Assembly: GCA_039698055.1 (NCBI GenBank)
Contig: JBDKTL010000032.1
Coordinates: 1-64,000 of the forward strand
DNA: 64,000 nucleotides
Direction of reading: 5' to 3'
DNA from: Methanoregula sp.
Lineage (GTDB): Archaea; Halobacteriota; Methanomicrobia; Methanomicrobiales; Methanospirillaceae
Shown: in pieces, positions 1 to 64,000 of the stretch
Numbering within the stretch: position 1 is the stretch's first letter
Layout: every line of letters begins with the position of its first letter
The notes under the pieces: model-generated
Databases searched by the model: none
What the model was told of the DNA's origin: nothing
Seen by the model: the letters and a program-made list of their open reading frames with translations, nothing else
Made by a program: the position numbers and the translations under genes

Positions 1-346
1 AGAAGTTCCTTTATTATATCAAAGAAATGGAATGGTGATACAACAACCGGGAGAAAGATTTATTTGAAATTCTTGTGGATTTGATGTTGCATTAACTGGT
101 CTTTGCGGCGGATGTTACATAATCACCTAATTTTTTTTCGGGAATGATAAACCACTCACCCCATCTTATCCCTGTCTTTTCCTGGAGTACATCAGGATCC
201 GAAGAGTCTCCCTGCACAAACGGATATTAATTATTGTACTCAAAGAGGGGTTATGTTCATGACCGGCACTTGATATGAGCGATTGTTCCCGGTGAGACCC
301 TTCCTGAGGTCCTGCCGGGCAATCAAGCCATCCAAGGGATTTCCGG

Positions 347-1234
347 TTATCCGCACATCTGCGCAGAGAAATTCTGGGGCATGACCATGAGGGCATGACT
401 TACCAGCCCGGTCTGCCGGACGAGCCGGTTATCTCCGGCAAAATAGCACCGGGCAGAAACAATCGGAACCCCGGATCCTTCAACGATGAATGCGACATAC
501 CAGCCATCAGCCGCTCTTGTAGTCTTGATGGTTTTGACAGGAAATTGGCTTGAAGGATATGCATAGAGGTCTGGATCGGTATCCTGTACCAGCCTGACTG
601 CTGCCCGCTCATCGGGGATCCCCGCCTTCCCAAATTGTTCCCACCACACCCGCATTTCAGTCCTGTTGGGATGGAAATATTGCAGGGAACAAAGGCCGGG
701 GGGATACCTCCCGATCCGGTATCCTTCCAGCAGGAACATCGCTTCGTTTCCCACCGTTGAGGTCTTGTTGAATGGCCAGTACGAGCTTAACGGGGACACA
801 ACCGGCGCAGCAGGCTCCACTGAATCGATCGACTGCATGAGTTGTTCTGCATCCTGCCGCGTAATCCAGCCCGCAGGAACGCCGATAACCGAGACCGGCT
901 CACAGGGATGCATGCGCAGGTCGTTGAGGAACACTAGTGGTGAATGGATCCTGAAGTAACACAAATCCCCTGCCGGGAGATACACCTCCCCGTTCCATGG
1001 TACCAGGGGACTAAATGTGCAGTTCTCACCTGAAGGCAGGTTTGTTACTACTGTAGGCGAGGTCGCTGCCCACGAAACCGTATCATGTGTTCTAGGAAAC
1101 ATGACCGGGATTATCATCCATAGCAGTACGACAACGAGTATCCCACCAAAGAGGAGAGTCCCATATTTCCTCCAAGGAACAGGTGGATTTTGATCAGGCA
1201 TCGCAGTTCTCCGGAACCATCGTGGGATGTTCAT
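347..1234 (-). CDS. Hypothetical membrane-anchored/secreted protein
   Basis: 295-aa ORF with one N-terminal TM helix (LLFGGILVVVLLWMIIPVMF); no recognised family. Confidence 0.65.
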   Translation of the reverse strand: MNIPRWFRRTAMPDQNPPVPWRKYGTLLFGGILVVVLLWMIIPVMFPRTHDTVSWAATSPTVVTNLPSGENCTFSPLVPWNGEVYLPAGDLCYFRIHSPLVFLNDLRMHPCEPVSVIGVPAGWITRQDAEQLMQSIDSVEPAAPVVSPLSSYWPFNKTSTVGNEAMFLLEGYRIGRYPPGLCSLQYFHPNRTEMRVWWEQFGKAGIPDERAAVRLVQDTDPDLYAYPSSQFPVKTIKTTRAADGWYVAFIVEGSGVPIVSARCYFAGDNRLVRQTGLVSHALMVMPQNFSAQMCG

Positions 1235-1360
1235 TGTTAAGGAAATTCCCGCACAATCGTTAACTTGTCATGAGACTAATGGCAGGAGCGATCCATTTTT
1301 TCATCATATTTACTATGTCCCAATGTTGTGACAGGATTAAAAAACGCCAACAGGCCCAAG

Positions 1361-2089
1361 TCATGCCGGCAGGTATTCATCCAGACAACGGCTCACGTCT
1401 ACGGGTATCAGGTATCGTACAGTTCTTCCACTCTTCATCACACAGACTATCCTGTCTTCTTCAAGCCGCTTCATGTGCCACGTAATGGTGGCGCCCGTGA
1501 ACCCGAGCATAGCGGCAATCTCATTGCGCCCGGCAGACGGATCCTTTTTGAGAACGTCAAGAATCCGTTTTCGTGTCTCGTTGTGCAGGTGTTTGAGAAC
1601 TAACTTCCTTGTGCGGGTATACGCACCGTTGTTCTCGAAGAAACACACGGTCCCCGAATCTCTGCACTTGGTAATTTTTCCCATCAGGCAGAGCATCTGC
1701 AGGTGGTGCCTGAGTGTGCCCAGCCGTGTCTTTGTCTCGCGGGCAAGACCGTGAAGGTGAATTCCCGGGTTCCCCTGGATGGTAGAAAAAACCGAGGAAC
1801 GAATCTCCTGCTCCAACACGTTAGACCGGGACACACGGCGGTACCCGAGTGCTGCCCAGATCTTAATCGCGGCAATGAACTCAGGGAGACAGCATACAAT
1901 GGACACAACAAGGGTGCCAAAAGGGAGTTCCCACACCGGTATTTCCTTTGGGACAATCGGGGTGGTAAACGGCCCCGGGGGGTTTGCATACCCGGACTGG
2001 ACCTGATATGCCCCCGCAGCCATGCACGGCGCAGCAGTTACCAGTGCCAGAATGAGAAGAAGAAACAACCGAATATACCATGACGTCAT
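1361..2089 (-). CDS. Membrane-anchored winged helix-turn-helix regulator (tandem wHTH)
   Basis: Signal peptide and TM segment followed by two HTH motifs (NPGIHLHGLARE...GTLRHHL; AGRNEIAAMLGFTGATITWHMKRL). Confidence 0.8.
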   Translation of the reverse strand: MTSWYIRLFLLLILALVTAAPCMAAGAYQVQSGYANPPGPFTTPIVPKEIPVWELPFGTLVVSIVCCLPEFIAAIKIWAALGYRRVSRSNVLEQEIRSSVFSTIQGNPGIHLHGLARETKTRLGTLRHHLQMLCLMGKITKCRDSGTVCFFENNGAYTRTRKLVLKHLHNETRKRILDVLKKDPSAGRNEIAAMLGFTGATITWHMKRLEEDRIVCVMKSGRTVRYLIPVDVSRCLDEYLPA

Positions 2090-2559
2090 GGTTCTGCTGC
2101 CCCACTGTTCTGGTAGATTCGAAATGTGTCATTGCCATACCAGCCGGCCCTGATCTGGTAGTACCACGTACCAGGAGCCAAATTTTCTTCAGAGGAGATT
2201 AAAAGAAAGATCCGGCCGTTGCGAAAACCGTTATCAGTATTCTGGAACGGGCCAAAAACAGTATCCGGGGCGTATACAACGACCGTGTACGGGTTGTCCG
2301 GGTTGTTCCATGACAGGTCAATCCATTGCCGGCTAATCCCGGGTGGAACGGTTTCACGATAGAATCGCGGAACCGATCGCGGATCCCACAGGCTGATCCG
2401 GGGGAGAACCGGGGCGGCGGGGCCATAAACCCCTGATTTGTCATTCACGGGAAAGGACAGAGATGGCGCCCGGGGAGTATTGCCGTCACCTGCCATTGCT
2501 ACAGGCATACCTGCTGTGAGAACAAGCATGCACAGGATCCATACCCCCAGGTGCCGCAT
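2086..2559 (-). CDS. Secreted small beta-sandwich (pre-peptidase C-terminal-like) protein
   Basis: Start placed at ATG 2559 (MRHLGVWIL..., signal peptide); DLSWNNPDN...YAPD...GTWYYQI pattern; stop overlaps the next start. Confidence 0.6.
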   Translation of the reverse strand: MRHLGVWILCMLVLTAGMPVAMAGDGNTPRAPSLSFPVNDKSGVYGPAAPVLPRISLWDPRSVPRFYRETVPPGISRQWIDLSWNNPDNPYTVVVYAPDTVFGPFQNTDNGFRNGRIFLLISSEENLAPGTWYYQIRAGWYGNDTFRIYQNSGAAEP

Positions 2560-2954
2560 AATGAAATGTATTTTCTGGGGTATACATAAAGTCGCCGGCA
2601 CAACCCCCCAACCTATTCTCCCTCGGGCCGGATCGCTTCGTTCCCGTTTCATGAGATTTGGTCCCCGCAGAAACACAGGAGGAGTTCTCACTCCGCAATC
2701 CTTAACGGGAACCGTATAATACGGCGTATCCCTGCCCTCGCCGGTTATGATCTCGTTTCTATCCCGGTATACCGTACGCCCTACTTCTCCGATGCCGGCG
2801 CTGCAGCCCATGGGTTCGGGAAATACCGGTTACATTTTTTGCAGTGCAGCGTCGGGGTAGTCGCGGATGTGCGCCACCTGAACCCGCAGTGCGGGCAGGT
2901 AAATGCATGATCGATCACATAATCTGCCATATGTAACCAATATTCCGCGACGGA

Positions 2955-3935
2955 TTAATAGGAGTATCGGCTGAGAACGCTCAGCGCTTTTATCACCACC
3001 TCACCAAACTCTTTTGTACCGGCAGATCCCCCAAGATCCCGGGTGCGGATGCCCCTGTCGAGAACCTGCTGGATCGCAGTCTCAATCTGTTCGCTTCCCT
3101 GATTGTCACCAAGATGAGAGATAAGCATCGCTGCACTCCTGATGGCAGCAATCGGATTCGCGATATTTTTACCGGCAATATCCGGAGCACTGCCATGCAC
3201 CGGTTCAAAGAGGGCATACCGGTCACCGATATTTGCGCTCGGCACCAGACCAAGGCCACCGACCAGATACGATGCAACATCCGAGAGGATATCCCCGAAA
3301 ATGTTCGTCGTTACTACCACATCATATACCTTCGGGTGCTGGAGAATATCCAGCGAGAGTGCATCGATATATTTGTCCGAACAGGGAATACCTGCTGCCT
3401 TTGCCTCCGTAAGACAGATATCCCGGAACAGGACATCAGACTTGAGCACGTTCGCCTTGTGCCCCACCGTCAGGCGACCTTTTCGTTCCTGCACAAGCTG
3501 GATCGCCTTTCTGGCAATCCGTTCAGTACCGGTCCGGGTCACGACCCGCAGGGTTGTCGCCCGATCTGGGGAAACCTCTTCAATGCCGGAGTAGAGCCCT
3601 TCAGTGTTTTCCCGGACGATCATAATGTCGAACCCGTTGCCCTTCACCGGCCGGAGGTTTGCAGAGAGATCAAGCGCTTTTCGCAACCGGAGAACAATGC
3701 TCTGGTAATCTTTCATGGGAGGTGTCGTTATGGCGCCAAAGAGGATCGCATCCGCTGTTTTGAGATCCTGTATGTCCCGGTCGGCACAGGGGCATCCCGT
3801 CACTTCCCACCTACCATACCCGACGTCCACCGGGAAATATTCATATTCCGGGTGGAGCAGTTCAAGCACAGATTGTGCAACGGGGATTACCTCGTGGCCG
3901 ATCCCGTCGCCTTCAACAATGGCAACCCGGGTCAT
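2955..3935 (-). CDS. aksF: Homoisocitrate/isopropylmalate dehydrogenase family enzyme
   Basis: GDGIGHEV, VRENTEGLY, NIFGDILSD and FEPVHGSAPDIAG motifs; ATG 3935 overlaps the upstream stop; in aks operon. Confidence 0.85.
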   Translation of the reverse strand: MTRVAIVEGDGIGHEVIPVAQSVLELLHPEYEYFPVDVGYGRWEVTGCPCADRDIQDLKTADAILFGAITTPPMKDYQSIVLRLRKALDLSANLRPVKGNGFDIMIVRENTEGLYSGIEEVSPDRATTLRVVTRTGTERIARKAIQLVQERKGRLTVGHKANVLKSDVLFRDICLTEAKAAGIPCSDKYIDALSLDILQHPKVYDVVVTTNIFGDILSDVASYLVGGLGLVPSANIGDRYALFEPVHGSAPDIAGKNIANPIAAIRSAAMLISHLGDNQGSEQIETAIQQVLDRGIRTRDLGGSAGTKEFGEVVIKALSVLSRYSY

Positions 3936-4732
3936 CTGGCTCTCCACCGGGCCACAAGTTCGTTGATACTCTCAGCAATTTTTGCCGGGCCCGCTCCCCA
4001 GTGAACTACCATGCCCAACTTCCCGTTCCGCTCACCAATCCCTTCGCATTCGGAGCGGCAACACCGGGCGATGAATGGTTCCTCTTTTACGCTTTCAAGC
4101 GGGCAGATGTTTTCAAATTCGAATGGTTTCCCGTAGCATTCTGCGGAGAGCTGGGCACTGGTAAGGCACCCGGCAATACGTTCGCCACCTGCCATCGGAT
4201 CTGCATCCAGCGTGCGGGAAAATCCTGCCGCCCGGCAGGGATAGACATCTGCATTAATGTGAGTGATATCACGGATATGATGGCAGAAGACTACCGACAA
4301 CTCGCCAAACAGCCCCACGGATTCCAGCTCGCGGATTGTGGCCGACAGGCTCGGGCGGGGAGGGGTTACATCGTAGACATGGATGGTGAGAAAACCCGAT
4401 AGATCGGGATCGAGGACAAACGTCATGTGTTCGTCAAGACCGGTGAATATCGTGCACCTGAACGCTGAATCACGTGCGAGCTGGACAAGACGGGTGCGAT
4501 CGTTCAGGTTCACTTTCTCCGGGTAGCGATACACTTCCGGTGCACGGGCTAGAACCCGTGACGAAACGATGCCACGCATCATTCCCTTGCCATGGGGATC
4601 AAGGGTCACTTCGTGTAATTCAAAACCGTCGCCCGTTTCACAGACAATGTACCGGCTCAGGAAATACACTTTGTCGCCGCAGGGTTTTGTCGATGCCCAG
4701 CCGACATGTTTGCACTGCTCGGGAAAGATCAC
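3932..4732 (-). CDS. Cys-rich hypothetical protein embedded in the aks operon
   Basis: 266-aa ORF with 4-nt overlaps on both sides; Cys motifs YPC, AGC, ICP, RCC. Confidence 0.75.
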   Translation of the reverse strand: MIFPEQCKHVGWASTKPCGDKVYFLSRYIVCETGDGFELHEVTLDPHGKGMMRGIVSSRVLARAPEVYRYPEKVNLNDRTRLVQLARDSAFRCTIFTGLDEHMTFVLDPDLSGFLTIHVYDVTPPRPSLSATIRELESVGLFGELSVVFCHHIRDITHINADVYPCRAAGFSRTLDADPMAGGERIAGCLTSAQLSAECYGKPFEFENICPLESVKEEPFIARCCRSECEGIGERNGKLGMVVHWGAGPAKIAESINELVARWRAR

Positions 4733-5202
4733 GGGTGACTCCTCCAGAATTCAACAAGCCCGCCTGCTGAGAGTATTTCCTGCATCCTTGGCGATAAAGG
4801 GTGTATCATGTGCCGTTTTCCCCCGGTTTCCACCCAGCCTTCGGCAAGATCGAATCGCACCAGCGATTTTGGCTTGCAGGGAAGATCGCACTCGATCAGC
4901 GGCAAGCCGAGATTGATCCCGTTCCGGAAAAAAATCCGGGCAAACACCGGAGCCACAACTGCAACGACACCTGCTTCCTTGAGTGCGATTGCTGCCTGTT
5001 CGCGGGATGAGCCGCAACCAAAATTTTTCCCCGCCACGAGCACGGCTCCTTTTAACCGTGGGGCAAGGGACGGATCGAGATCTTCAAAAACATGCTCTCC
5101 CCAGATATGGCGATCTTTTGTACGGAGATACCGTCCGGCAATGATCATATCTGTATCGATATCCGCACCCAGGCAGACCATATGCCCTTCGCCTTTCATC
5201 AT
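4729..5202 (-). CDS. aksE: Homoaconitase small subunit
   Basis: DIDTDMII and NFGCGSSREQA; YLRT loop typical of homoaconitase HacB/AksE rather than LeuD. Confidence 0.88.
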   Translation of the reverse strand: MMKGEGHMVCLGADIDTDMIIAGRYLRTKDRHIWGEHVFEDLDPSLAPRLKGAVLVAGKNFGCGSSREQAAIALKEAGVVAVVAPVFARIFFRNGINLGLPLIECDLPCKPKSLVRFDLAEGWVETGGKRHMIHPLSPRMQEILSAGGLVEFWRSHP

Positions 5203-6410
5203 GACACCTCCGGTTCGGATATCTCACCTGCAAGGGCACTCGCTGCTGCGGTTGCAACCGAGGATAAGTAAATCTCCCCACCGACACCCATCCGGTTTTT
5301 AAAGTTCCGGTTTGCGGTTGAAAGGCAGACTTCCCCTTCCCCAATCACTCCCATATGGGCGCCAAGACAGGGTCCGCACCCCGGCGTCCCGATTATGCAT
5401 CCCGCCTCAACGATATCGGTCAGCACACCCGTGCGTATTGCTTTTACCAGAACTTCACGGGAAGCCGGGACGACAATCGTACGGACCGCCACTTTCCTTC
5501 CTTCGACACCACGGGCAAACCGGGCAAGATCGGAATACCTCCCGTTCGTGCAGGTGCCGACAAACACCTGGTCAATCGGGAGCCCGGCCAAATCGTACAC
5601 CGGTTTTATCGTATCCACACGTGGCGGAAGTGCAATCTGGGGGACAATATCAGACAGATCGATATCCAGTTCCCCACAATAAGTGCAGGGTTCCGGTATT
5701 TGTTTTTCCACCTTCTGGCCGAGACCGGCAAGATAATTCACGGAAACGGCATCAGCGTAAAACATGCCGGCCTTTGCACCGGTTTCAACGGCAAGGTTGC
5801 AGAGCACGAGTCGTTCATCGATTGAAAGCCGTGACGTAGCCTCTCCGATAAACTCAAGCGCCCGGTATGTCCCGCCATCCATCCCTAGTCTGCTTACATA
5901 GGTAAGGGCAAGATCCTTTGCCTCCGCTGCACCAATGAACGAACCTGTCAGGTTGATTCCGATAGATTCGGGGACACGGAACCATGTTGCCCCGTTCAAC
6001 CAGATTGCAGCCATATCCGTTGCCCCGATACCTGTTGCAAACGCCCCAAACGCCCCGAGTGTACAGCTGTGCGAGTCGGCACCGATCACAACCTCACCCG
6101 GTAATACCACGCCTTCACTCATCAGCTGGTGGCCGATTCCGCTGCCCACATCAGAGAAATGCATGAACGAGCACCGGACAAAATCCCGGAGCTCGTGCTG
6201 GAGTGCCGCTGTCGTGCTGTTGTTTGCCGGGCTGATATGATCAAAGAGCACATAGAGCCGGGAAGCATCCATGAGCCGGTCTGCACCCATACGCTTCCAC
6301 GATTCAAGCGTGAGAACTCCGGTACCATCGTGCACATACGCCCGATCCACCTGCCGGTCCACAAATTCTCCGGCAGGCGCCCCGAGAATTTTCTCGGAAA
6401 GTGTACTCAT
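5199..6410 (-). CDS. aksD: Homoaconitase large subunit
   Basis: GADSHSCTLGA, GTCTNGR, PGCGPCLG and STANRNFKNRMG; start at ATG 6410 (MSTLSEKIL). Confidence 0.88.
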   Translation of the reverse strand: MSTLSEKILGAPAGEFVDRQVDRAYVHDGTGVLTLESWKRMGADRLMDASRLYVLFDHISPANNSTTAALQHELRDFVRCSFMHFSDVGSGIGHQLMSEGVVLPGEVVIGADSHSCTLGAFGAFATGIGATDMAAIWLNGATWFRVPESIGINLTGSFIGAAEAKDLALTYVSRLGMDGGTYRALEFIGEATSRLSIDERLVLCNLAVETGAKAGMFYADAVSVNYLAGLGQKVEKQIPEPCTYCGELDIDLSDIVPQIALPPRVDTIKPVYDLAGLPIDQVFVGTCTNGRYSDLARFARGVEGRKVAVRTIVVPASREVLVKAIRTGVLTDIVEAGCIIGTPGCGPCLGAHMGVIGEGEVCLSTANRNFKNRMGVGGEIYLSSVATAAASALAGEISEPEVS

Positions 6411-7537
6411 ACCGGTTTTTCCTCCTGTGCCCTGCGAATCAGTTTTTTTAAAACCTCGGGAGTAATCGTGCACTTCTGTTCGGATTGTTCCTTGACTAGA
6501 TCGAGCACCCGGCAGATCTGGTGTTCGGTAAGTTCACAGCCGAGTGAAGATACGACATATTCGAGTGCTTTTTTCCCGGTGTGCTTGCCAAGAATGAACC
6601 GTCGCTCTCCGCCAACAAGTTCGGGCGGGAAATACTCATACGTGTGGGGATCGTCAAGAATCGCCGCGATATGGATACCGCTTTCATGTGAGAATGCAAG
6701 CTCGCCAACAACAGGTTTGTTCCGGGGCCGCATGATGCCGGACGATTTTTCCACCATCCGGGAGAGTTCATTGAGGTGCGAGAGGTCGTACCGGTCTATC
6801 CCACCTTTCATGCGCAGGATCACAAGCACTTCTTCAAGCGACGCGTTGCCTGATCGCTCACCGATGCCGTTTACCGTGGTGTGGAGCTGGAACGCACCTG
6901 CCTGTGCAGCAGTGATCGTGTTTGCAACCGCACAGCCCATGTCATTGTGGCAGTGGGCGCAAAGCGGGCGATCAATCGTTGCGACAAGATCCGTCATGAT
7001 GACCTGCATCTCGCTTGGAATCAGGCACCCGACAGTATCGGCAAAACTGAGTAGTGCGGCACCGTGCTCCGCACCCTTACGGAACACTTCTTTTAGGAAA
7101 ACTGGATCCGTACGGGAGGCCTCTTCTGCGGCAAACCTAACCTGCACGCCATGGTCGTGGGCATAGTCCACGAGAGCGAGGGCTTCGTCAAGTACCTGTT
7201 CCCGGGGCTTTTTGTACTTGAGCCGGATGTGGAGGTCAGACGTGGCGATAAAAATGCTCACCATATCCACACCGGAATCAATAGCCGCATCAACATCCGG
7301 CTTGCGAGCCCGGGCAAGGCAGCAGATACGGGACTCAAGCCCGAGATGTGCGATGGCAGTCACACACTTTTTTTCCTGAAAAGAAACCGCAGGAAAACCA
7401 GCTTCGATCACTTCGATGCCGATGGTATCAAGCATCCGGGCAATCTCAACCTTCTCTTCACATGAGAACGAAACACCGGGTGTCTGTTCGCCATCCCTCA
7501 ACGTCACATCACAAATCTCAATATTCCACGGTTTCAT
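6407..7537 (-). CDS. aksA: Homocitrate synthase (methanogen 2-oxoacid elongation)
   Basis: DVTLRDGEQTPG, HCHND, GIGERSGN, HESGIH and LGKHTG; lacks the LeuA regulatory domain. Confidence 0.88.
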   Translation of the reverse strand: MKPWNIEICDVTLRDGEQTPGVSFSCEEKVEIARMLDTIGIEVIEAGFPAVSFQEKKCVTAIAHLGLESRICCLARARKPDVDAAIDSGVDMVSIFIATSDLHIRLKYKKPREQVLDEALALVDYAHDHGVQVRFAAEEASRTDPVFLKEVFRKGAEHGAALLSFADTVGCLIPSEMQVIMTDLVATIDRPLCAHCHNDMGCAVANTITAAQAGAFQLHTTVNGIGERSGNASLEEVLVILRMKGGIDRYDLSHLNELSRMVEKSSGIMRPRNKPVVGELAFSHESGIHIAAILDDPHTYEYFPPELVGGERRFILGKHTGKKALEYVVSSLGCELTEHQICRVLDLVKEQSEQKCTITPEVLKKLIRRAQEEKPV

Positions 7538-8789
7538 GACTTGCCCCCTCCGGGCATTCGCCTTCTACAATCACGGTCACAGGTTTTTCAGGGAGGCGGA
7601 TATACCTGATAAGCTGCTCTTCATCATCTGCACGACAGATCACCGGCTTTGCCCATGCAAGGTAGGGGACGGGATCGTAGATGGGCTGTCTGCCGGTCAT
7701 CGCCGTGCAGTTGTTCTTCATTACAATACAGAGAAGCGGGAGTCTTTTCTCGTACACATCAATGAGCGCATTGAGTCCTGAATGCAGTAGGGCGTAGTCG
7801 CCGACCAGTGCTACACCCGTACTCCGGGCGGCAACTGCGATACTCGAACCCATCCCATAACTTGCTACCCCCAGTTCATAGGGTGGTGTCATCCCCAGCA
7901 CCGAACATCCTGCATCGCAAATCATGTGCATCCCTTGTCTTTTGAGAATGTCCAGCGCGGTCTTGAATGGGCACGCACGGCAGAACGTGTGATGATACCC
8001 CCGGCCCTCCATAGTCTGGGGACGCTTTTGAGGCACGGGCGGCTGGAGCCCACGGTGATCCCGGACAAACGTTCGCCCATACTCTTGGACTATCTGCATC
8101 AGCGCCGCTCGCGCCGGGAGGGGATTAACGGTCACAACCCGCGAATTCCCTGGTTCTGCCCCGACGCCCAGCGGTTCCCCATTCCACCGGTTTAAAACAG
8201 ATGAATCAGACCATGCAAACATCGTCCGGTACAGTTCCTCAGCGGCACTTACCCTGCCGTTCATTGTCCAGGTCCTGGGGGAGATCCTGCCCTTGTGGTC
8301 ATGCCGGGGAACCGGGTCGCCCGTGACTTTTGCCTCAAGGATCTGCGGAGTCAGGCGGAGTATCGCAACGCGGGAAAACTGCTCTGATGCCTGGAACGCC
8401 GCCTCCATACCGGAATAACAGGAGGTTTCATCAGGTTCGATGACAGGGAGTTCGGCAAGTTCCCCGTAATAACGGGAGTCCTGTGCGGTCTGCGACCCGT
8501 GAGCATCCGGATCATCACCGGCAATGATGACCACGCCGCTGACAAGACCCTGTGCAGTTGCCTGGAGAAGGGGATCGGCACAGGCATTTAAGCCCACATT
8601 TTTGATAATAACTGCAACACGCCGTTTGAAGAGTGAGTCCCCCAGTGCATATTCAAGCGCCGTCTTTTCGTTGATGACCATCTCGGCTTTTGTGAGCGTT
8701 CCCAGCTCCGTGATAGGATATCCCGGTACCGTATACTGCCGGTCAGAACAGGTAAGAATCGCTTCAGCGAGAGCATCACAGCCGTTCAT
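7518..8789 (-). CDS. TPP-dependent enzyme, indolepyruvate:ferredoxin oxidoreductase alpha-like (shortened)
   Basis: VPGYP, NEKTALE, KNVGLN, FCRACP, DAGC and GDYALLHSG...NNCTAMTGRQP motifs. Confidence 0.8.
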   Translation of the reverse strand: MNGCDALAEAILTCSDRQYTVPGYPITELGTLTKAEMVINEKTALEYALGDSLFKRRVAVIIKNVGLNACADPLLQATAQGLVSGVVIIAGDDPDAHGSQTAQDSRYYGELAELPVIEPDETSCYSGMEAAFQASEQFSRVAILRLTPQILEAKVTGDPVPRHDHKGRISPRTWTMNGRVSAAEELYRTMFAWSDSSVLNRWNGEPLGVGAEPGNSRVVTVNPLPARAALMQIVQEYGRTFVRDHRGLQPPVPQKRPQTMEGRGYHHTFCRACPFKTALDILKRQGMHMICDAGCSVLGMTPPYELGVASYGMGSSIAVAARSTGVALVGDYALLHSGLNALIDVYEKRLPLLCIVMKNNCTAMTGRQPIYDPVPYLAWAKPVICRADDEEQLIRYIRLPEKPVTVIVEGECPEGASHETVEY

Positions 8790-9754
8790 GAGTCCTTCCC
8801 CGGCACCAGGTCACACCCGGCGCAGTTCGTGCACATTGTGAGTGCCTGCCGTGTATCAAGTTCCCCTGCCTCCAGCGCCTGTTCGTGCACCGCATACAGT
8901 TTTTTTAAGCGTTCTGCTGAAGGACGCTGCCATCTGGCAAGTTCTGCTACCGGGTTGAGCGGGCGCAGGACCGGGATCACGCCATGCGAAGTGAGTTTTT
9001 TAATACAGGCTTCCATCTCGGCATCGGTCTCTCCAAGACCGATAATGACATTGGAAAATACCCTGCCTTTCCCGAACAACTCCACCGACTTATCAAGGAC
9101 CTGACAGAGCCTGTCATAGTCAAGGCCCGGACACATTTTACTAAAAAGTTCCGGCGTCGCTGCTTCAATGTTGAACTTCACTTCAACAACCCCGAGCTCT
9201 TTGAGCCGCTCCGGGGTCTGCTCTGTAGGATAGATAGAAACGCCAATGGGAAGCCCGAAAAAGTCGAGATGCCGGACCACATCAAGCACATATGCCTCTT
9301 CCTCTTCAATACTTCCCGAGACACCGCTGGTGATTGAGATGGCATTCACCTTATGGCGGACCGATTCCACCAGTGCCATGATCTCTTCAATGGTCTTGCG
9401 TCGCCCCGAAAGCCGGGGAACCGAGCAATACCGGCATTTGAAAATACAACTTTCCGTTATTGTAATGAACGCCTGTTCCGGGCAGTGAAGTCCCGGTTCA
9501 AAAAGGCGCCCGGGAATAAGCTCCCCTTTATAATATAGGTCCGCAACACCGTCTCCCCGGTGAGCAATCTCTATGCTGCTGTGGGGATTCAGTGCGAACT
9601 TGACCCGGTGTGTTCCCATCGAAAAAAAGATCGCGCCACCTCCTCCCGCTCCCGGCCCGGCAGTAGAACGGGCGATATACCGTTCAGCCAATTCTCCAGT
9701 CAGGTTGGCAGAACCAACAGCAAGCAGGTCAGCCTTCAGGTCTTTCCATCGCAT
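8786..9754 (-). CDS. Radical SAM protein (biotin-synthase-like)
   Basis: CxxxCxxC (CIFKCRYC), ITSG, NIE, IIGLGET; extra C-terminal CxxCxxC (CTNCAGC). Confidence 0.85.
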   Translation of the reverse strand: MRWKDLKADLLAVGSANLTGELAERYIARSTAGPGAGGGGAIFFSMGTHRVKFALNPHSSIEIAHRGDGVADLYYKGELIPGRLFEPGLHCPEQAFITITESCIFKCRYCSVPRLSGRRKTIEEIMALVESVRHKVNAISITSGVSGSIEEEEAYVLDVVRHLDFFGLPIGVSIYPTEQTPERLKELGVVEVKFNIEAATPELFSKMCPGLDYDRLCQVLDKSVELFGKGRVFSNVIIGLGETDAEMEACIKKLTSHGVIPVLRPLNPVAELARWQRPSAERLKKLYAVHEQALEAGELDTRQALTMCTNCAGCDLVPGKDS

Positions 9755-10632
9755 AATTCAAGCGCCTCGTCAAAACGGGTGTAAAATGGCAGTGCTGCAA
9801 CGGCCCCGGTTATTCCTCGTCCCTTCATCAAAACCCGTAGTTTTTTATCGTGAAGACTGTCAAAAAGGGTCGAGTCCACCTCGCCACGCTTCACTTTCCG
9901 CCCGTAAGCCAGCAGTACATCTGAAGGAGTGAACCCGGTGTATGCAGCCATACCGGTTTTTTCCGACAATGTGTATTTTTTGAGAAGATGGTGAAATCGC
10001 TCAATAAGCCGGTCCGGTTTAGTTGTGGCAAACTCAAGTACAAGGCTTACACAGTTCTTGGTCCGGTACGCAACAGGATACAACTGCACAATTGTATGTG
10101 ACAGGTATGCAGATTGTGCATCCTCAACCGCCTTTGATATGTTGTGGACAAGGGTCCATGTCGCTCCTTCTTCCGGGGTGTCCGTATCATCTACCCCGAT
10201 GAGTACCCGCTGTCTTTGGGGCAGCCAGATAGTAGAGCGGGCTATTTTTCCCCCACCGGCAGGATCAGACTGGTGACGGAGGACACCTTTTGCATCCGAA
10301 CGGCAGGCAGTAGCGCCAACACCTCCTCCACCCATGCCAATATACGAGATCTCAATCTCGTCCTCATCCACCACGACTCCGGAGATCCCCGCCGGGAACC
10401 GCGAGCCTTCCAGAGCGAGATCGACAGTACCGGGATGAAGCATGTAGCGCATCGTTGAACCGACACACCGGGCTGAATCCACAAGCGGGCTTTTCACATA
10501 ATGGTGCCGCGACCACATCGCACCGCCAACACAGTCGAAAAATTCGATAAGTTCAACGTTACGTGAGTCCTCGTCCGCTACCGCGACAATCTGCGGATAG
10601 TGAATAATATAGGGTTCAGATATGCTCTCCAT
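9736..10632 (-). CDS. Methanogenesis marker protein 11 (TiaS N-terminal-like domain)
   Basis: GGAMW, YIGMGGGGVGA, IGVDDTDTPEEGATW and TKNC motifs. Confidence 0.75.
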   Translation of the reverse strand: MESISEPYIIHYPQIVAVADEDSRNVELIEFFDCVGGAMWSRHHYVKSPLVDSARCVGSTMRYMLHPGTVDLALEGSRFPAGISGVVVDEDEIEISYIGMGGGGVGATACRSDAKGVLRHQSDPAGGGKIARSTIWLPQRQRVLIGVDDTDTPEEGATWTLVHNISKAVEDAQSAYLSHTIVQLYPVAYRTKNCVSLVLEFATTKPDRLIERFHHLLKKYTLSEKTGMAAYTGFTPSDVLLAYGRKVKRGEVDSTLFDSLHDKKLRVLMKGRGITGAVAALPFYTRFDEALELCDGKT

Positions 10633-11572
10633 ACAAACCTGCTGCCTCTATTCCCCGGTTTCCCCACAATACTGCACCAAGAGCCCCGATACGTCCCTTT
10701 TTCCCATTCCGGTCAAGGAACGTTATTCCGAGTTTTTCCGCCTCGTTTTCTGCCTGCACAAGCGTCATGATTTCGGTCTTGACGCCTTTGAACGCTGCAG
10801 AATCCTCTGAAAACCCGATCCCACGGTAACACGCAATCCCGGTATCCGGTGAAAATGTGTGCCCTTCGACAAATGTGCGGATATATTCCTGCAATTCGAC
10901 AACCTTTTCCGGAAGGACTGCAAAATTCAGTGCCGACCCCACACAGTTGGTGGTTTTATTCGGTACTTCAGGATTGAGCTGGATCAACCGCATGTTAAGG
11001 AATTCGACTCCTTCAATGGTGCATGCCTGTGCACACTTCAGCGCCATCACCCAGGTAGCGCCTTCTGTTTTCGTATCCGTATCATCAATACCGAAACAGA
11101 CCTTCTCGTACCGTGGCGAGACGATATGAACCCGGTTTGTGCGGGCACCACCAATTTTCAGGTCATCTTCTGTCGGGTATTCCGCCCGGATCACACCGGG
11201 AGCCTGGGGGAGACAGGCAGCTACGCCCACACCGGCACCTGCGATGCCCATCCAAGTAGTGATAACTTCAGCACCGTTGATTTCCACTGCTTCCAGGGCC
11301 TGTCCACCGATTGTATCTGAAGCAGCACCAAAATTCACGGGATGCCTTCCCAGCTTTGCATGGATGGTCATTGAACTGCCTTCAACATCGCACGACGTAA
11401 CAGCTCCTCCGGCACGGCGCCGGTTCATCGCATCCCACTCAATAGTACCGCGGGCATGGCATTGCTCGATAATCTCCGCCATACCGGCACGTTCGTCAAC
11501 CATTACAAGAAATTTCTTTGCAAAGAGCTGCCCAAACCGCTTCTTCACATCTTCGGGTGTAAGTGTGATCAT
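10616..11572 (-). CDS. Second marker-11-like / TiaS-like paralog
   Basis: GIAGAGVG, GIDDTDTKTEGATW, KTTNC and GRIGALGA; alignable with the neighbouring gene. Confidence 0.75.
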   Translation of the reverse strand: MITLTPEDVKKRFGQLFAKKFLVMVDERAGMAEIIEQCHARGTIEWDAMNRRRAGGAVTSCDVEGSSMTIHAKLGRHPVNFGAASDTIGGQALEAVEINGAEVITTWMGIAGAGVGVAACLPQAPGVIRAEYPTEDDLKIGGARTNRVHIVSPRYEKVCFGIDDTDTKTEGATWVMALKCAQACTIEGVEFLNMRLIQLNPEVPNKTTNCVGSALNFAVLPEKVVELQEYIRTFVEGHTFSPDTGIACYRGIGFSEDSAAFKGVKTEIMTLVQAENEAEKLGITFLDRNGKKGRIGALGAVLWGNRGIEAAGLYGEHI

Positions 11573-11680
11573 GTTATCGCCGAAATTTTCGTTAACAAGA
11601 GAATCGGCAATAACACTATATATAGAGAGCTGTCCGGGTTGCCACGTTAAATATTAACGGAAAATAAAAAGAGGGAAATA

Positions 11681-12565
11681 TTAGAGTACCTTGTGAAGCT
11701 CAAGTTTGTAGGGTCCGAGCGTGCCGCCAAAATTTCCTGCGGAGATAAATTTCACACCCGGCACCATGGCCGCGGCCTTGACACCGGCACCCATTGCTGC
11801 TGCAACACTCTTCTCATCCACTCCATCAATAACAATCTCATAGACTGCCTTGATGCCTGCAGGGATCTTTGAATCTGCAACTTTCTCGCGGAGTGTCGGG
11901 CAGTACTTCTCGTTTGTGGATGCCACCATGAACTTGTACTTCAGGCTGCCAACCTTGGAACCGCTTGCGACAATACCGCCAGGGAAACTGGTGATGACAC
12001 CTTTCATTTCGGCAATCGCATCAGACGCTGCCTGCGCACCAATGAGGGCCGCCATCTGGTTCTCACCCATCACAAAGAAGTTGCCGCCAGCGACGCCTTT
12101 GACAATGCCGAACTCTTCCTCTCCGACATATTCGCCATTCATAATGGGGATGACCCAGCATTTACGGCCACCAACTTCCTTTTGGTACTCATAACCGTCA
12201 CCAAAGAAGTGGAGTTTGACCGGGATCTTCTCTTCCGCATCCATGATACCGTTGAAAACAGCGGTTGTGGGTGCAGTGAGGATACATTCTGCGAGTCGTT
12301 CAACGACTTGTTCTTTGAGTTTTTTCTTGCCGGCACAGATGAGAATTGCAACGCCCGGTCGTCCATCGGGAGTCTCCGATGCAGGTATATCGCACTCGAT
12401 ACCAGCTTCGCACGGGCACCCGATTGCAGATGTTGCAAACCCGGTTGCCTCTGTTGCCGCTTTGCGTGCCCAGTCATTCGTAACCGCAGTAATAATCACC
12501 CGGCATACCCATGTAGGGAATGCCTCAGCGTAGGTGTTGTCGATAGTAACGCCGTTGATTTCCAT
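11681..12565 (-). CDS. ftr: Formylmethanofuran:H4MPT formyltransferase
   Basis: MEINGVTIDNTYAEAF, TPDGRPG, GVAGGNF, SGSKVGS and SAGNFGG. Confidence 0.97.
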   Translation of the reverse strand: MEINGVTIDNTYAEAFPTWVCRVIITAVTNDWARKAATEATGFATSAIGCPCEAGIECDIPASETPDGRPGVAILICAGKKKLKEQVVERLAECILTAPTTAVFNGIMDAEEKIPVKLHFFGDGYEYQKEVGGRKCWVIPIMNGEYVGEEEFGIVKGVAGGNFFVMGENQMAALIGAQAASDAIAEMKGVITSFPGGIVASGSKVGSLKYKFMVASTNEKYCPTLREKVADSKIPAGIKAVYEIVIDGVDEKSVAAAMGAGVKAAAMVPGVKFISAGNFGGTLGPYKLELHKVL

Positions 12566-12833
12566 AACATAACCTCCGGTATACCAAGAGTACCTCGATA
12601 TTTACTGAATAAATTTTCTAATTTAATCTGCAGTTTTTTAGAGCGCATTGAAAAATGAGACAAAGATAAAGTTATTTTAGTTGACTCATTTATATAGTAT
12701 ATATTGAAAAACTAAAAAACTTCAATTAATTGGTCGATTTTACGCACTAATTTCAGAACATTTATCTATATTCTTCTTCCACTCTTTTGATAATCGATTT
12801 TAGAATCGATCATAGTAGCTGGTGCGTGAAATC
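12566..12833. promoter_or_regulatory. AT-rich divergent promoter region (ftr / fwdG-hdr-fwd)
   Basis: Non-coding and very AT-rich, with TATA-like TTTATATA near 12689 and TTTATCTATA near 12761. Confidence 0.55.
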
Positions 12834-13100
12834 ATGACATTTGCAGTGCATATTAACATGGAACATTGTACCGGCTGTAACAATTGTGTCGTTGCGTGCC
12901 CGGTGGACGCACTTGAGCTCCACACGGTAGATCCGTCCTCAAAGGAAAAGATCTACAAAGTCAAGGACGGAAAATCGATCGTCCTCGACTTTAAAGGTGA
13001 GCTCTGCGCCGGATGTGGCGTTTGTGTTCAGGCATGCCCGCATGATGTTATAAGGCTGGCAGGGCCCTGGGAAACCAGAGCACAGGCAAAGGTACAATAA
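12834..13100 (+). CDS. fwdG: Formylmethanofuran dehydrogenase 2x[4Fe-4S] subunit G
   Basis: Two CxxCxxCxxxCP motifs; directly upstream of fwdF. Confidence 0.8.
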   Translation: MTFAVHINMEHCTGCNNCVVACPVDALELHTVDPSSKEKIYKVKDGKSIVLDFKGELCAGCGVCVQACPHDVIRLAGPWETRAQAKVQ

Positions 13101-13123
13101 GAGAACAGCGTGAGGGTTATTTC

Positions 13124-14296
13124 ATGGCATTGTTTCCAAAATACTCCAAAAAAAGGGATGGTGTCAACGTTGTGATGGAGCAAAAGCTCCTTCAGAACGT
13201 GAACAACCTGATTCTTAATTCAGAGACCTGCACAGGATGCGGTATCTGCGTCGAGTCATGTCCAGAGGAAGCTATTGTCCTCGGACTTGTCGGTGCATCA
13301 AGGCGTGGTGCAATTGATTACGCAGCTCCCGTTGATGTTGACGAGATGAAGTGCTCGTACTGTGGTGTATGCGTTATCATGTGCCCGTTCAACGCATTAA
13401 CTCTGAAGGTAGACAATCAGGAGCGGCTCCCGATCCTTGAAAAAGAAGGATTCCCGCAGTATGACATGAAGGCAGAGATTGATGACGAAAAGTGTGTCAG
13501 GTGCACGATCTGCGAAGAGGTTTGCCCGCGTGACGCCATTGACCGCAACGTTCCCGCATATGAAGGAACATACAAGGGACCGGTTGCCGGTGCAAAAGAT
13601 CGTCAGACATCGATCAAGACCAAGACAACATTTACGGTTGACAAAGAGAAATGTACACTCTGTGGTCTGTGCGGTGCACTCTGCCCGGCAATTACCGTGA
13701 AACACAAGGAGTTCACGGCAGAGGTTGGCAAAGTCGAAGGCGATGTGATCTGGGACGAAACCAAATGTGACGCATGCAAAGTCTGTGTCGAGGCTTGTCC
13801 TGAAGAGTGCATCACCGTCGAGCGTGAAGTTATTTCTGACAAGGTTGACGGTAAAGTCAGCATCATCCAGGAAAACTGCTGCACCTGCACATGGTGTGCG
13901 AAAAACTGCCCGACTGAGGCAATCACTGTCGAAAAGATTTTTGAAGGCGACATCGAGTTCCATGCGGAGAAATGCCCCGGCGGTTGCTCAACGTGTGCCG
14001 AAATCTGCCCGGCAAACGCAATTTACCTTCCATCCGCGAAGCCTGCGGCTGAAATGGGTCATGAGATCGAGAAGACCATCGCGGTAAACAAGGATTACTG
14101 TATCCTGTGCGGTGCATGTGTGAATGCCTGCCCTGGCGAGGATATCATCGTTCTCCAGAGAACCGGAATCCGTATGAAAGGCACGGAAACTGACCTGTTC
14201 AAGAAGATCAAAGAAAAACTCTTCACCAGAAGAACCTCGAAAGTGAAAGAGGGTATCACCGGGCAGGTTGGACTGAAAATGATGGAGAAGGCGTGA
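13124..14296 (+). CDS. fwdF: Polyferredoxin subunit F
   Basis: About eight CxxCxxCxxxCP motifs in the hdr/fwd operon. Confidence 0.88.
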   Translation: MALFPKYSKKRDGVNVVMEQKLLQNVNNLILNSETCTGCGICVESCPEEAIVLGLVGASRRGAIDYAAPVDVDEMKCSYCGVCVIMCPFNALTLKVDNQERLPILEKEGFPQYDMKAEIDDEKCVRCTICEEVCPRDAIDRNVPAYEGTYKGPVAGAKDRQTSIKTKTTFTVDKEKCTLCGLCGALCPAITVKHKEFTAEVGKVEGDVIWDETKCDACKVCVEACPEECITVEREVISDKVDGKVSIIQENCCTCTWCAKNCPTEAITVEKIFEGDIEFHAEKCPGGCSTCAEICPANAIYLPSAKPAAEMGHEIEKTIAVNKDYCILCGACVNACPGEDIIVLQRTGIRMKGTETDLFKKIKEKLFTRRTSKVKEGITGQVGLKMMEKA

Positions 14297-14305
14297 GGGA
14301 TTACC

Positions 14306-14887
14306 ATGGCAAGAACAAAAGGTTACCCGGAAGCGCTGGAGAAAAAACTTAAAGACCAGCGATATTATCGAGATGATTCAGCTCCTGATTTCACAAAAAA
14401 AGTAGAAGGAGTCTCACGCACCATCGCCCATATGTGCTACCAGTGCGGGACCTGTACAGGCTCATGCCCGTCTGCCCCGCGAAGCACCTACCGTATCCGC
14501 AAATTCATGAGGAGAGCGGTGCTCGGGCTCGAAAACGAAGCACTGACCGACCCTGATCTCTGGCTCTGTACCACCTGCTACAGCTGCACTGACCGGTGCC
14601 CGCGTGACATCGCGCCAACCGATGTGATCATGGCGATGAGAAATCTGGCATTCAAGAGGGATATCGTCCCGGTCAACTTCCTTAAGACCGTTCAGGCAAT
14701 CTATTCTTCCGGCCACGGTGTGCCAAACAATGACGTGAACAGGGCAGCCCGCGAACGACTTGGCCTGACCCGTGATCCGCCAACTACCCACATGTATCCG
14801 GAATATATCAAAGGGATCCAGACGATTCTTAACCATTACCAGCTCAAAGCGAACGCTGACCGGATTGTGAAAGAGAGGGAGGGGTAA
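14306..14887 (+). CDS. hdrC: Heterodisulfide reductase subunit C
   Basis: CYQCGTCTGSCP and WLCTTCYSCTDRCPR. Confidence 0.95.
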   Translation: MARTKGYPEALEKKLKDQRYYRDDSAPDFTKKVEGVSRTIAHMCYQCGTCTGSCPSAPRSTYRIRKFMRRAVLGLENEALTDPDLWLCTTCYSCTDRCPRDIAPTDVIMAMRNLAFKRDIVPVNFLKTVQAIYSSGHGVPNNDVNRAARERLGLTRDPPTTHMYPEYIKGIQTILNHYQLKANADRIVKEREG

Positions 14888-14893
14888 GAAACC

Positions 14894-15811
14894 ATGTCAG
14901 AAGCAAAATTCAAGTTCGCATTTTATCTCGGTTGCATCGCCCCAAACAGGTATCCTGGTTGTGAATCTGCAGCAATTAAAACATGTAAAAAACTGGGGAT
15001 TGAACTTCTCCCGTTAAAAGGTGCCAGCTGCTGTCCAGCTCCCGGCGCATTTGGATCTATTGATCTCAATGTCTGGTATGCAATGGCTGCACGGAACCTC
15101 GTACTTGCTGAACAGATGAAGATGGATATCGCCCTGTTGTGCAACGGTTGTTACAAATCCATCTGGGAGGTCAACCATAAGCTCAAGCACAACAAGGATC
15201 TTCGCGATGGCGTCAACGAAGTGCTCAAAGAAATTGATATGGAATACAAGGGCACGATCAATGTCTATCACATTGCTGAATTGCTCTACAATAAAAAATA
15301 TGTAGGGGCCGATAAAGTCCGCGAGAGCATAACGAACCCATTAACCGGTGCACGGATTGCCGTTCACTATGGCTGCCACTTGACCAAACCCCACAAAGAC
15401 CGTGAGTTTGAAGATGAAGTCATGCTGAACACCGAACAACCGGTATGGATGGAAGAACTGGTTGCAGCTCTTGGTGCAACACCGGTAGAATACCGCAACA
15501 AGATGCAGTGCTGCGGCGCCGGTGGTGGGGTCCGTGGATACGATATTGTCCACTCGCTGGATATCACCAATGAGAAGATGATCAATCTAAAGGAAGAGAA
15601 GGTCGATGCCCTCACCGATATCTGTCCGTTCTGTCAGCTTCAGTTTGACCGTGGCCAGATTGAAATTGAAGAGAAGTTTGGGGTCAAATACGGTCTTCCG
15701 GTTCTGCACTACTGCGAATTACTCGGGCTGGCACAAGGAATGAGCCCGCAGGATCTCGGGCTGGATCTCCATGCGATCAGCTGCGAACCGTTCCTGCAGA
15801 AGGTCCTGTGA
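14894..15811 (+). CDS. hdrB: Heterodisulfide reductase subunit B
   Basis: Two CCG domains (SCCPAPG, HYGCH, CCGAGGG, CPFCQLQFD). Confidence 0.95.
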   Translation: MSEAKFKFAFYLGCIAPNRYPGCESAAIKTCKKLGIELLPLKGASCCPAPGAFGSIDLNVWYAMAARNLVLAEQMKMDIALLCNGCYKSIWEVNHKLKHNKDLRDGVNEVLKEIDMEYKGTINVYHIAELLYNKKYVGADKVRESITNPLTGARIAVHYGCHLTKPHKDREFEDEVMLNTEQPVWMEELVAALGATPVEYRNKMQCCGAGGGVRGYDIVHSLDITNEKMINLKEEKVDALTDICPFCQLQFDRGQIEIEEKFGVKYGLPVLHYCELLGLAQGMSPQDLGLDLHAISCEPFLQKVL

Positions 15812-15821
15812 GGTGGGAACC

Positions 15822-17945
15822 ATGGTCGAAAAGAAGAAAGTTAGTCCCAAAAAGGAAGCCAAAAAACAGGAAGTAAAGAAGGAAGCCCCTGTAAAACAGG
15901 AGGCAAAGAAACAGACCACCGCCCCGGGTGCCACAACCAAACAGGAACCCCGTATCGGAGTCTTCATCTGCCACTGCGGTACGAATATTGCCGGTTCGCT
16001 CGACATCAAGGCTGTAGAAGCGTACGCAAAAACCCTTCCCGGTGTTGCATGGGCTGATAACTACCAGTACATGTGCTCGACACCCGGCCAGGGAAAAATT
16101 GAAAAGGCAATCAAGGATGATAAACTCACCGGTATTGTTGTCGCAGCATGCTCACCGCGCCTGCATGAGCCAACATTCAGGACCGCAACAAAAGAGGGTG
16201 GATTAAACCCGTTCCGTTTTGAGATGGCAAACATCCGTGAGCAGAACTCTTGGGTGCACATGCACGACCGCGAGGGTGCAACCGAGAAGGCAAAGGATGC
16301 AATCCGGATCGCGGTTGCAAAAGCAGCACTGCTCCAGGACCTGTTCCCCAAGACCGTACCGGTCGAAAAGGCCGCGATGGTTGTGGGTGCAGGAGTCGCC
16401 GGTATGCAGGCAGCGCTCGATCTTGCTGCAGCTGGGATCAAGACTTACCTCATCGAATCAGCACCCTCAATTGGCGGCAAGATGTCCCAGCTCGACAAGA
16501 CATTCCCCACTCTCGACTGTTCACAGTGTATCTTAACACCGAAAATGGTGGATGTCGGTAGGAGCCCCGACATCGAGCTGATGACCTACTCCGAGGTCGA
16601 CAACGTAGAAGGCTACATCGGGAATTTCGATGTGACCATCCGTAAGAAGGCACGCGGTGTCCTGACCCCCAAGGAGGCAGAGGCACGCGGGATCATCGGT
16701 GGCGGCTGTAATGGTTGCGGTGACTGCGATGCAGTATGTCCGGTAATCAAGCCAAACATTTTCGAAGTAGGGATGAAGCCCCGCAAGGCAATCTATATTA
16801 ACCACCCGCAGGTCGTTCCTCTTATCTACACGATCGACTTTGACACCTGTGTCAAGTGCGGACTCTGTGTAACCGCATGCGGGCCGGAAAAGAAGGCAAT
16901 CGACCTTGAATCAAAAGACGAATTTGTCAAGGTCAAAGTGGGTACGGCAATTCTTGCAACCGGGTATGACATTTTCCCGATAGAGAAGAAAGAGGAATGG
17001 GGATACAAGCGGTACGAGAATGTTATCACCAGCCTTGAATTCGAACGGCTCATCTGTGCATCAGGTCCGACCGGCGGTCACCTTGTCCGCCCAAGCGATG
17101 GCGAGACTCCAAAGAAGGTCGCGTTTGTGCTCTGTGCAGGGTCCCGTGATAACACCGGTGTCGGAAAGCCGTACTGTTCACGGTTCTGCTGCATGTATTC
17201 GCTGAAACATGCCCACCAAATCATCGAAAAGATCCCCGGATGCGTTCCCTATATCTTCTACATGGATATCCGGTCGTTTGGTAAGGCATACGAGGAGTTT
17301 TACTACCGTATCCAAGATGAAGGAGCCAAGTTCATCCGCGGACGCGTGGCAAATATCCTCGAAGACCAAAAAACCAAGAACCTCCATGTCTACGCCGATG
17401 ATACACTTCTTGATCGCCCGGTGGATATGGAAGTTGACCTTGTTGTTCTCGCAGCAGCCGTTCAGCCCGCAGCAGACACAGAAAGGACCCGTAGATTATT
17501 CGGTGTTTCCTGTACTGGTGACGGCTGGCTCCAGGAAGCTCACCCGAAACTGAACCCGTGCGGAACAACAACCGCCGGGGTATTCCTTGCTGGTGTCTGT
17601 CAGGGACCAAAGGATATTCCTGACACCGTAGCATCAGCAGAAGGTGCAGCATCAGCAGCCAGTATCCCCATTCACCGGGGAGAAGTCGAGCTGGAGCCGT
17701 ATTTCGCTACATGTGTTGAGGAGAGATGTGCCGGTTGCGGTATGTGCATCAGCCTCTGCCCATACAGTGCACTTTCACTGGTTGAGAAAGACGGCCGTAC
17801 CGTAATGCAGGTCACCGAAGCAAAATGTAAAGGCTGTGGTACCTGTGGAGGATTCTGCCCCGGTGGCGCAATTTGGATGAACCATTTCGCTACACCGCAG
17901 ATCGTGGCACAGATCGATGCATTCCTGCTCGGGGGTGAGCAGTAA
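15822..17945 (+). CDS. hdrA: Heterodisulfide reductase subunit A
   Basis: GVFICHCGTNIA, ACSPRLHE, GAGVAG and KTFPTLDCSQC; start ATG 15822 after GAGGTG RBS. Confidence 0.96.
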   Translation: MVEKKKVSPKKEAKKQEVKKEAPVKQEAKKQTTAPGATTKQEPRIGVFICHCGTNIAGSLDIKAVEAYAKTLPGVAWADNYQYMCSTPGQGKIEKAIKDDKLTGIVVAACSPRLHEPTFRTATKEGGLNPFRFEMANIREQNSWVHMHDREGATEKAKDAIRIAVAKAALLQDLFPKTVPVEKAAMVVGAGVAGMQAALDLAAAGIKTYLIESAPSIGGKMSQLDKTFPTLDCSQCILTPKMVDVGRSPDIELMTYSEVDNVEGYIGNFDVTIRKKARGVLTPKEAEARGIIGGGCNGCGDCDAVCPVIKPNIFEVGMKPRKAIYINHPQVVPLIYTIDFDTCVKCGLCVTACGPEKKAIDLESKDEFVKVKVGTAILATGYDIFPIEKKEEWGYKRYENVITSLEFERLICASGPTGGHLVRPSDGETPKKVAFVLCAGSRDNTGVGKPYCSRFCCMYSLKHAHQIIEKIPGCVPYIFYMDIRSFGKAYEEFYYRIQDEGAKFIRGRVANILEDQKTKNLHVYADDTLLDRPVDMEVDLVVLAAAVQPAADTERTRRLFGVSCTGDGWLQEAHPKLNPCGTTTAGVFLAGVCQGPKDIPDTVASAEGAASAASIPIHRGEVELEPYFATCVEERCAGCGMCISLCPYSALSLVEKDGRTVMQVTEAKCKGCGTCGGFCPGGAIWMNHFATPQIVAQIDAFLLGGEQ

Positions 17946-18368
17946 ATGTCTGACGAATGGAAACCTAAGATCCTCGGCATGGTTTGCAACTGGTGTTCCT
18001 ATGCCGGTGCTGACCTTGCCGGTGGAGGTCGTATCCAGTACCCGCCGGACATTCGGATCGTCCGTGTCATGTGTACCGGACGGCTTGACTCGTTATTCGT
18101 GCTCAAGGCATTTACTGACGGCGCTGACGGCGTTCTTATCTCTGGCTGTCACTTTGGTGACTGCCACTACCTTGAAGGAAACTACAAGGCAGCGAAGCGT
18201 ATGTTCATGGTAAAACGGCTTATGAAGAGCATCGGGTTGGATGACCGCCGGTTCCGCATGACATTTGTGTCTGCATCGGAAGGCGCCAAGTGGGCAAAAG
18301 TCGTTACGGATGTCGTAAACACCGTCAATGAACTTGGCCCCAGCCCAATCAAGGAATTCCGTAAATAA
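17946..18368 (+). CDS. mvhD: MvhD [2Fe-2S] subunit
   Basis: CNWCSYAGADLAG, MCTGR and GCHFGDCHY. Confidence 0.95.
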   Translation: MSDEWKPKILGMVCNWCSYAGADLAGGGRIQYPPDIRIVRVMCTGRLDSLFVLKAFTDGADGVLISGCHFGDCHYLEGNYKAAKRMFMVKRLMKSIGLDDRRFRMTFVSASEGAKWAKVVTDVVNTVNELGPSPIKEFRK

Positions 18369-18518
18369 GAATAGATAACAACGTGGCAACGATGAGATCC
18401 CAGGAACAATCCTTTTTTGATAAGGCAGTGGAGCGCCTTTGTCACAATGGAGGAATTGATATGATAAACGGGAAATTCATTGTACCACGTTTTATGGAAC
18501 ATATTGGAGGAATATACA

Positions 18519-18923
18519 GTGGCAACGATACAAGTAAACCTGATTTCAGGTCGGAGCATCCAGCAGGGTGTTGCGATAGAAGGGGGAAAAGAGAAGCCCG
18601 CTTATCGCACTGCTGCCGGGATCATCGAACTTGACACATCAGATTTGAAGGCACTCGGGGCATGGAAAAATACCAATGTCCGGGTATCGAGTGCATATGG
18701 CAATGTTATTGTAAAGGCAATTGAGACTACGCAGGGACCTCATCCCGGGCTTGCGTTTATCCCCATGGGCCCATGGGCAAACCAGATCGTCAATCCGGAT
18801 ACCTATTCTACGGGTATGCCCACATTCAAGGGAACACCGGTTACCGTGGATGTTGCGATCAATGAGCCTATTTTATTAGGTATAGAACTTGTCCAGAAGG
18901 CATGCCGGGGTGAACTGTCATGA
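18519..18923 (+). CDS. fwdD: Formylmethanofuran dehydrogenase subunit D
   Basis: GRSIQQG and FIPMGPWAN...TGMPTFKG; GTG start 18519 after GGAGG. Confidence 0.92.
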   Translation: MATIQVNLISGRSIQQGVAIEGGKEKPAYRTAAGIIELDTSDLKALGAWKNTNVRVSSAYGNVIVKAIETTQGPHPGLAFIPMGPWANQIVNPDTYSTGMPTFKGTPVTVDVAINEPILLGIELVQKACRGELS

Positions 18924-20236
18924 CCAAGACCATCACTGATGTGATCTGTCCGTTCTGCGGAACACTCTGCGATGATCTCGAAGTGGTTGTATCTGATGAC
19001 GGAAAACAGCTTCTTGAGGTCTACAATGCCTGTGTGATCGGGACGGAGAAATTCCTGCACTCACAGTCAAAGGACCGGGTAACCCGCCCACAGCTCCAGC
19101 AGCCTGACGGAACCTACAAGGAGATCAGTTACGACGACGCAGTTGAGTATACCGCCCAGATGCTTGCAAAAGCGAAAAAACCATTGATGTACGGCTGGAG
19201 TTCCGTCAATTGCGAAGCACAGAGTGTCGGCAACGAGATTGCCGAGACTGCCCGTGCCTGCGTTGACAACACTGCAGCCGTCTGCCACGGCACCACACTG
19301 ATTGCCGTGCAGGATATCGGTCTTCCCTCGTGTACGCTTGGTGAGATCAAGAACCGTGCAGACCGTGTAATTTTCTGGGGATGCAACCCGGCACACGCTC
19401 ACCCCCGCCACATGTCACGGTATTCTATCTTCCCCCGCGGGTTCTTCACTGGTAAGGGACAGATGAGCCGCAAACTGATTGTCGTTGATCCACGGGTTAC
19501 TGACACCGCAAAGATGGCCGATGTTCACCTGCAGATCGAGCAGGGCAAGGATTACGAACTTCTTGATGCCCTCCGTATCGCATTCAAGGGAGAATGGCTC
19601 CCGGATGTTGTCGCAGGCATTCCAAAGGAAAAGATCCGTGAAGCCGCAGATATGATGAAAAGCGGCCGTTTCGGTATCATTTTCTTTGGTATGGGCGTTA
19701 CCCAGTCACTTGGGAAGAACCACAACATTGACGAGGCGATTGCTGTCACAAAAGACCTCAACGAGTACACAAAATTCTCCATCATGCCGATGCGGGGACA
19801 CTACAATGTTACCGGATCCGGAGAAGTGCTTGCGTGGCAGTTCGGGTTCCCGTATTCCGTGGACCTGACCCGTGGATTTGCACGTTACAATCCCGGTGAC
19901 ACAAGTTCCATTGACCTGCTCAACCGCGGAGAAGTGGATGCCGCATTCGTGATCGGAAGCGATCCGGGTGCACATTTCCCCATCAGCGCCGTGAGAGCAA
20001 TTTCAAAACTGCCATCAGTATGTGTTGACCCGCACCTCACCCCCACAAGCGGCGTATCAAAACTGCATGTACCGGTCGCATTCAACGGTGTGGAAACAGC
20101 CGGAAGCTGCTATCGTATGGACAATGTGCCAATCGATGCACGAAAGGTTGTGGAACCACCAGAAGGGATGCTTACCGATGAAGAATTCCTCGTGAAAGTC
20201 CGCGACCGATTAAAACAGCTCAAAGGGGTGGCATAA
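18920..20236 (+). CDS. fwdB: Formylmethanofuran dehydrogenase subunit B (Mo/W-bis-PGD, Cys ligand)
   Basis: CPFCGTLCDD, VCHG, HAHPRHMSRY and MRGHYNV. Confidence 0.95.
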   Translation: MTKTITDVICPFCGTLCDDLEVVVSDDGKQLLEVYNACVIGTEKFLHSQSKDRVTRPQLQQPDGTYKEISYDDAVEYTAQMLAKAKKPLMYGWSSVNCEAQSVGNEIAETARACVDNTAAVCHGTTLIAVQDIGLPSCTLGEIKNRADRVIFWGCNPAHAHPRHMSRYSIFPRGFFTGKGQMSRKLIVVDPRVTDTAKMADVHLQIEQGKDYELLDALRIAFKGEWLPDVVAGIPKEKIREAADMMKSGRFGIIFFGMGVTQSLGKNHNIDEAIAVTKDLNEYTKFSIMPMRGHYNVTGSGEVLAWQFGFPYSVDLTRGFARYNPGDTSSIDLLNRGEVDAAFVIGSDPGAHFPISAVRAISKLPSVCVDPHLTPTSGVSKLHVPVAFNGVETAGSCYRMDNVPIDARKVVEPPEGMLTDEEFLVKVRDRLKQLKGVA

Positions 20237-20238
20237 CC

Positions 20239-21951
20239 ATGTCAGAATATATCATCAAGAATGGACACGTATTTGACCCGGTTCAGGGCATCAAGGGTGA
20301 CAAGGCAGATGTCGCTATCAAGGACGGCAAGATTGTCGATAAGGTCGGATCTGGGGCAAAAGTCATAGATGCCAAAGGTAAGACTGTAATGGCAGGCGCC
20401 GTCGAGATCCACGCCCATATTGCAGGACCAAAAGTCAACCTTGGCAGAATCTACCGGCCTGAGGATAAACTCTTCACCTATACACCGACGAAAGGGAAAG
20501 AGAGAATGGGTGGCGGGAATTCAATTCCGACTACGTTCAAGACCGGATATCTCTATGCAAAGATGGGGTACACTACAGCGATGGAAGCAGCAATGCCCCC
20601 GCTCTTCTCCCGCCATGTGCACGAAGAAATCCGTGATACCCCCATCATCGATGAAGGCGCATTCCCGGTGTTTGGCAACAACTGGTTTGTCATGGAATAC
20701 CTGAAAAACCATGAGATTGAGAACACCGCTGCATACATCGCCTGGCTGCTCCGGGCAACAAAAGGGTATGCAATCAAAGTGGTCAACCCTGGCGGCACGG
20801 AAGCATGGGCATGGGGACTCAACTGTCTGTCGATCAACGATCCAGTCCCGTATTTCGACATAACGCCAGCAGAAATCGTCAAGGGCCTGATCGAAGCAAA
20901 CGAGTACCTCGGTCTTCCCCACTCGATGCACATCCACCCGAACAACCTCGGGAACCCCGGCAACTACACCACGACGCTTGACACACTCAAGCTTGCTTCC
21001 GGCTACAAGGCAAAGAACAAATTTGGCCGTGAACAGGTCATGCACCTCACCCACACGCAGTTCCACTCCTATGGCGGAGACAACTGGGGGAACTTTGAGT
21101 CAAAGGCTAAGGATGTTATCGATTACGTGAACAAGAACAAGAACATCACTATCGATACCGGGAACGTCACGCTTGACGAAACCACGACGATGACAGCCGA
21201 CGGTCCGTTCGAGCACCACCTGACCGAACTCAACCACCTGAAATGGGCGAACGTCGATGTAGAGCTTGAAACCGCAGCCGGTGTCGTGCCCTATATCTAC
21301 AGCCCAAACATCTCGGTCTGTGCAATCCAGTGGGCAATTGGTCTTGAACTCCCGCTTATGGCAAAAGATCCCATGCGCTGTTTCATCACCACCGATCACC
21401 CGAATGCCGGGCCATTTACCCGGTATCCCCGCGTCTTCAAGTGGCTGATGTCCACCAAGGCCCGTGAGGAGCAGGTCAATGCATTCAAGCACAAAGACAA
21501 AGTCCTTTCACAGACCAGCATAGGTGAGCTTGACCGTGAGATTACGCTCTACGAGCTTGCACAGATGACCCGTGCAGGTCCGGCAAAATCGCTCGGACTT
21601 TCGAGCATTTGCGGTGGCCTGAAGCCGGGCATGGATGCAGATATTGCCGTTTATGATTTCAATCCCGAAAAACCGGTCGCAAACCCCGACGATATCGAGA
21701 AGGCATTTACCAGCGCAGCATATGTCTTCAAGAGCGGTGTGGAAGTTGTCAATCACGGGGACATTGTCAGTAATGGTAACAAACGCACACTCTGGGTGAA
21801 TGCAAAGGTCAACGATAACCCACAGGTTATGCGTGACATTGCAGAAAAGTTCCTGAAGTACTACAGTATCAGCCAGGCGAACTACGAGTCGCTCGGGCAT
21901 GCCTTTGTGCCAAACCCCTTTGCCCTCGAGGTAGATGCAACTCAAGTGTAG
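20239..21951 (+). CDS. fwdA: Formylmethanofuran dehydrogenase subunit A
   Basis: Amidohydrolase motifs HAHIAG, KVVNPGG and TTDHPNAGPF. Confidence 0.96.
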   Translation: MSEYIIKNGHVFDPVQGIKGDKADVAIKDGKIVDKVGSGAKVIDAKGKTVMAGAVEIHAHIAGPKVNLGRIYRPEDKLFTYTPTKGKERMGGGNSIPTTFKTGYLYAKMGYTTAMEAAMPPLFSRHVHEEIRDTPIIDEGAFPVFGNNWFVMEYLKNHEIENTAAYIAWLLRATKGYAIKVVNPGGTEAWAWGLNCLSINDPVPYFDITPAEIVKGLIEANEYLGLPHSMHIHPNNLGNPGNYTTTLDTLKLASGYKAKNKFGREQVMHLTHTQFHSYGGDNWGNFESKAKDVIDYVNKNKNITIDTGNVTLDETTTMTADGPFEHHLTELNHLKWANVDVELETAAGVVPYIYSPNISVCAIQWAIGLELPLMAKDPMRCFITTDHPNAGPFTRYPRVFKWLMSTKAREEQVNAFKHKDKVLSQTSIGELDREITLYELAQMTRAGPAKSLGLSSICGGLKPGMDADIAVYDFNPEKPVANPDDIEKAFTSAAYVFKSGVEVVNHGDIVSNGNKRTLWVNAKVNDNPQVMRDIAEKFLKYYSISQANYESLGHAFVPNPFALEVDATQV

Positions 21952-21960
21952 GTGTGAAAC

Positions 21961-22761
21961 ATGGAAACTGTAACTATTACCATGAAGAATGTGCCTGCAC
22001 TGTATCTCGAAGCAGACAATGTATCACCAGATACATTTGCAGGAAAAACAGCAGCACAGATTGCCGAACTGCATGTTCATGAGGGGAATACAACATCCCC
22101 CATGAGTGCCTATTTCGATGTCAGCGGGAACGCCGGTGCAACAGCTGAAGAGACCAGAATCGTTGTCAAAGGCGATGTGAAAAAGGTCAAGTACCTCGGC
22201 ATGAAAATGAGCGCCGGAGAGCTAGTTGTCGAAGGCAGTACTGACTTGTATGCCGGTGCCTGGATGACCGGTGGCAAGATGCTCGTGAAGGGCAATGTCG
22301 AGGCCTTTGCTGCGACGGGGATGAAAGGCGGCGAACTGGTCATTGAAGGCAATGCAGGCAACTATCTTGGCGCTGCATACCGCGGTGACTGGAGAGGAAT
22401 GTCCGGCGGCAGGATCCTTGTCAAAGGTAATGCCGGCAGCGATCTTGGCATGTATATGCTGGGCGGAGAGATAATTGTCAATGGCAATGTTGACGTCCAT
22501 GTTATGACTCATGCAGAAGGCGGACGCACTACCATCAAAGGAAATGCAAATACAAAAGTCGGCGGACAGATGGTCGATGGGACGATCTACGTCTTTGGAT
22601 CAATCGATGTCATGATGCCGGGCTACAAGTATGTTGACGATGTGGAACAGGATGTTGACGGCGTCAAGGTAAAGTTTGCCCACTATATTGGCGATATGGG
22701 CGAACGGCACAAGAAGAAGAAGGGACAGGTTATCTACGGAAACCTGTACAAAAAGATTTGA
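21961..22761 (+). CDS. fwdC: Formylmethanofuran dehydrogenase subunit C
   Basis: GXGXG beta-helix repeats; YRGDWRGMSGG. Confidence 0.95.
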   Translation: METVTITMKNVPALYLEADNVSPDTFAGKTAAQIAELHVHEGNTTSPMSAYFDVSGNAGATAEETRIVVKGDVKKVKYLGMKMSAGELVVEGSTDLYAGAWMTGGKMLVKGNVEAFAATGMKGGELVIEGNAGNYLGAAYRGDWRGMSGGRILVKGNAGSDLGMYMLGGEIIVNGNVDVHVMTHAEGGRTTIKGNANTKVGGQMVDGTIYVFGSIDVMMPGYKYVDDVEQDVDGVKVKFAHYIGDMGERHKKKKGQVIYGNLYKKI

Positions 22762-22989
22762 TTTCGCACAACTAATGCACTGCAATAATATCTCATAACA
22801 GGGTAATAAAAAACAGGAAAAACCCTGGTATGACCCCATAATTTTTATAGAGTGCGCGGTTATTCGTAATATTTTCTTTAAAAATCATAATTATAAGTCA
22901 TACGTTTTCAAAAATTTTTAATATGGCGTAAAACATTGAAACGGTAGATATATGTAATATTTGAATATTGCTTCCGTTTTAATTATTAT

Positions 22990-23180
22990 TTTTAATTTAG
23001 TATATAATTAGTTCCCGATATAAAATCGGAATGCTTATATCGCGATATTGGGAATTATTCAATGTCCCAATCTAGGGGACGTGCAATAGTGACTTTCATT
23101 CATTATCAGTGTTCTTGTTAGTACATACCAGCGTTCAGCACTCGTACGGTAAAATGGTTATTTGAATTTGGAGGAAATTA
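22990..23180 (+). promoter_or_regulatory. mcr operon promoter/leader with inverted repeat
   Basis: AT-rich; TATA-like CTTATAT at 23034-23040; ATTGGGA-N11-TCCCAAT at 23047-23071; GGAGG RBS before ATG 23182. Confidence 0.55.
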
Positions 23181-23181
23181 C

Positions 23182-24495
23182 ATGGCTAAATATAAAGACA
23201 CGATCGACCTCTACGACGATGAGGGCAAGCTCTTAAAGAGTAATGTCACGATTGATAAAATCAGCCCGCTCGTCAACAAGGGTGCACTGAATGTCATTGA
23301 CCTCACCAAGAGGACCGTGGCAGTCAACCTCGGAGGTATCGAGGAAGCATTAAAGACCGGAAAAATGGGTGGCAAGTCAAACCAGATCCTTGGCCGCAGC
23401 ATGAGCTGCAGCTGTGTAAAGGATTGTGACGCACTGTCAGCCAAGATCAAGGAAATGGTGCAGATCTCTGAGGGTGACGACACCAAGATCACCAAGGTCG
23501 CCGGCGGCAAGATGCTTCTTGTTGAGGTTCCCAGTTCACGTATTGCGGCAGCGGCAACCTACGATGTAACATCCACATCCGTTGCAGCAGCAACCACCTA
23601 CGCACTGATTGACCAGTACAAGGTTGGTATGTTCGATGGTTCTTACGTAAAGGGCGCAGTTTGGGGTACCTACCCACAAACAATGGATATGCAGGGTGGA
23701 AACGTTGTTTCGATTCTGTCCATCCCGCAGAACAACGAAGGTCTCGGTTACGCACTCCGTAATGTTCCGGCAAACCACGCGGTCATGATGACCCACCGTA
23801 ATGCAATGCAGGGTGCAGCCCTCTCCGCTACCTTTGAACAGGCAGGAGAGTTCGAGATGGGAGCCGCAATCGGCCCATTCGAGCGGGCACAGCTCCTTCT
23901 TTACGCATACCAAGGCTTAAACGCGAACAATATCGTCTACGACCTCGTCAAGAAGAACGGCAAGACCGGCACTGTCGGTACAGTTGTGCAGAGCCTTGTT
24001 GAGCGTGCCATTGAAGACAAAGTCATCAAGGCAGGCAAGAAAGGCAAGAGCGGCTATGTCTTCTACGATACCAAGGACCCCATGATGTGGAATGCATATG
24101 CATCCGCAGGTACCCTTGCAGCAACCATGGTAAACTGTGGTGCTGGACGTTTCGCACAGGCAGTATCTGCAACCCTGCTCTACTTCAACGATCTGCTCGA
24201 GCACGAAACCGGCCTCCCAGGCTCTGACTTCGGTCGTACCATGGGTGTCGCAGTCGGGTTCTCGTTCTTCAGCCACTCGATCTACGGTGGTGGCGGCCCA
24301 GGTGGATTCAACGGTAACCACGTCGTGACCCGGCACGCAGCCGGTGTTGGGATGCCGTGTATCGTTGCCGCTTGTGCACTTGATGCTGGTACCCAGATGT
24401 TCGGACCTGAGGCAACCTCAAAGGTCTACCAGGACACCTTCGGACAGCTCGATGCATTCAAGAAGCCGATCCAGGCAATTGCAAAGGGTGTATAA
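23182..24495 (+). CDS. mcrB: Methyl-coenzyme M reductase beta subunit
   Basis: DTIDLYDD, WGTYPQT and FFSHSIYGGGGPG. Confidence 0.98.
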   Translation: MAKYKDTIDLYDDEGKLLKSNVTIDKISPLVNKGALNVIDLTKRTVAVNLGGIEEALKTGKMGGKSNQILGRSMSCSCVKDCDALSAKIKEMVQISEGDDTKITKVAGGKMLLVEVPSSRIAAAATYDVTSTSVAAATTYALIDQYKVGMFDGSYVKGAVWGTYPQTMDMQGGNVVSILSIPQNNEGLGYALRNVPANHAVMMTHRNAMQGAALSATFEQAGEFEMGAAIGPFERAQLLLYAYQGLNANNIVYDLVKKNGKTGTVGTVVQSLVERAIEDKVIKAGKKGKSGYVFYDTKDPMMWNAYASAGTLAATMVNCGAGRFAQAVSATLLYFNDLLEHETGLPGSDFGRTMGVAVGFSFFSHSIYGGGGPGGFNGNHVVTRHAAGVGMPCIVAACALDAGTQMFGPEATSKVYQDTFGQLDAFKKPIQAIAKGV

Positions 24496-24512
24496 ACCCA
24501 GCGGAATTACGA

Positions 24513-24983
24513 ATGACCGAAGCCACGTTCCCCCAGTGCAGGATTTCCGCCGAGCGGTTGCTTAATCCCGAAACGACAGAACACCTGCTGAACAAGCTGA
24601 TCGAAGTCCCCGGCATCCGGCGCATGCTCCTGAACGGACGGCGCCTGCCGGCGATCGTTCCCTTCGGACCGGCAAAAGGACAGCCGAATCCTCATCCTAT
24701 GAGGAAAAAGATCCATGTCGGTGACCAGGAGATCGAACTGCAGGTTCATGTAGGTAACGTTCTGCTCGAGCTTGAAAACCGTGAGAATATCCCCGCACTG
24801 AAAGCCGCGTGCGAATCGGTCTTTACGGACTTTACTTTCCGTCTTCAGGAAGGACGGTTCATGAAGACCGAGCCTTCACTTGCTGATTATTGCAAGTATG
24901 GCCCAAACGCGGACAAGGATATCATAGGAATGGACGATCCAAAAAGCCATTCCAAGCCCGTAATCATTCAGGGAATCAAATAA
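24513..24983 (+). CDS. mcrD: MCR protein D
   Basis: RLLNPETTE, PFGPAKG and DYCKYGP; position in operon. Confidence 0.95.
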   Translation: MTEATFPQCRISAERLLNPETTEHLLNKLIEVPGIRRMLLNGRRLPAIVPFGPAKGQPNPHPMRKKIHVGDQEIELQVHVGNVLLELENRENIPALKAACESVFTDFTFRLQEGRFMKTEPSLADYCKYGPNADKDIIGMDDPKSHSKPVIIQGIK

Positions 24984-24985
24984 CT

Positions 24986-25621
24986 ATGCCGATAGGTCGA
25001 GTAACCCAAGTTGTTGACTGCCGCGAGGCGATGGGTATGGGTAAAGGAGGCGGGATTGCCCAGAGGGGCACCATCTCCGAATGCCGGTATCCTGATGTTA
25101 TCGTTGTAGGCATGTCCCCCGGACGTCGCCACGTTACAAAACCGGTGTGCGATATTACCTCAGGACTGAGACAACAGGGCGTCGAATACAGCATCAGCAC
25201 ACTCGTGCTGAATGCCGGAAGCGGCGTGCCGCCGGATGCACCGAAGATCGCCGGCGGCGTTATCGGTGCATATTTTGGGCTTACCGATAAGGAAATCGTG
25301 CAGATTGAGAAACACAAGGTGGCGATCCTTCACCACGGGAACGTACGTTCCCATGTGGTGCACAAGGTCAGGTTTATCCTCGAAGCTTGTGATGTAAAAG
25401 CAGTTGTCGTTTCCCAGTCCCCAATTGATTATGAGGATCTTGCAAAAGAGGGGGTGAAGACTTCAGTGGTAATGCCTCCAGCAGACAAGATCCGTACAAA
25501 AGGTACGGTAATGGCTATTGTGAGTGGTGTTACCCGGGGTCAGACCCCGACACGCGAGAAGATGGCGGAAGTCATTTCGTCAGTAATGAAGATTATGAAG
25601 AAAAAGGAAAAATTGGAGTGA
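24986..25621 (+). CDS. mcrC: MCR protein C
   Basis: MPIGRVTQVVDCRE...GGGIAQRGT and HVTKPVCDIT. Confidence 0.96.
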   Translation: MPIGRVTQVVDCREAMGMGKGGGIAQRGTISECRYPDVIVVGMSPGRRHVTKPVCDITSGLRQQGVEYSISTLVLNAGSGVPPDAPKIAGGVIGAYFGLTDKEIVQIEKHKVAILHHGNVRSHVVHKVRFILEACDVKAVVVSQSPIDYEDLAKEGVKTSVVMPPADKIRTKGTVMAIVSGVTRGQTPTREKMAEVISSVMKIMKKKEKLE

Positions 25622-25628
25622 TAAAACA

Positions 25629-26393
25629 ATGGCATACAAACCCCAATATTGTCCAGGCCAGACCACTGTAGCCGAAAACAGGCGCAAGCAGCTGGACCCA
25701 GCCCACAAGCTGGAAAAGCTTCGTGATGTCACGGATAAGGACATTGTCCTCGTCATGGGACACCGTGCACCAGGTTCAGCATACCCCTCGGCACACCCGC
25801 CGCTCTCTGAGCAGCAGGAGCCTGCCTGCCCAATCCGCAAGCTCGTAACCCCGACCGATGGCGCAAAGGCCGGCGACCGCGTTCGCTACATCCAGTTTAC
25901 CGACTCGATGTACAATGCACCCTGTCAGCCCTACCAGAGAAGCTGGCTCGAGATGTACAGATACCGCGGTATTGACCCCGGTACCCTGTCCGGACGTCAG
26001 ATCATCGAGTGCCGTGAGAGAGACCTTGAAAAATATTCAAAGGAACTCGTAGGTACTGAGCTCTTTGATGCAGCACTCACCGGTATCCGTGGCTGCACTG
26101 TGCACGGGCACTCCCTCCGTCTCGATGAGAACGGCATGATGTTCGACATGCTCCAGCGCTTTGTCCTCGACAAGAAGTCAGGCGTTGTCAAGTATGTCAA
26201 GGATCAGGTCGGTGTACCCCTTGATGCAGAAGTCAAAGTCGGCAAACCCATGGATGCAAAGTGGCTCAAGGCACACACGACCATGTACCACTCACTTGTG
26301 GGAACGGGCTTCCGCGACGACCCCGAATACGTTGAATACATCCAGCGCATCCACTCGCTGAGGACAAAATACGGCTTCATGCCAAAGGAGTGA
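25629..26393 (+). CDS. mcrG: Methyl-coenzyme M reductase gamma subunit
   Basis: [15 protein letters not shown] and [12 protein letters not shown]. Confidence 0.98.
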
Positions 26394-26398
26394 TTAAG

Positions 26399-28105
26399 AT
26401 GGCTAAAGCAAAAATCGAAAGAACCCAGAAACTCTTCCTGAAGGCAATGAAGGAGAAGTTTGCAGAGGACCCCCAGGCAAGCCACACCGTATTTGCCCGT
26501 GAAGGTCTCGAGCAGTCCCCAAGAAAGATGGAGTTTTTAAAAGAAGGCCAGAAAGCCGCCATGGACCGTGGCATCTCCATGTACGACCCGAAGCGTTGCC
26601 ACTGTGGTGGTATCCCGCTCGGTCAGCGTCAGCTGATGACCTACGAAGTCAGCGGCACTGGTGTCTTTGTTGAAGGCGATGACCTTCACTTCGTCAACAA
26701 TGCGGCGATGCAGCAGATGTGGGACGACATCCGCAGGACCATCATCGTAGGTCTTGACCTCGCCCACGGCACCCTCCAGAAGCGTCTTGGAAAAGAAGTT
26801 ACTCCTGAAACCATCAACGAGTACCTCCACGTGCTGAACCACGCAATGCCCGGTGCAGCCGTCGTTCAGGAACACATGGTTGAGACCCACCCGGCACTCA
26901 CCGAAGACTGCTACGTCAAGGTCTTCACTGGTGACGACGAGATGGCAGACGACCTCGAGCCCCAGTTCGTGCTCAACGTCGACAAGCTCTTCCCGGCAAA
27001 ACAGGCAGCCGCCCTCAAGGCAGCGGTCGGCAAGTCGATGTGGCAGGCAGTTCACATCCCCACGACCGTCAGCAGGACCTGCGATGGTGGAACAACCTCC
27101 CGCTGGTCTGCAATGCAGATTGGTATGTCCTTTATCGGAGCGTACAAGATGTGCGCCGGTGAAGCAGCAGTCGCTGACCTTGCATTCGCTGCAAAGCACG
27201 CCGGTGTTATCCAGATGGCAGACATCCTGCCCGCCCGCCGTGCACGTGGCCCGAACGAGCCAGGTGGCATCAAGTTCGGTCACTTCGCAGATATGGTCCA
27301 GGCAGACCGAAAGTACCCCAACGACCCCGCAAAGGCAGCCCTAGAGGTTGTCGGTGCAGGAACCATGCTGTTCGACCAGATCTGGCTTGGATCCTACATG
27401 TCCGGTGGTGTCGGTTTCACCCAGTATGCAACCGCAGCATACACCGACAACATCCTTGATGACTTCACCTACTACGGTATGGACTACATCAAGGACAAAT
27501 ACAAGGTCAACTGGAAGAGCCCGTCCGACAAGGACAAGATCAAGCCAACCCAGGAGATCGTCAACGAAATTGCCACTGAAGTTACCCTCTACGGTATGGA
27601 ACAGTACGAACAGTTCCCGACCATGATGGAAGACCACTTCGGAGGCTCCCAGCGTGCAGGTGTCCTTGCAGCAGCATCAGGTCTTTCCTGCGCAATCGGT
27701 ACCGCCAACTCCAACGCTGGTCTGAACGGCTGGTACATGTCCATGCTTGCCCACAAGGAAGGCTGGTCACGTCTCGGCTTCTTCGGCTACGACCTTCAGG
27801 ACCAGTGCGGTTCCGCAAACTCACTATCCATCCGGCCCGACGAGGGTTGTGTTGGTGAGCTCCGTGGACCAAACTACCCGAACTACGCAATGAACGTCGG
27901 TCACCAGGGAGAATACGCCGCAATCGTCGGCAGTGCTCACTATGGCCGCGGCGATGCATGGTCCCTGTCCCCGTTAATGAAGATCACGTTCGCAGACCCG
28001 TCGCTCAAGTTCGACTTTGCCGAGCCACGCCGCGAGTTCGCGAAGGGTGCAATCCGCGAGTTCATGCCCGCTGGAGAGCGCTCACTGATCATACCGGCAA
28101 GGTAA
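26399..28105 (+). CDS. mcrA: Methyl-coenzyme M reductase alpha subunit
   Basis: [29 protein letters not shown] and NYAMNVGHQ. Confidence 0.98.
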
Positions 28106-28117
28106 GATCAGATCAAC

Positions 28118-28128
28118 TATTTTTTTTA
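28118..28128 (+). terminator. Oligo-T archaeal terminator after mcrA
   Basis: T-run about 15 nt after the mcrA stop. Confidence 0.55.
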
Positions 28129-28387
28129 TAATTCCCCGTAGTCAGGTATTAATTCATACAGATTACTCATTCGGACGAACGAGTGTTGATATACTGACCG
28201 TTCTTGGCAGCCGTTTACCATAGTTCGGGTTGAAATTGTTCGGTCAGGGAAAAATCGGTGCCATTTTTTACTATTCCGGTACATTATCAGGTGCATGGTT
28301 TACCTGCGGCAGTACATCACCCTGCATGATAGCTACCACTGCACGTGTTCTGCAATTAATCCGTACTTGATGTGAGGACCACTACCT

Positions 28388-28933
28388 ATGAAATTATCCG
28401 ACGAACATACAAAATGCTGGCGTAATAAGGAGATCATATATCACCCCATAGGTGTTATCCACTCCGAACACCATGAACAGGAAAATACTCCGATCCAGGG
28501 AGTTTTTAACCCGTCCGTAGGATATGTGGAAGTCTTTCCCGAATATGCTGAAGGGTTGCGTGACATTGAATCGTTCACGTACCTTTACCTGCTGTATTAT
28601 TTTGATCGGGCAACTGATGCCGGTCTCCTTCAGAAACCCTTTCTTGATGGCAAAAAGGAGAGGGGGATCTTTGCAATACGGCATTTCAACCGCCCCAACC
28701 CGTTAGGGCTCTCAATTGTCAGGCTCAAAAAGGTGGTCGGGAACATTCTGGAAGTGGAAGGTGTCGATGTGCTGGATGGGACACCCCTGATCGATATCAA
28801 ACCCTATGTCCGTCAGTTTGACCACCGGGATGAGGTGAAAAGCGGCTGGGTTGATGACCAGCATCTGGATGACATCAAGGACTGGAACAGCACGCCAAAG
28901 GAACTCAGGAACCGTGGGAGAACAAATAGTTGA
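28388..28933 (+). CDS. tsaA: TsaA/TrmO-family SAM-binding protein, paralog 1
   Basis: PIGVIHS, GIFAIRHFNRPNPLGLS and LDGTPLIDIKPY. Confidence 0.85.
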   Translation: MKLSDEHTKCWRNKEIIYHPIGVIHSEHHEQENTPIQGVFNPSVGYVEVFPEYAEGLRDIESFTYLYLLYYFDRATDAGLLQKPFLDGKKERGIFAIRHFNRPNPLGLSIVRLKKVVGNILEVEGVDVLDGTPLIDIKPYVRQFDHRDEVKSGWVDDQHLDDIKDWNSTPKELRNRGRTNS

Positions 28934-29045
28934 TTTTTTTGTAATGGCCACGAAGATATCTGAAAACCTGATCTGCGAATGGGACTGCAGGGAAATTACC
29001 GGTATTTTCTATAGGATGAATGCCACACAATGGTAGTAACGGACT

Positions 29046-30365
29046 ATGCCTCTCACGATTATATCACCCGGCATCTATACGTATGGCGCGATGCTCATTG
29101 CTGGCATCCTCAAAAAAAACGGTTATGAGGTCTCAATCAGGAAGGACCTTCAGGCAGGCACCACCGATACGGTTTTTTTAAGCCTGTATTCTACGCTTCA
29201 CCTCCTCAATCCTGAAATCCGGTCGTTTGTCAGCAACCACCGTAAGAACGGGGGCACCTGTTACATCGGCGGCCCGGTATCTGCCTATCCGGAAATTGTT
29301 CTCGGAGAACTTGATGCCAGTGCCGTAGTCCTTGGTGAGGGGGAGGAAACGGTGGTATCCCTTGCCCGTGACGGAATAACAGAGAAGACAAAATGTATTG
29401 CGTTCAGGTCCGGGAAAACAACGGTGGTGAAGACCACATCACCTCCGGAATCCATTGAACACCCGCTGCCATTCATACCCAAAGATATCAGCACGCAGAG
29501 TGTCCGTGGTGCTAATGTCTACATCGAGACTCACCGGGGATGCTCCGGGGCATGCACCTTCTGCCAGGTACCGCGGTTCTTCGGCCACTCAATCCGGAGC
29601 CGGGAAATCCCGGCCATTGTAGAAGAGGTCAAGGCATTCAAAAATGCCGGTGCACAGCGTATCTCCATCAGTGGCGGGACAGGATCGCTGTACAAGACAC
29701 GCGGGGGCGCAGTCAACACGGAAGCTTTTGTTGAGCTGCTCGCAGCACTCGCCAGCGTTATGGGGAGCCGGAACGTATCATCCCCGGATATACGGGTTGA
29801 CTGCATCAACGATGAGATCCTTGAAGCAATCCGGAAGTACACGATCGGGTGGGTCTTTTTTGGTATCGAGTCTGCCAGTGATTCCCTCCTCCGACAGATG
29901 GGAAAAGGAGTGAAAGTGCAGCAGGTGGACGATGCGATAGCACGGTGCCGCCAGCATGGCTTAAAAGTTGCCGGGAGTTTTATCGTAGGGTACCCGACCG
30001 AGAGTCCAAAAGATTATGAACAGTCCAAGACCTTTATCGCAGAGCAACATCTCGATGACGTCTTTATCAGTATTGCCGAACCGATCCCTTCAACCCCCCT
30101 CGCTGCACTCGTTCTCCGCACAGACAAGACAGCAAATCCTGTTTTCATTCCCCATACCGGCGAGTACCGAACGCTCGGCCTCACGGAGGCTGAAGCCCGG
30201 TGTTTCGACCTCACACTTCACGCGGATATGTATAAACCGGCGCTCCATGTCACCACCGATCAGGTCTTCAACACGTATGTAAAAGAGGTTAAAAAACAGG
30301 GGCGGGAGATCAGGGAAGTGACGGAACTTCTCTTCAGATATGCTCAAAGCACAATAACAGATTAA
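29046..30365 (+). CDS. mgmA: Cobalamin-dependent radical SAM enzyme, probable MCR glutamine C-methyltransferase
   Basis: YTYGAMLIAG N-terminus, GGPVS B12-binding motif and ETHRGCSGACTFCQVP; next to mcrA. Confidence 0.8.
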   Translation: MPLTIISPGIYTYGAMLIAGILKKNGYEVSIRKDLQAGTTDTVFLSLYSTLHLLNPEIRSFVSNHRKNGGTCYIGGPVSAYPEIVLGELDASAVVLGEGEETVVSLARDGITEKTKCIAFRSGKTTVVKTTSPPESIEHPLPFIPKDISTQSVRGANVYIETHRGCSGACTFCQVPRFFGHSIRSREIPAIVEEVKAFKNAGAQRISISGGTGSLYKTRGGAVNTEAFVELLAALASVMGSRNVSSPDIRVDCINDEILEAIRKYTIGWVFFGIESASDSLLRQMGKGVKVQQVDDAIARCRQHGLKVAGSFIVGYPTESPKDYEQSKTFIAEQHLDDVFISIAEPIPSTPLAALVLRTDKTANPVFIPHTGEYRTLGLTEAEARCFDLTLHADMYKPALHVTTDQVFNTYVKEVKKQGREIREVTELLFRYAQSTITD

Positions 30366-30490
30366 ACCTGAAACCCGGGGTGGGGGGATGCCTGCAGAAA
30401 TCCCGCTGCTCATCCGTCTCAACGGAATAGGAGGGGATATGGGTGTACGTGAACCTGCCCCTGCTCACCGGATTCGTTCTTTTAACCTGT

Positions 30491-30979
30491 TCAGTCCTTT
30501 TTTGTAACCTCAACTGGATCAATATTCGCATCGATCAGGCAGTCAAATGATACTGTGCTCAGCCACCCGGCTTTTTCAAACATATGCATAAAACAAACGC
30601 CGATAACAGCCGCATTGGAATGTTTGTCAAGAACAGCTTTCACCTGCTCCGCCTTGACCGGAACATTCGGCATGGAGAGCCCGCCCATGACAACAACTGC
30701 CTTGGGTTTCAGGGTAACCGTGCCGGCATGTGCCTGCATGCCGACATCATCAACATGGCTGACCTTCGTTGCCTTGCCCTCATTGACAAACGGGACAAAA
30801 ACCTGCTCCAGTTCAAGCGAGCGGAGCGCAAACCCGAGCAGTTCAACAAATGGCGTGCAGGTGCCCGGGACACCGTAATACACGATCTGGTCGCCTTTTT
30901 TTAAGCCTTTTGCCTCAACAAATTCCTTGAACGGGCGCAGGATGCCCGGGACACCGTGGAAGACTTCCTTTGTGGCCAT
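30491..30979 (-). CDS. DUF2124-family methanogen protein
   Basis: GVPGTCTPFVELL, MGGLSMP and GVCFMHMFEKAGW. Confidence 0.75.
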   Translation of the reverse strand: MATKEVFHGVPGILRPFKEFVEAKGLKKGDQIVYYGVPGTCTPFVELLGFALRSLELEQVFVPFVNEGKATKVSHVDDVGMQAHAGTVTLKPKAVVVMGGLSMPNVPVKAEQVKAVLDKHSNAAVIGVCFMHMFEKAGWLSTVSFDCLIDANIDPVEVTKKD

Positions 30980-31230
30980 GATAGATCAACAGTTATAGGT
31001 AAAGATGATAAAATTGCTGATTCCTGTTGAACTAATGCAGGCAGTCGTGCTGACCATAAAATTCCGGCTAGATTGTTTAGAGCGCCCGCCACCAGTGATT
31101 AAAACCAGATGCTGCTGCATTGTTCTGATTCCCCACCGGTATTTGGTACCGGCACACCGCTTGTTGACCGAGAGCAGTCCGGAAAAGTCCAGATGATTAT
31201 CCTGCCGGTATCCATACATTTATCCCATTA

Positions 31231-31244
31231 TGCGCATATGAGTA
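31231..31244 (+). promoter_or_regulatory. Operator copy 1 (TGCGCATATGAGTA)
   Basis: Follows TATA-like TTTATC at 31219, upstream of the nifX-like operon; motif recurs 6 times. Confidence 0.8.
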
Positions 31245-31262
31245 ATAATCGAAGGTTAGACC

Positions 31263-31595
31263 ATGAAAGTATGTATTACCGCACAAGGTGCAACACTTGA
31301 ATCGCCGTTAGAGGACAGGTTCGGGCGTGCACCGTATTTTATCATTGTTGAGAGCGAGAACGGATCCTTTGAAGCGATCCAGAACCCGTATGCCAATGGT
31401 GCGGGAGGTGTGGGCCCCAAAGCCGCCCAGATACTTATTGCACATGATGTGAAGGCATTGATCAGCGGACAGGTTGGGGGAAACGCACGTGAGGTTCTCG
31501 TTGCCGCAGGGATTGCGATGTACACCTACCGTACCGGTGGATCGGTAAAGGATGCATTTGAGCAGTTCACAAAAAATACGCTTGAACGTTCATAA
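31263..31595 (+). CDS. NifB/NifX-family (FeMo-cofactor-binding domain) protein
   Basis: RFGRAPYF, NP...GGVG and GQVGGNA. Confidence 0.88.
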   Translation: MKVCITAQGATLESPLEDRFGRAPYFIIVESENGSFEAIQNPYANGAGGVGPKAAQILIAHDVKALISGQVGGNAREVLVAAGIAMYTYRTGGSVKDAFEQFTKNTLERS

Positions 31596-31660
31596 GATGA
31601 GGCAGCAGGACGTATAAATGGGAGATAGCTCCTGATGACAAATAGAGCGCGGGACGTACG

Positions 31661-32512
31661 ATGAGACTTGCAATTGCCAGCGGAAAAGGCGGCACCGGTA
31701 AGAGTATGGTAGCCGCAAATCTTGCCTACACGCTCTCCCGGACTGAACCCGTCACCCTTGTTGACTGCGATGTGGAGGAGCCCAATCTTCATCTTTTCTT
31801 CCCGTCGGCTGCCACAACTACGGACGTGACGGTACCGGTACCTGTTATTGATGAAACCACCTGCGATCACTGCGGGCGGTGCGGGGAGTTCTGCCAGTAC
31901 GGCGCTCTTACGGTGCTAGCCGATCGGGTCCTTTTCTTTCCCGAGCTCTGCCACTCCTGCGGGGGATGTACACTGGTCTGCCCGAAAGGCGCGATCCACG
32001 AAAAGCCAAAACGGATAGGAACACTCGCCATCTCAACCCCGCTGCCCAATCTGAAACTGATCTCCGGCATGCTTGACACAGGGAACCCTCATGCGGTGCC
32101 GGTTATCAGGCAGGCAAAAGAGCAGGCAGCAGAAGATCCGCTGGTGATATACGATACGGCACCGGGCACGTCATGCCCGGTAGTAGAGGCACTCGATGGA
32201 TGTGATGCCTGCATCCTTGTCACGGAATCAACCCCGTTTGGCCTGCACGACCTGCAGCTTGCCGTCGATGTGGCCGCCCGCCTGGGTGTTCCCGCCGGCA
32301 TCGTCATCAACCGGAGCGATGGAAAAGACCAGTCAACCATCGCGTTCTGCGCCGACAATGACCTTGAAATTGTGCTGACCATTCCCTTTGACCGTGAAAT
32401 TGCCGCCATCCAGAGCAGGGGCGATCTCCTCTGCCGGGTGCAGCCGGAATGGCAGAAAGCCTTTGTCGCCCTCTTTGTTAAATGCAGCACACTTGCCGGG
32501 GTGGATTTATGA
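31661..32512 (+). CDS. MinD-superfamily P-loop ATPase with inserted ferredoxin domain
   Basis: SGKGGTGKS, DCDVEEPN, 2x CxxCxxC and PGTSCP. Confidence 0.88.
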   Translation: MRLAIASGKGGTGKSMVAANLAYTLSRTEPVTLVDCDVEEPNLHLFFPSAATTTDVTVPVPVIDETTCDHCGRCGEFCQYGALTVLADRVLFFPELCHSCGGCTLVCPKGAIHEKPKRIGTLAISTPLPNLKLISGMLDTGNPHAVPVIRQAKEQAAEDPLVIYDTAPGTSCPVVEALDGCDACILVTESTPFGLHDLQLAVDVAARLGVPAGIVINRSDGKDQSTIAFCADNDLEIVLTIPFDREIAAIQSRGDLLCRVQPEWQKAFVALFVKCSTLAGVDL

Positions 32513-33390
32513 TCCGGCTTGCAGTTATCAGCGGCAAGGGCGGGACAGGAAAGACGATGATTACAGCGGCACTTTCCCAGCTGCTCCCGGGAAAACTTGT
32601 GCTTGCAGACTGTGATGTGGATGCGGCGAACCTTGAGCTCCTGCTCAGCCCACGACTTATTCGGACAGAGCCGTTCATGGGGATGAAGACTGCGGTTATC
32701 GATCCTGTCCTCTGCACGCAGTGCGGGGAATGCGAAGCGCGTTGCCGGTTCAGCGCGATTGAACGTGACGGGGATGCATACACCGTGAACCCGCTTCGCT
32801 GCGAAGGGTGCGCCGTCTGCACCTCTGTATGCCCCGCCGGCGCAGTTACCATGCAGCCGCGACAGACCGGCGAAGTCATGTATTCGGAAACAGATCGGGG
32901 ACACCTCGTGCATGCCCGTCTTGTTCCCGGCGCGGGCAACTCCGGACTGCTCGTCCACGAGGTAAAAAAGACCGCACTCAAATATGACGGGGACTGTGAC
33001 CTCTTCTTAATCGACGGTCCGCCGGGAACCGGATGTCCGCTTATTTCAACGATCAGTGGTGTGGATATGGTGCTGATCGTTACTGAACCAAGCGTCTCAG
33101 GGCTCCATGATCTCAAACGGGTAGTCGCTGTCTGCCGCCAGTTCCGGCCACGGATCCTTGTTGCAGTCAACCGCTTCGATCTGGAACCATCTCTCACGGA
33201 AACAATAGAGCGCTGGTGCAGTGATGAGAACATTCCTGTAATCGGGAAGATTCCCTTTGATCCCGTCGTTATTGAATCAGTCAGGAATGGAGTACCCGTC
33301 ACCCGTGCAGGTGCATCTCCGGCAGCACAAGCCATTCAAACGCTTGCATCCCATCTTGAACAAGAGGTGAAGTCATATAGAGACAAGTGA
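32509..33390 (+). CDS. MinD-superfamily P-loop ATPase with ferredoxin domain (partner paralog)
   Basis: SGKGGTGKT, DCDVDAAN, CTQCGEC/CEGCAVC and DGPPGTGCP. Confidence 0.88.
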   Translation: MIRLAVISGKGGTGKTMITAALSQLLPGKLVLADCDVDAANLELLLSPRLIRTEPFMGMKTAVIDPVLCTQCGECEARCRFSAIERDGDAYTVNPLRCEGCAVCTSVCPAGAVTMQPRQTGEVMYSETDRGHLVHARLVPGAGNSGLLVHEVKKTALKYDGDCDLFLIDGPPGTGCPLISTISGVDMVLIVTEPSVSGLHDLKRVVAVCRQFRPRILVAVNRFDLEPSLTETIERWCSDENIPVIGKIPFDPVVIESVRNGVPVTRAGASPAAQAIQTLASHLEQEVKSYRDK

Positions 33391-33430
33391 GGATGAGAGG
33401 GGATTCTGCCGGCGGCGGGGACGACCACGG

Positions 33431-33796
33431 ATGAACCGTACGATTGATGGCGCGTCATCTGCACGATGCTATGCCCCACAATGCAGCCCGAACAACAACG
33501 ATGAGGTTGTTTCGCTGCTGCCCGAAGAGCTGGCAGTACTGGATCTGGTCGACCTTCAGGGCCTTGAGCAGGAGCAGGCAGCTGCAGTTCTGGGGGTTTC
33601 CCGCAAGACCATCTGGAGGGACATTCACGATGTACGTCGTAAGATCGCGGATGCATTAGTACATGGCAAAGCCCTTGAGATCGGAGGATGCCTGCGCAGG
33701 CAACAGGGTCTCTGCCCAAAAATGTTGGGCATAAACAGTGCCGCACTGACTGCCAGCCCTCCTGACCAGCCGAATGACGATCCTGCTGTCAAATAA
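33431..33796 (+). CDS. DUF134 (UPF0251) HTH protein, paralog 1
   Basis: EELAVLDLVDLQGLEQEQAAAVLGVSRKT...RRKIADALVHGKALEI. Confidence 0.85.
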   Translation: MNRTIDGASSARCYAPQCSPNNNDEVVSLLPEELAVLDLVDLQGLEQEQAAAVLGVSRKTIWRDIHDVRRKIADALVHGKALEIGGCLRRQQGLCPKMLGINSAALTASPPDQPNDDPAVK

Positions 33797-33873
33797 TCGC
33801 GGTGAAGTGAAAAAGAGAGGATAACGGCAATGATTTTTTTTCTGGTCTACCGGCAAACCACGGAGCATCTTTG

Positions 33874-34836
33874 ATGGCTCCACGGCACATCTTCGGTCCC
33901 GTCCTCTCCCGCAGGCTCGGATTATCGCTTGGCGTTGACCTTATCCCCTTCAAGACCTGTTCGTATAACTGCGTCTATTGCGAATGCGGGTCCACTACGA
34001 ATAAGACCATCACGCGGCAGGACTTTTTTCCCGCTGAAGACGTGACAGCGGAACTCCGCACCGTGCTTGCATCCCATCCCCACTTCGATTCGATCACGCT
34101 CGCCGGCTCCGGTGAGCCGACACTCTCCCGGTCGCTTGGGCCGGTGATCCAATGGGTAAAACGCGAGTACCCGGAGTATACCCTGAGTGTCCTCACGAAC
34201 GGGAGTCTCATAACGGACAGGGATGTGCGCGAGGAGCTGGCATTGGCAGACCGGGTGATTCCGACCCTGACATCAGTATCCCAGGAAACATTTGAGCGCA
34301 TCCACCGTCCCCACCCTTCGCTCAGGATAGAGGCGATTGTCGAGGGGATGGTGCAGTTTGGGGAGATGTTTTCCGGTGCTCTCTGGCAAGAAGTGTTCGT
34401 CATCCCCGAACTGAATACCACCACAGAGGAACTGGCCGGCCTGAAAGGGGCGATCAACCGGATCAAACCGGATCGTGTCCAGCTGAATACTCTTGACCGG
34501 CCTGCCGCAGAGGGCTGGGTTGTGGCCGCAACAGACGCCGAACTGGAACGGGTCGGTGCAGTGCTGGGACAATTAGGCATCGAAATTGTCGGCCGAAATT
34601 TTCCCGGTTCACCGGTAATAAAAGCGAGTACGAAGGCATGCGATCTGATCCGTGCAACTCTTTGCCGAAGACCTTCAACAGTCGAAGACCTTGTCAGGAC
34701 CACCGGCATGAGCGGCGGTGAAGTGGCAAAAATCCTTGGAGTGCTTGAACGGGCGGGTTCGGTCACTTCGCACCGGGGCACCCGGGGCGTTTTTTATGCA
34801 ATCTTGCCCGACACAATGAATGATGGAGATGCCTGA
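33874..34836 (+). CDS. Radical SAM Fe-S oxidoreductase with C-terminal wHTH
   Basis: FGPVLSRRLGLSLG, CSYNCVYC and GSGEPTL. Confidence 0.85.
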   Translation: MAPRHIFGPVLSRRLGLSLGVDLIPFKTCSYNCVYCECGSTTNKTITRQDFFPAEDVTAELRTVLASHPHFDSITLAGSGEPTLSRSLGPVIQWVKREYPEYTLSVLTNGSLITDRDVREELALADRVIPTLTSVSQETFERIHRPHPSLRIEAIVEGMVQFGEMFSGALWQEVFVIPELNTTTEELAGLKGAINRIKPDRVQLNTLDRPAAEGWVVAATDAELERVGAVLGQLGIEIVGRNFPGSPVIKASTKACDLIRATLCRRPSTVEDLVRTTGMSGGEVAKILGVLERAGSVTSHRGTRGVFYAILPDTMNDGDA

Positions 34837-35685
34837 ATGGATGTAACGATTCTTGTGGACAACACCGCGCTTTTCGATCGTTATTTTGTCGCAGAGCACG
34901 GGTTTTCCGCATATATCAAGGCTGAAGGGTGCAGGGTATTATTCGATACCGGCTACACTGATGCTGTACTTAAAAATGCACAGAAACTGAAGATCGACCT
35001 TCTTGATCTCGACTATATCGTCCTCTCACACGGGCACTCCGATCATACCGGGGGGCTCTATCACATAATCCAGCTTTTCATGGAAGCAAGCCTTGAAGAT
35101 ACCGCATGCCGCCTTCCCCGGCTTATTGCGCATCCCTGTTGTTTTTATCCCCGCCCAAAACCGCCCCTGCCCGATATTGGGGCGGTTCTCACCGTGGATG
35201 AGGTGCAGAGGATCATGCCACTTGAGCTGTCAAAAGATCCCGTCAGTCTTACACCGGATTTGTTCTTCCTCGGCGAGATCGAACGGAAATTCTCATTTGA
35301 AACGACCCTGCCCGGACCACGGCGCATTGTGATGCCTGACGGAAGCGTGCAGGAGGATCGACTGATCGATGATACTTCCCTCGCTTACCGCAGCCGTGAG
35401 GGGCTTGTAGTCCTCACCAGATGCGCCCATGCAGGGATATGTAACACGGTGGAGCACGCGAAAAAAATCTGTGGGGAGAACAGGGTATGTGATATCATTG
35501 GCGGGCTCCATCTACGGGGGGCTGGCTCACAGCTCGATGGGACCCTTGCGTACCTGAAAAACTAGAACCTTCCCGCTCTTCATGCATGTCATTGCACTGC
35601 ACTTCCGGCAAAGGTCGCCCTGGCACAGATCGCCCCGCTCCAGGAAACCGGCGTTGGGTTGCGACTGGAGTACGGGGTCCGTTAA
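34837..35685 (+). pseudogene. MBL-fold metallohydrolase interrupted by in-frame TAG at 35563-35565
   Basis: LSHGHSDHTGG; the frame continues after TAG as NLPALHACHCTALPAKVAL...ETGVG, matching the paralog at 52775-53629. Confidence 0.75.
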
Positions 35686-35755
35686 CCGATTGACAACCAT
35701 TAAAAAATAATGAAGGAAGAAGAATCCAATACCGTCCTTCCGTGAGGTGTTAAGA

Positions 35756-36139
35756 ATGACTGCTTTATCCTGTTCATTTTGTTCTTCGAATAAAAAAAAG
35801 ATCATCGTTAAAAATGCGTTGTGGTATGCACGATGGGATGCATTCCCGGCTACCCGCGGACACCTGCTGGTGATCCCATTCCGTCACCTTACCGGTTATT
35901 TCGATACCACGGCAGAAGAACAAGCCACCTTACCGGAGATGCTTTTCGAATGCAAAAAAATTCTGGATACAAAATTCTCACCAGCGGGATACAATATTGT
36001 CATCAACATCGGAGAAGCAGCAGACCAGAGAGTGATGCATTGCCATGTTCATTTGATTCCCCGTTATTCCGGAGATACCGACAATCCCCCGGGGGGCATA
36101 CGGGGTATCGTCTTAAAAGAACGCGAACGTGTGGTTTAG
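35756..36139 (+). CDS. HIT family protein
   Basis: CSFC, GHLLVIP and HCHVHLIPR histidine triad. Confidence 0.85.
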   Translation: MTALSCSFCSSNKKKIIVKNALWYARWDAFPATRGHLLVIPFRHLTGYFDTTAEEQATLPEMLFECKKILDTKFSPAGYNIVINIGEAADQRVMHCHVHLIPRYSGDTDNPPGGIRGIVLKERERVV

Positions 36140-36256
36140 AACCCAAACCGATTTTTTTTTGGAATTGGTGAGATAGTTTGTGTTCTCCAGGGAATTTTTC
36201 CCATCTGCATTAAAATAAGGGCTTTACCTGACAAAAAATGCGGACTGCTTCCCGGT

Positions 36257-36547
36257 TCAGAACCGGTAATTCCCGCCCTCAATTTTTATCGTCTTGCCGT
36301 TGGTCAGCGCATCGGCAATCTTTCTCCGGGCAGAGATAACCAGCCGGTGAAACGTGGGCTGCGATATTTCCATCATCGCGGCGCATGCGCTCTGGTCGAG
36401 TCCTTCGAGATCCTTGAGCCTCACCGCTTCAAATTCATCAACAGAAAGGATTGCCTCTTCAGGCTTATTGTTCCCTGCATTCGCAGGTCCAAATGATGTG
36501 AAGGCGGGCTGTTGGCCCACCCTCCTGCACCGTCTTCTTCCCGGCAT
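36257..36547 (-). CDS. DUF134 HTH protein, paralog 2
   Basis: RRRCRRV and DEFEAVRLKDLEGLDQ...MEISQPTF...ARRKIADAL. Confidence 0.88.
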   Translation of the reverse strand: MPGRRRCRRVGQQPAFTSFGPANAGNNKPEEAILSVDEFEAVRLKDLEGLDQSACAAMMEISQPTFHRLVISARRKIADALTNGKTIKIEGGNYRF

Positions 36548-36792
36548 TACTCAAGAGTGGTTAGCCGTCTCTGGATTTCAGTTTTTTCTGCATCAATGCG
36601 TTTGAGTTCTGCTTCAAGGAGCTGTTTCTTTGCTTCCCTGCTCAATGGCTCGGGTTTGACAGAGTTATTCCAGCAGAAGCCCCGGCCCCGGCCGAATCCT
36701 CTTCCCACAGCCATCCCTCTTCCACAGGGGCCCATGCCCCTTCCCGTACCGGGTCCATACCCGGCCGGGCCAGTCTGATCTAATCCAGGCAT
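36547..36792 (-). CDS. DUF5320-family Gly/Arg-rich small protein
   Basis: MPGLDQTGPAGYGPGTGRGMGPCG plus C-terminal coiled coil. Confidence 0.85.
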   Translation of the reverse strand: MPGLDQTGPAGYGPGTGRGMGPCGRGMAVGRGFGRGRGFCWNNSVKPEPLSREAKKQLLEAELKRIDAEKTEIQRRLTTLE

Positions 36793-36810
36793 CTGTTTCG
36801 CCTCAATTTA

Positions 36811-36824
36811 TGAATATATATTCA
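36811..36824. promoter_or_regulatory. Perfect palindrome TGAATATATATTCA, possible operator variant
   Basis: 14-bp palindrome 19 nt upstream of the DUF5320-DUF134 pair; shares TTTA-TG...ATAT...YA geometry with the repeated operator. Confidence 0.5.
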
Positions 36825-36940
36825 CATCGTTAATATGTGTATTGGACCGGGCAATAAGGGATACATCCATGACCGGTTTGCCACAACGGCAATAGTTAAT
36901 TGAATTGTAAAAACCAAAACACAATAAAACCAGGATTCTT

Positions 36941-38143
36941 ATGACTGCAGGCGAAACAAACGAAACCAGAATTCTTGTCCGGGTGGCAATATATTCCCTG
37001 CTGGTAAATGCCGGTCTGGTGGCAATTAAGCTCGCCCTTTCTTTCTCCACGGGAAGCCTGTCGCTTGCGGCCGATGCTGTTCACTCGTTTATCGATATCA
37101 TCGGATCAGGAGCACTTATTCTCGGCCTCGTCATCTCGCAAAGAAAGAGCGACAGTTTTCCCTTTGGGATGTATAAAGTGGAAAATATCGTTGCAGTTAT
37201 CATTGCCCTCCTGCTGTTTGGCACAGCATACGAGATCGTATATCAGGCACTCTTTTTGGCATCAGAAATCCACGTGTTCAACGGATGGGTGCTCGTGCTG
37301 GTTGCAGCGTTGATCCTTGTCCCATTCCTGTTCGGCCGGTACGAAGTCCGCATGGGAACGCAGTTCAATTCTCCCGGCCTTATTGCTGATGGGAAAAATT
37401 TCACCGCCGATGTGCTAGCTTCAACGGTCGTATTTTTTGGTCTTTTAGGGCAGTACTTGCAATTTCCTGTGGACCGGATTGCCGCAATAATTGTAGCCAT
37501 CCTGATCGTGAAGGCAGGATGGGGCATCCTGGTAAACGGTATGCGGGTGCTGCTCGATGCTTCCATCGACACACAGACCCTCGACACAATACGCTCAACC
37601 ATCCTGCAGGATCCTGCCGTTGTGGATGTGCGAAAGATCATGGGAAGGAATTCAGGAAGATACGTATTTGTTGAGGCCGAAATTTCGCTCAGGGCCACAG
37701 GGCTTGAACGGGCACACCAGATAAGCCAGCGGGTTGAGCGGGAGATCAAACGAGCAGTCCCCAATGTGGATCATACGATTCTGCATTATGAGCCCCCGGA
37801 TACCACAAAAGTCCGGTATCTGGTGGCGCTTGCCGATCATAGGGGATCCATAAGCGACCATTTTGGCGAGGCACCGTATTTTGCCATCGTGGACATCGAT
37901 GTTTTAAACCGACAGGTAAAACGGACTGAAGTGATTGCAAACCCCCACCAGAAGGTAGAGAAGGGAAAAGGTATAACGGTGGCAAATTTCCTGGTAACCT
38001 TCAAGCCTGACATTGTCGTAACCCGGGAGGATCTCATGGGTAAAGGGCCGGGATATGTCTTTGCTGAAGCGGGGATTGAGACGTTACAAACAAATGCGGA
38101 CGATTTGGGATCATTTATCCAACGGTCTCTCGAAAAACTTTAA
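36941..38143 (+). CDS. Cation diffusion facilitator fused to a C-terminal NifB/NifX domain
   Basis: ADAVHSFID, FPFGMYKVE and multiple TMs; C-terminal HFGEAPYF...NP...GKG. Confidence 0.88.
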   Translation: MTAGETNETRILVRVAIYSLLVNAGLVAIKLALSFSTGSLSLAADAVHSFIDIIGSGALILGLVISQRKSDSFPFGMYKVENIVAVIIALLLFGTAYEIVYQALFLASEIHVFNGWVLVLVAALILVPFLFGRYEVRMGTQFNSPGLIADGKNFTADVLASTVVFFGLLGQYLQFPVDRIAAIIVAILIVKAGWGILVNGMRVLLDASIDTQTLDTIRSTILQDPAVVDVRKIMGRNSGRYVFVEAEISLRATGLERAHQISQRVEREIKRAVPNVDHTILHYEPPDTTKVRYLVALADHRGSISDHFGEAPYFAIVDIDVLNRQVKRTEVIANPHQKVEKGKGITVANFLVTFKPDIVVTREDLMGKGPGYVFAEAGIETLQTNADDLGSFIQRSLEKL

Positions 38144-38170
38144 TTCCGGATCGGATAATCTGCATCAGAA

Positions 38171-38911
38171 TTAAACGTCGGTGCTGGTGAATGTCAGCAG
38201 GCGCACACCTTTGAACTGCTGGAATGTCGCACCCTGCCCAACGGCGTGCAGCACCACTACTTCATCAATCACGCGTGAGCCGGCGATAATGTTCACCCCG
38301 TAGTTAAACAACACCGGTGAAAGGGGCGTGGTGGGTCCGAGGAGCATCACCAGCGCTTCCGGGCGGCAGAGCTCAAGCAGCCCGTCCATCGTATGATTGA
38401 TCAGTGCACTGCCGGTGAGCGCCACAATATCTGCCTTGGGGATCAGGTCAGCAGCAGATTGCGCAGGATAATCATCCCCTGTAGGATGCTGCTCGATTAC
38501 CCAGAGGTTGCCCACGGATTTGCGGAGCCGGGGGATGAAGGGGAAATGCCCCACGAGCGCCACGTTCTTCCCCGCACCGCGTTTCATCAGGACTTCGGAC
38601 GCATTGATCTCGACAGCATTGGTTTCATCCACATCGAGGAGGGAGTTGATTGCTGCTACCCCTATACCGGCTTCCAGGGGATTATCAGATCGGGCCAGTT
38701 CGGCCAGTTCGCGTGCACTCTTCTGGTGCAGGCGGCCTGCATCATGCACGATGGTGGTGTGATCGTGAGGCGTATCACCGATAATGGTCGTGGCAAGACC
38801 ACAGTGACGGCTGCAGACAGCCGTCCAGTGCGCACCAACCATCACGGAGCGCACGGGGGTATGATCTTCCGGCAGACTGGCTAACAAATCGTCAAGAAGA
38901 TGATGACTCAT
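38171..38911 (-). CDS. DUF364 Rossmann-like putative metal-chelation protein
   Basis: GVAAINSL, VGHFPF, TGSALINHT and LGPTTP; start ATG 38911. Confidence 0.8.
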   Translation of the reverse strand: MSHHLLDDLLASLPEDHTPVRSVMVGAHWTAVCSRHCGLATTIIGDTPHDHTTIVHDAGRLHQKSARELAELARSDNPLEAGIGVAAINSLLDVDETNAVEINASEVLMKRGAGKNVALVGHFPFIPRLRKSVGNLWVIEQHPTGDDYPAQSAADLIPKADIVALTGSALINHTMDGLLELCRPEALVMLLGPTTPLSPVLFNYGVNIIAGSRVIDEVVVLHAVGQGATFQQFKGVRLLTFTSTDV

Positions 38912-39026
38912 ACGGATTCCCTCCATGTTAATTGAATGCCTTAAACCTGTCCCGGCTAATGGGCGTGCAGAAGTGCATTCACATTTATTCTTAGTCATCG
39001 TTCGGTGCGAATGTTTAAATGATTTA

Positions 39027-39040
39027 TGCGCATATGAGGA
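39027..39040 (+). promoter_or_regulatory. Operator copy 2 (TGCGCATATGAGGA)
   Basis: Follows TTTAAAT at 39014; between divergent DUF364 and CMD-Prx genes. Confidence 0.8.
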
Positions 39041-39187
39041 GTAATTAGGCCCATCATTCAGCAATGGTGACAGGTCACCAAGGAAACGAGATGCAGGATA
39101 AAGATTTGTCCTGCACAAGGCCAATTGCCTGCCGCGGGGAGTTCGTCTACCGTGGCATAAACGAAATAATCTGTTGAGGGATAGATT

Positions 39188-39544
39188 ATGGTTACCAGAA
39201 AAACAGAAAAAGAACTCAAAGAGCTCGAAAAGAAGATTGGGAAAGTGCCGAAATTCTTTAAGGAACTGACCGAGAAAGAGCCGAAGATGTATGAACTCGT
39301 GATGAAATTTGAGGGGCATGTCTGGGATGACGGGGCCCTGACACGAAAGACCAAGAAGATAATTGCCATTGCAATTGCAGCAGCTCTTCGCGACCAGCAT
39401 GCAGTCCATGCCCAGCTGGCGGGTGCAAAGAACCTCGGAGTCACCAAAGCAGAAATTGAAGAGGGGCTCCGGGTCACCTTCCTCCTTGCCGGTATGCCAG
39501 CCTATGTCTATGGCAAGGCCCAGCTCGATGAAGTGATGAAGTGA
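39188..39544 (+). CDS. Carboxymuconolactone decarboxylase/AhpD-like protein (no Cys)
   Basis: GALTRKTKKIIAIAIAAA...GVTKAEIEE. Confidence 0.82.
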   Translation: MVTRKTEKELKELEKKIGKVPKFFKELTEKEPKMYELVMKFEGHVWDDGALTRKTKKIIAIAIAAALRDQHAVHAQLAGAKNLGVTKAEIEEGLRVTFLLAGMPAYVYGKAQLDEVMK

Positions 39545-39554
39545 AAGGAGGTAT

Positions 39555-40202
39555 ATGATGGAATCTTCTGAATGTATTTCATTCCCTGTTATCGGGGAAC
39601 CGGCACCGGATTTCGAGGCGGAGACCACCCACGGCCCGATGAAACTCTCCGGTCTCAAAGGCAAATGGGTGATCTTATTCTCTCACCCGGCGGACTTCAC
39701 ACCGGTCTGTACCACGGAATTCCTTGCATTTTCTGCCATCCACGATGAACTGAAGGCGCTCAATGTCCAGCTTGTCGGCCTCTCCGTGGATAGTGTCTCG
39801 GCCCACCTTGCATGGGTGCATTCCGTAAAAGAGAGGATGGGAGTCCAGATCCCGTTCCCGATCATCGCCGACCTGACGATGACCGTCTCCAACAAGTACG
39901 GGATGATCCATAAGGGTCAGAGCTCCACAGCAGCGGTCCGGACGGTCTTTTTTATCGATGACAAGGGAATCATGCGGGCAATGCTTTACTACCCTCTGCA
40001 GAACGGACGGTACATGCCCGAGATCATCCGCCTGGTCAAAGCGCTCCAGACAACGGACAAGTTCAAAGTGGCAACGCCGGCGAACTGGCAGCCGGGCGAC
40101 AAGGTTGTGGTCCCGGCGCCAAAGACCGCTGCCGAGATGGAGAAGCGGCCGACCGAGGGATACGAGTGTAAAGACTGGTATCTCTGCTTTAAGAAAATTT
40201 AA
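39555..40202 (+). CDS. Peroxiredoxin (Prx6/archaeal type)
   Basis: HPADFTPVCTTEF, TPANWQPG and C-terminal CKDWYLC. Confidence 0.93.
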   Translation: MMESSECISFPVIGEPAPDFEAETTHGPMKLSGLKGKWVILFSHPADFTPVCTTEFLAFSAIHDELKALNVQLVGLSVDSVSAHLAWVHSVKERMGVQIPFPIIADLTMTVSNKYGMIHKGQSSTAAVRTVFFIDDKGIMRAMLYYPLQNGRYMPEIIRLVKALQTTDKFKVATPANWQPGDKVVVPAPKTAAEMEKRPTEGYECKDWYLCFKKI

Positions 40203-40417
40203 TTACCCTTTTTTCCTGAATTGGATTGCATCAGCCGTTGTTGAATCTGTCGCTACAGGAAAATGTTCAACCGGTCAACGTTGTTTAGTCCCCCGTAAGT
40301 GCACACTGGCAGGGTACCTTTAGAGCGCCGAAGGGCACCCACCTTCCCATATCGCAGCATATTTCTTCCGTAAATTCACAAGTTACTTTAATAATCCTGA
40401 TATCAGGAGAAAAGACC

Positions 40418-40867
40418 ATGGGAGACGCTATCAAACTGGGAATCATCATCATCTGTGACCGGTACCGGACCTGTGCCGGTGGCAAGTGCCTGCGGGCACT
40501 GCGCAACCGGGAAGGTGCATTCGAGCGATACAAGGGAAAGGACGTTGAACTGGTCGGGTTTGCCACCTGCAACGGGTGCCCCGGCGGCAATGTCGAGTAC
40601 GTCCCGCAGGAGATGAAGAACAATGGTGCGGAGGTCATCCACCTTGCCACCGGCCTGATTGTCGGTTATCCTCCCTGCCCCCGGATTACCTATTTTTCCC
40701 GGTTTATTAAAGAAAAATACGGGATGGACGTGGTTTTCGGAACGCACCCGATCCCCCAGAAATATTATACAACTCACCAGAAACTCGGCTCGTGGGATTC
40801 GAACACGTGGAAAGAACTAATCACCCCGACACTCGCGGACGAAAAGACCCGGCTTGCCTATGATTAG
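40418..40867 (+). CDS. CGGC-domain protein
   Basis: CAGGKC, CNGCPG, IHLAT, PPCP and VVFGTH. Confidence 0.85.
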   Translation: MGDAIKLGIIIICDRYRTCAGGKCLRALRNREGAFERYKGKDVELVGFATCNGCPGGNVEYVPQEMKNNGAEVIHLATGLIVGYPPCPRITYFSRFIKEKYGMDVVFGTHPIPQKYYTTHQKLGSWDSNTWKELITPTLADEKTRLAYD

Positions 40868-40950
40868 TTAAGTTCGTGGTATCACCCCTGGTATCTTCAT
40901 AATCCCATCTTCATGATGGGATTGCCCAAACCAAAGTGTTTAAGCATTTA

Positions 40951-40964
40951 TGCGCATATGAGTA
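40951..40964 (+). promoter_or_regulatory. Operator copy 3 (TGCGCATATGAGTA)
   Basis: Follows TTTAAG at 40939; upstream of DUF5320-nifX-mrp. Confidence 0.8.
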
Positions 40965-40999
40965 ATTATGGTACCTGAAGCGGTGCCAGGAGAATATCA

Positions 41000-41254
41000 A
41001 TGCCAGGATTAAATGGAACAGGACCACAGGGAAATGGTCCGATGAGCGGCCGGGGATTTGGCAGGTGCCGCATGGCTCCTGCACCGGTACAGGAACCTGC
41101 AATCGCAGGACAGCCGGCTCAGGATGAGAACGGACCTGCGATATCGCAGGGTCCCATGCAGAATATTCCGGTCTACGGCCGTGGGCGCGGGGGCATCCCC
41201 TGCGGGTGCGGGGGGGGCTTCGGATTCGGTGGCCAAAGGCGCAACCAGAGATAA
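41000..41254 (+). CDS. DUF5320-family Gly/Arg-rich small protein
   Basis: MPGLNGTGPQGNGPMSGRGFGRC. Confidence 0.8.
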   Translation: MPGLNGTGPQGNGPMSGRGFGRCRMAPAPVQEPAIAGQPAQDENGPAISQGPMQNIPVYGRGRGGIPCGCGGGFGFGGQRRNQR

Positions 41255-41281
41255 GAATTCAATATTTTTGGAGGTTTTATA

Positions 41282-41641
41282 GTGAAAGTTGCAATTGCAA
41301 AAGAGGGAGATATGGTATCCGAGCATTTCGGCCACTGTACTGAATATGCAGTGTTTGTTATCGAAAATTCAAAGATCACTTCACGGGAAATTCTCAAGAG
41401 CCCCGGGCACGAGCCGGGAAAATTGCCGCCATTCCTTGCCGGGCATAAGGTTACGCACGTCCTTGCAGGGGGGATGGGCCCACGGGCAGTGGACCTGTTC
41501 TGCGAGAATAATATTGAAGTGTTTCTTGGAGTACGGGGCCCGATCGAATCCGTTATCAAGGATTTCATAGCCGGAAAAATTGCGCAGGGTGAGAGCAGCT
41601 GTACCCACGGTGAAGAAGGGCACGAAGGGTGCGACCATTAA
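41282..41641 (+). CDS. NifB/NifX-family protein with His/Cys tail
   Basis: HFGHC, PGHEPG, AGGMGPRA and CTHGEEGHEGCDH. Confidence 0.88.
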   Translation: MKVAIAKEGDMVSEHFGHCTEYAVFVIENSKITSREILKSPGHEPGKLPPFLAGHKVTHVLAGGMGPRAVDLFCENNIEVFLGVRGPIESVIKDFIAGKIAQGESSCTHGEEGHEGCDH

Positions 41642-41770
41642 CCCTGTGGATTACGTGTACATTTCTGAAGAATGAATGATCAGCTCCCTGTTCCCGGGGA
41701 CACAGGACCGTACATCCGGGCCATCGCTCGAATGAGATCACTTAAAGGGTAATTTGCGATACGGATAATC

Positions 41771-42616
41771 ATGACACTACAAAATGAAAAGCACCCGGAG
41801 ACGAGGGGTGCATCCCCTGCACCAAAAGGGTTGCCAGCGAAAGCAAAGATCGATGTGAAACACGTCATTCTTGTATTGAGCGGCAAGGGGGGCGTGGGCA
41901 AATCCACTGTGTCTGTTAATCTCGCCTCAGCTCTCGCAGCTCATGGCAGGCAGGTCGGATTGCTCGATCTCGACATCCATGGCCCCGATATTCCAAAGAT
42001 GCTGGGGATTGAGGTCCAGCGGCCTGCGGTTCTGGAGAACATCATGGAGCCGATCCATGTAACCGGGAAACTCAAGGTCATGTCAATGGCATTCCTGCTT
42101 GCGGATACGAGTACTCCGGTCGTCTGGCGAGGGCCCATGAAGATGACCGCAATCAGGCAGTTCCTTTCTGAAGTGAACTGGGGGACGCTTGATTACCTGA
42201 TCGTCGACCTCCCGCCGGGGACCGGGGATGAGGCACTCTCCATTATTCAGCTCGCACCAAATGTTCAGGGCGCCGTAATCGTTACCACGCCCCAGGATGT
42301 CGCAGTGCTCGATGCGGTGAAGGCAGTAAAATTCATTGAAAAACTGGATCTGCCGGTCATCGGGATCATCGAGAACATGAGCGGGATGATATGTCCCCAC
42401 TGCGGTGGTGCCATTAACCTGTTTGGCAGGGGTGGCGGACACAAAGCGGCAGAGGAACTGGGCGTTCCCTATCTTGGCGCTATCCCGCTCGATCCGGAGA
42501 TGGTAAAAGCCGGAGATGAGGGGCGCCCGTACATCCTCCGCCATGCAGACACACCTACATGGAAAGCGGTGGACGACGTGATGGAAAACCTGGCAAAACT
42601 GGTCGAATCCCCGTAG
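41771..42616 (+). CDS. mrp: Mrp/NBP35 (ApbC) Fe-S cluster carrier ATPase
   Basis: SGKGGVGKST, WRGP, DLPPGTGD and ENMS..CPHC. Confidence 0.92.
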   Translation: MTLQNEKHPETRGASPAPKGLPAKAKIDVKHVILVLSGKGGVGKSTVSVNLASALAAHGRQVGLLDLDIHGPDIPKMLGIEVQRPAVLENIMEPIHVTGKLKVMSMAFLLADTSTPVVWRGPMKMTAIRQFLSEVNWGTLDYLIVDLPPGTGDEALSIIQLAPNVQGAVIVTTPQDVAVLDAVKAVKFIEKLDLPVIGIIENMSGMICPHCGGAINLFGRGGGHKAAEELGVPYLGAIPLDPEMVKAGDEGRPYILRHADTPTWKAVDDVMENLAKLVESP

Positions 42617-42660
42617 GATTCTCTATTTTTGCCATTAAAAAAATCGCAGAACGTACAAGC

Positions 42661-42984
42661 ATGAAAAAATACCCTGGAGTCCCGGAACTGCTCGAGCAGT
42701 ACATGTTCGACACGAGAAGAACTGAGCGATGGGTTACGGTACACGAACTCCGGGATCAGTTCGGCCTGACACGATACCAGTGCAATACGGTATCCGGGTT
42801 CCTGCGCCGGCTGGAACACGGGCCGTTTGGCCAGTTTCCGTTTATTGTTGCCAAGATTGAACGGACGGGGGGGAAAAATCCTTCCGATCCCAAAAAATGC
42901 CGGTATCTCTTGAAACGGCGGCAATATGCTTCTGCGCAAAGACAGCAGATAGAATATTCTGTAATTGCAGAGGGAGACCGGTAA
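42661..42984 (+). CDS. Hypothetical protein, paralog of 54096-54395 (possible wHTH)
   Basis: Shares PELLEQYM, W.TV..LR and SGFLRR..HGPF with the second copy. Confidence 0.7.
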   Translation: MKKYPGVPELLEQYMFDTRRTERWVTVHELRDQFGLTRYQCNTVSGFLRRLEHGPFGQFPFIVAKIERTGGKNPSDPKKCRYLLKRRQYASAQRQQIEYSVIAEGDR

Positions 42985-43398
42985 AAGCTGATGATTAAAT
43001 CTATCAGCGATTATTTTTGCTCGTACTAAAAAAGGTATCCGCTCCTTACAAGCCCGGGCACCAGAAACTTTAAGGGAAAGAATCATGGCATGCAACAGGG
43101 AGATACCTGTACTCTTTGAACAATACATGAATCACTGCGGCGGGAGAGAACAATGGATTGCTGTACAGGAGTTCACCACCTATTTTCACCTTTATGAATT
43201 TTCTGCACCTGCAGTGTAACCGAACAGTTTACCGACACCGGAAACCTTCCAATGTAAAACACGGGGGTGTTACTTTTTCACCATCCATATTGGGATGATG
43301 AAAAATTAATTTAAAAGTTTAAAATTTTTGATTTACTTTTTTAATAAAATAATGTCAATTCATTAACTATATTACGAATTATGCCCAATATGAGCATT

Positions 43399-44241
43399 AT
43401 GAAACACGTACGATATTTGCTCGTTTTCGCTCTGTTGATCGTCTGTGCAATGATCGCAGCTGGCTGTACCACCCCTTCAGGGGGATCAGGAACCACCCCT
43501 TCTGCGTCAGCTACCATCACGTCGGACACAGCACAGGGCAGTATCCTTGTCTACGGCGGTGCAGGGTTGAAAGCTCCCCTTGACGAGATCGGTACGGCAT
43601 TCACGAAAAAATACGGCATCGCAGTCCAGTATAATTACGGCGGCGCCGGCACCCTCGTCTCGCAGATGAACCTGACACGAAAAGGCGACGTATTCATGCC
43701 CGGATCAACCGTCGAGTTTAAAAACGCAAAAGACCAGGGCCTCGTGAACTCAAGCCAGCTTGTTGCCTATCACGTCCCGGTCATCGTTGTCCAGAAGGGT
43801 AACCCGAAAAATATCGCATCGCTGAAAGATTTTGCACAGCCCGGACTCAAAGTTGCTCTTGGAGATGTTAGTGCAACCGCGATCGGAAAAGCCGGGGCAA
43901 AGATGTTCCAGAAACTCAATATCACAGCAGCTGTCGAGAAAAATGTTGTCACACGAACACCGACCATCAACGAACTCACGATCATCATGAACACCGGACA
44001 GGCCGATGCGGCAATCCTGACCCTTGATCAGGTTAACCCGGAAAAAGTCGATGCAATCACCATCCCGGTCAGCGATAATGCAGTCCTCATCACACCTATC
44101 GGCATGACAACGTTCTCGCAGAACCCTGGTGCGGCAGGTAAGTTTGTTGATTATGTCGCCTCGGATGAAGGAAAGGCGTTCTTTGCAAAACACGGCTTCC
44201 CCGTCTACCCGGACCCGGTCTATGCAAGTGTGAAGCCGTGA
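43399..44241 (+). CDS. modA: Molybdate/tungstate ABC substrate-binding lipoprotein
   Basis: Lipobox AAGC; GAGL, YGGAGTL, GDVFMPG and KGNPKNI. Confidence 0.88.
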   Translation: MKHVRYLLVFALLIVCAMIAAGCTTPSGGSGTTPSASATITSDTAQGSILVYGGAGLKAPLDEIGTAFTKKYGIAVQYNYGGAGTLVSQMNLTRKGDVFMPGSTVEFKNAKDQGLVNSSQLVAYHVPVIVVQKGNPKNIASLKDFAQPGLKVALGDVSATAIGKAGAKMFQKLNITAAVEKNVVTRTPTINELTIIMNTGQADAAILTLDQVNPEKVDAITIPVSDNAVLITPIGMTTFSQNPGAAGKFVDYVASDEGKAFFAKHGFPVYPDPVYASVKP

Positions 44242-44270
44242 GGGAAAAGGCTTGAAACGTGAGGAGAGAA

Positions 44271-44774
44271 ATGATCGATTTCAAACCCGTTGGCATTGCC
44301 CATTCCCCGTTCAGGACTCCCGGTGCTCCGCCGTTCCAGAGTGCATTCTCGCAGGCAGATGGAACGATTGAGATATTTGGGGAATTCCAGGAAGGGCTCA
44401 TAAATATCGGGGGTTTCTCCCATCTCATCATCCTTTCCCATTTTGACCGGGCAACACGCCGGGCCCTGACCGAACAGCCGCTTTCTGACGGCAATGCAGA
44501 GCATGGCATTTTTGCCACCCGCCATTTCAACCGTCCCAACCCCATCGGGATTTCCTATGTTGCCCTGAAAGGAGTAAACGGATGTACCCTGTCTGTCAGC
44601 GGTCTCGACCTCCTGGACGGAACACCGGTTCTTGACATCAAACCCTATGTTCCCGCATTCGACAGCATTCCCGAAGCCATATCCGGGTGGGTAACCGGTG
44701 AACACATCGGGAGGATACGGGACACCAGTATCCGTGCCCAGCAGGCCCTTGAACACGGTCTGCCGCAGGAATAA
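44271..44774 (+). CDS. tsaA: TsaA/TrmO-family protein, paralog 2 (inside mod operon)
   Basis: GIFATRHFNRPNPIG and LDGTPVLDIKPY. Confidence 0.82.
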   Translation: MIDFKPVGIAHSPFRTPGAPPFQSAFSQADGTIEIFGEFQEGLINIGGFSHLIILSHFDRATRRALTEQPLSDGNAEHGIFATRHFNRPNPIGISYVALKGVNGCTLSVSGLDLLDGTPVLDIKPYVPAFDSIPEAISGWVTGEHIGRIRDTSIRAQQALEHGLPQE

Positions 44775-44794
44775 CACAAAGGAACAACACGCTG

Positions 44795-45568
44795 ATGCGC
44801 AGAATCTCTCTTGCCCTCACCGGCATCGTTTTTCTTGCCATCAGCATCATTCTTATCGGGCTTGTCACGTACGCGCCACTGCCCGTACTTGCTGCCAGCC
44901 TTGAAAATCCTGAGATACAGTTTGCAATTCTGCTCAGCCTCGTCACCAGTGCGATATCGACGCTGATCTGCATTGCCGTCGCTATCCCTGTCGCATATGC
45001 CCTCAGCCGGTACCGCTTTTCTGGAAAACGGATCGTAGAACTTGCCCTGACAACCCCGTTGACACTTCCCCCGCTGGTTGCAGGTATTGCACTTCTCCTG
45101 TTCTTTGGAACAACTCCGTGGGGAAATGCTTTGGAACAGGCCGGTTTCATCGTCATTTTCACACCGGTTGGGATCATTGTTGCCGAGGTTTTTGTAAACC
45201 TGCCCTATATGATCCGGATCCTGCGATCCGCATTTTCAACGATTAATCCCCGGTATGAATACGTGGCAAAGACCCTCGGGTGCACGGATACCGGTGCATT
45301 TCTCCAGGTAACCCTGCCAATGGCACGACAAGGCCTTCTTGCCGGTACGGTCATCACATGGTCAAAGGCAATGGGGGAATTCGGTGCGGTGCTGATGGTT
45401 GCCGGTGCGACGACCATGAGAACGGAAACATTGCCCATAGCGCTCTACCTCAATATCTCAACTGGCGATGTCGACCTTGCGGTATCGGCGGCAACAATCC
45501 TGATCCTGATCTCGCTTATTGCCGTATGTGGTGCCGAATACATTTCACGGGACGTGAATGTCTTTTAG
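44795..45568 (+). CDS. modB: Molybdate/tungstate ABC permease
   Basis: LPPLVAGIALL, EAA-like YEYVAKTLG and GEFGA. Confidence 0.88.
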   Translation: MRRISLALTGIVFLAISIILIGLVTYAPLPVLAASLENPEIQFAILLSLVTSAISTLICIAVAIPVAYALSRYRFSGKRIVELALTTPLTLPPLVAGIALLLFFGTTPWGNALEQAGFIVIFTPVGIIVAEVFVNLPYMIRILRSAFSTINPRYEYVAKTLGCTDTGAFLQVTLPMARQGLLAGTVITWSKAMGEFGAVLMVAGATTMRTETLPIALYLNISTGDVDLAVSAATILILISLIAVCGAEYISRDVNVF

Positions 45569-45580
45569 GAGGTTGTCTTT

Positions 45581-46657
45581 GTGCTGCGCCTTGAATCCAT
45601 TTCGATAACTCTTGGTGATTTTGCCATCCGGGACGTATCCTTTGAGATACAAGCCGGCGATTATTTCATCCTTCTTGGGCCAAGCGGCGCTGGTAAGACC
45701 ATACTTCTTGAGATGATTGCCGGCATCCACACGCCAAATGCCGGGAAGATTTTCCTTAATGGGGAGGACATTACCTCTGTGGAGCCCCGCAAGCGTCGGA
45801 TCGGCATGGTCTACCAGGATTATATGCTCTTTCCCCATCTCACGGTTGCCGATAATATTTCGTTCGGGTTACGCCAGCAGCACCGGCCAATCCGGGAACA
45901 AGAGGAGCGGACGAAAGAAACCGCTGCCCTGCTTGAGATCGATCATTTGTCCGCAAGGTACCCTGGCAGCCTGAGCGGCGGTGAGCAGCAGCGGGTCGCA
46001 CTCGCCCGGGCGCTGGTGCTCCGGCCCTCTGTTCTCCTGCTTGACGAACCCATGAATGCACTGGACAACCGTACCCGCGAGCGCATGAGAACTGAACTTG
46101 CCCATATCCAGAAACTCACCGGCACGACAATTCTCCAGATAACCCATCATTTTGAGGAGGTCTATGCTCTTGCAAACCGGATCGCCATCATGCGGGAAGG
46201 TACGATTGTCCAGACGGGAGAGCCAACGGACGTCTTCCAGCACCCGGCCGATACGTTTGTTGCAGAGTTCCTTGGGATAGGAAATATCATTCGCGGGAGA
46301 TCGTCCATCACGGGAACTCTTTCAGAGATAACCACAGAAACAGGAGCCGTGTTCTTTTCAGCATCATGTTTTTACGGCGATGTCGTGGCTACCCTGTATC
46401 CCGAAGACGTGATCCTGTCACCGGCTCCGTTTGTCTCCAGCGCACGAAACTGCCTGTTTGCAACCGTTTCCCAGATTATACCCCTCGGGAGCACCGCGAG
46501 GATTATCCTTGATGCGGGATTCCCACTCACGGCACTTCTTACCCGTGAAAGCTGTCGTGAACTTGACCTTTGGCCCGGCTCACCGGTATATGCAACATTC
46601 AAGGCGTCGGCAGTTCACGTTATACCGGTTCAATCCGGCAATAATGCCCCCCGATAA
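45581..46657 (+). CDS. modC: Molybdate/tungstate ABC ATPase with TOBE domain
   Basis: GPSGAGKT, LSGGEQQR and C-terminal SARN...FKASAVH. Confidence 0.88.
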   Translation: MLRLESISITLGDFAIRDVSFEIQAGDYFILLGPSGAGKTILLEMIAGIHTPNAGKIFLNGEDITSVEPRKRRIGMVYQDYMLFPHLTVADNISFGLRQQHRPIREQEERTKETAALLEIDHLSARYPGSLSGGEQQRVALARALVLRPSVLLLDEPMNALDNRTRERMRTELAHIQKLTGTTILQITHHFEEVYALANRIAIMREGTIVQTGEPTDVFQHPADTFVAEFLGIGNIIRGRSSITGTLSEITTETGAVFFSASCFYGDVVATLYPEDVILSPAPFVSSARNCLFATVSQIIPLGSTARIILDAGFPLTALLTRESCRELDLWPGSPVYATFKASAVHVIPVQSGNNAPR

Positions 46658-46840
46658 GAAGATTCAGGGAATCAGGGTTGTTTTCCCTGCAGCCACAGCG
46701 GGAGAATTCCGGGGCATGGCCAGTTCGGGGTTTTAACACATTTTAATTCAGTACAATTATATTAAATTATTTCTTAAAAAAAGTAACACTAAATCAATAT
46801 GTTTGGAATTTAAATAAGATCTGATATTAACCAATATCCT

Positions 46841-48019
46841 ATGAATATGAAAAAAACAGGACTTACATTAACATTGGTAGTAACGATTTTTGCTGTACTG
46901 GTGCTCGTTGCCGGATGCATAAACAATACCAACACCCCGCAAGATCCCGGTTCTTCGGTATCCGCACCAACGGGCGAGCCGGTATCCATATCCATAACTG
47001 ACGGGTACGGAAGGATAGTATCCATTCCCACGAACCCTGATCGTATTATCTGTTCGGGTTCCGGATGCCTGAGATACGTCTGCTATCTCGGAGCCCAAAA
47101 TAAAATCGTTGGTGTGGACAGCATAGAGAAAACCAAACAGGCCGTAGAAGGGCGGGCATATGCACTGGCAAACCCGCAGTTTGCTTCACTCCCCCTGATC
47201 GGTGAATACCGGGGTAAAGATGATCCCGAGAAGATCATCGGGATCGGTCCACAGGTGATCTTCAAGACTGCATCCCTAACCGAACAGCCGGCAAATGCCA
47301 TCGCTGCTGCCGACACCCTCCAGAACAAGACTGCAATTCCTGTGGTCGAGATGCCATACGGTGACCTTTCAACGGACAACGGGAAGACACAGGCATACAG
47401 CACCCTTCGCATGATGGGAACCATCACCCACACAAGTGCCCGGGCAGAAGAACTGATCGCTTATATTGATGCAACGGTTGCGGACCTGAAAAAACGCACA
47501 CAGGATATTCCAAAATCCGAGCAGAAAACTGCATATGTCGGTGGTGTATCCTACAGCGGCCCCCATGGGATTATTTCCACCGAACCCGCTTATCCTCCCT
47601 TTGCCATGGTGAATGTCAATAACATTGCAGGGCAGGCAGGCACCCAGCACGCAGATATCTCAAAAGAGACCCTTGTCAGCGCAGACCCTGATTTTATTTT
47701 TATCGATCTCGGGACAACGCAAATCCCCGATGGGGGAGCGATTGTAGAACTCAGGACCAATCCCGCATTCTCCAGTCTTTTGGCGGTAAAGAACCAGAAA
47801 GTGTACGGCATCCTGCCCTATAACTTCTATTCGACGAATTATGAGTCCGTTCTTGCAGATGCCTATTTCATAGGAAAAACCATGTACCCCGATCGCTTCG
47901 CAGACATCGATCCACAAGTGAAAGCAGACGAGATCTATACAGAATTTGTCGGCAAGCCGGTCTTTGCATCCCTCAATGCAAACTACGACAACAGTGGATT
48001 CCAGCAAATACCGGTCTGA
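46841..48019 (+). CDS. Fe-complex/cobalamin-type ABC substrate-binding lipoprotein
   Basis: Lipobox VAGC; IVGVD, DPEKII, DPDFIF and AVKNQKVY. Confidence 0.85.
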   Translation: MNMKKTGLTLTLVVTIFAVLVLVAGCINNTNTPQDPGSSVSAPTGEPVSISITDGYGRIVSIPTNPDRIICSGSGCLRYVCYLGAQNKIVGVDSIEKTKQAVEGRAYALANPQFASLPLIGEYRGKDDPEKIIGIGPQVIFKTASLTEQPANAIAAADTLQNKTAIPVVEMPYGDLSTDNGKTQAYSTLRMMGTITHTSARAEELIAYIDATVADLKKRTQDIPKSEQKTAYVGGVSYSGPHGIISTEPAYPPFAMVNVNNIAGQAGTQHADISKETLVSADPDFIFIDLGTTQIPDGGAIVELRTNPAFSSLLAVKNQKVYGILPYNFYSTNYESVLADAYFIGKTMYPDRFADIDPQVKADEIYTEFVGKPVFASLNANYDNSGFQQIPV

Positions 48020-48034
48020 TACGGGCAGGAAACC

Positions 48035-49105
48035 ATGCACACAGAAGAGGGGAAAATCCCCCACGATTACCTGGCCTATACCCACAAGAAGGTGGTCTGG
48101 ATAGGTGCAGGCATCGTGTTCGTGTTTGTCCTCTTCATCCTTGCAATCTCGGTCGGGGCAGTTGCCATCCCCCCGATTGAAGTTCTCCAGACCCTGCTTG
48201 GATCCAGCACATCGGTGAAATGGGATCGCATAATCTGGAATATCCGGTTACCCCAGGCCATCGCGGCAATTGTTGCAGGCACCGGCCTCGCGGTTGCAGG
48301 TGTTGCCATGCAGTCCATCCTGAGAAACCCGCTTGCTTCCCCGTTCACGCTTGGCATATCCAGTGCCGGGGCATTCGGGGCGGCGGTTTCGATCATCGTG
48401 CTGGGCACGGGCAGGATCCAGTCCACGGTAGCAAACCCGGTATCAATCTCGAACCCGTACCTGACCACGGTTGTTGCCTTCCTCTTCTGCATGCTTGCAA
48501 CAGTCGTTATTCTCATCATCTCCCACCTCAAAGGGGCGTCTCCCGAGGTTATGGTCCTGACCGGTGTAGCACTTTCGTCACTCTTCTCAGCCGGGGTCAT
48601 GTTCCTGCAGTTCTTCTCAAGCGATACCCAGCTTGCAGCTGTGGTCTTCTGGACATTCGGGGATGTCGGTCGCGCAACATGGGACACACTGCCGTTCATG
48701 GCACTGGTGGTTGCCGGCTCAACCATCTATTTCCTTCTCAACCGGTGGAATTACAATGCGATCGATGCCGGTGATGAAACCGCACAGGGGCTTGGGGTCA
48801 ATGTCACCCGCATTCGCCTCGTTGGAATGACCGTTGCCGCACTGGTCTCGGCAGTTATTGTCGCACTGCTTGGGATCATCGGTTTTGTCGGACTTGTCTG
48901 CCCCCATATGGTCAGGAGAATTGTCGGGGACGACCAGCGGTACCTGATCCCCGGTTCAGCCGTCGCAGGTGCGATCCTGCTGCTCGCATCGGATACCGTG
49001 GCACGGATTATCGTGGCACCGTATATCCTCCCGGTCGCCGTTTTAACAGCATTCATGGGAGCACCCATATTCATCTACCTGCTGTTCAGGGGGTATAAAC
49101 GATGA
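48035..49105 (+). CDS. FecCD/BtuC-family ABC permease
   Basis: IRLPQ, RNPLASPFTLGIS and IGFVGLVCPH. Confidence 0.9.
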   Translation: MHTEEGKIPHDYLAYTHKKVVWIGAGIVFVFVLFILAISVGAVAIPPIEVLQTLLGSSTSVKWDRIIWNIRLPQAIAAIVAGTGLAVAGVAMQSILRNPLASPFTLGISSAGAFGAAVSIIVLGTGRIQSTVANPVSISNPYLTTVVAFLFCMLATVVILIISHLKGASPEVMVLTGVALSSLFSAGVMFLQFFSSDTQLAAVVFWTFGDVGRATWDTLPFMALVVAGSTIYFLLNRWNYNAIDAGDETAQGLGVNVTRIRLVGMTVAALVSAVIVALLGIIGFVGLVCPHMVRRIVGDDQRYLIPGSAVAGAILLLASDTVARIIVAPYILPVAVLTAFMGAPIFIYLLFRGYKR

Positions 49106-49869
49106 TGCTATCAGTAAACGAACTGAAATTTATGTACAGGAACAAGAGTGTCCTCCACGAAATCGGATTTTCGATTGAACAGGGGCAGGTTGTCGCAGTG
49201 CTTGGCCCAAACGGAGTCGGGAAAACAACCCTCTTAAAGTGTCTCAACCGGATCCTGAAAGTCCGTCAGGGAACCGTGCTCCTTGATGGGGAGAGCCTGC
49301 TTGATCTCAGCACCATGGATATCGCCCGACGGGTCGGCTACGTGCCGCAGAGAGTAGAAACCGGGCGCCTCACCGCGTTCGATGCAATCCTGCTTGGCCG
49401 GCGCCCGCATATCGGCTGGGATGTCACTCCCCGCGATCTCGCCATAGTGGACGCCGTTTTGACCAAACTTGGCATGGAAGCCCTGCGCCTTGCCTATCTC
49501 GATGAGATGAGTGGCGGCGAACTCCAGAAAGTCGCCATCGCCCGGGCGCTCGTACAGGAGCCCAAAGTCCTGCTTCTCGATGAACCGACAAGCAACCTTG
49601 ACTTAAAAAACCAGGTCGATATCCTCACAACGATCCGTGAAATTGTCAGGGATCATAAGATCGCGGCGGTCATGACAATGCATGACTTAAACCAGGCCCT
49701 GCGGTTTGCAGATACATTCATTTTCATAAAAAACGGGGCCGTGTATATCCACGGGAACCAGGATGTTATCACTCCCCTGGTTATCGAAGAAGTCTACGGC
49801 CTCCCGGTAATAATCGGAGAACTCGGCGGCATCCGGTGTGTAATTCCGGATGCCTGTAAAATCACATAG
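49102..49869 (+). CDS. ABC ATPase (FecE/BtuD-like)
   Basis: GPNGVGKT, MSGGELQK and LLDEPT. Confidence 0.9.
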   Translation: MMLSVNELKFMYRNKSVLHEIGFSIEQGQVVAVLGPNGVGKTTLLKCLNRILKVRQGTVLLDGESLLDLSTMDIARRVGYVPQRVETGRLTAFDAILLGRRPHIGWDVTPRDLAIVDAVLTKLGMEALRLAYLDEMSGGELQKVAIARALVQEPKVLLLDEPTSNLDLKNQVDILTTIREIVRDHKIAAVMTMHDLNQALRFADTFIFIKNGAVYIHGNQDVITPLVIEEVYGLPVIIGELGGIRCVIPDACKIT

Positions 49870-49881
49870 GAGAGAGATATT

Positions 49882-50514
49882 ATGCAAAATACCCATGACA
49901 AAAAAACCCGGTCAGTAACGTATGAAGACTGCGTACAGTTCCACGGGCACTCCTGCCCGGGTCTTGCCTCCGGGTACCGTGCAGCAACCGCTGCGATGAC
50001 CGCACTTGGTGTCGCCCGGCCAGAAGATGAGGACCTTGTCGCAATCTGCGAAACCGATGCCTGCGGTGTGGACGCGATTCAGGTCATTGCCGGGACAACG
50101 GCCGGCAAGGGCAACCTGATCATTTACGATTACGGAAAACATGCATTCACCTTCTATAACAGGAATGATGGAAGGGCAGTCCGGGTCACCTTCCACCGGA
50201 ATGAGACAACTGAAACCGGGGAGTTTGCCGCATTGCGGGCAAATGTGTTTTCAGGCAAGGCATCAAAAGATGAAGAGAAACAGTTCCGCGAGATGATGAT
50301 CAAAGCAACCAGCGATCTGCTCCACGCCCCGGCAGAAAAGATCCTCACCCTTCAGGAAATTACCATGGACGCGCCGAATAAAGCCCGTATATTTGCTTCG
50401 GTGACCTGTGAGAACTGCGGCGAATCTGTCGCAGATGCAAAGACGCGGAAAGTCGATGGCAGGTGTGTCTGTATCCCCTGCGCAGAAGGTACGCACCTTG
50501 CAAAGAAAAGATAA
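49882..50514 (+). CDS. fmdE: FmdE-family protein with C-terminal zinc finger
   Basis: FHGHSCPG, CGVDAIQ, GKGNL and CENCGE...CIPC. Confidence 0.88.
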   Translation: MQNTHDKKTRSVTYEDCVQFHGHSCPGLASGYRAATAAMTALGVARPEDEDLVAICETDACGVDAIQVIAGTTAGKGNLIIYDYGKHAFTFYNRNDGRAVRVTFHRNETTETGEFAALRANVFSGKASKDEEKQFREMMIKATSDLLHAPAEKILTLQEITMDAPNKARIFASVTCENCGESVADAKTRKVDGRCVCIPCAEGTHLAKKR

Positions 50515-50546
50515 AGGGTTACCCGGGTTTATAAAAAGATGATACC

Positions 50547-50984
50547 ATGAATTTTACCTTGCGACCAATCGGCCACGTGCGGTCTCCCTATAAAGAGAGG
50601 AAGGACGCACCCCGGCAGGGGCGGTTATCGGACACCGTTTCGGAGATCGTAATCGATGACCAGTACCTTCCCGGGCTTGACGACATTGAGACGAATCCGA
50701 ACCTGATCGTCCTTTCATGGTTTGACCGGTCAGACCGGACCGTGCTCCGGGCGACACCACCGCATAAACCGGTCGAACACGGGGTATTTGCAACCCGGTC
50801 ACCTGACCGCCCCAACCCGGTGGCATTCTCCGTCGTCGACCTGCTCGGCCGGGACGGGAATATCCTTCGCGTCAGGGGGCTCGATGCCCTTGACGGGACA
50901 CCGGTAGTGGATATCAAACCGTATTCGCCGGATATCGATTGCGTTAAAAATCTGAAGGGAAACGAAGGCCAAAAAAAAGATTAA
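50547..50984 (+). CDS. tsaA: TsaA/TrmO-family protein, paralog 3
   Basis: PIGHVRSPY, APRQG, GVFATRSPDRPNP and DGTPVVDIKPY. Confidence 0.85.
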   Translation: MNFTLRPIGHVRSPYKERKDAPRQGRLSDTVSEIVIDDQYLPGLDDIETNPNLIVLSWFDRSDRTVLRATPPHKPVEHGVFATRSPDRPNPVAFSVVDLLGRDGNILRVRGLDALDGTPVVDIKPYSPDIDCVKNLKGNEGQKKD

Positions 50985-51105
50985 CGGGAAATGAGAGGTT
51001 GCCTCGGGGAGCATTCCCGGGGAATCCCCGGATACTTCACGCATAATTTGCCGGGTCCGGGACAATACCTATATTCACCGGGATATATGATCCTGTTTTG
51101 GGATT

Positions 51106-52374
51106 ATGCAGTCAGGTATACCGGGTGGCAGCAGCGGGCTGAAGCGCGAGATTGGTCTTTTTGGTGCCACAGCACTTGGCATTGGGGCAATCATCGGCTC
51201 CGGTATTTTCATCGTGACTGGGATCGTTGCCGGTATCGCAGGCCCTGCAATGATCGTATCGGTCATCATTGCCGGTGCCATAGCCGTCTTCTCAGCGATG
51301 AGTGTCGCCGAACTGGGTGCGTATCTCCCGGAAGAGGGCGGGACCTATGCGTATGCCCAAAAACTCATCTCACCTTTTGCCGGGTTCATTGCCGGCTGGA
51401 TATGGATCTTCTCCAACATCTTTGTCGGGGCGGCGGTCTCGCTGGGTTTTGCCTATTATTTTGTCACCATTTTCCCTGCGGTCCCGGTAAAGATTATCGC
51501 CGTGGTGATCTGCCTTGTTTTCATCTTCATCAATTATATCGGGCTTAAAGAATCGGTCCTTTTCAACAATATCCTTGTCACAGCAAAAGTCCTGATCCTC
51601 GTGTTCTTCGTGGCATTCGGGCTGGGATTTTTCCACCCGGGCAATTTCATTCCCTTTACACCTCCGCAAGGATCGCTTGGAATCCTCAGTGGTGCGGCAC
51701 TCATCTTTTTTGCCTATACCGGGTTTGCCCGGGTCACCATTATGGCCGAAGAAGTAAAAGACCCGGAAAAAACCATACCCCGCTCCATCTATCTCGCGCT
51801 GGGAATCTCGACGGTTATCTACCTGCTCGTGAGCATTGTCGCTATCGGTATTGCCGGCACCCCGGTTCTTGCGCAATCCGGCTCACCTCTTGCCGATGCA
51901 ATCGGAAGTACCGGTAGTTCCGGGGCAGTCCTCCTGATCTCACTGGGGGCAATGATCGCAACCGCAAGCGTTCTTTTAACCACTATCATGGGAATATCCC
52001 GCATCGTCTTTTCCATGTCCCGCAACCAGGATCTTCCCCCACTGTTTGACAGGATCCACCCCGTTTTCAGAACACCCCATTATGCTATTGCCATCACCGG
52101 TGCCTGCATGATTGCTGCCCTCATGCTCGCTGATCTTGCGATGGTCGTTTCTGTCAGCACGTTTGCCATGCTGGTATTCTACCTGATCGCAAACATTGCC
52201 GCACTCAGGCTGCCCCATGAACACCGCCGGTATCCCTCATGGATTCCGGCAACAGGAGTGCTGAGCTGTATCGGGCTGATCGCTTTTCTTACCCCGGTTT
52301 CCTGGGTTATCGGGTGTATCGGGCTCCTGATTGGCGGGTCGTGGTTTTTTTTCCACAAAACGGCGATTTCATAA
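51106..52374 (+). CDS. APC-family amino acid permease
   Basis: IGSGIF, GGTYAY and FAYTGF; about 12 TMs. Confidence 0.9.
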   Translation: MQSGIPGGSSGLKREIGLFGATALGIGAIIGSGIFIVTGIVAGIAGPAMIVSVIIAGAIAVFSAMSVAELGAYLPEEGGTYAYAQKLISPFAGFIAGWIWIFSNIFVGAAVSLGFAYYFVTIFPAVPVKIIAVVICLVFIFINYIGLKESVLFNNILVTAKVLILVFFVAFGLGFFHPGNFIPFTPPQGSLGILSGAALIFFAYTGFARVTIMAEEVKDPEKTIPRSIYLALGISTVIYLLVSIVAIGIAGTPVLAQSGSPLADAIGSTGSSGAVLLISLGAMIATASVLLTTIMGISRIVFSMSRNQDLPPLFDRIHPVFRTPHYAIAITGACMIAALMLADLAMVVSVSTFAMLVFYLIANIAALRLPHEHRRYPSWIPATGVLSCIGLIAFLTPVSWVIGCIGLLIGGSWFFFHKTAIS

Positions 52375-52440
52375 CCGGTCCCTGCACTTTCCATCGGGTT
52401 TATTAATCCTGACACCTTCAGAGGATCATAAGGAGTTCTT

Positions 52441-52737
52441 ATGAAGCGCATCACCGTCAACACAATCATCGATATCGGCTGCCTGCTTACGTTCATTCCC
52501 TCGCTTATCACCGGGCTTGTACTCTATCTTGTGCTACCATCCGGTGGGGGGAGAGGTAATGGCTGGTCACTGTATCTTGGCATCAGCCGCAACCAGTGGG
52601 TTACGTTGCACGACTATACAAGTTTCCTGTTCACCGCCCTGCTCATCGTCCACCTGCTCCTGCACGGGAAATTTTTCCGGCATATCTGCAGGAATCTCAA
52701 ACCGGATGGAAAAGAGCCCGAAGATTGTGAAACGTGA
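52441..52737 (+). CDS. DUF4405-like small membrane protein
   Basis: Two TMs; W..LHD...HLLLH histidines. Confidence 0.7.
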   Translation: MKRITVNTIIDIGCLLTFIPSLITGLVLYLVLPSGGGRGNGWSLYLGISRNQWVTLHDYTSFLFTALLIVHLLLHGKFFRHICRNLKPDGKEPEDCET

Positions 52738-52774
52738 TTATTGACCTATAAATCCCCTGCTGATTCAGAGAACC

Positions 52775-53629
52775 CTACCATTCAATGGTCATACTTACGC
52801 CGGTTTCCTTCAGGGGACAATACGATGCAAGCGCAATTTTTGCCATAAGTGAAGTACAATGACAGGCGTGCAGGGCTTTGAGGTTGAGATCCCGCAGGTA
52901 CTCTCCCGTCTTTTTTATACGGATCTCGTCCGGGGCCAGAAGGTGAAGCCCCCCGATAATACCGGCAACCCGGGGTTCTTTGCAGATCGTACGGGCGTAC
53001 TCCGTGATGTTGCAGATCCCCGCGTGAGAACAACCCGTTATGATAACGAGCCCGGTACTGGCACGAAACGCAAGGGCGGAATCATCCAGCAGGAGATCAG
53101 GAATTGAACTCCCGTCGGGCAGTACAATCCTCCGTGTTCCGGGTCCTGTGTGTTCAAACGGGAAATTTCGGGGGATCTCTCCAAGAAAGACGAGATCACT
53201 GGTTATCCACACCGGCTTTTCCGAGAGGTTCACCCTGTACTGTCGACGCACCTCATCCTTGTTCACCTGCGGGTCTTTATTCGGGTGCGGGGATTTCTGC
53301 CGGGGGTAAAAGCAGCGGGGGTGGGCAACCAGTTCCGGTACCCTGCGGAGAATGGTTGAAATCTTCGTTTCAGCCATATGACGGGCAAGCGGGAGAAGGC
53401 CCCCAATATGGTCAAGGTGCCCATGAGAGAGTACAATACAATCCAGATCCTGCAGGCTGATCCCCATCTTTCCTGCATTGAGAAGAAATGCATCCGAATA
53501 CCCAGTATCAAACAGGATCTTCTTTCCCCCAGTTTCAAGGAGGATCGAGAGTCCGGGTTCGCCAAGAAAATACCGGTCCGTCAGGGTAGTATTATCGACA
53601 AGAACCGTGAGGGAAAGCTGCGGTGCCAT
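52775..53629 (-). CDS. MBL-fold metallohydrolase (intact paralog)
   Basis: LFDTG, LSHGHLDHIGG, TGCSHAG, GGLHL and ACHCT. Confidence 0.88.
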   Translation of the reverse strand: MAPQLSLTVLVDNTTLTDRYFLGEPGLSILLETGGKKILFDTGYSDAFLLNAGKMGISLQDLDCIVLSHGHLDHIGGLLPLARHMAETKISTILRRVPELVAHPRCFYPRQKSPHPNKDPQVNKDEVRRQYRVNLSEKPVWITSDLVFLGEIPRNFPFEHTGPGTRRIVLPDGSSIPDLLLDDSALAFRASTGLVIITGCSHAGICNITEYARTICKEPRVAGIIGGLHLLAPDEIRIKKTGEYLRDLNLKALHACHCTSLMAKIALASYCPLKETGVSMTIEW

Positions 53630-53757
53630 GGATACGTATCACCCCTGCGAGATGATGAGATTTCTCGTTCCTGCTCCTGAATATATTGCAAGAGAATGCA
53701 GGTCACTTATGTTTATGTTATTTTTTCATGGTATGATACGATCCTTTAAATTATTTA

Positions 53758-53771
53758 TGCGCATATGAGTA
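53758..53771 (+). promoter_or_regulatory. Operator copy 4 (TGCGCATATGAGTA)
   Basis: Follows TTTAAAT at 53745. Confidence 0.8.
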
Positions 53772-53806
53772 ATTATAGTACGGAAAACCGTACCCATGGT
53801 GAAACA

Positions 53807-54043
53807 ATGACAGACATGAAAAAAACAATACAAAACACTTCAGTAAAAGCCCAGACCCCACAAGATGCCGACGCCGCACACACCTGTGCCTGTGGCGAAA
53901 CACATCCACATACTCCGGGCAGCCCAAGTCACCGGGATGCATGCACGTCTCCCAAGAAATTCGGTGATTCCTGCTGCTGCGGTACTGATTCCGCTGCTAC
54001 AAACACTCACCGCTGCTGCGGACACGAACCGCAGGATAAGTAA
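53807..54043 (+). CDS. Small Cys/His-rich metallothionein-like protein
   Basis: 78 aa with 8 Cys (CAC, CCC, CC) and 6 His; GGTGA RBS; directly after operator 4. Confidence 0.6.
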   Translation: MTDMKKTIQNTSVKAQTPQDADAAHTCACGETHPHTPGSPSHRDACTSPKKFGDSCCCGTDSAATNTHRCCGHEPQDK

Positions 54044-54095
54044 GTAGCAATTTAAAAAAACACCTTTTCAGACATGCACAGCAGAGTGAACCGTG

Positions 54096-54395
54096 ATGAA
54101 CGATCGTCTCAGTATTCCCGAGCTGCTGGAACAGTACATGGAAACCGGCGGGAACAAAGAACAATGGATTACGGTGAACGATCTCCGCACATTTTTTCAT
54201 CTGGACGATACGGCTTCACCTGCAATATCAGGATTCCTGCGCAGGATCAATCATGGCCCGTTTTTTACCTGCCAGTACCGGGTGATACGTATAGAAAAGA
54301 TGATTATTGACACACCGCATCCCCGTATGATCAAGCGGTACCTGATTGCCAGAAGACCCGGGTCCGCAAAGAAAGAAGACACCGGATCTCAGTAA
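54096..54395 (+). CDS. Hypothetical protein, paralog of 42661-42984
   Basis: IPELLEQYM...WITVNDLR...ISGFLRRINHGPF. Confidence 0.7.
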   Translation: MNDRLSIPELLEQYMETGGNKEQWITVNDLRTFFHLDDTASPAISGFLRRINHGPFFTCQYRVIRIEKMIIDTPHPRMIKRYLIARRPGSAKKEDTGSQ

Positions 54396-54466
54396 GGCAT
54401 TCCTTTGATTATATCATCGGGAACATTAATTGTATCAACGACAACATGATTGATCAGGGAACTTGC

Positions 54467-54826
54467 ATGGCAGACGTCGAAAATCCTGAAATACCCGGAT
54501 GCCCCCGACGGGGCCGGCCAAGGATGCAGCGCATCATCCAGAGTGCATCAGAATCCCGGTGCTACAAGCCCTGCTGTTGCCCGGAAAAAGAGGGGGAAGG
54601 CATCTCGCTCAAACCCGATGAGATCGAGCTAATCCGGCTCATCGATCTTGAAGGACTTGAACAGGAAGAGGCAGCGGAAAAACTCGGTGTGTCACGCAAG
54701 ACCGCGTGGCGCGACCTGCATGAAGCCCGGCGCAAGATCGCAGATGCATTAGTCAACGGCAAGGGAATCGAGATGGCTGGCTGCATAAAAGCAGCCGAAG
54801 GCCAGTGCCCAAAATGCCCACGGTGA
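54467..54826 (+). CDS. DUF134 HTH protein, paralog 3 (Cys-rich)
   Basis: RRGRPR and DEIELIRLIDLEGLEQEEAAEKLGVSRKT...ARRKIADAL; PCCCP and CPKCP. Confidence 0.88.
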   Translation: MADVENPEIPGCPRRGRPRMQRIIQSASESRCYKPCCCPEKEGEGISLKPDEIELIRLIDLEGLEQEEAAEKLGVSRKTAWRDLHEARRKIADALVNGKGIEMAGCIKAAEGQCPKCPR

Positions 54827-54885
54827 AATCTCTTCCTCAAAAAGGGCACCCTGTTTTTATCCATTCACCAATGTTTAAATATTTT

Positions 54886-54899
54886 CGCTCATATGAGTA
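54886..54899 (+). promoter_or_regulatory. Operator copy 5 (CGCTCATATGAGTA)
   Basis: Follows TTTAAAT at 54874; no substantial ORF downstream. Confidence 0.7.
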
Positions 54900-55068
54900 A
54901 TTACCGGTCCCCGATACGGGATTGCAGATGACAGGATGGAGAGGGGTTTCCCGGCTGATATGCTCCCCCAACTTACCACATGCGCTCAAAAGATCGTGAC
55001 TGATGCAACCGGTTCAAAATAACAATCCATTGAGAAGAGAATGTGGCGGAAGAAGTCTGCCATGCATG

Positions 55069-55091
55069 CCGGAGACTTTTTTAGTCTCCGG
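55069..55091. terminator. Hairpin CCGGAGACT-T5-AGTCTCCGG
   Basis: Perfect 9-bp stem flanked by ATGCAT copies. Confidence 0.45.
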
Positions 55092-55157
55092 GAGATGCAT
55101 GCAGGGCAAAGTCCCCCGCTTACTTCTCCTGTTTGATTCACTACGCTTAAATCTTTA

Positions 55158-55171
55158 TGCGCATATGTGTA
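55158..55171 (+). promoter_or_regulatory. Operator copy 6 (TGCGCATATGTGTA)
   Basis: Follows TTAAAT at 55147; upstream of the DUF5320-like peptide and atwA. Confidence 0.78.
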
Positions 55172-55205
55172 AATATTAGCCATATCATATCTGGACGTGA
55201 TCGAT

Positions 55206-55352
55206 ATGCCGAACTTTGACGGAACCGGGCCCCTGAAACGAGGACGGATAATAGGGCGAAAAAAAGGTACCTGCAGGAACTGCATTGATGAAATCCCGTG
55301 TAATGATGAGGAAAAGAATAAACCCGTGAAGGATGAGGAGCCTGACACGTAA
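55206..55352 (+). CDS. 48-aa DUF5320-like peptide (absent from ORF track)
   Basis: MPNFDGTGPLKRGRIIGRKKGTCRNC..., same N-terminus as the other DUF5320 proteins. Confidence 0.7.
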   Translation: MPNFDGTGPLKRGRIIGRKKGTCRNCIDEIPCNDEEKNKPVKDEEPDT

Positions 55353-55373
55353 GGCATGGGGACGGATTGAGCC

Positions 55374-56969
55374 ATGACTGCACCATTCATCAGCGTAAAC
55401 AATCTCTGCATGGACTTTGAAGGTACAAAAGTCCTCAATGACGTATCGTTCGAGATCCCCGAAGGCGAGATTATCGGGGTTATCGGGCGGAGCGGAGCGG
55501 GGAAAAGCGTATTAATGCACCTGCTCCGGGGCGTAGAACAGCCGCCGACCAAAGGTTCCATCGTCTATCACATGGCAGCCTGCAACCACTGCAATTTTAT
55601 GGATGTCCAGAGCAGGGCAGGAAAGAAATGCCCCGAATGCGGCGGAGAACTTGTTGCCGTGGATGTCGATCTCTGGGATGAGAACACGGATGGCATGAAA
55701 TCCCGGGTGATGCACCGGACCGCGATCATGTTCCAGCGCACGTTCGCACTGTATGGAGACGACCGGGTGATCGAGAACGTCCTCCACGCGCTCGACGACA
55801 TCAACTACCCGCAGGAACAGGCCGTCACCCGTGCTGCCGACCTGATCGACCAGGTCAGGCTGTCACACCGGATGATGCACATCGCCCGTGACCTGTCAGG
55901 AGGCGAGAAACAACGGGTTGTGCTCGCCCGGCAGCTCGCAAAAAACCCGGCGATGCTCTTTGCCGATGAACCGACCGGTACGCTCGACCCCGAAACTGCA
56001 CGGCTGGTTCACGGTATGCTCATTGAAGCGGCAAAAAAGAACACCATGGGGATGGTCGTCACCTCGCACTTTTCCCAGGTAATAGAAGATATGGCGAGCC
56101 GTGCGATCCTGCTGGTCGATGGCGGGATCGCAGCAATGGGCTCCCCAAAGAGCGTGATCCGGTCGTTTGCAAAAGGCTACCATGAAATTGAGGAATTGGC
56201 ACCGCCACAACTGGGGAAGAAACTTCTCTTGGCCCGCGACGTAACAAAGCGCTACATTTCGGTCGATCGCGGCGTGGTCAGGGCCGTGAATATGGTATCA
56301 TTTGATGTCCAGAAAAAAGAGATATTCGGCATTATCGGGAAGAGCGGTGCGGGAAAGACCACGCTTTCGCGGATTATGGCCGGGATTATTGAACCGACCA
56401 GTGGCGAGATGAACGTCCTGATTGGTGACGACTGGGTCGACATGACCAAACCCGGGATTGAAGAGCGGGGCCGGGCAAAAGAGTACATCGGACTTTTGCA
56501 CCAAGAGTACGATCTGTTCCCCCACAGGAATGTGCTGGATAACCTGACCGATTCAATTGGCCTTGAATTCCCAAAAGAACTGGCGAGCAGAACAGCCGTC
56601 ATTACGCTCATGATGGCCGGGTTCACGGAAGAAAAAGCACATGAGATCCTCAACCGGATGCCCGGGGAACTCTCCGATGGCGAGCGGCACCGGGTCGCAC
56701 TTGCACAGGTGCTCATCAAAGAGCCGCGCCTCGTGATCCTTGATGAGCCGACCGGCACCATGGATCCGATCACCAAACAGGATGTCAAACACTCCATCCT
56801 GCATGCCCGTGACGAGATGGACGAGACGTTTATTGTCGTCTCCCATGACATGGATTTTGTGCGGGATATCTGTGACCGGCTGGCCCTGATGCGGGGCGGG
56901 AAGATTATTCAGATCGGCACGACCGCAGAAATTCTTGCCCAGGTAACGGAAGACGACCGGAAAGACTGA
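55374..56969 (+). CDS. atwA: Methyl-coenzyme M reductase system component A2 (dual ABC ATPase)
   Basis: Two Walker A motifs, CNHC/CPECG Zn site, [27 protein letters not shown] and DRGVV. Confidence 0.92.
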
Positions 56970-57183
56970 CCGGAAGAATTCTTATAAAATATCCCGGGCA
57001 AACGGGAAGACCCATACCAATCCACCCATAAAATTTCGTTTTTATAACCGCCGGATAAGTCCCTGTTAAAACCATGGACGCTGGCCACACCACGGTTCCG
57101 GGGAATTGTCCTCCATCGGGTTTCCAAACATCAGATACGGCAGAATGAAAACGATTATACCGTAAAGAGGGGAAAAAAGGGTA

Positions 57184-58344
57184 ATGAAAAATCCGTTCCA
57201 TATCATGCTCATTCCGACGCTCGGGTGTCCTTCCAAATGCAAATACTGCTGGAGTTCCGAGGAGGGGTCCCCGATTATGAGCATCGAGACCGTTCAAGAC
57301 GTGGTTGCGTGGCTCAAGGATTTCCGGTCTGACCGGGTGACGTTCACGTTCCACGGCGGGGAGCCGCTGCTTGCAGGTGCGGATTTTTATCGCCAGGCAC
57401 TGCCGCTGATCTCGGACGGTCTTAAGGAACTGACGCCGGAGTTTGCGATGCAGACGAATCTCTGGAGGATGACCCCGGAGATTGCCGAAGTCCTGGCACA
57501 GTACCATGTCCCAATCGGGTCAAGCATTGACGGCCCGGAGGCAATCACGGATTCCCAGCGGGGGAACGGCTATTTTGCTAAGACGATGCGGGGGTACGAG
57601 ATTGCGAAGGCTGCCGGCCTCTCGGTGAGGTTCATCTGCACGTTTACGAACAAGTCGGTGAAGTTCCGGGAGGAGATCTTTGATTTTTTCTTAAAGAACG
57701 GGTTTGCCCTGAAGCTGCATCCCGCACTTCCCTCGCTCCGGTCGGAGAACCCGAAGGAATGGGCACTTGAGCCGGCGGAATACGGGGATCTGCTGGTTTA
57801 CCTGCTGGACAAGTCCCTCGAGCATATGGGCGAGATTGAGGTGATGAACATCAACGACCTGTGCCGGTGCGTGTTCACCCGGAGGGGCACGGTCTGCACG
57901 TACGTGGACTGCATGGGGAACACGTTTGCCATCGGGCCCGACGGGAGCATCTATCCCTGTTACCGGTTTGTGGGGATGCCGGAGTACGTGATGGGAAATG
58001 TGCGGGATCGCCCGTCGATGGATGACCTGATGCAGTCCGAAGCGGGGAAACTGATGAGCGGCTTTAAGGAGTACGTGGATGGGGCGTGCAAAGAGTGTTC
58101 GCATATCAAATACTGCCGGGGCGGGTGCCCGTATAACGCGATGGCACCGACACCGGGAAGAATCGAGGGTGTCGATCCGCACTGCGTCGCCTACAAGCGG
58201 ATCTTCGACGAGATTAACGACCGGATGAACAAGGAGATGTTCGATGCCCCGATGATGGAGATGGGGTCATTTGGGCCGGCGGCGCGAAAGAAACCAAAAA
58301 AGCCGGGCGTGATGACGCTGATGCGGTCGATTGTGTCGCGATAA
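57184..58344 (+). CDS. Radical SAM/SPASM protein, methanogen putative peptide-modifying type (TIGR04083-like)
   Basis: PFHIMLIPTLGCPSKCKYC, FHGGEPL and QTN; SPASM C..C...YPC...CKEC...CRGGC. Confidence 0.82.
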   Translation: MKNPFHIMLIPTLGCPSKCKYCWSSEEGSPIMSIETVQDVVAWLKDFRSDRVTFTFHGGEPLLAGADFYRQALPLISDGLKELTPEFAMQTNLWRMTPEIAEVLAQYHVPIGSSIDGPEAITDSQRGNGYFAKTMRGYEIAKAAGLSVRFICTFTNKSVKFREEIFDFFLKNGFALKLHPALPSLRSENPKEWALEPAEYGDLLVYLLDKSLEHMGEIEVMNINDLCRCVFTRRGTVCTYVDCMGNTFAIGPDGSIYPCYRFVGMPEYVMGNVRDRPSMDDLMQSEAGKLMSGFKEYVDGACKECSHIKYCRGGCPYNAMAPTPGRIEGVDPHCVAYKRIFDEINDRMNKEMFDAPMMEMGSFGPAARKKPKKPGVMTLMRSIVSR

Positions 58345-58544
58345 TCTGGCAGAAGCGGTCGCGACCGCCAGCTCACCCCAGTTTTTTTTCTCATTCTGCA
58401 CCAGAGTACTCCCGGTTGCAAAAAAAGATGCTCATGTGTTCTTTTCGATGACAAAACCATTCAGATCCGGCCCTTCGGCCTAGGTGAATGCAGGTGTTCT
58501 GGAAGAGAGATTGAACGAGAAAAATATGAGAAATGTAAAGAGGA

Positions 58545-58721
58545 TTATTTTTTCTTTCCGCTTGATTTCTTGGCATTGGTCTTCGATGCTACGGCACCGG
58601 TCTTTGATGCGGGGGCTACTGCCTTCTTTTCCTTATTTGACGTGGTTATCACTTCCTTTTCAGTAGTTTTTTGTTCATTTGTGGTTTTTGCCACTAATTC
58701 ATGTTCTAATGATACCGGCAT
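58545..58721 (-). CDS. Small Lys/Ala/Thr-rich basic protein
   Basis: 58-aa ORF ending KKAVAPASKTGAVASKTNAKKSSGKKK. Confidence 0.45.
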   Translation of the reverse strand: MPVSLEHELVAKTTNEQKTTEKEVITTSNKEKKAVAPASKTGAVASKTNAKKSSGKKK

Positions 58722-58920
58722 ATAAGGTTTGTCCCTGTGCATGAATTAAACGATTTTAAAGGGGTATTTTTGTGGATGGGAGGCAGGAGAAGCGCCGGGC
58801 ACGGGATTGGGACTGGTTATTGCCCGGATTTTTCCATTCTAATCCAGACATGCGGGAAACCATGGTGCTGGGATCAGTGACATGGCTGGAAATCTCATAG
58901 TGAGACCCGGCACCTGCCCG

Positions 58921-59243
58921 GCAAAAAATTTTCCGGACCAATAACGTTTGCGGCAATTATTTTTCCGGCGCGATCCGGTACGTGCCAAAAATATTTTCGG
59001 GCCGATCTGATATGCGACAAAAATATTTGTGACGCGATCGCTGGTGAGGCAAAAATATTTCCGGCACGGCCGGACCCCCTTCTCGGAAGATGGTTTCGAC
59101 GGAAATTGCGGTTTTGGGTGAGGGGTTCCAATAAGTTTTCCGGCCCGATCGGGTACGCGCCGGATTTTTTTCTGACGCGATGGGAGATGAGGCAAAAATA
59201 TTTTTGGGGCGTCCTTGAGTTGAGCCGGAACTATTTTTGGCGG
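58921..59243. repeat. Degenerate 32-bp-period repeat array (5 + 4 units, core CAAAAATATTTT)
   Basis: Units start at 58921, 58953, 58985, 59017, 59049 and at 59128, 59160, 59192, ~59225. Confidence 0.75.
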
Positions 59244-59406
59244 GGGGTGGGGGGTGCCTGCGGGTCTTTGGATTGTCTGGATCAGAATGGATTATGGTGC
59301 AGCAGAGAGGCAGAAACATGCTGGCAGATCCACATGCTGCCTTTCCCGCGTTTCGGAACTGGCGGCTCACGTTTCCTCACCAAAAAGAGCGGCATGATCA
59401 GGTATC

Positions 59407-60729
59407 TCACGATGTTTCGCCACTCTTGTAGATGAAAACCTGCCGTTTCCCATCCTGGTATTTCCTGAGTCTGCCCTTGCTTTCCAGAAGGAGGAGATCT
59501 GTCCGTACCGTGGGGAGGGATACTTTGTATTTTCCGGCAATTTCGCTGATTGTGTAACGCCGGGTGGGATGCCTGATGAAATCCCGGAGAATTTCAGCCT
59601 GCCGGAAGGATAGATCGGGGATCTCTTCAACGAGCCGGAGGGACTGGGACTCTTCCTCTTTCTTACCGATAATATAGCGTTTCAGGTCTTCGAGTGCCCG
59701 GCTCACAATCTGGATATTGAAGTCGATGAAATAGGTCATGTCGTTGCTGTCAGTCTCGGTCAGCAGGTACGCACGTACGTACTGGGCCGGTGCGTGGACG
59801 AAGATCCGCGAGATCGAAATGTACTCCAGCAGGTCATAGTGATGCTTGAGGGCGAACCAGTAGAAGAGCGCCCGGGCAGTCCTCCCGTTGCCGTCATTGA
59901 AGGGGTGGATATATCCAACGAGGAAATGGATGATGATCGCCTTGACGATAGGGTGGATAAACTCGTCGTCGTTATTTGCAAATGCGCAGAGGTCATCGAT
60001 CATCGCGGGAATTTTTGAGCACGCCGGGGGGTAGTAGTAAATCTTCGTCGGGTCTGCCCTGTCGCCGACAACGATATCATCGCAGGCACGGAATTCCGTC
60101 TCGTCGCTCTCGCCTGCCAGCGTTCCGCGTGTTATCTCGTGGTGAACCGCAAGGATCAGCTCCCTAGACAGCGGTTGGTCCCTCAGTTCCTTGAGCCGGC
60201 TGATCGTTCGGTAGTTATTGACGATCATCCGTTCCGAGATGTTTCTCGGCTTCCTCCCCTCCCGCAGGATCTTTTTTGCTGCCGGCCGGGTGGTCGCCGC
60301 CCCTTCGAGCTGGCTGGAAGCGATGGCCTCCTCCATCAGGGAGTTGATGAGGTATTGTTTTTTGTTCGTCTCACTTGGGGATTCGCCGAACAGCCAGTCG
60401 AACGAAGCCGGGGATGCTTTGTCGATTCGGTGGAGCTGTTTGTGGAAGGTTTCCGGGAGATAGTACCAGAATTTTTCGTCACCGATACGAATCTCCCGAT
60501 ACTTGGTGCTCCGCATCGTCCGTATCGTGTACCAGAATATTTTGGGGTCGTACGGGATCTTTTTGTGCCGGAGATCGTCCCAGTGGATGTATTCCTGCTC
60601 GTTGTATTTGTGGATCAACTGGTGAATCTTTTCGGCTTCCTCTCCGCCATGATAAAAACGCAGGGCAAATTCGTTGTACTCATCCGTAAAACTCCCACTC
60701 ATGTCCGGTGGCTTCTGAGGTATCTTCAT
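59407..60729 (-). CDS. Fic family protein with C-terminal HTH
   Basis: HPFNDGNGRTAR Fic motif and SSQLEGA; start MKIPQKPP. Confidence 0.92.
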   Translation of the reverse strand: MKIPQKPPDMSGSFTDEYNEFALRFYHGGEEAEKIHQLIHKYNEQEYIHWDDLRHKKIPYDPKIFWYTIRTMRSTKYREIRIGDEKFWYYLPETFHKQLHRIDKASPASFDWLFGESPSETNKKQYLINSLMEEAIASSQLEGAATTRPAAKKILREGRKPRNISERMIVNNYRTISRLKELRDQPLSRELILAVHHEITRGTLAGESDETEFRACDDIVVGDRADPTKIYYYPPACSKIPAMIDDLCAFANNDDEFIHPIVKAIIIHFLVGYIHPFNDGNGRTARALFYWFALKHHYDLLEYISISRIFVHAPAQYVRAYLLTETDSNDMTYFIDFNIQIVSRALEDLKRYIIGKKEEESQSLRLVEEIPDLSFRQAEILRDFIRHPTRRYTISEIAGKYKVSLPTVRTDLLLLESKGRLRKYQDGKRQVFIYKSGETS

Positions 60730-60979
60730 CCTGCACCTTCCTATCAGGATCTGAAAATTTTTGTAAAATTTACAGATATTTACAGATTGGTTGGTGTGGG
60801 AGAACAAAAAGGTTCTGTAAATTGGGGCTTTGCACTTAAACCCCATTCTACACTTGAAGTATCAAGTCTACACCTAACGTCTTACCAGGAATGGTATTTT
60901 AGATCTAAAGCCACTCATCTGACAAATATTATTATAGAAAGATATAACGTGATTACTCCTCAATGTCTGAATTGAAATA

Positions 60980-61199
60980 ATGGAAATATCCGATAAAAAG
61001 AAGTTAAGCGAGCGGGACATCTGCACCAAATTCATTACACCGGCAATAACCGATGCATGCTGGGACCAGCATCACCAAATCCGAGAAGAGGTGAATGTTA
61101 CCAATGGCCGGGTGCTCGTCAAGGGCAACTCTGTGAGCCGGGCAAAACCGCGAAGAGCTGAAGCGGGAACTTATGGCATCGCTTGGGGGAAAGAAATAA
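60980..61199 (+). pseudogene. hsdR: Type I RM remnant: hsdR 5' end joined to an hsdM-like 3' end
   Basis: LSERDICTKFITPA...QIREEV..T.GRV (EcoAI-like HsdR N-terminus) breaks near 61150; another frame reads REELKRELMASLGGKK*. Confidence 0.75.
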
Positions 61200-61216
61200 T
61201 CTGTTGAGGAATTGGA

Positions 61217-62902
61217 ATGCCTGAAGTTCTCTCAAGAATTCTGTATGGACTGATGAGACTCCCCACAGAGACCGAATGGGTGGAGTTCAAGGAGGCGGAA
61301 ACCACTTTTGATTTTGAGCAGATCGGGCGATATGTTTCCGCACTAAGTAATGAAGCCAACCTGAACGAAAAATTTGAAGGCTGGCTCATTTTTGGTGTGA
61401 CAGATAAATATCCCAGAAAAATCGTTGGAACGCATTTTTATGAGACTCCCCCAGGACTTGACAACCTTAAACGAAAAATTTCCCAACAAACGAATCATAT
61501 GTTTACCTTTCTCTCGATAAATGAACTTGATACTCCTGACGGACGCGTAGTAATGTTTAAAATCCCCCCAGCAACACGTGGGATTCCAACGGAATGGAAA
61601 GGGTATATGTATGGCCGTATTCATGATTCGATCGGACCGCTTGCGCCCCATAAGGTACAGAGAATCCGAGATCAGTGTGCGACTTTGGACTGGTCTGCTA
61701 TTATCTGCGACAGAGCGACAATTAGCGATCTCGATCCAAATGCGATTAGATTTGCACGACAAGAATACAAGAAAAAATTTTCCACGACCCTCCCCGCACA
61801 TGAAGTTGATGGTTGGAGTGATACAGAATTTCTCAACCGGGCAAAACTCTGTTCTAATGGGAAAATTACCAATGCCGCCTTACTTTTGCTAGGTAAGAGT
61901 GAGTCAGAACATTACCTATCTCCAGCAACGCCGAAGATTACATGGATTTTGAAAGATGAATCAGGCGTCGAAAAAGATTATGCACATTTCGGAGCGCCAT
62001 TAATCCTTGCGGTCAATGGAGTGTTTAGTAAGATCCGAAATCTAACCTACCGGCATATTACCGATGAGACACTATTTCCTTTGGAAATCAGCCAGTACGA
62101 TCCTTGGGTAATTCGGGAAACCTTGCATAATTGTATCGCCCACCAGGATTATTCTCAAGGAACAAGAATTTCTGTTGTCGAGCGATCAGACTCCCTTCTT
62201 TTTACCAACCGTGGTGATTTCATTCCGGGGTCCATTGAGTCTCTTCTCACTCATGACTCTCCTCCTGATAGGTACCGGAATCCTTTCCTTGCGCAGGCGA
62301 TGGTTAACCTGAATATGATCGATACCATAGGTAGTGGTATCAAGCGAATGTTCCGACTTCAAAGGGAGCGGAATTTTCCCTTGCCGGATTATGATCTCCT
62401 CAGTGAACCGAGCAAGGTGAATGTAAAAATTACCGGTAAGGTTATTGATCCAAAATACACCCGGATGCTTATCAAGCGTAAAGATCTTGGTATGCTTGAT
62501 GTGATTGCACTCGATAAAGTTCAGAAGGGCCATCATCTGTCAGATGCGGAATTTGCCTCTCTAAAATCAAAGAAGCTGATTGAAGGGAGACGCCCGAACC
62601 TCTACCTTTCTGAAAAGGTTGCTGCGGAGACAGATACCCGGGCGGATTATATCAGGAAACGGCCATTTGACCGTGGTCATTTCAAAGATATGATCGTCGC
62701 CTATCTCAAAACGTATCGTGAAGCAAACCGGAACACGTTTGAAGATCTGCTGATGGATAAGGTTTCTGATGCACTGAATGAGACCCAGAAACGCCAGTAC
62801 ATCAAGGATCTGCTTCAGGAAATGCGTAAAGATGGAACACTGAAAGCAGTCGGGAAAACACGGGGTGCACGGTGGGTTCTCGCATCAGAGCACCAATCAT
62901 GA
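61217..62902 (+). CDS. AlbA_2/Schlafen-like domain + RecG-C/HATPase-like + HTH protein
   Basis: ETEWVEFKE, SALSN...LIFGVTD, RETLHNCIAHQDY, RNPFLA, IGSGI and C-terminal G.TRGARW. Confidence 0.85.
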   Translation: MPEVLSRILYGLMRLPTETEWVEFKEAETTFDFEQIGRYVSALSNEANLNEKFEGWLIFGVTDKYPRKIVGTHFYETPPGLDNLKRKISQQTNHMFTFLSINELDTPDGRVVMFKIPPATRGIPTEWKGYMYGRIHDSIGPLAPHKVQRIRDQCATLDWSAIICDRATISDLDPNAIRFARQEYKKKFSTTLPAHEVDGWSDTEFLNRAKLCSNGKITNAALLLLGKSESEHYLSPATPKITWILKDESGVEKDYAHFGAPLILAVNGVFSKIRNLTYRHITDETLFPLEISQYDPWVIRETLHNCIAHQDYSQGTRISVVERSDSLLFTNRGDFIPGSIESLLTHDSPPDRYRNPFLAQAMVNLNMIDTIGSGIKRMFRLQRERNFPLPDYDLLSEPSKVNVKITGKVIDPKYTRMLIKRKDLGMLDVIALDKVQKGHHLSDAEFASLKSKKLIEGRRPNLYLSEKVAAETDTRADYIRKRPFDRGHFKDMIVAYLKTYREANRNTFEDLLMDKVSDALNETQKRQYIKDLLQEMRKDGTLKAVGKTRGARWVLASEHQS

Positions 62903-63092
62903 TTCCGAAGGGATCCATTCTCCGGTATCCATTTTTCAAGAGCGTTATTGGAGATCTATTGGAGGGTTATTGGAGAAATTTAATCCCGTTAAATGCCCTG
63001 AAATCGGAAACAGGGCATGCATACATTGCATACTTTGCATACAATGCATACAATGATTGGAGAATGTTGGATAATATTTCGGAAGTTAGACA

Positions 63093-63490
63093 ATGAAAAA
63101 TCCAACACCTACGAACCCGTCCATGATCAACACCCTCCTCTTCGAGCACTTCGCCACGCTCGCTACCGCACCGGATGGCATCGCCCGGCTGCGGGAACTG
63201 ATCTTGCAGCTGGCGGTGCAGGGGAAACTCGGGACGCAGGATGCGAGGGATGAGCCGGCGAGTGTTCTTCTTAGAAGGATAGAAAAAGAGCGAATGGCAA
63301 ACGAGGGAAAAAACAAAAAGGGAAAAACGCTTGCCCCGGTTAAGAATAGTGATGTTGGTTTCCAAATTCCTAACACGTGGGTATTGACCCGGTTAGGCAA
63401 TATTGCCCAATACAATGCAGAGATAAAAACTTCTTCCGATGATATTTCCGACGATGCTTGGGTTTTTGATCTCGAAGATATTGAAAAGGA
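63093..63490 (+). pseudogene. hsdS: Type I RM specificity subunit, truncated by an insertion
   Basis: RLRELILQLAVQGKL...DEPASVLL, FQIPNTW..RLG and DLEDIEK, then abrupt loss of frame. Confidence 0.82.
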
Positions 63491-63504
63491 GGCTCTGTAG
63501 AAAC

Positions 63505-63695
63505 GCACATGAACGGGCGTTCACACCCGAAGTATGAAAATTGCGTAAAATGAAATGTTTTTTTGTGGGCAGCCAAGACTGAGTGGATTTTAGGATCAAA
63601 ATCCTGTTGTAGAAAGTAGTCCTTCCCGTACACCCGAATGCGTCCTGGAACGCGGATGGGAAATTGCCGTGTACAGGAATCAGCTGCCCACAGGA
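63505..63695 (+). ncRNA. Putative IS110 bridge/seek RNA
   Basis: Nested stems 63564-63573/63683-63692, 63585-63591/63598-63604 and 63623-63633/63669-63679 with large internal loops. Confidence 0.55.
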
Positions 63696-63700
63696 TCAGT

Positions 63701-64000
63701 ATGTCAACAGAGAGACGAAAAGTTTGTGGGATAGATGTACACAAAAAATTTCTTGTCGCAACGATTCTTGACCGAGAGGGAAAGAGTGAGACGAGGAGAA
63801 TATCACAGAACACAGAATCACTTCTTGACTTACGCAACTGGATTGAATCGGAGCAATGTGATTCGGTAGCGTTTGAATCGACGGCAGATTACTGGCGATC
63901 GTTGTATCTTATTCTGGAGAATCATGTACCGGTTACCGTTGCGAATGCGCATCACATCAAACATGTTCCCGGAAAGAAAACTGACATAACAGATTCCCAT
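63701..64000 (+). CDS. IS110 family transposase/recombinase (partial, not in ORF track)
   Basis: MSTERRKVCGIDVHKK...FESTADYW...ANAHHIKHVPGKKTDITDS = DEDD RuvC-like domain. Confidence 0.92.
   Translation, partial: MSTERRKVCGIDVHKKFLVATILDREGKSETRRISQNTESLLDLRNWIESEQCDSVAFESTADYWRSLYLILENHVPVTVANAHHIKHVPGKKTDITDSH

What the first reader, a model, noticed from the sequence alone, without database searches (positions are those of the whole stretch)
63505..64000. Archaeal IS110 recombinase with a structured bridge-RNA-like left end
Seen: a DEDD recombinase start at 63701, missed by the ORF track. Upstream are a small 5' hairpin (63510-63523) and a 10-bp closing stem TGTGGGCAGC/GCTGCCCACA enclosing two arms with internal loops (GACT/AGTC plus GGATTTT/AAAATCC; TTCCCGTACAC/GTGTACAGGAA plus GCGT/ACGC). 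Known: IS110 elements encode bridge or seek RNAs in non-coding ends that program target and donor recognition. Inference: a methanogen RNA-guided recombinase whose two arms are enclosed by one long-range stem next to the start codon, which might also control translation.
Basis: partly seen in the sequence, partly recalled or inferred. Interest (0 to 1): 0.75.

Follow-up and report, generated by a model that had tools for sequence, protein, structure and literature searches.

The report
Methanogen IS110 element with bridge RNA
The left end of a methanogen insertion sequence encodes a folded guide RNA whose loops spell out the element's insertion site and its own right end, so it is an archaeal member of the already known RNA-guided "bridge/seek RNA" recombinases.

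Summary
ATG 63701 starts a 419-aa IS110-family DEDD recombinase that runs past the window end to contig position 64960. Upstream, 63561-63695 folds into a 13-bp closing stem enclosing two stem-loops with internal loops.

About 60 homologous left ends (42-92% recombinase identity) keep this fold: 28 of 36 pairs show compensatory changes. The loops behave as guides:
- Arm-1 3' loop equals the left flank plus an A-rich core.
- Arm-1 5' loop is complementary to the core plus right flank.
- Arm-2 3' loop equals the right-end tip.

The element is therefore a bridge/seek-RNA system, which is a known kind.

- The apical stem GGATTTT/AAAATCC is not conserved. GGATTTT is a guide, and the real apical stem is AGGAT/ATCCT.
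- The flanking 12-bp "direct repeat" is not a target duplication. Both copies are termini of a multi-copy DDE insertion sequence, which is this element's target. One such copy has interrupted this copy's right end.

Features that differ from IS621:
- the closing stem;
- the IS1111-type guide order (top-strand guide first);
- subterminal inverted repeats of at least 9 bp;
- an upstream non-coding region.

Unexplained: the arm-2 5' strand is a direct repeat of a left-end segment.

Transcription, strand and activity were not shown.

The parts
63093..63500 (+). Truncated N-terminal HsdS-like ORF (135 aa). Its reading frame ends inside the DDE-IS terminus.
   Evidence: ORF list. No Pfam hit at E<=0.001. 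The HsdS assignment rests only on my reading of the sequence, so it is a recalled resemblance, not a test.
63492..63503 (.). GCTCTGTAGAAA, the terminal 12 nt of a multi-copy DDE insertion sequence. It is the left half of the IS110 target (left target plus A-rich core).
   Evidence: The same 12-mer heads repeated element ends at 19 places in the assembly. It is matched by the arm-1 3' loop.
63504..63560 (+). Left-end leader. It contains a hypervariable tip (63504-63508), the hairpin TGAACGGGCGTTCA (63510-63523), a direct-repeat copy of the arm-2 5' strand ACACCCGAA (63523-63531), the subterminal inverted repeat ATGAAAATTG (63534-63543) and a T-run.
   Evidence: conservation; direct repeat; inverted repeat with the right end; coordinates.
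63561..63695 (+). Core of the predicted bridge/seek RNA. The closing stem P1 (63561-63573 with 63683-63695) encloses both arms.
   Evidence: Covariance model hit at 167 bits. Covariation statistics.
63577..63621 (+). Arm 1, the target-binding loop. It comprises the basal stem GACT/AGTC, a 5' loop GAGTGGATTTT (63581-63591) complementary to core plus right target, the apical hairpin AGGAT-CAAA-ATCCT (63592-63605), and a 3' loop GTTGTAGAAAGT (63606-63617) identical to left target plus core.
   Evidence: 3' loop against the left junction; 5' loop against the right junction; stems.
63623..63679 (+). Arm 2, the donor-binding loop. It comprises a basal stem with one C.A mismatch, a 5' loop CCGAAT, the apical hairpin GCGT-CCTGGA-ACGC (63640-63653), and a 3' loop GGATGGGAAATTGCC (63654-63668) whose ATGGGAAA equals the family's right-end tip.
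   Evidence: 3' loop against the right-end tip in relatives; orphan right end on contig C35 of the same assembly; stems.
63701..64000 (+). First 100 codons of the IS110-family DEDD recombinase. The gene continues to 64960 on the contig, outside the window.

Best explanation
Window 63504 to contig position about 64970 is one copy of an IS110-family (sensu ISfinder) insertion sequence in a methanogen.

The non-coding left end encodes, on the recombinase strand, a guide RNA of about 135 nt. A closing stem holds two stem-loops together.

- Arm 1 is the target-binding loop. [quoted passage not shown] - Arm 2 is the donor-binding loop. [quoted passage not shown]
- The nucleotide just 3' of each 3' guide tends to match the other DNA partner, as the IS621 handshake guides do.

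The DEDD/Ser recombinase loaded with this RNA would bring the joined right-end/left-end donor and the target together and exchange strands within the shared A-run.

The natural target of this lineage is the terminal repeat GCTCTGTAGAAA|(A/T)CCT of a DDE (PF01609) insertion sequence.

What is shown: the fold is conserved with compensatory changes, and three of the four guide segments track their DNA sites. What is inferred: transcription, strand, RNA ends, protein binding, the crossover point and activity.

This copy keeps an intact left end and gene. Nine nt after its stop codon, however, the right end has been cut off by another copy of the same DDE insertion sequence, so it is probably immobile as it stands.
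For: Protein family. S293 in the motif YQS aligns with the YES of IS621.

Fold: a hit upstream of the gene in 62 of 64 loci. 91.2% of cells are paired against 78.0% in shuffles, 0 of 500 shuffles reach this, and 28 of 36 pairs are compensatory. RNAalifold on an unfitted MAFFT alignment already recovers the closing stem, the arm-1 stems and the arm-2 apical stem, with 17 of 24 pairs compensatory.

Arm-1 3' loop against the left junction: the longest shared word falls exactly on the junction in 59 of 59 sequences. Own mean is 8.22 nt against 4.56 for other guides, 29 distinct guides are represented, and 0 of 2000 permutations reach the observed value.

Arm-1 5' loop against the right junction: its reverse complement gives own 5.47 against 4.20, 0 of 2000 permutations, with at least 7 nt in 12 of 43. 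The same-sense control gives 3.53 against 3.37, reached by 323 of 2000 permutations. Examples: AAATCCTC, AAATGCTC (L027), AAAACCT (L030), AAACGGCGG (L074 group).

Arm-2 3' loop against the right-end tip: at least 7 nt in 47 of 55 loci, own 7.73 against 5.02, 0 of 2000 permutations. Eight tip classes are each matched by their own loop: ATGGGAAA, ATAGGAAA, ATGACAAA, ATGGTAAA, ATAGCAAA, ATGCGAA, ATATAAAA and ATGTGAAT.

Reconstructed empty site: the flanks of L015 (92% identical recombinase) rejoin to a DDE-IS terminus like those found uninterrupted in this assembly.

Strand:
- All hits upstream of the gene are in the recombinase sense.
- G.U cells number 128 against 67 A.C cells in the helices.
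- Only the + strand makes both guides run 5' to 3' towards the core, as in IS621 (my inference from PMC11208158, passages read).

Distribution: the fold is found in 18 of 151 genomes of the order and 9 of 33 genera, a patchy pattern as expected of a mobile element.
Against: - No transcript, 5' end or strand was shown. The metatranscriptome records are assembled contigs of relatives at 85-96% likeness and could contain DNA.
- Folding energy alone is not significant (z = -1.83).
- The + strand folds better than the - strand in only 23 of 59 sequences.
- The fourth expected guide, an arm-2 5' strand complementary to the core plus left-end tip, was not found. That strand is instead identical to a left-end segment about 20 nt inside the element. 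The left-end tip is hypervariable and matched by nothing consistent.
- Right-flank matches are short in many distant lineages: fewer than 6 nt in 26 of 43.
- The element is single-copy in this assembly and its right end is disrupted.
- The alignment used for the pair counts was fitted to the model.
- The permutation tests ignore relatedness of the loci.
Confidence: 0.85

Rival explanations
1. The conserved left-end structure is only a 5'-UTR element controlling recombinase translation or transcription (a stem occluding the ribosome-binding site, or an attenuator), with no role as a guide.
For: The 3' strand of the extended closing stem ends 6 nt before the ATG and overlaps an AGGA / AAGGAGGTG Shine-Dalgarno-like stretch in two lineages. 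A T-run precedes the stem.
Against: A pure UTR element would not be expected to carry loop sequences that change together with the flanking host DNA (29 guide variants) and with the right-end tip (8 classes). The two roles are not exclusive, and control of translation may be an added function.
Confidence: 0.04
2. The functional RNA is transcribed from the opposite strand, antisense to the recombinase leader, as an antisense regulator or a guide read in the other sense.
For: MFE is as good or better on the - strand in 36 of 59 sequences, with a mean difference of 0.72 kcal/mol. 67 helix cells are A.C and would be G.U on the - strand, 30 of them at one pair. There is a recurrent C.A mismatch in the arm-2 basal stem.
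Against: G.U cells outnumber A.C cells 128 to 67. The outer closing-stem pairs are U.G in 30-40 sequences and Watson-Crick in other lineages. On the - strand both guides would run from the core outwards, unlike any described bridge or seek RNA (my inference from passages read). Known family members encode the RNA in the recombinase sense (passages read).
Confidence: 0.06
3. The family is functional, but the copy in this window is a stranded relic. Its right end was separated by a DDE-IS insertion, so neither the donor junction nor excision can form from this locus.
For: Nine nt after the stop codon the sequence switches to the DDE-IS terminus and the contig ends 125 nt later in a repeat. An orphan AGATAGTTCC-TCAATTTTCATGGGAAA lies on contig C35 next to the other DDE-IS terminus, consistent with a 9-bp duplication AGATAGTTC. 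There is only one recombinase gene and one RNA motif in the assembly.
Against: C32 and C35 were not shown to be joined, and no hsdS continuation was found on C35. The gene is intact. If the distal right end is in cis, the element could still move as a longer composite. The assembly is 93% complete and repeats collapse, so the copy number may be underestimated.
Confidence: 0.55

Closest known systems
IS621 bridge RNA and recombinase (IS110 group; Durrant 2024 PMC11208160, Hiraizumi 2024 PMC11208158; passages and sections 6-7 read)
   Same: - DEDD plus Tnp-domain recombinase.
- Guide RNA in the long left end, upstream of and in the same sense as the gene.
- A 5' hairpin followed by a target loop and then a donor loop.
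- In each loop one strand reads the bottom strand up to the core and the other reads the top strand from the core.
- The nucleotides after the 3' guide match the non-cognate DNA, like handshake guides.
   Different: - The order of the two guides within each loop is reversed: here the top-strand guide is 5', whereas in IS621 LTG A50-U58 precedes RTG G77-G80.
- Both arms are closed by a 13-bp stem.
- The core is an A-run rather than CT.
- Subterminal inverted repeats are at least 9 bp rather than 2-3 bp.
- No guide for the left-end tip was found.
- The proteins are only distantly related (E 1.5e-11 over the C-terminal part).
- The host is an archaeon.
IS1111-type seekRNA elements ISEc11, ISKpn4 and ISPa11 (Siddiquee 2024 PMC11187229; passages read)
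   Same: [quoted passage not shown] There are subterminal inverted repeats. Insertion is site-specific with the ends abutted.
   Different: In those elements the non-coding region and RNA lie downstream of tnp, whereas here they lie upstream. The long left-end repeat copy sits about 30 nt from the tip, rather than 7 nt. The paper names ISMtsp17 as an IS1111 relative with an upstream non-coding region; I could not compare sequences because supplements are closed.
[quoted passage not shown]
   Same: An IS110/IS1111-family element whose specific target is the terminal repeat of another transposon.
   Different: Different hosts, targets and victim family (here a PF01609 DDE IS of methanogens). The paper was not read.

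Membership tests
IS110 family sensu ISfinder (RNA-guided DEDD recombinases) | Recombinase with DEDD_Tnp_IS110 (RuvC-like) and Transposase_20 domains | tested here: met
   Pfam E 7.9e-26 and 3.1e-25. NF033542 scores 282.7 bits against a cut-off of 140.
IS110 family sensu ISfinder (RNA-guided DEDD recombinases) | Long non-coding end encoding a structured RNA conserved among relatives | tested here: met
   Model hit in 62 of 64 loci. 28 of 36 pairs are compensatory.
IS110 family sensu ISfinder (RNA-guided DEDD recombinases) | RNA loops that match both strands of the target | tested here: met
IS110 family sensu ISfinder (RNA-guided DEDD recombinases) | RNA loop that matches both halves of the donor (right-end/left-end junction) | tested here: inconclusive
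   The right-end half is met: 47 of 55 loci. The left-end tip half was not found. Instead there is a direct repeat of an internal left-end segment.
IS110 family sensu ISfinder (RNA-guided DEDD recombinases) | RNA is expressed and bound by the recombinase; circular intermediate with abutted ends | not testable with these tools
   There are only RNA-library contigs of relatives, with no strand or ends. A right-end/left-end abutment seen in L049 may be a tandem copy.
IS110 group (IS621-like) | Bottom-strand guide (LTG/LDG) 5' of the apical hairpin and top-strand guide 3' of it | tested here: not met
   The order is reversed here, against the passages read.
IS110 group (IS621-like) | Non-coding region upstream of the gene; subterminal repeats absent or 2-3 bp | tested here: inconclusive
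   The upstream position is met. The repeats are at least 9 bp in 32 of 43 pairs, and this length was limited by the window used.
IS1111 group | Subterminal inverted repeats, and top-strand complement before bottom-strand match in the RNA | tested here: met
   against the passages read.
IS1111 group | Non-coding region downstream of tnp; terminal extensions of 7 and 3 bp | tested here: not met
   The RNA region is upstream. The left copy of the long repeat lies 30 nt from the tip. The right extension GGG before the A-run would fit 3 bp.

The most novel reading that the evidence does not exclude
This methanogen clade is a distinct architectural variant of bridge recombination. It has IS1111-type guide logic and long subterminal repeats, but the RNA sits in the left end, closed into one three-way unit.

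The donor loop does not read the left-end tip. Instead it carries a copy of a left-end segment about 20-28 nt inside the element, followed by a sequence resembling the subterminal repeat. The left end would then be recognised at a subterminal site (RNA pairing with the bottom strand there) or by a non-guide mechanism.

The clade specialises in parasitising the terminal repeats of DDE insertion sequences.
Probability: 0.3. Interest if true: 0.6.

Novelty: new member of a known kind. Interest (0 to 1): 0.4.

Why it matters
Bridge and seek RNAs are the only known RNAs that specify both partners of a recombination. All characterised examples are bacterial.

This result gives a well-supported archaeal clade, about 60 natural variants with 29 target guides and 8 donor classes. 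That set is a ready natural reprogramming series.

The clade mixes hallmarks of the IS110 and IS1111 groups. It therefore bears on how the RNA moved between element ends, and on how the left end is recognised.

For the host, it shows one insertion sequence homing into the termini of another. That process breaks up a restriction-modification specificity gene region here.

It does not change the known mechanism unless the donor-loop oddity proves functional.

Tried and rejected
Rfam: nothing near a gathering score.

Strand from folding energy: inconclusive.

Metatranscriptomes: runs X1, X2, X4 and X5 hold contigs of relatives over the left end and gene. Two contigs of one study start at the same place, but the extra letters show a variant left-end tip, so this is an assembly break rather than an RNA end. 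There is no information on strand or ends, and DNA carry-over is possible. Parts without cover mean nothing.

12-bp direct repeat as a target duplication: rejected. The right copy belongs to a second DDE-IS terminus.

Guide for the left-end tip:
- UGCGU after the subterminal repeat pairs with ACGCA of the tip in this copy, and GCCC with GGGC in L002/L013, but most lineages break it (by eye).
- No consistent reverse-complement 7-mer of the arm-2 5' strand occurs anywhere in 16 representative elements.

Joining C32 to C35 through hsdS: no HsdS-like frame on C35.

Placing the protein in the IS110 or IS1111 subgroup:
- tblastn against plasmids gives at most about 35% identity, and all hits are named only 'IS110 family transposase'.
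- The PDB holds only IS621 and ISCro4, both distant.
- No tree was built, for want of labelled references.

Not run: structure prediction, complex prediction, protein-database searches and atlas searches.

Literature:
- No paper on bridge or seek RNAs of methanogens turned up with the terms 'bridge RNA'+IS110+archaea (22 papers, 15 listed; passages of two read), 'bridge RNA'+methanogen (1 paper, listing only) or IS110+Methanoregula (1 paper; passages, irrelevant).

Full report
WHAT IS THERE

The window is contig C32:1-64000 of a 49-contig assembly, and the contig runs on to 65095. From ATG 63701 an open frame gives a 419-aa protein ending at 64960. Only its first 100 codons lie in the window.

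The protein carries DEDD_Tnp_IS110 (residues 9-153, E 7.9e-26) and Transposase_20 (248-332, E 3.1e-25). It passes NCBIfam NF033542, 'IS110 family RNA-guided transposase', at 282.7 bits against a cut-off of 140. Its only solved relatives are the IS621 and ISCro4 transposases (E 1.5e-11 and 1.8e-10). In that alignment its Y291-Q292-S293 lines up with the YES of IS621.

TTCCCGTACAC/GTGTACAGGAA has one C.A mismatch.

IS IT MORE THAN CHANCE?

On its own the fold is unremarkable: z = -1.83, and 10 of 200 shuffles fold as well. Rfam has nothing.

I collected relatives in two ways. First, 13 loci came from species genomes; their records are MAGs titled Methanoregula, Methanoregulaceae, Methanolinea or Methanomicrobiales, plus one Syntrophaceae and one Dehalococcoidia. 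Second, I took the best 80 of 177 metagenome loci. Recombinase identity to the window's protein ranges from 42 to 92%.

An unfitted MAFFT alignment of 59 distinct left ends was made. On it RNAalifold recovers the closing stem, the arm-1 basal and apical stems and the arm-2 apical stem. Of 24 predicted pairs, 17 are compensatory.

I built a covariance model from 20 close sequences with my structure. It hits directly upstream of the gene, in the gene's sense, in 62 of 64 loci. L079 and L088, whose upstream DNA is unrelated, have no hit. There are also three extra copies.

On the 62 distinct rows:
- 91.2% of cells pair, against 78.0% in shuffles (0 of 500 shuffles reach this).
- 28 of 36 pairs change on both sides.
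- The covariation score is 0.391, against 0.06-0.08 when the partners are slid.

That alignment is fitted to the model, so these figures lean towards the structure.

One correction follows. The conserved apical stem of arm 1 is AGGAT/ATCCT, which changes to GAGA/TCTC, GGGA/TCCC, GAAA/TTTC and AGAG/CTCT.

THE LOOPS ARE GUIDES

(a) Arm-1 3' loop (GTTGTAGAAAGT here). In 59 of 59 sequences its longest shared word with the 130 nt further upstream lies exactly on the left junction, at 4-11 nt. Examples are TCAACAAAACT in L039, CAATGAAA in L008, TTAGGAAA in L043 and TCGTTGAATC in L067. Own pairs average 8.22 nt, against 4.56 for guides of other classes. There are 29 distinct guides, and 0 of 2000 permutations reach the observed value.

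(b) Arm-1 5' loop. Its reverse complement matches the right junction (A-run plus right flank). Own pairs average 5.47 nt against 4.20, with 0 of 2000 permutations reaching this, and at least 7 nt in 12 of 43. The same-sense control shows nothing: 3.53 against 3.37, reached by 323 of 2000. Clear co-changes are GAGAGG/AAATCCTC to GAGAGC/AAATGCTC (L027) and to GAGAGGT/AAAACCT (L030), and AAACGGCGG in the 42% group. In 26 of 43 pairs the match is under 6 nt, so this guide is the weaker one.

(c) Arm-2 3' loop. It equals the last 7-9 nt of the right end in 47 of 55 loci. Own pairs average 7.73 nt against 5.02, with 0 of 2000 permutations. Eight different tips are each mirrored by their own loop.

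(d) Extensions. The base after the A-run in the arm-2 guide (U) often equals the first base of the right flank. The base after the arm-1 guide is C, which equals the first left-end base, in many lineages. In this copy, however, it is G. This resembles the handshake guides described for IS621 (passages of PMC11208158). The resemblance is my inference.

Target and donor share only the A-run. GAAA is shared here. In L067 AAT meets AAA, which suggests a crossover within AA.

COMPARISON WITH DESCRIBED SYSTEMS

In IS621 the RNA lies in the left end, with a 5' stem-loop, then the target loop, then the donor loop. [quoted passage not shown] These are LTG A50-U58, RTG G77-G80, LDG A123-C130 and RDG A157-G165 (PMC11208160 section 6; PMC11208158 passages).

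Here the position and the loop order are the same, but within each loop the guide order is reversed. Siddiquee et al. report exactly that order (top-strand complement first) for IS1111-type seekRNAs and the opposite for an IS110-type one. They describe 11-13-bp subterminal inverted repeats as the IS1111 hallmark, usually with the non-coding region downstream of tnp. A few exceptions, such as ISMtsp17, have it upstream (PMC11187229 passages).

The present clade has an inverted repeat between the right end and the left end:
- CAATTTTCAT lies just before the right-end tip.
- ATGAAAATTG lies at 63534-63543.
- The repeat is at least 9 bp in 32 of 43 pairs. That length was capped by the window I used. 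Its distal bases co-vary (TTG, TCG, TCT, ACC, AAT).

The clade therefore mixes the hallmarks of both groups. The closing stem around both arms is not part of the IS621 description. Durrant et al. do mention multi-loop structures for IS1111 RNAs (passage), but I could not see their figures or supplements.

Archaeal IS110 recombinases as such are known. Vaysset et al. report 662 of them and infer several transfers into archaea (preprint passages).

STRAND

All model hits next to the gene are in the gene's sense. In the helices 128 cells are G.U and 67 are A.C, 30 of the latter at one doubtful pair. The outer closing-stem pairs are U.G in 30-40 sequences and Watson-Crick in other lineages.

Only the + strand gives guides that run 5' to 3' towards the core, as in IS621 with the DNA turned by 180 degrees. 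This is my inference.

Folding energies do not discriminate: the + strand is better in 23 of 59.

RNA-library contigs of relatives cover the left end and the gene, but they say nothing about strand, ends or even transcription.

AN UNEXPLAINED PIECE

By analogy, the arm-2 5' strand should be complementary to the A-run plus the left-end tip. It is not. The tip (63504-63508) is hypervariable even between near-identical elements: CGCAC, CGGGC, CGAGC, CAGGC, CACAC and others.

Instead, the arm-2 5' strand plus the adjoining stem bases (ACACCCGAA, 63630-63638) is a direct repeat of 63523-63531 in the left-end leader.
- A same-sense 8-mer copy exists there in 10 of 16 representative lineages.
- Across 47 distinct pairs the own mean is 7.04 nt against 4.70 for non-own, with 0 of 2000 permutations reaching this. 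The reverse-complement control gives 3.74.
- The classes are as different as AAGCATACG, ATGCAAGAA, AGGCATACA and ACACAAAAA.

In the leader this copy is followed by the subterminal repeat ATGAAAATTG, which resembles the arm-2 3' loop ATGGGAAATTG. The leader thus looks like the donor loop without its hairpin.

Possible readings, none of them tested:
- The leader RNA competes with the donor loop.
- The repeat is a relic of a duplication.

CONTEXT AND STATE OF THIS COPY

The 12-nt GCTCTGTAGAAA at 63492-63503 recurs at 64971-64982. It is not a duplication made by this element.

The same 12-mer, mostly followed by (A/T)CCT, heads repeated DNA at 19 places in the assembly. Ten of these lie within 126 nt of a contig end. 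The 125 nt after 64971 are 100% identical to the ends of C36 and C1.

One such element on C35 encodes a 318-aa DDE_Tnp_1 protein (PF01609, E 8.5e-13). C9:1009-1516 is a 508-bp derivative with both kinds of end.

Relatives of the IS110 element sit in the same kind of terminus. GCTCTGT(A/T)GAAA lies to the left in L004, L010-L013, L015, L017 and L024-L027, among others. The flanks of L015 rejoin to an intact terminus.

The target of this lineage is therefore the terminal repeat of a DDE insertion sequence. An earlier first-stage note on the same stretch said the same (e1-6364714).

In the window the left 12-mer is what remains, on that side, of a DDE-IS copy that had truncated an HsdS-like ORF (63093-63500).

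On the right, the family's canonical end (…CAATTTTCATGGGAAA) is missing. Nine nt after the stop codon (AGATAGTTC) a second DDE-IS terminus begins and the contig ends.

Contig C35, read in reverse, shows the other DDE-IS terminus, then AGATAGTTCC, then TCAATTTTCATGGGAAA, then TCCTCA…, which is the body of another DDE element. This fits an insertion of the DDE element into the IS110 right end with a 9-bp duplication.

The join C32-C35 is not proven. One base of the duplicated 10-mer differs, and no hsdS continuation is seen.

The assembly holds one recombinase gene and one RNA motif. In the order the motif occurs in 18 of 151 genomes searched and 9 of 33 genera.

VERDICT

The finding is right in substance: this is an archaeal IS110-family element with a bridge/seek RNA.

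It belongs to a known kind, with a mixed IS110/IS1111 architecture, a closed two-arm RNA, a transposon-end target and one unexplained donor-side repeat.

Expression, strand, protein binding, crossover point, translational control and activity remain inferences.

Noticed in passing
window 63492-63503 and contig 64971-65095; G000 contigs C1, C2, C9, C11, C19, C28, C29, C31, C33, C35, C36, C40, C41: A multi-copy DDE (PF01609) insertion sequence with termini GCTCTGT(A/T)GAAA(A/T)CCT. Its two ends differ in sequence, and it accounts for many contig breaks. There is a 508-bp MITE-like derivative at C9:1009-1516.
   Followed up: partly
L045:960-1200: One element sits inside the DNA that encodes arm 1 of another copy, directly after that copy's own 3' guide. 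This is expected if the guide-coding DNA is itself a half target. The right flank does not continue that copy.
   Followed up: partly
L049 right end; L086:2300-2551; L002:4089-4233: The right end of one element abuts the left end of another (L049, same type; L086, next to an L092-type left end). There is also a second inverted copy near L002. These could be tandem insertions or assembled circle junctions.
   Followed up: no
L002, L024, L040 (and L016), right ends: In four loci from different subfamilies (58-85% identity) the canonical tip …TTTTCATGGGAAA is replaced by …TTTAATATG(G/A)AAAT. In L002, L024 and L040 it is followed by a homologous flank (…GGC(T/C)CACC…GAAATT…GATC(G/A)AGAG…). This could be recombination with a donor-like site in some other repeated element.
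   Followed up: no
L003, L005, L006 (and L033): The same insertion with identical flanks occurs in MAGs titled Syntrophaceae bacterium, Methanolinea sp. and Methanoregulaceae archaeon. A near-identical element lies in a 'Dehalococcoidia' MAG contig (L004). Mis-binning seems more likely than transfer between domains.
   Followed up: no
L065:990-1200: A chimeric left end. Its leader carries the AAGCATAC segment typical of the L067 class, while its donor loop is of the L047 class.
   Followed up: no
window 61217-62902: A 561-aa protein with Schlafen AlbA_2 (E 3.8e-12) and HATPase_c_4 (E 4.1e-11) domains lies just upstream of the broken HsdS-like ORF, in a defence-island-like setting.
   Followed up: no
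window 63017-63057: A short run of imperfect 9-10-nt repeats (CATACATTG / CATACTTTG / CATACAATG) lies between the Schlafen-like gene and the HsdS-like ORF.
   Followed up: no
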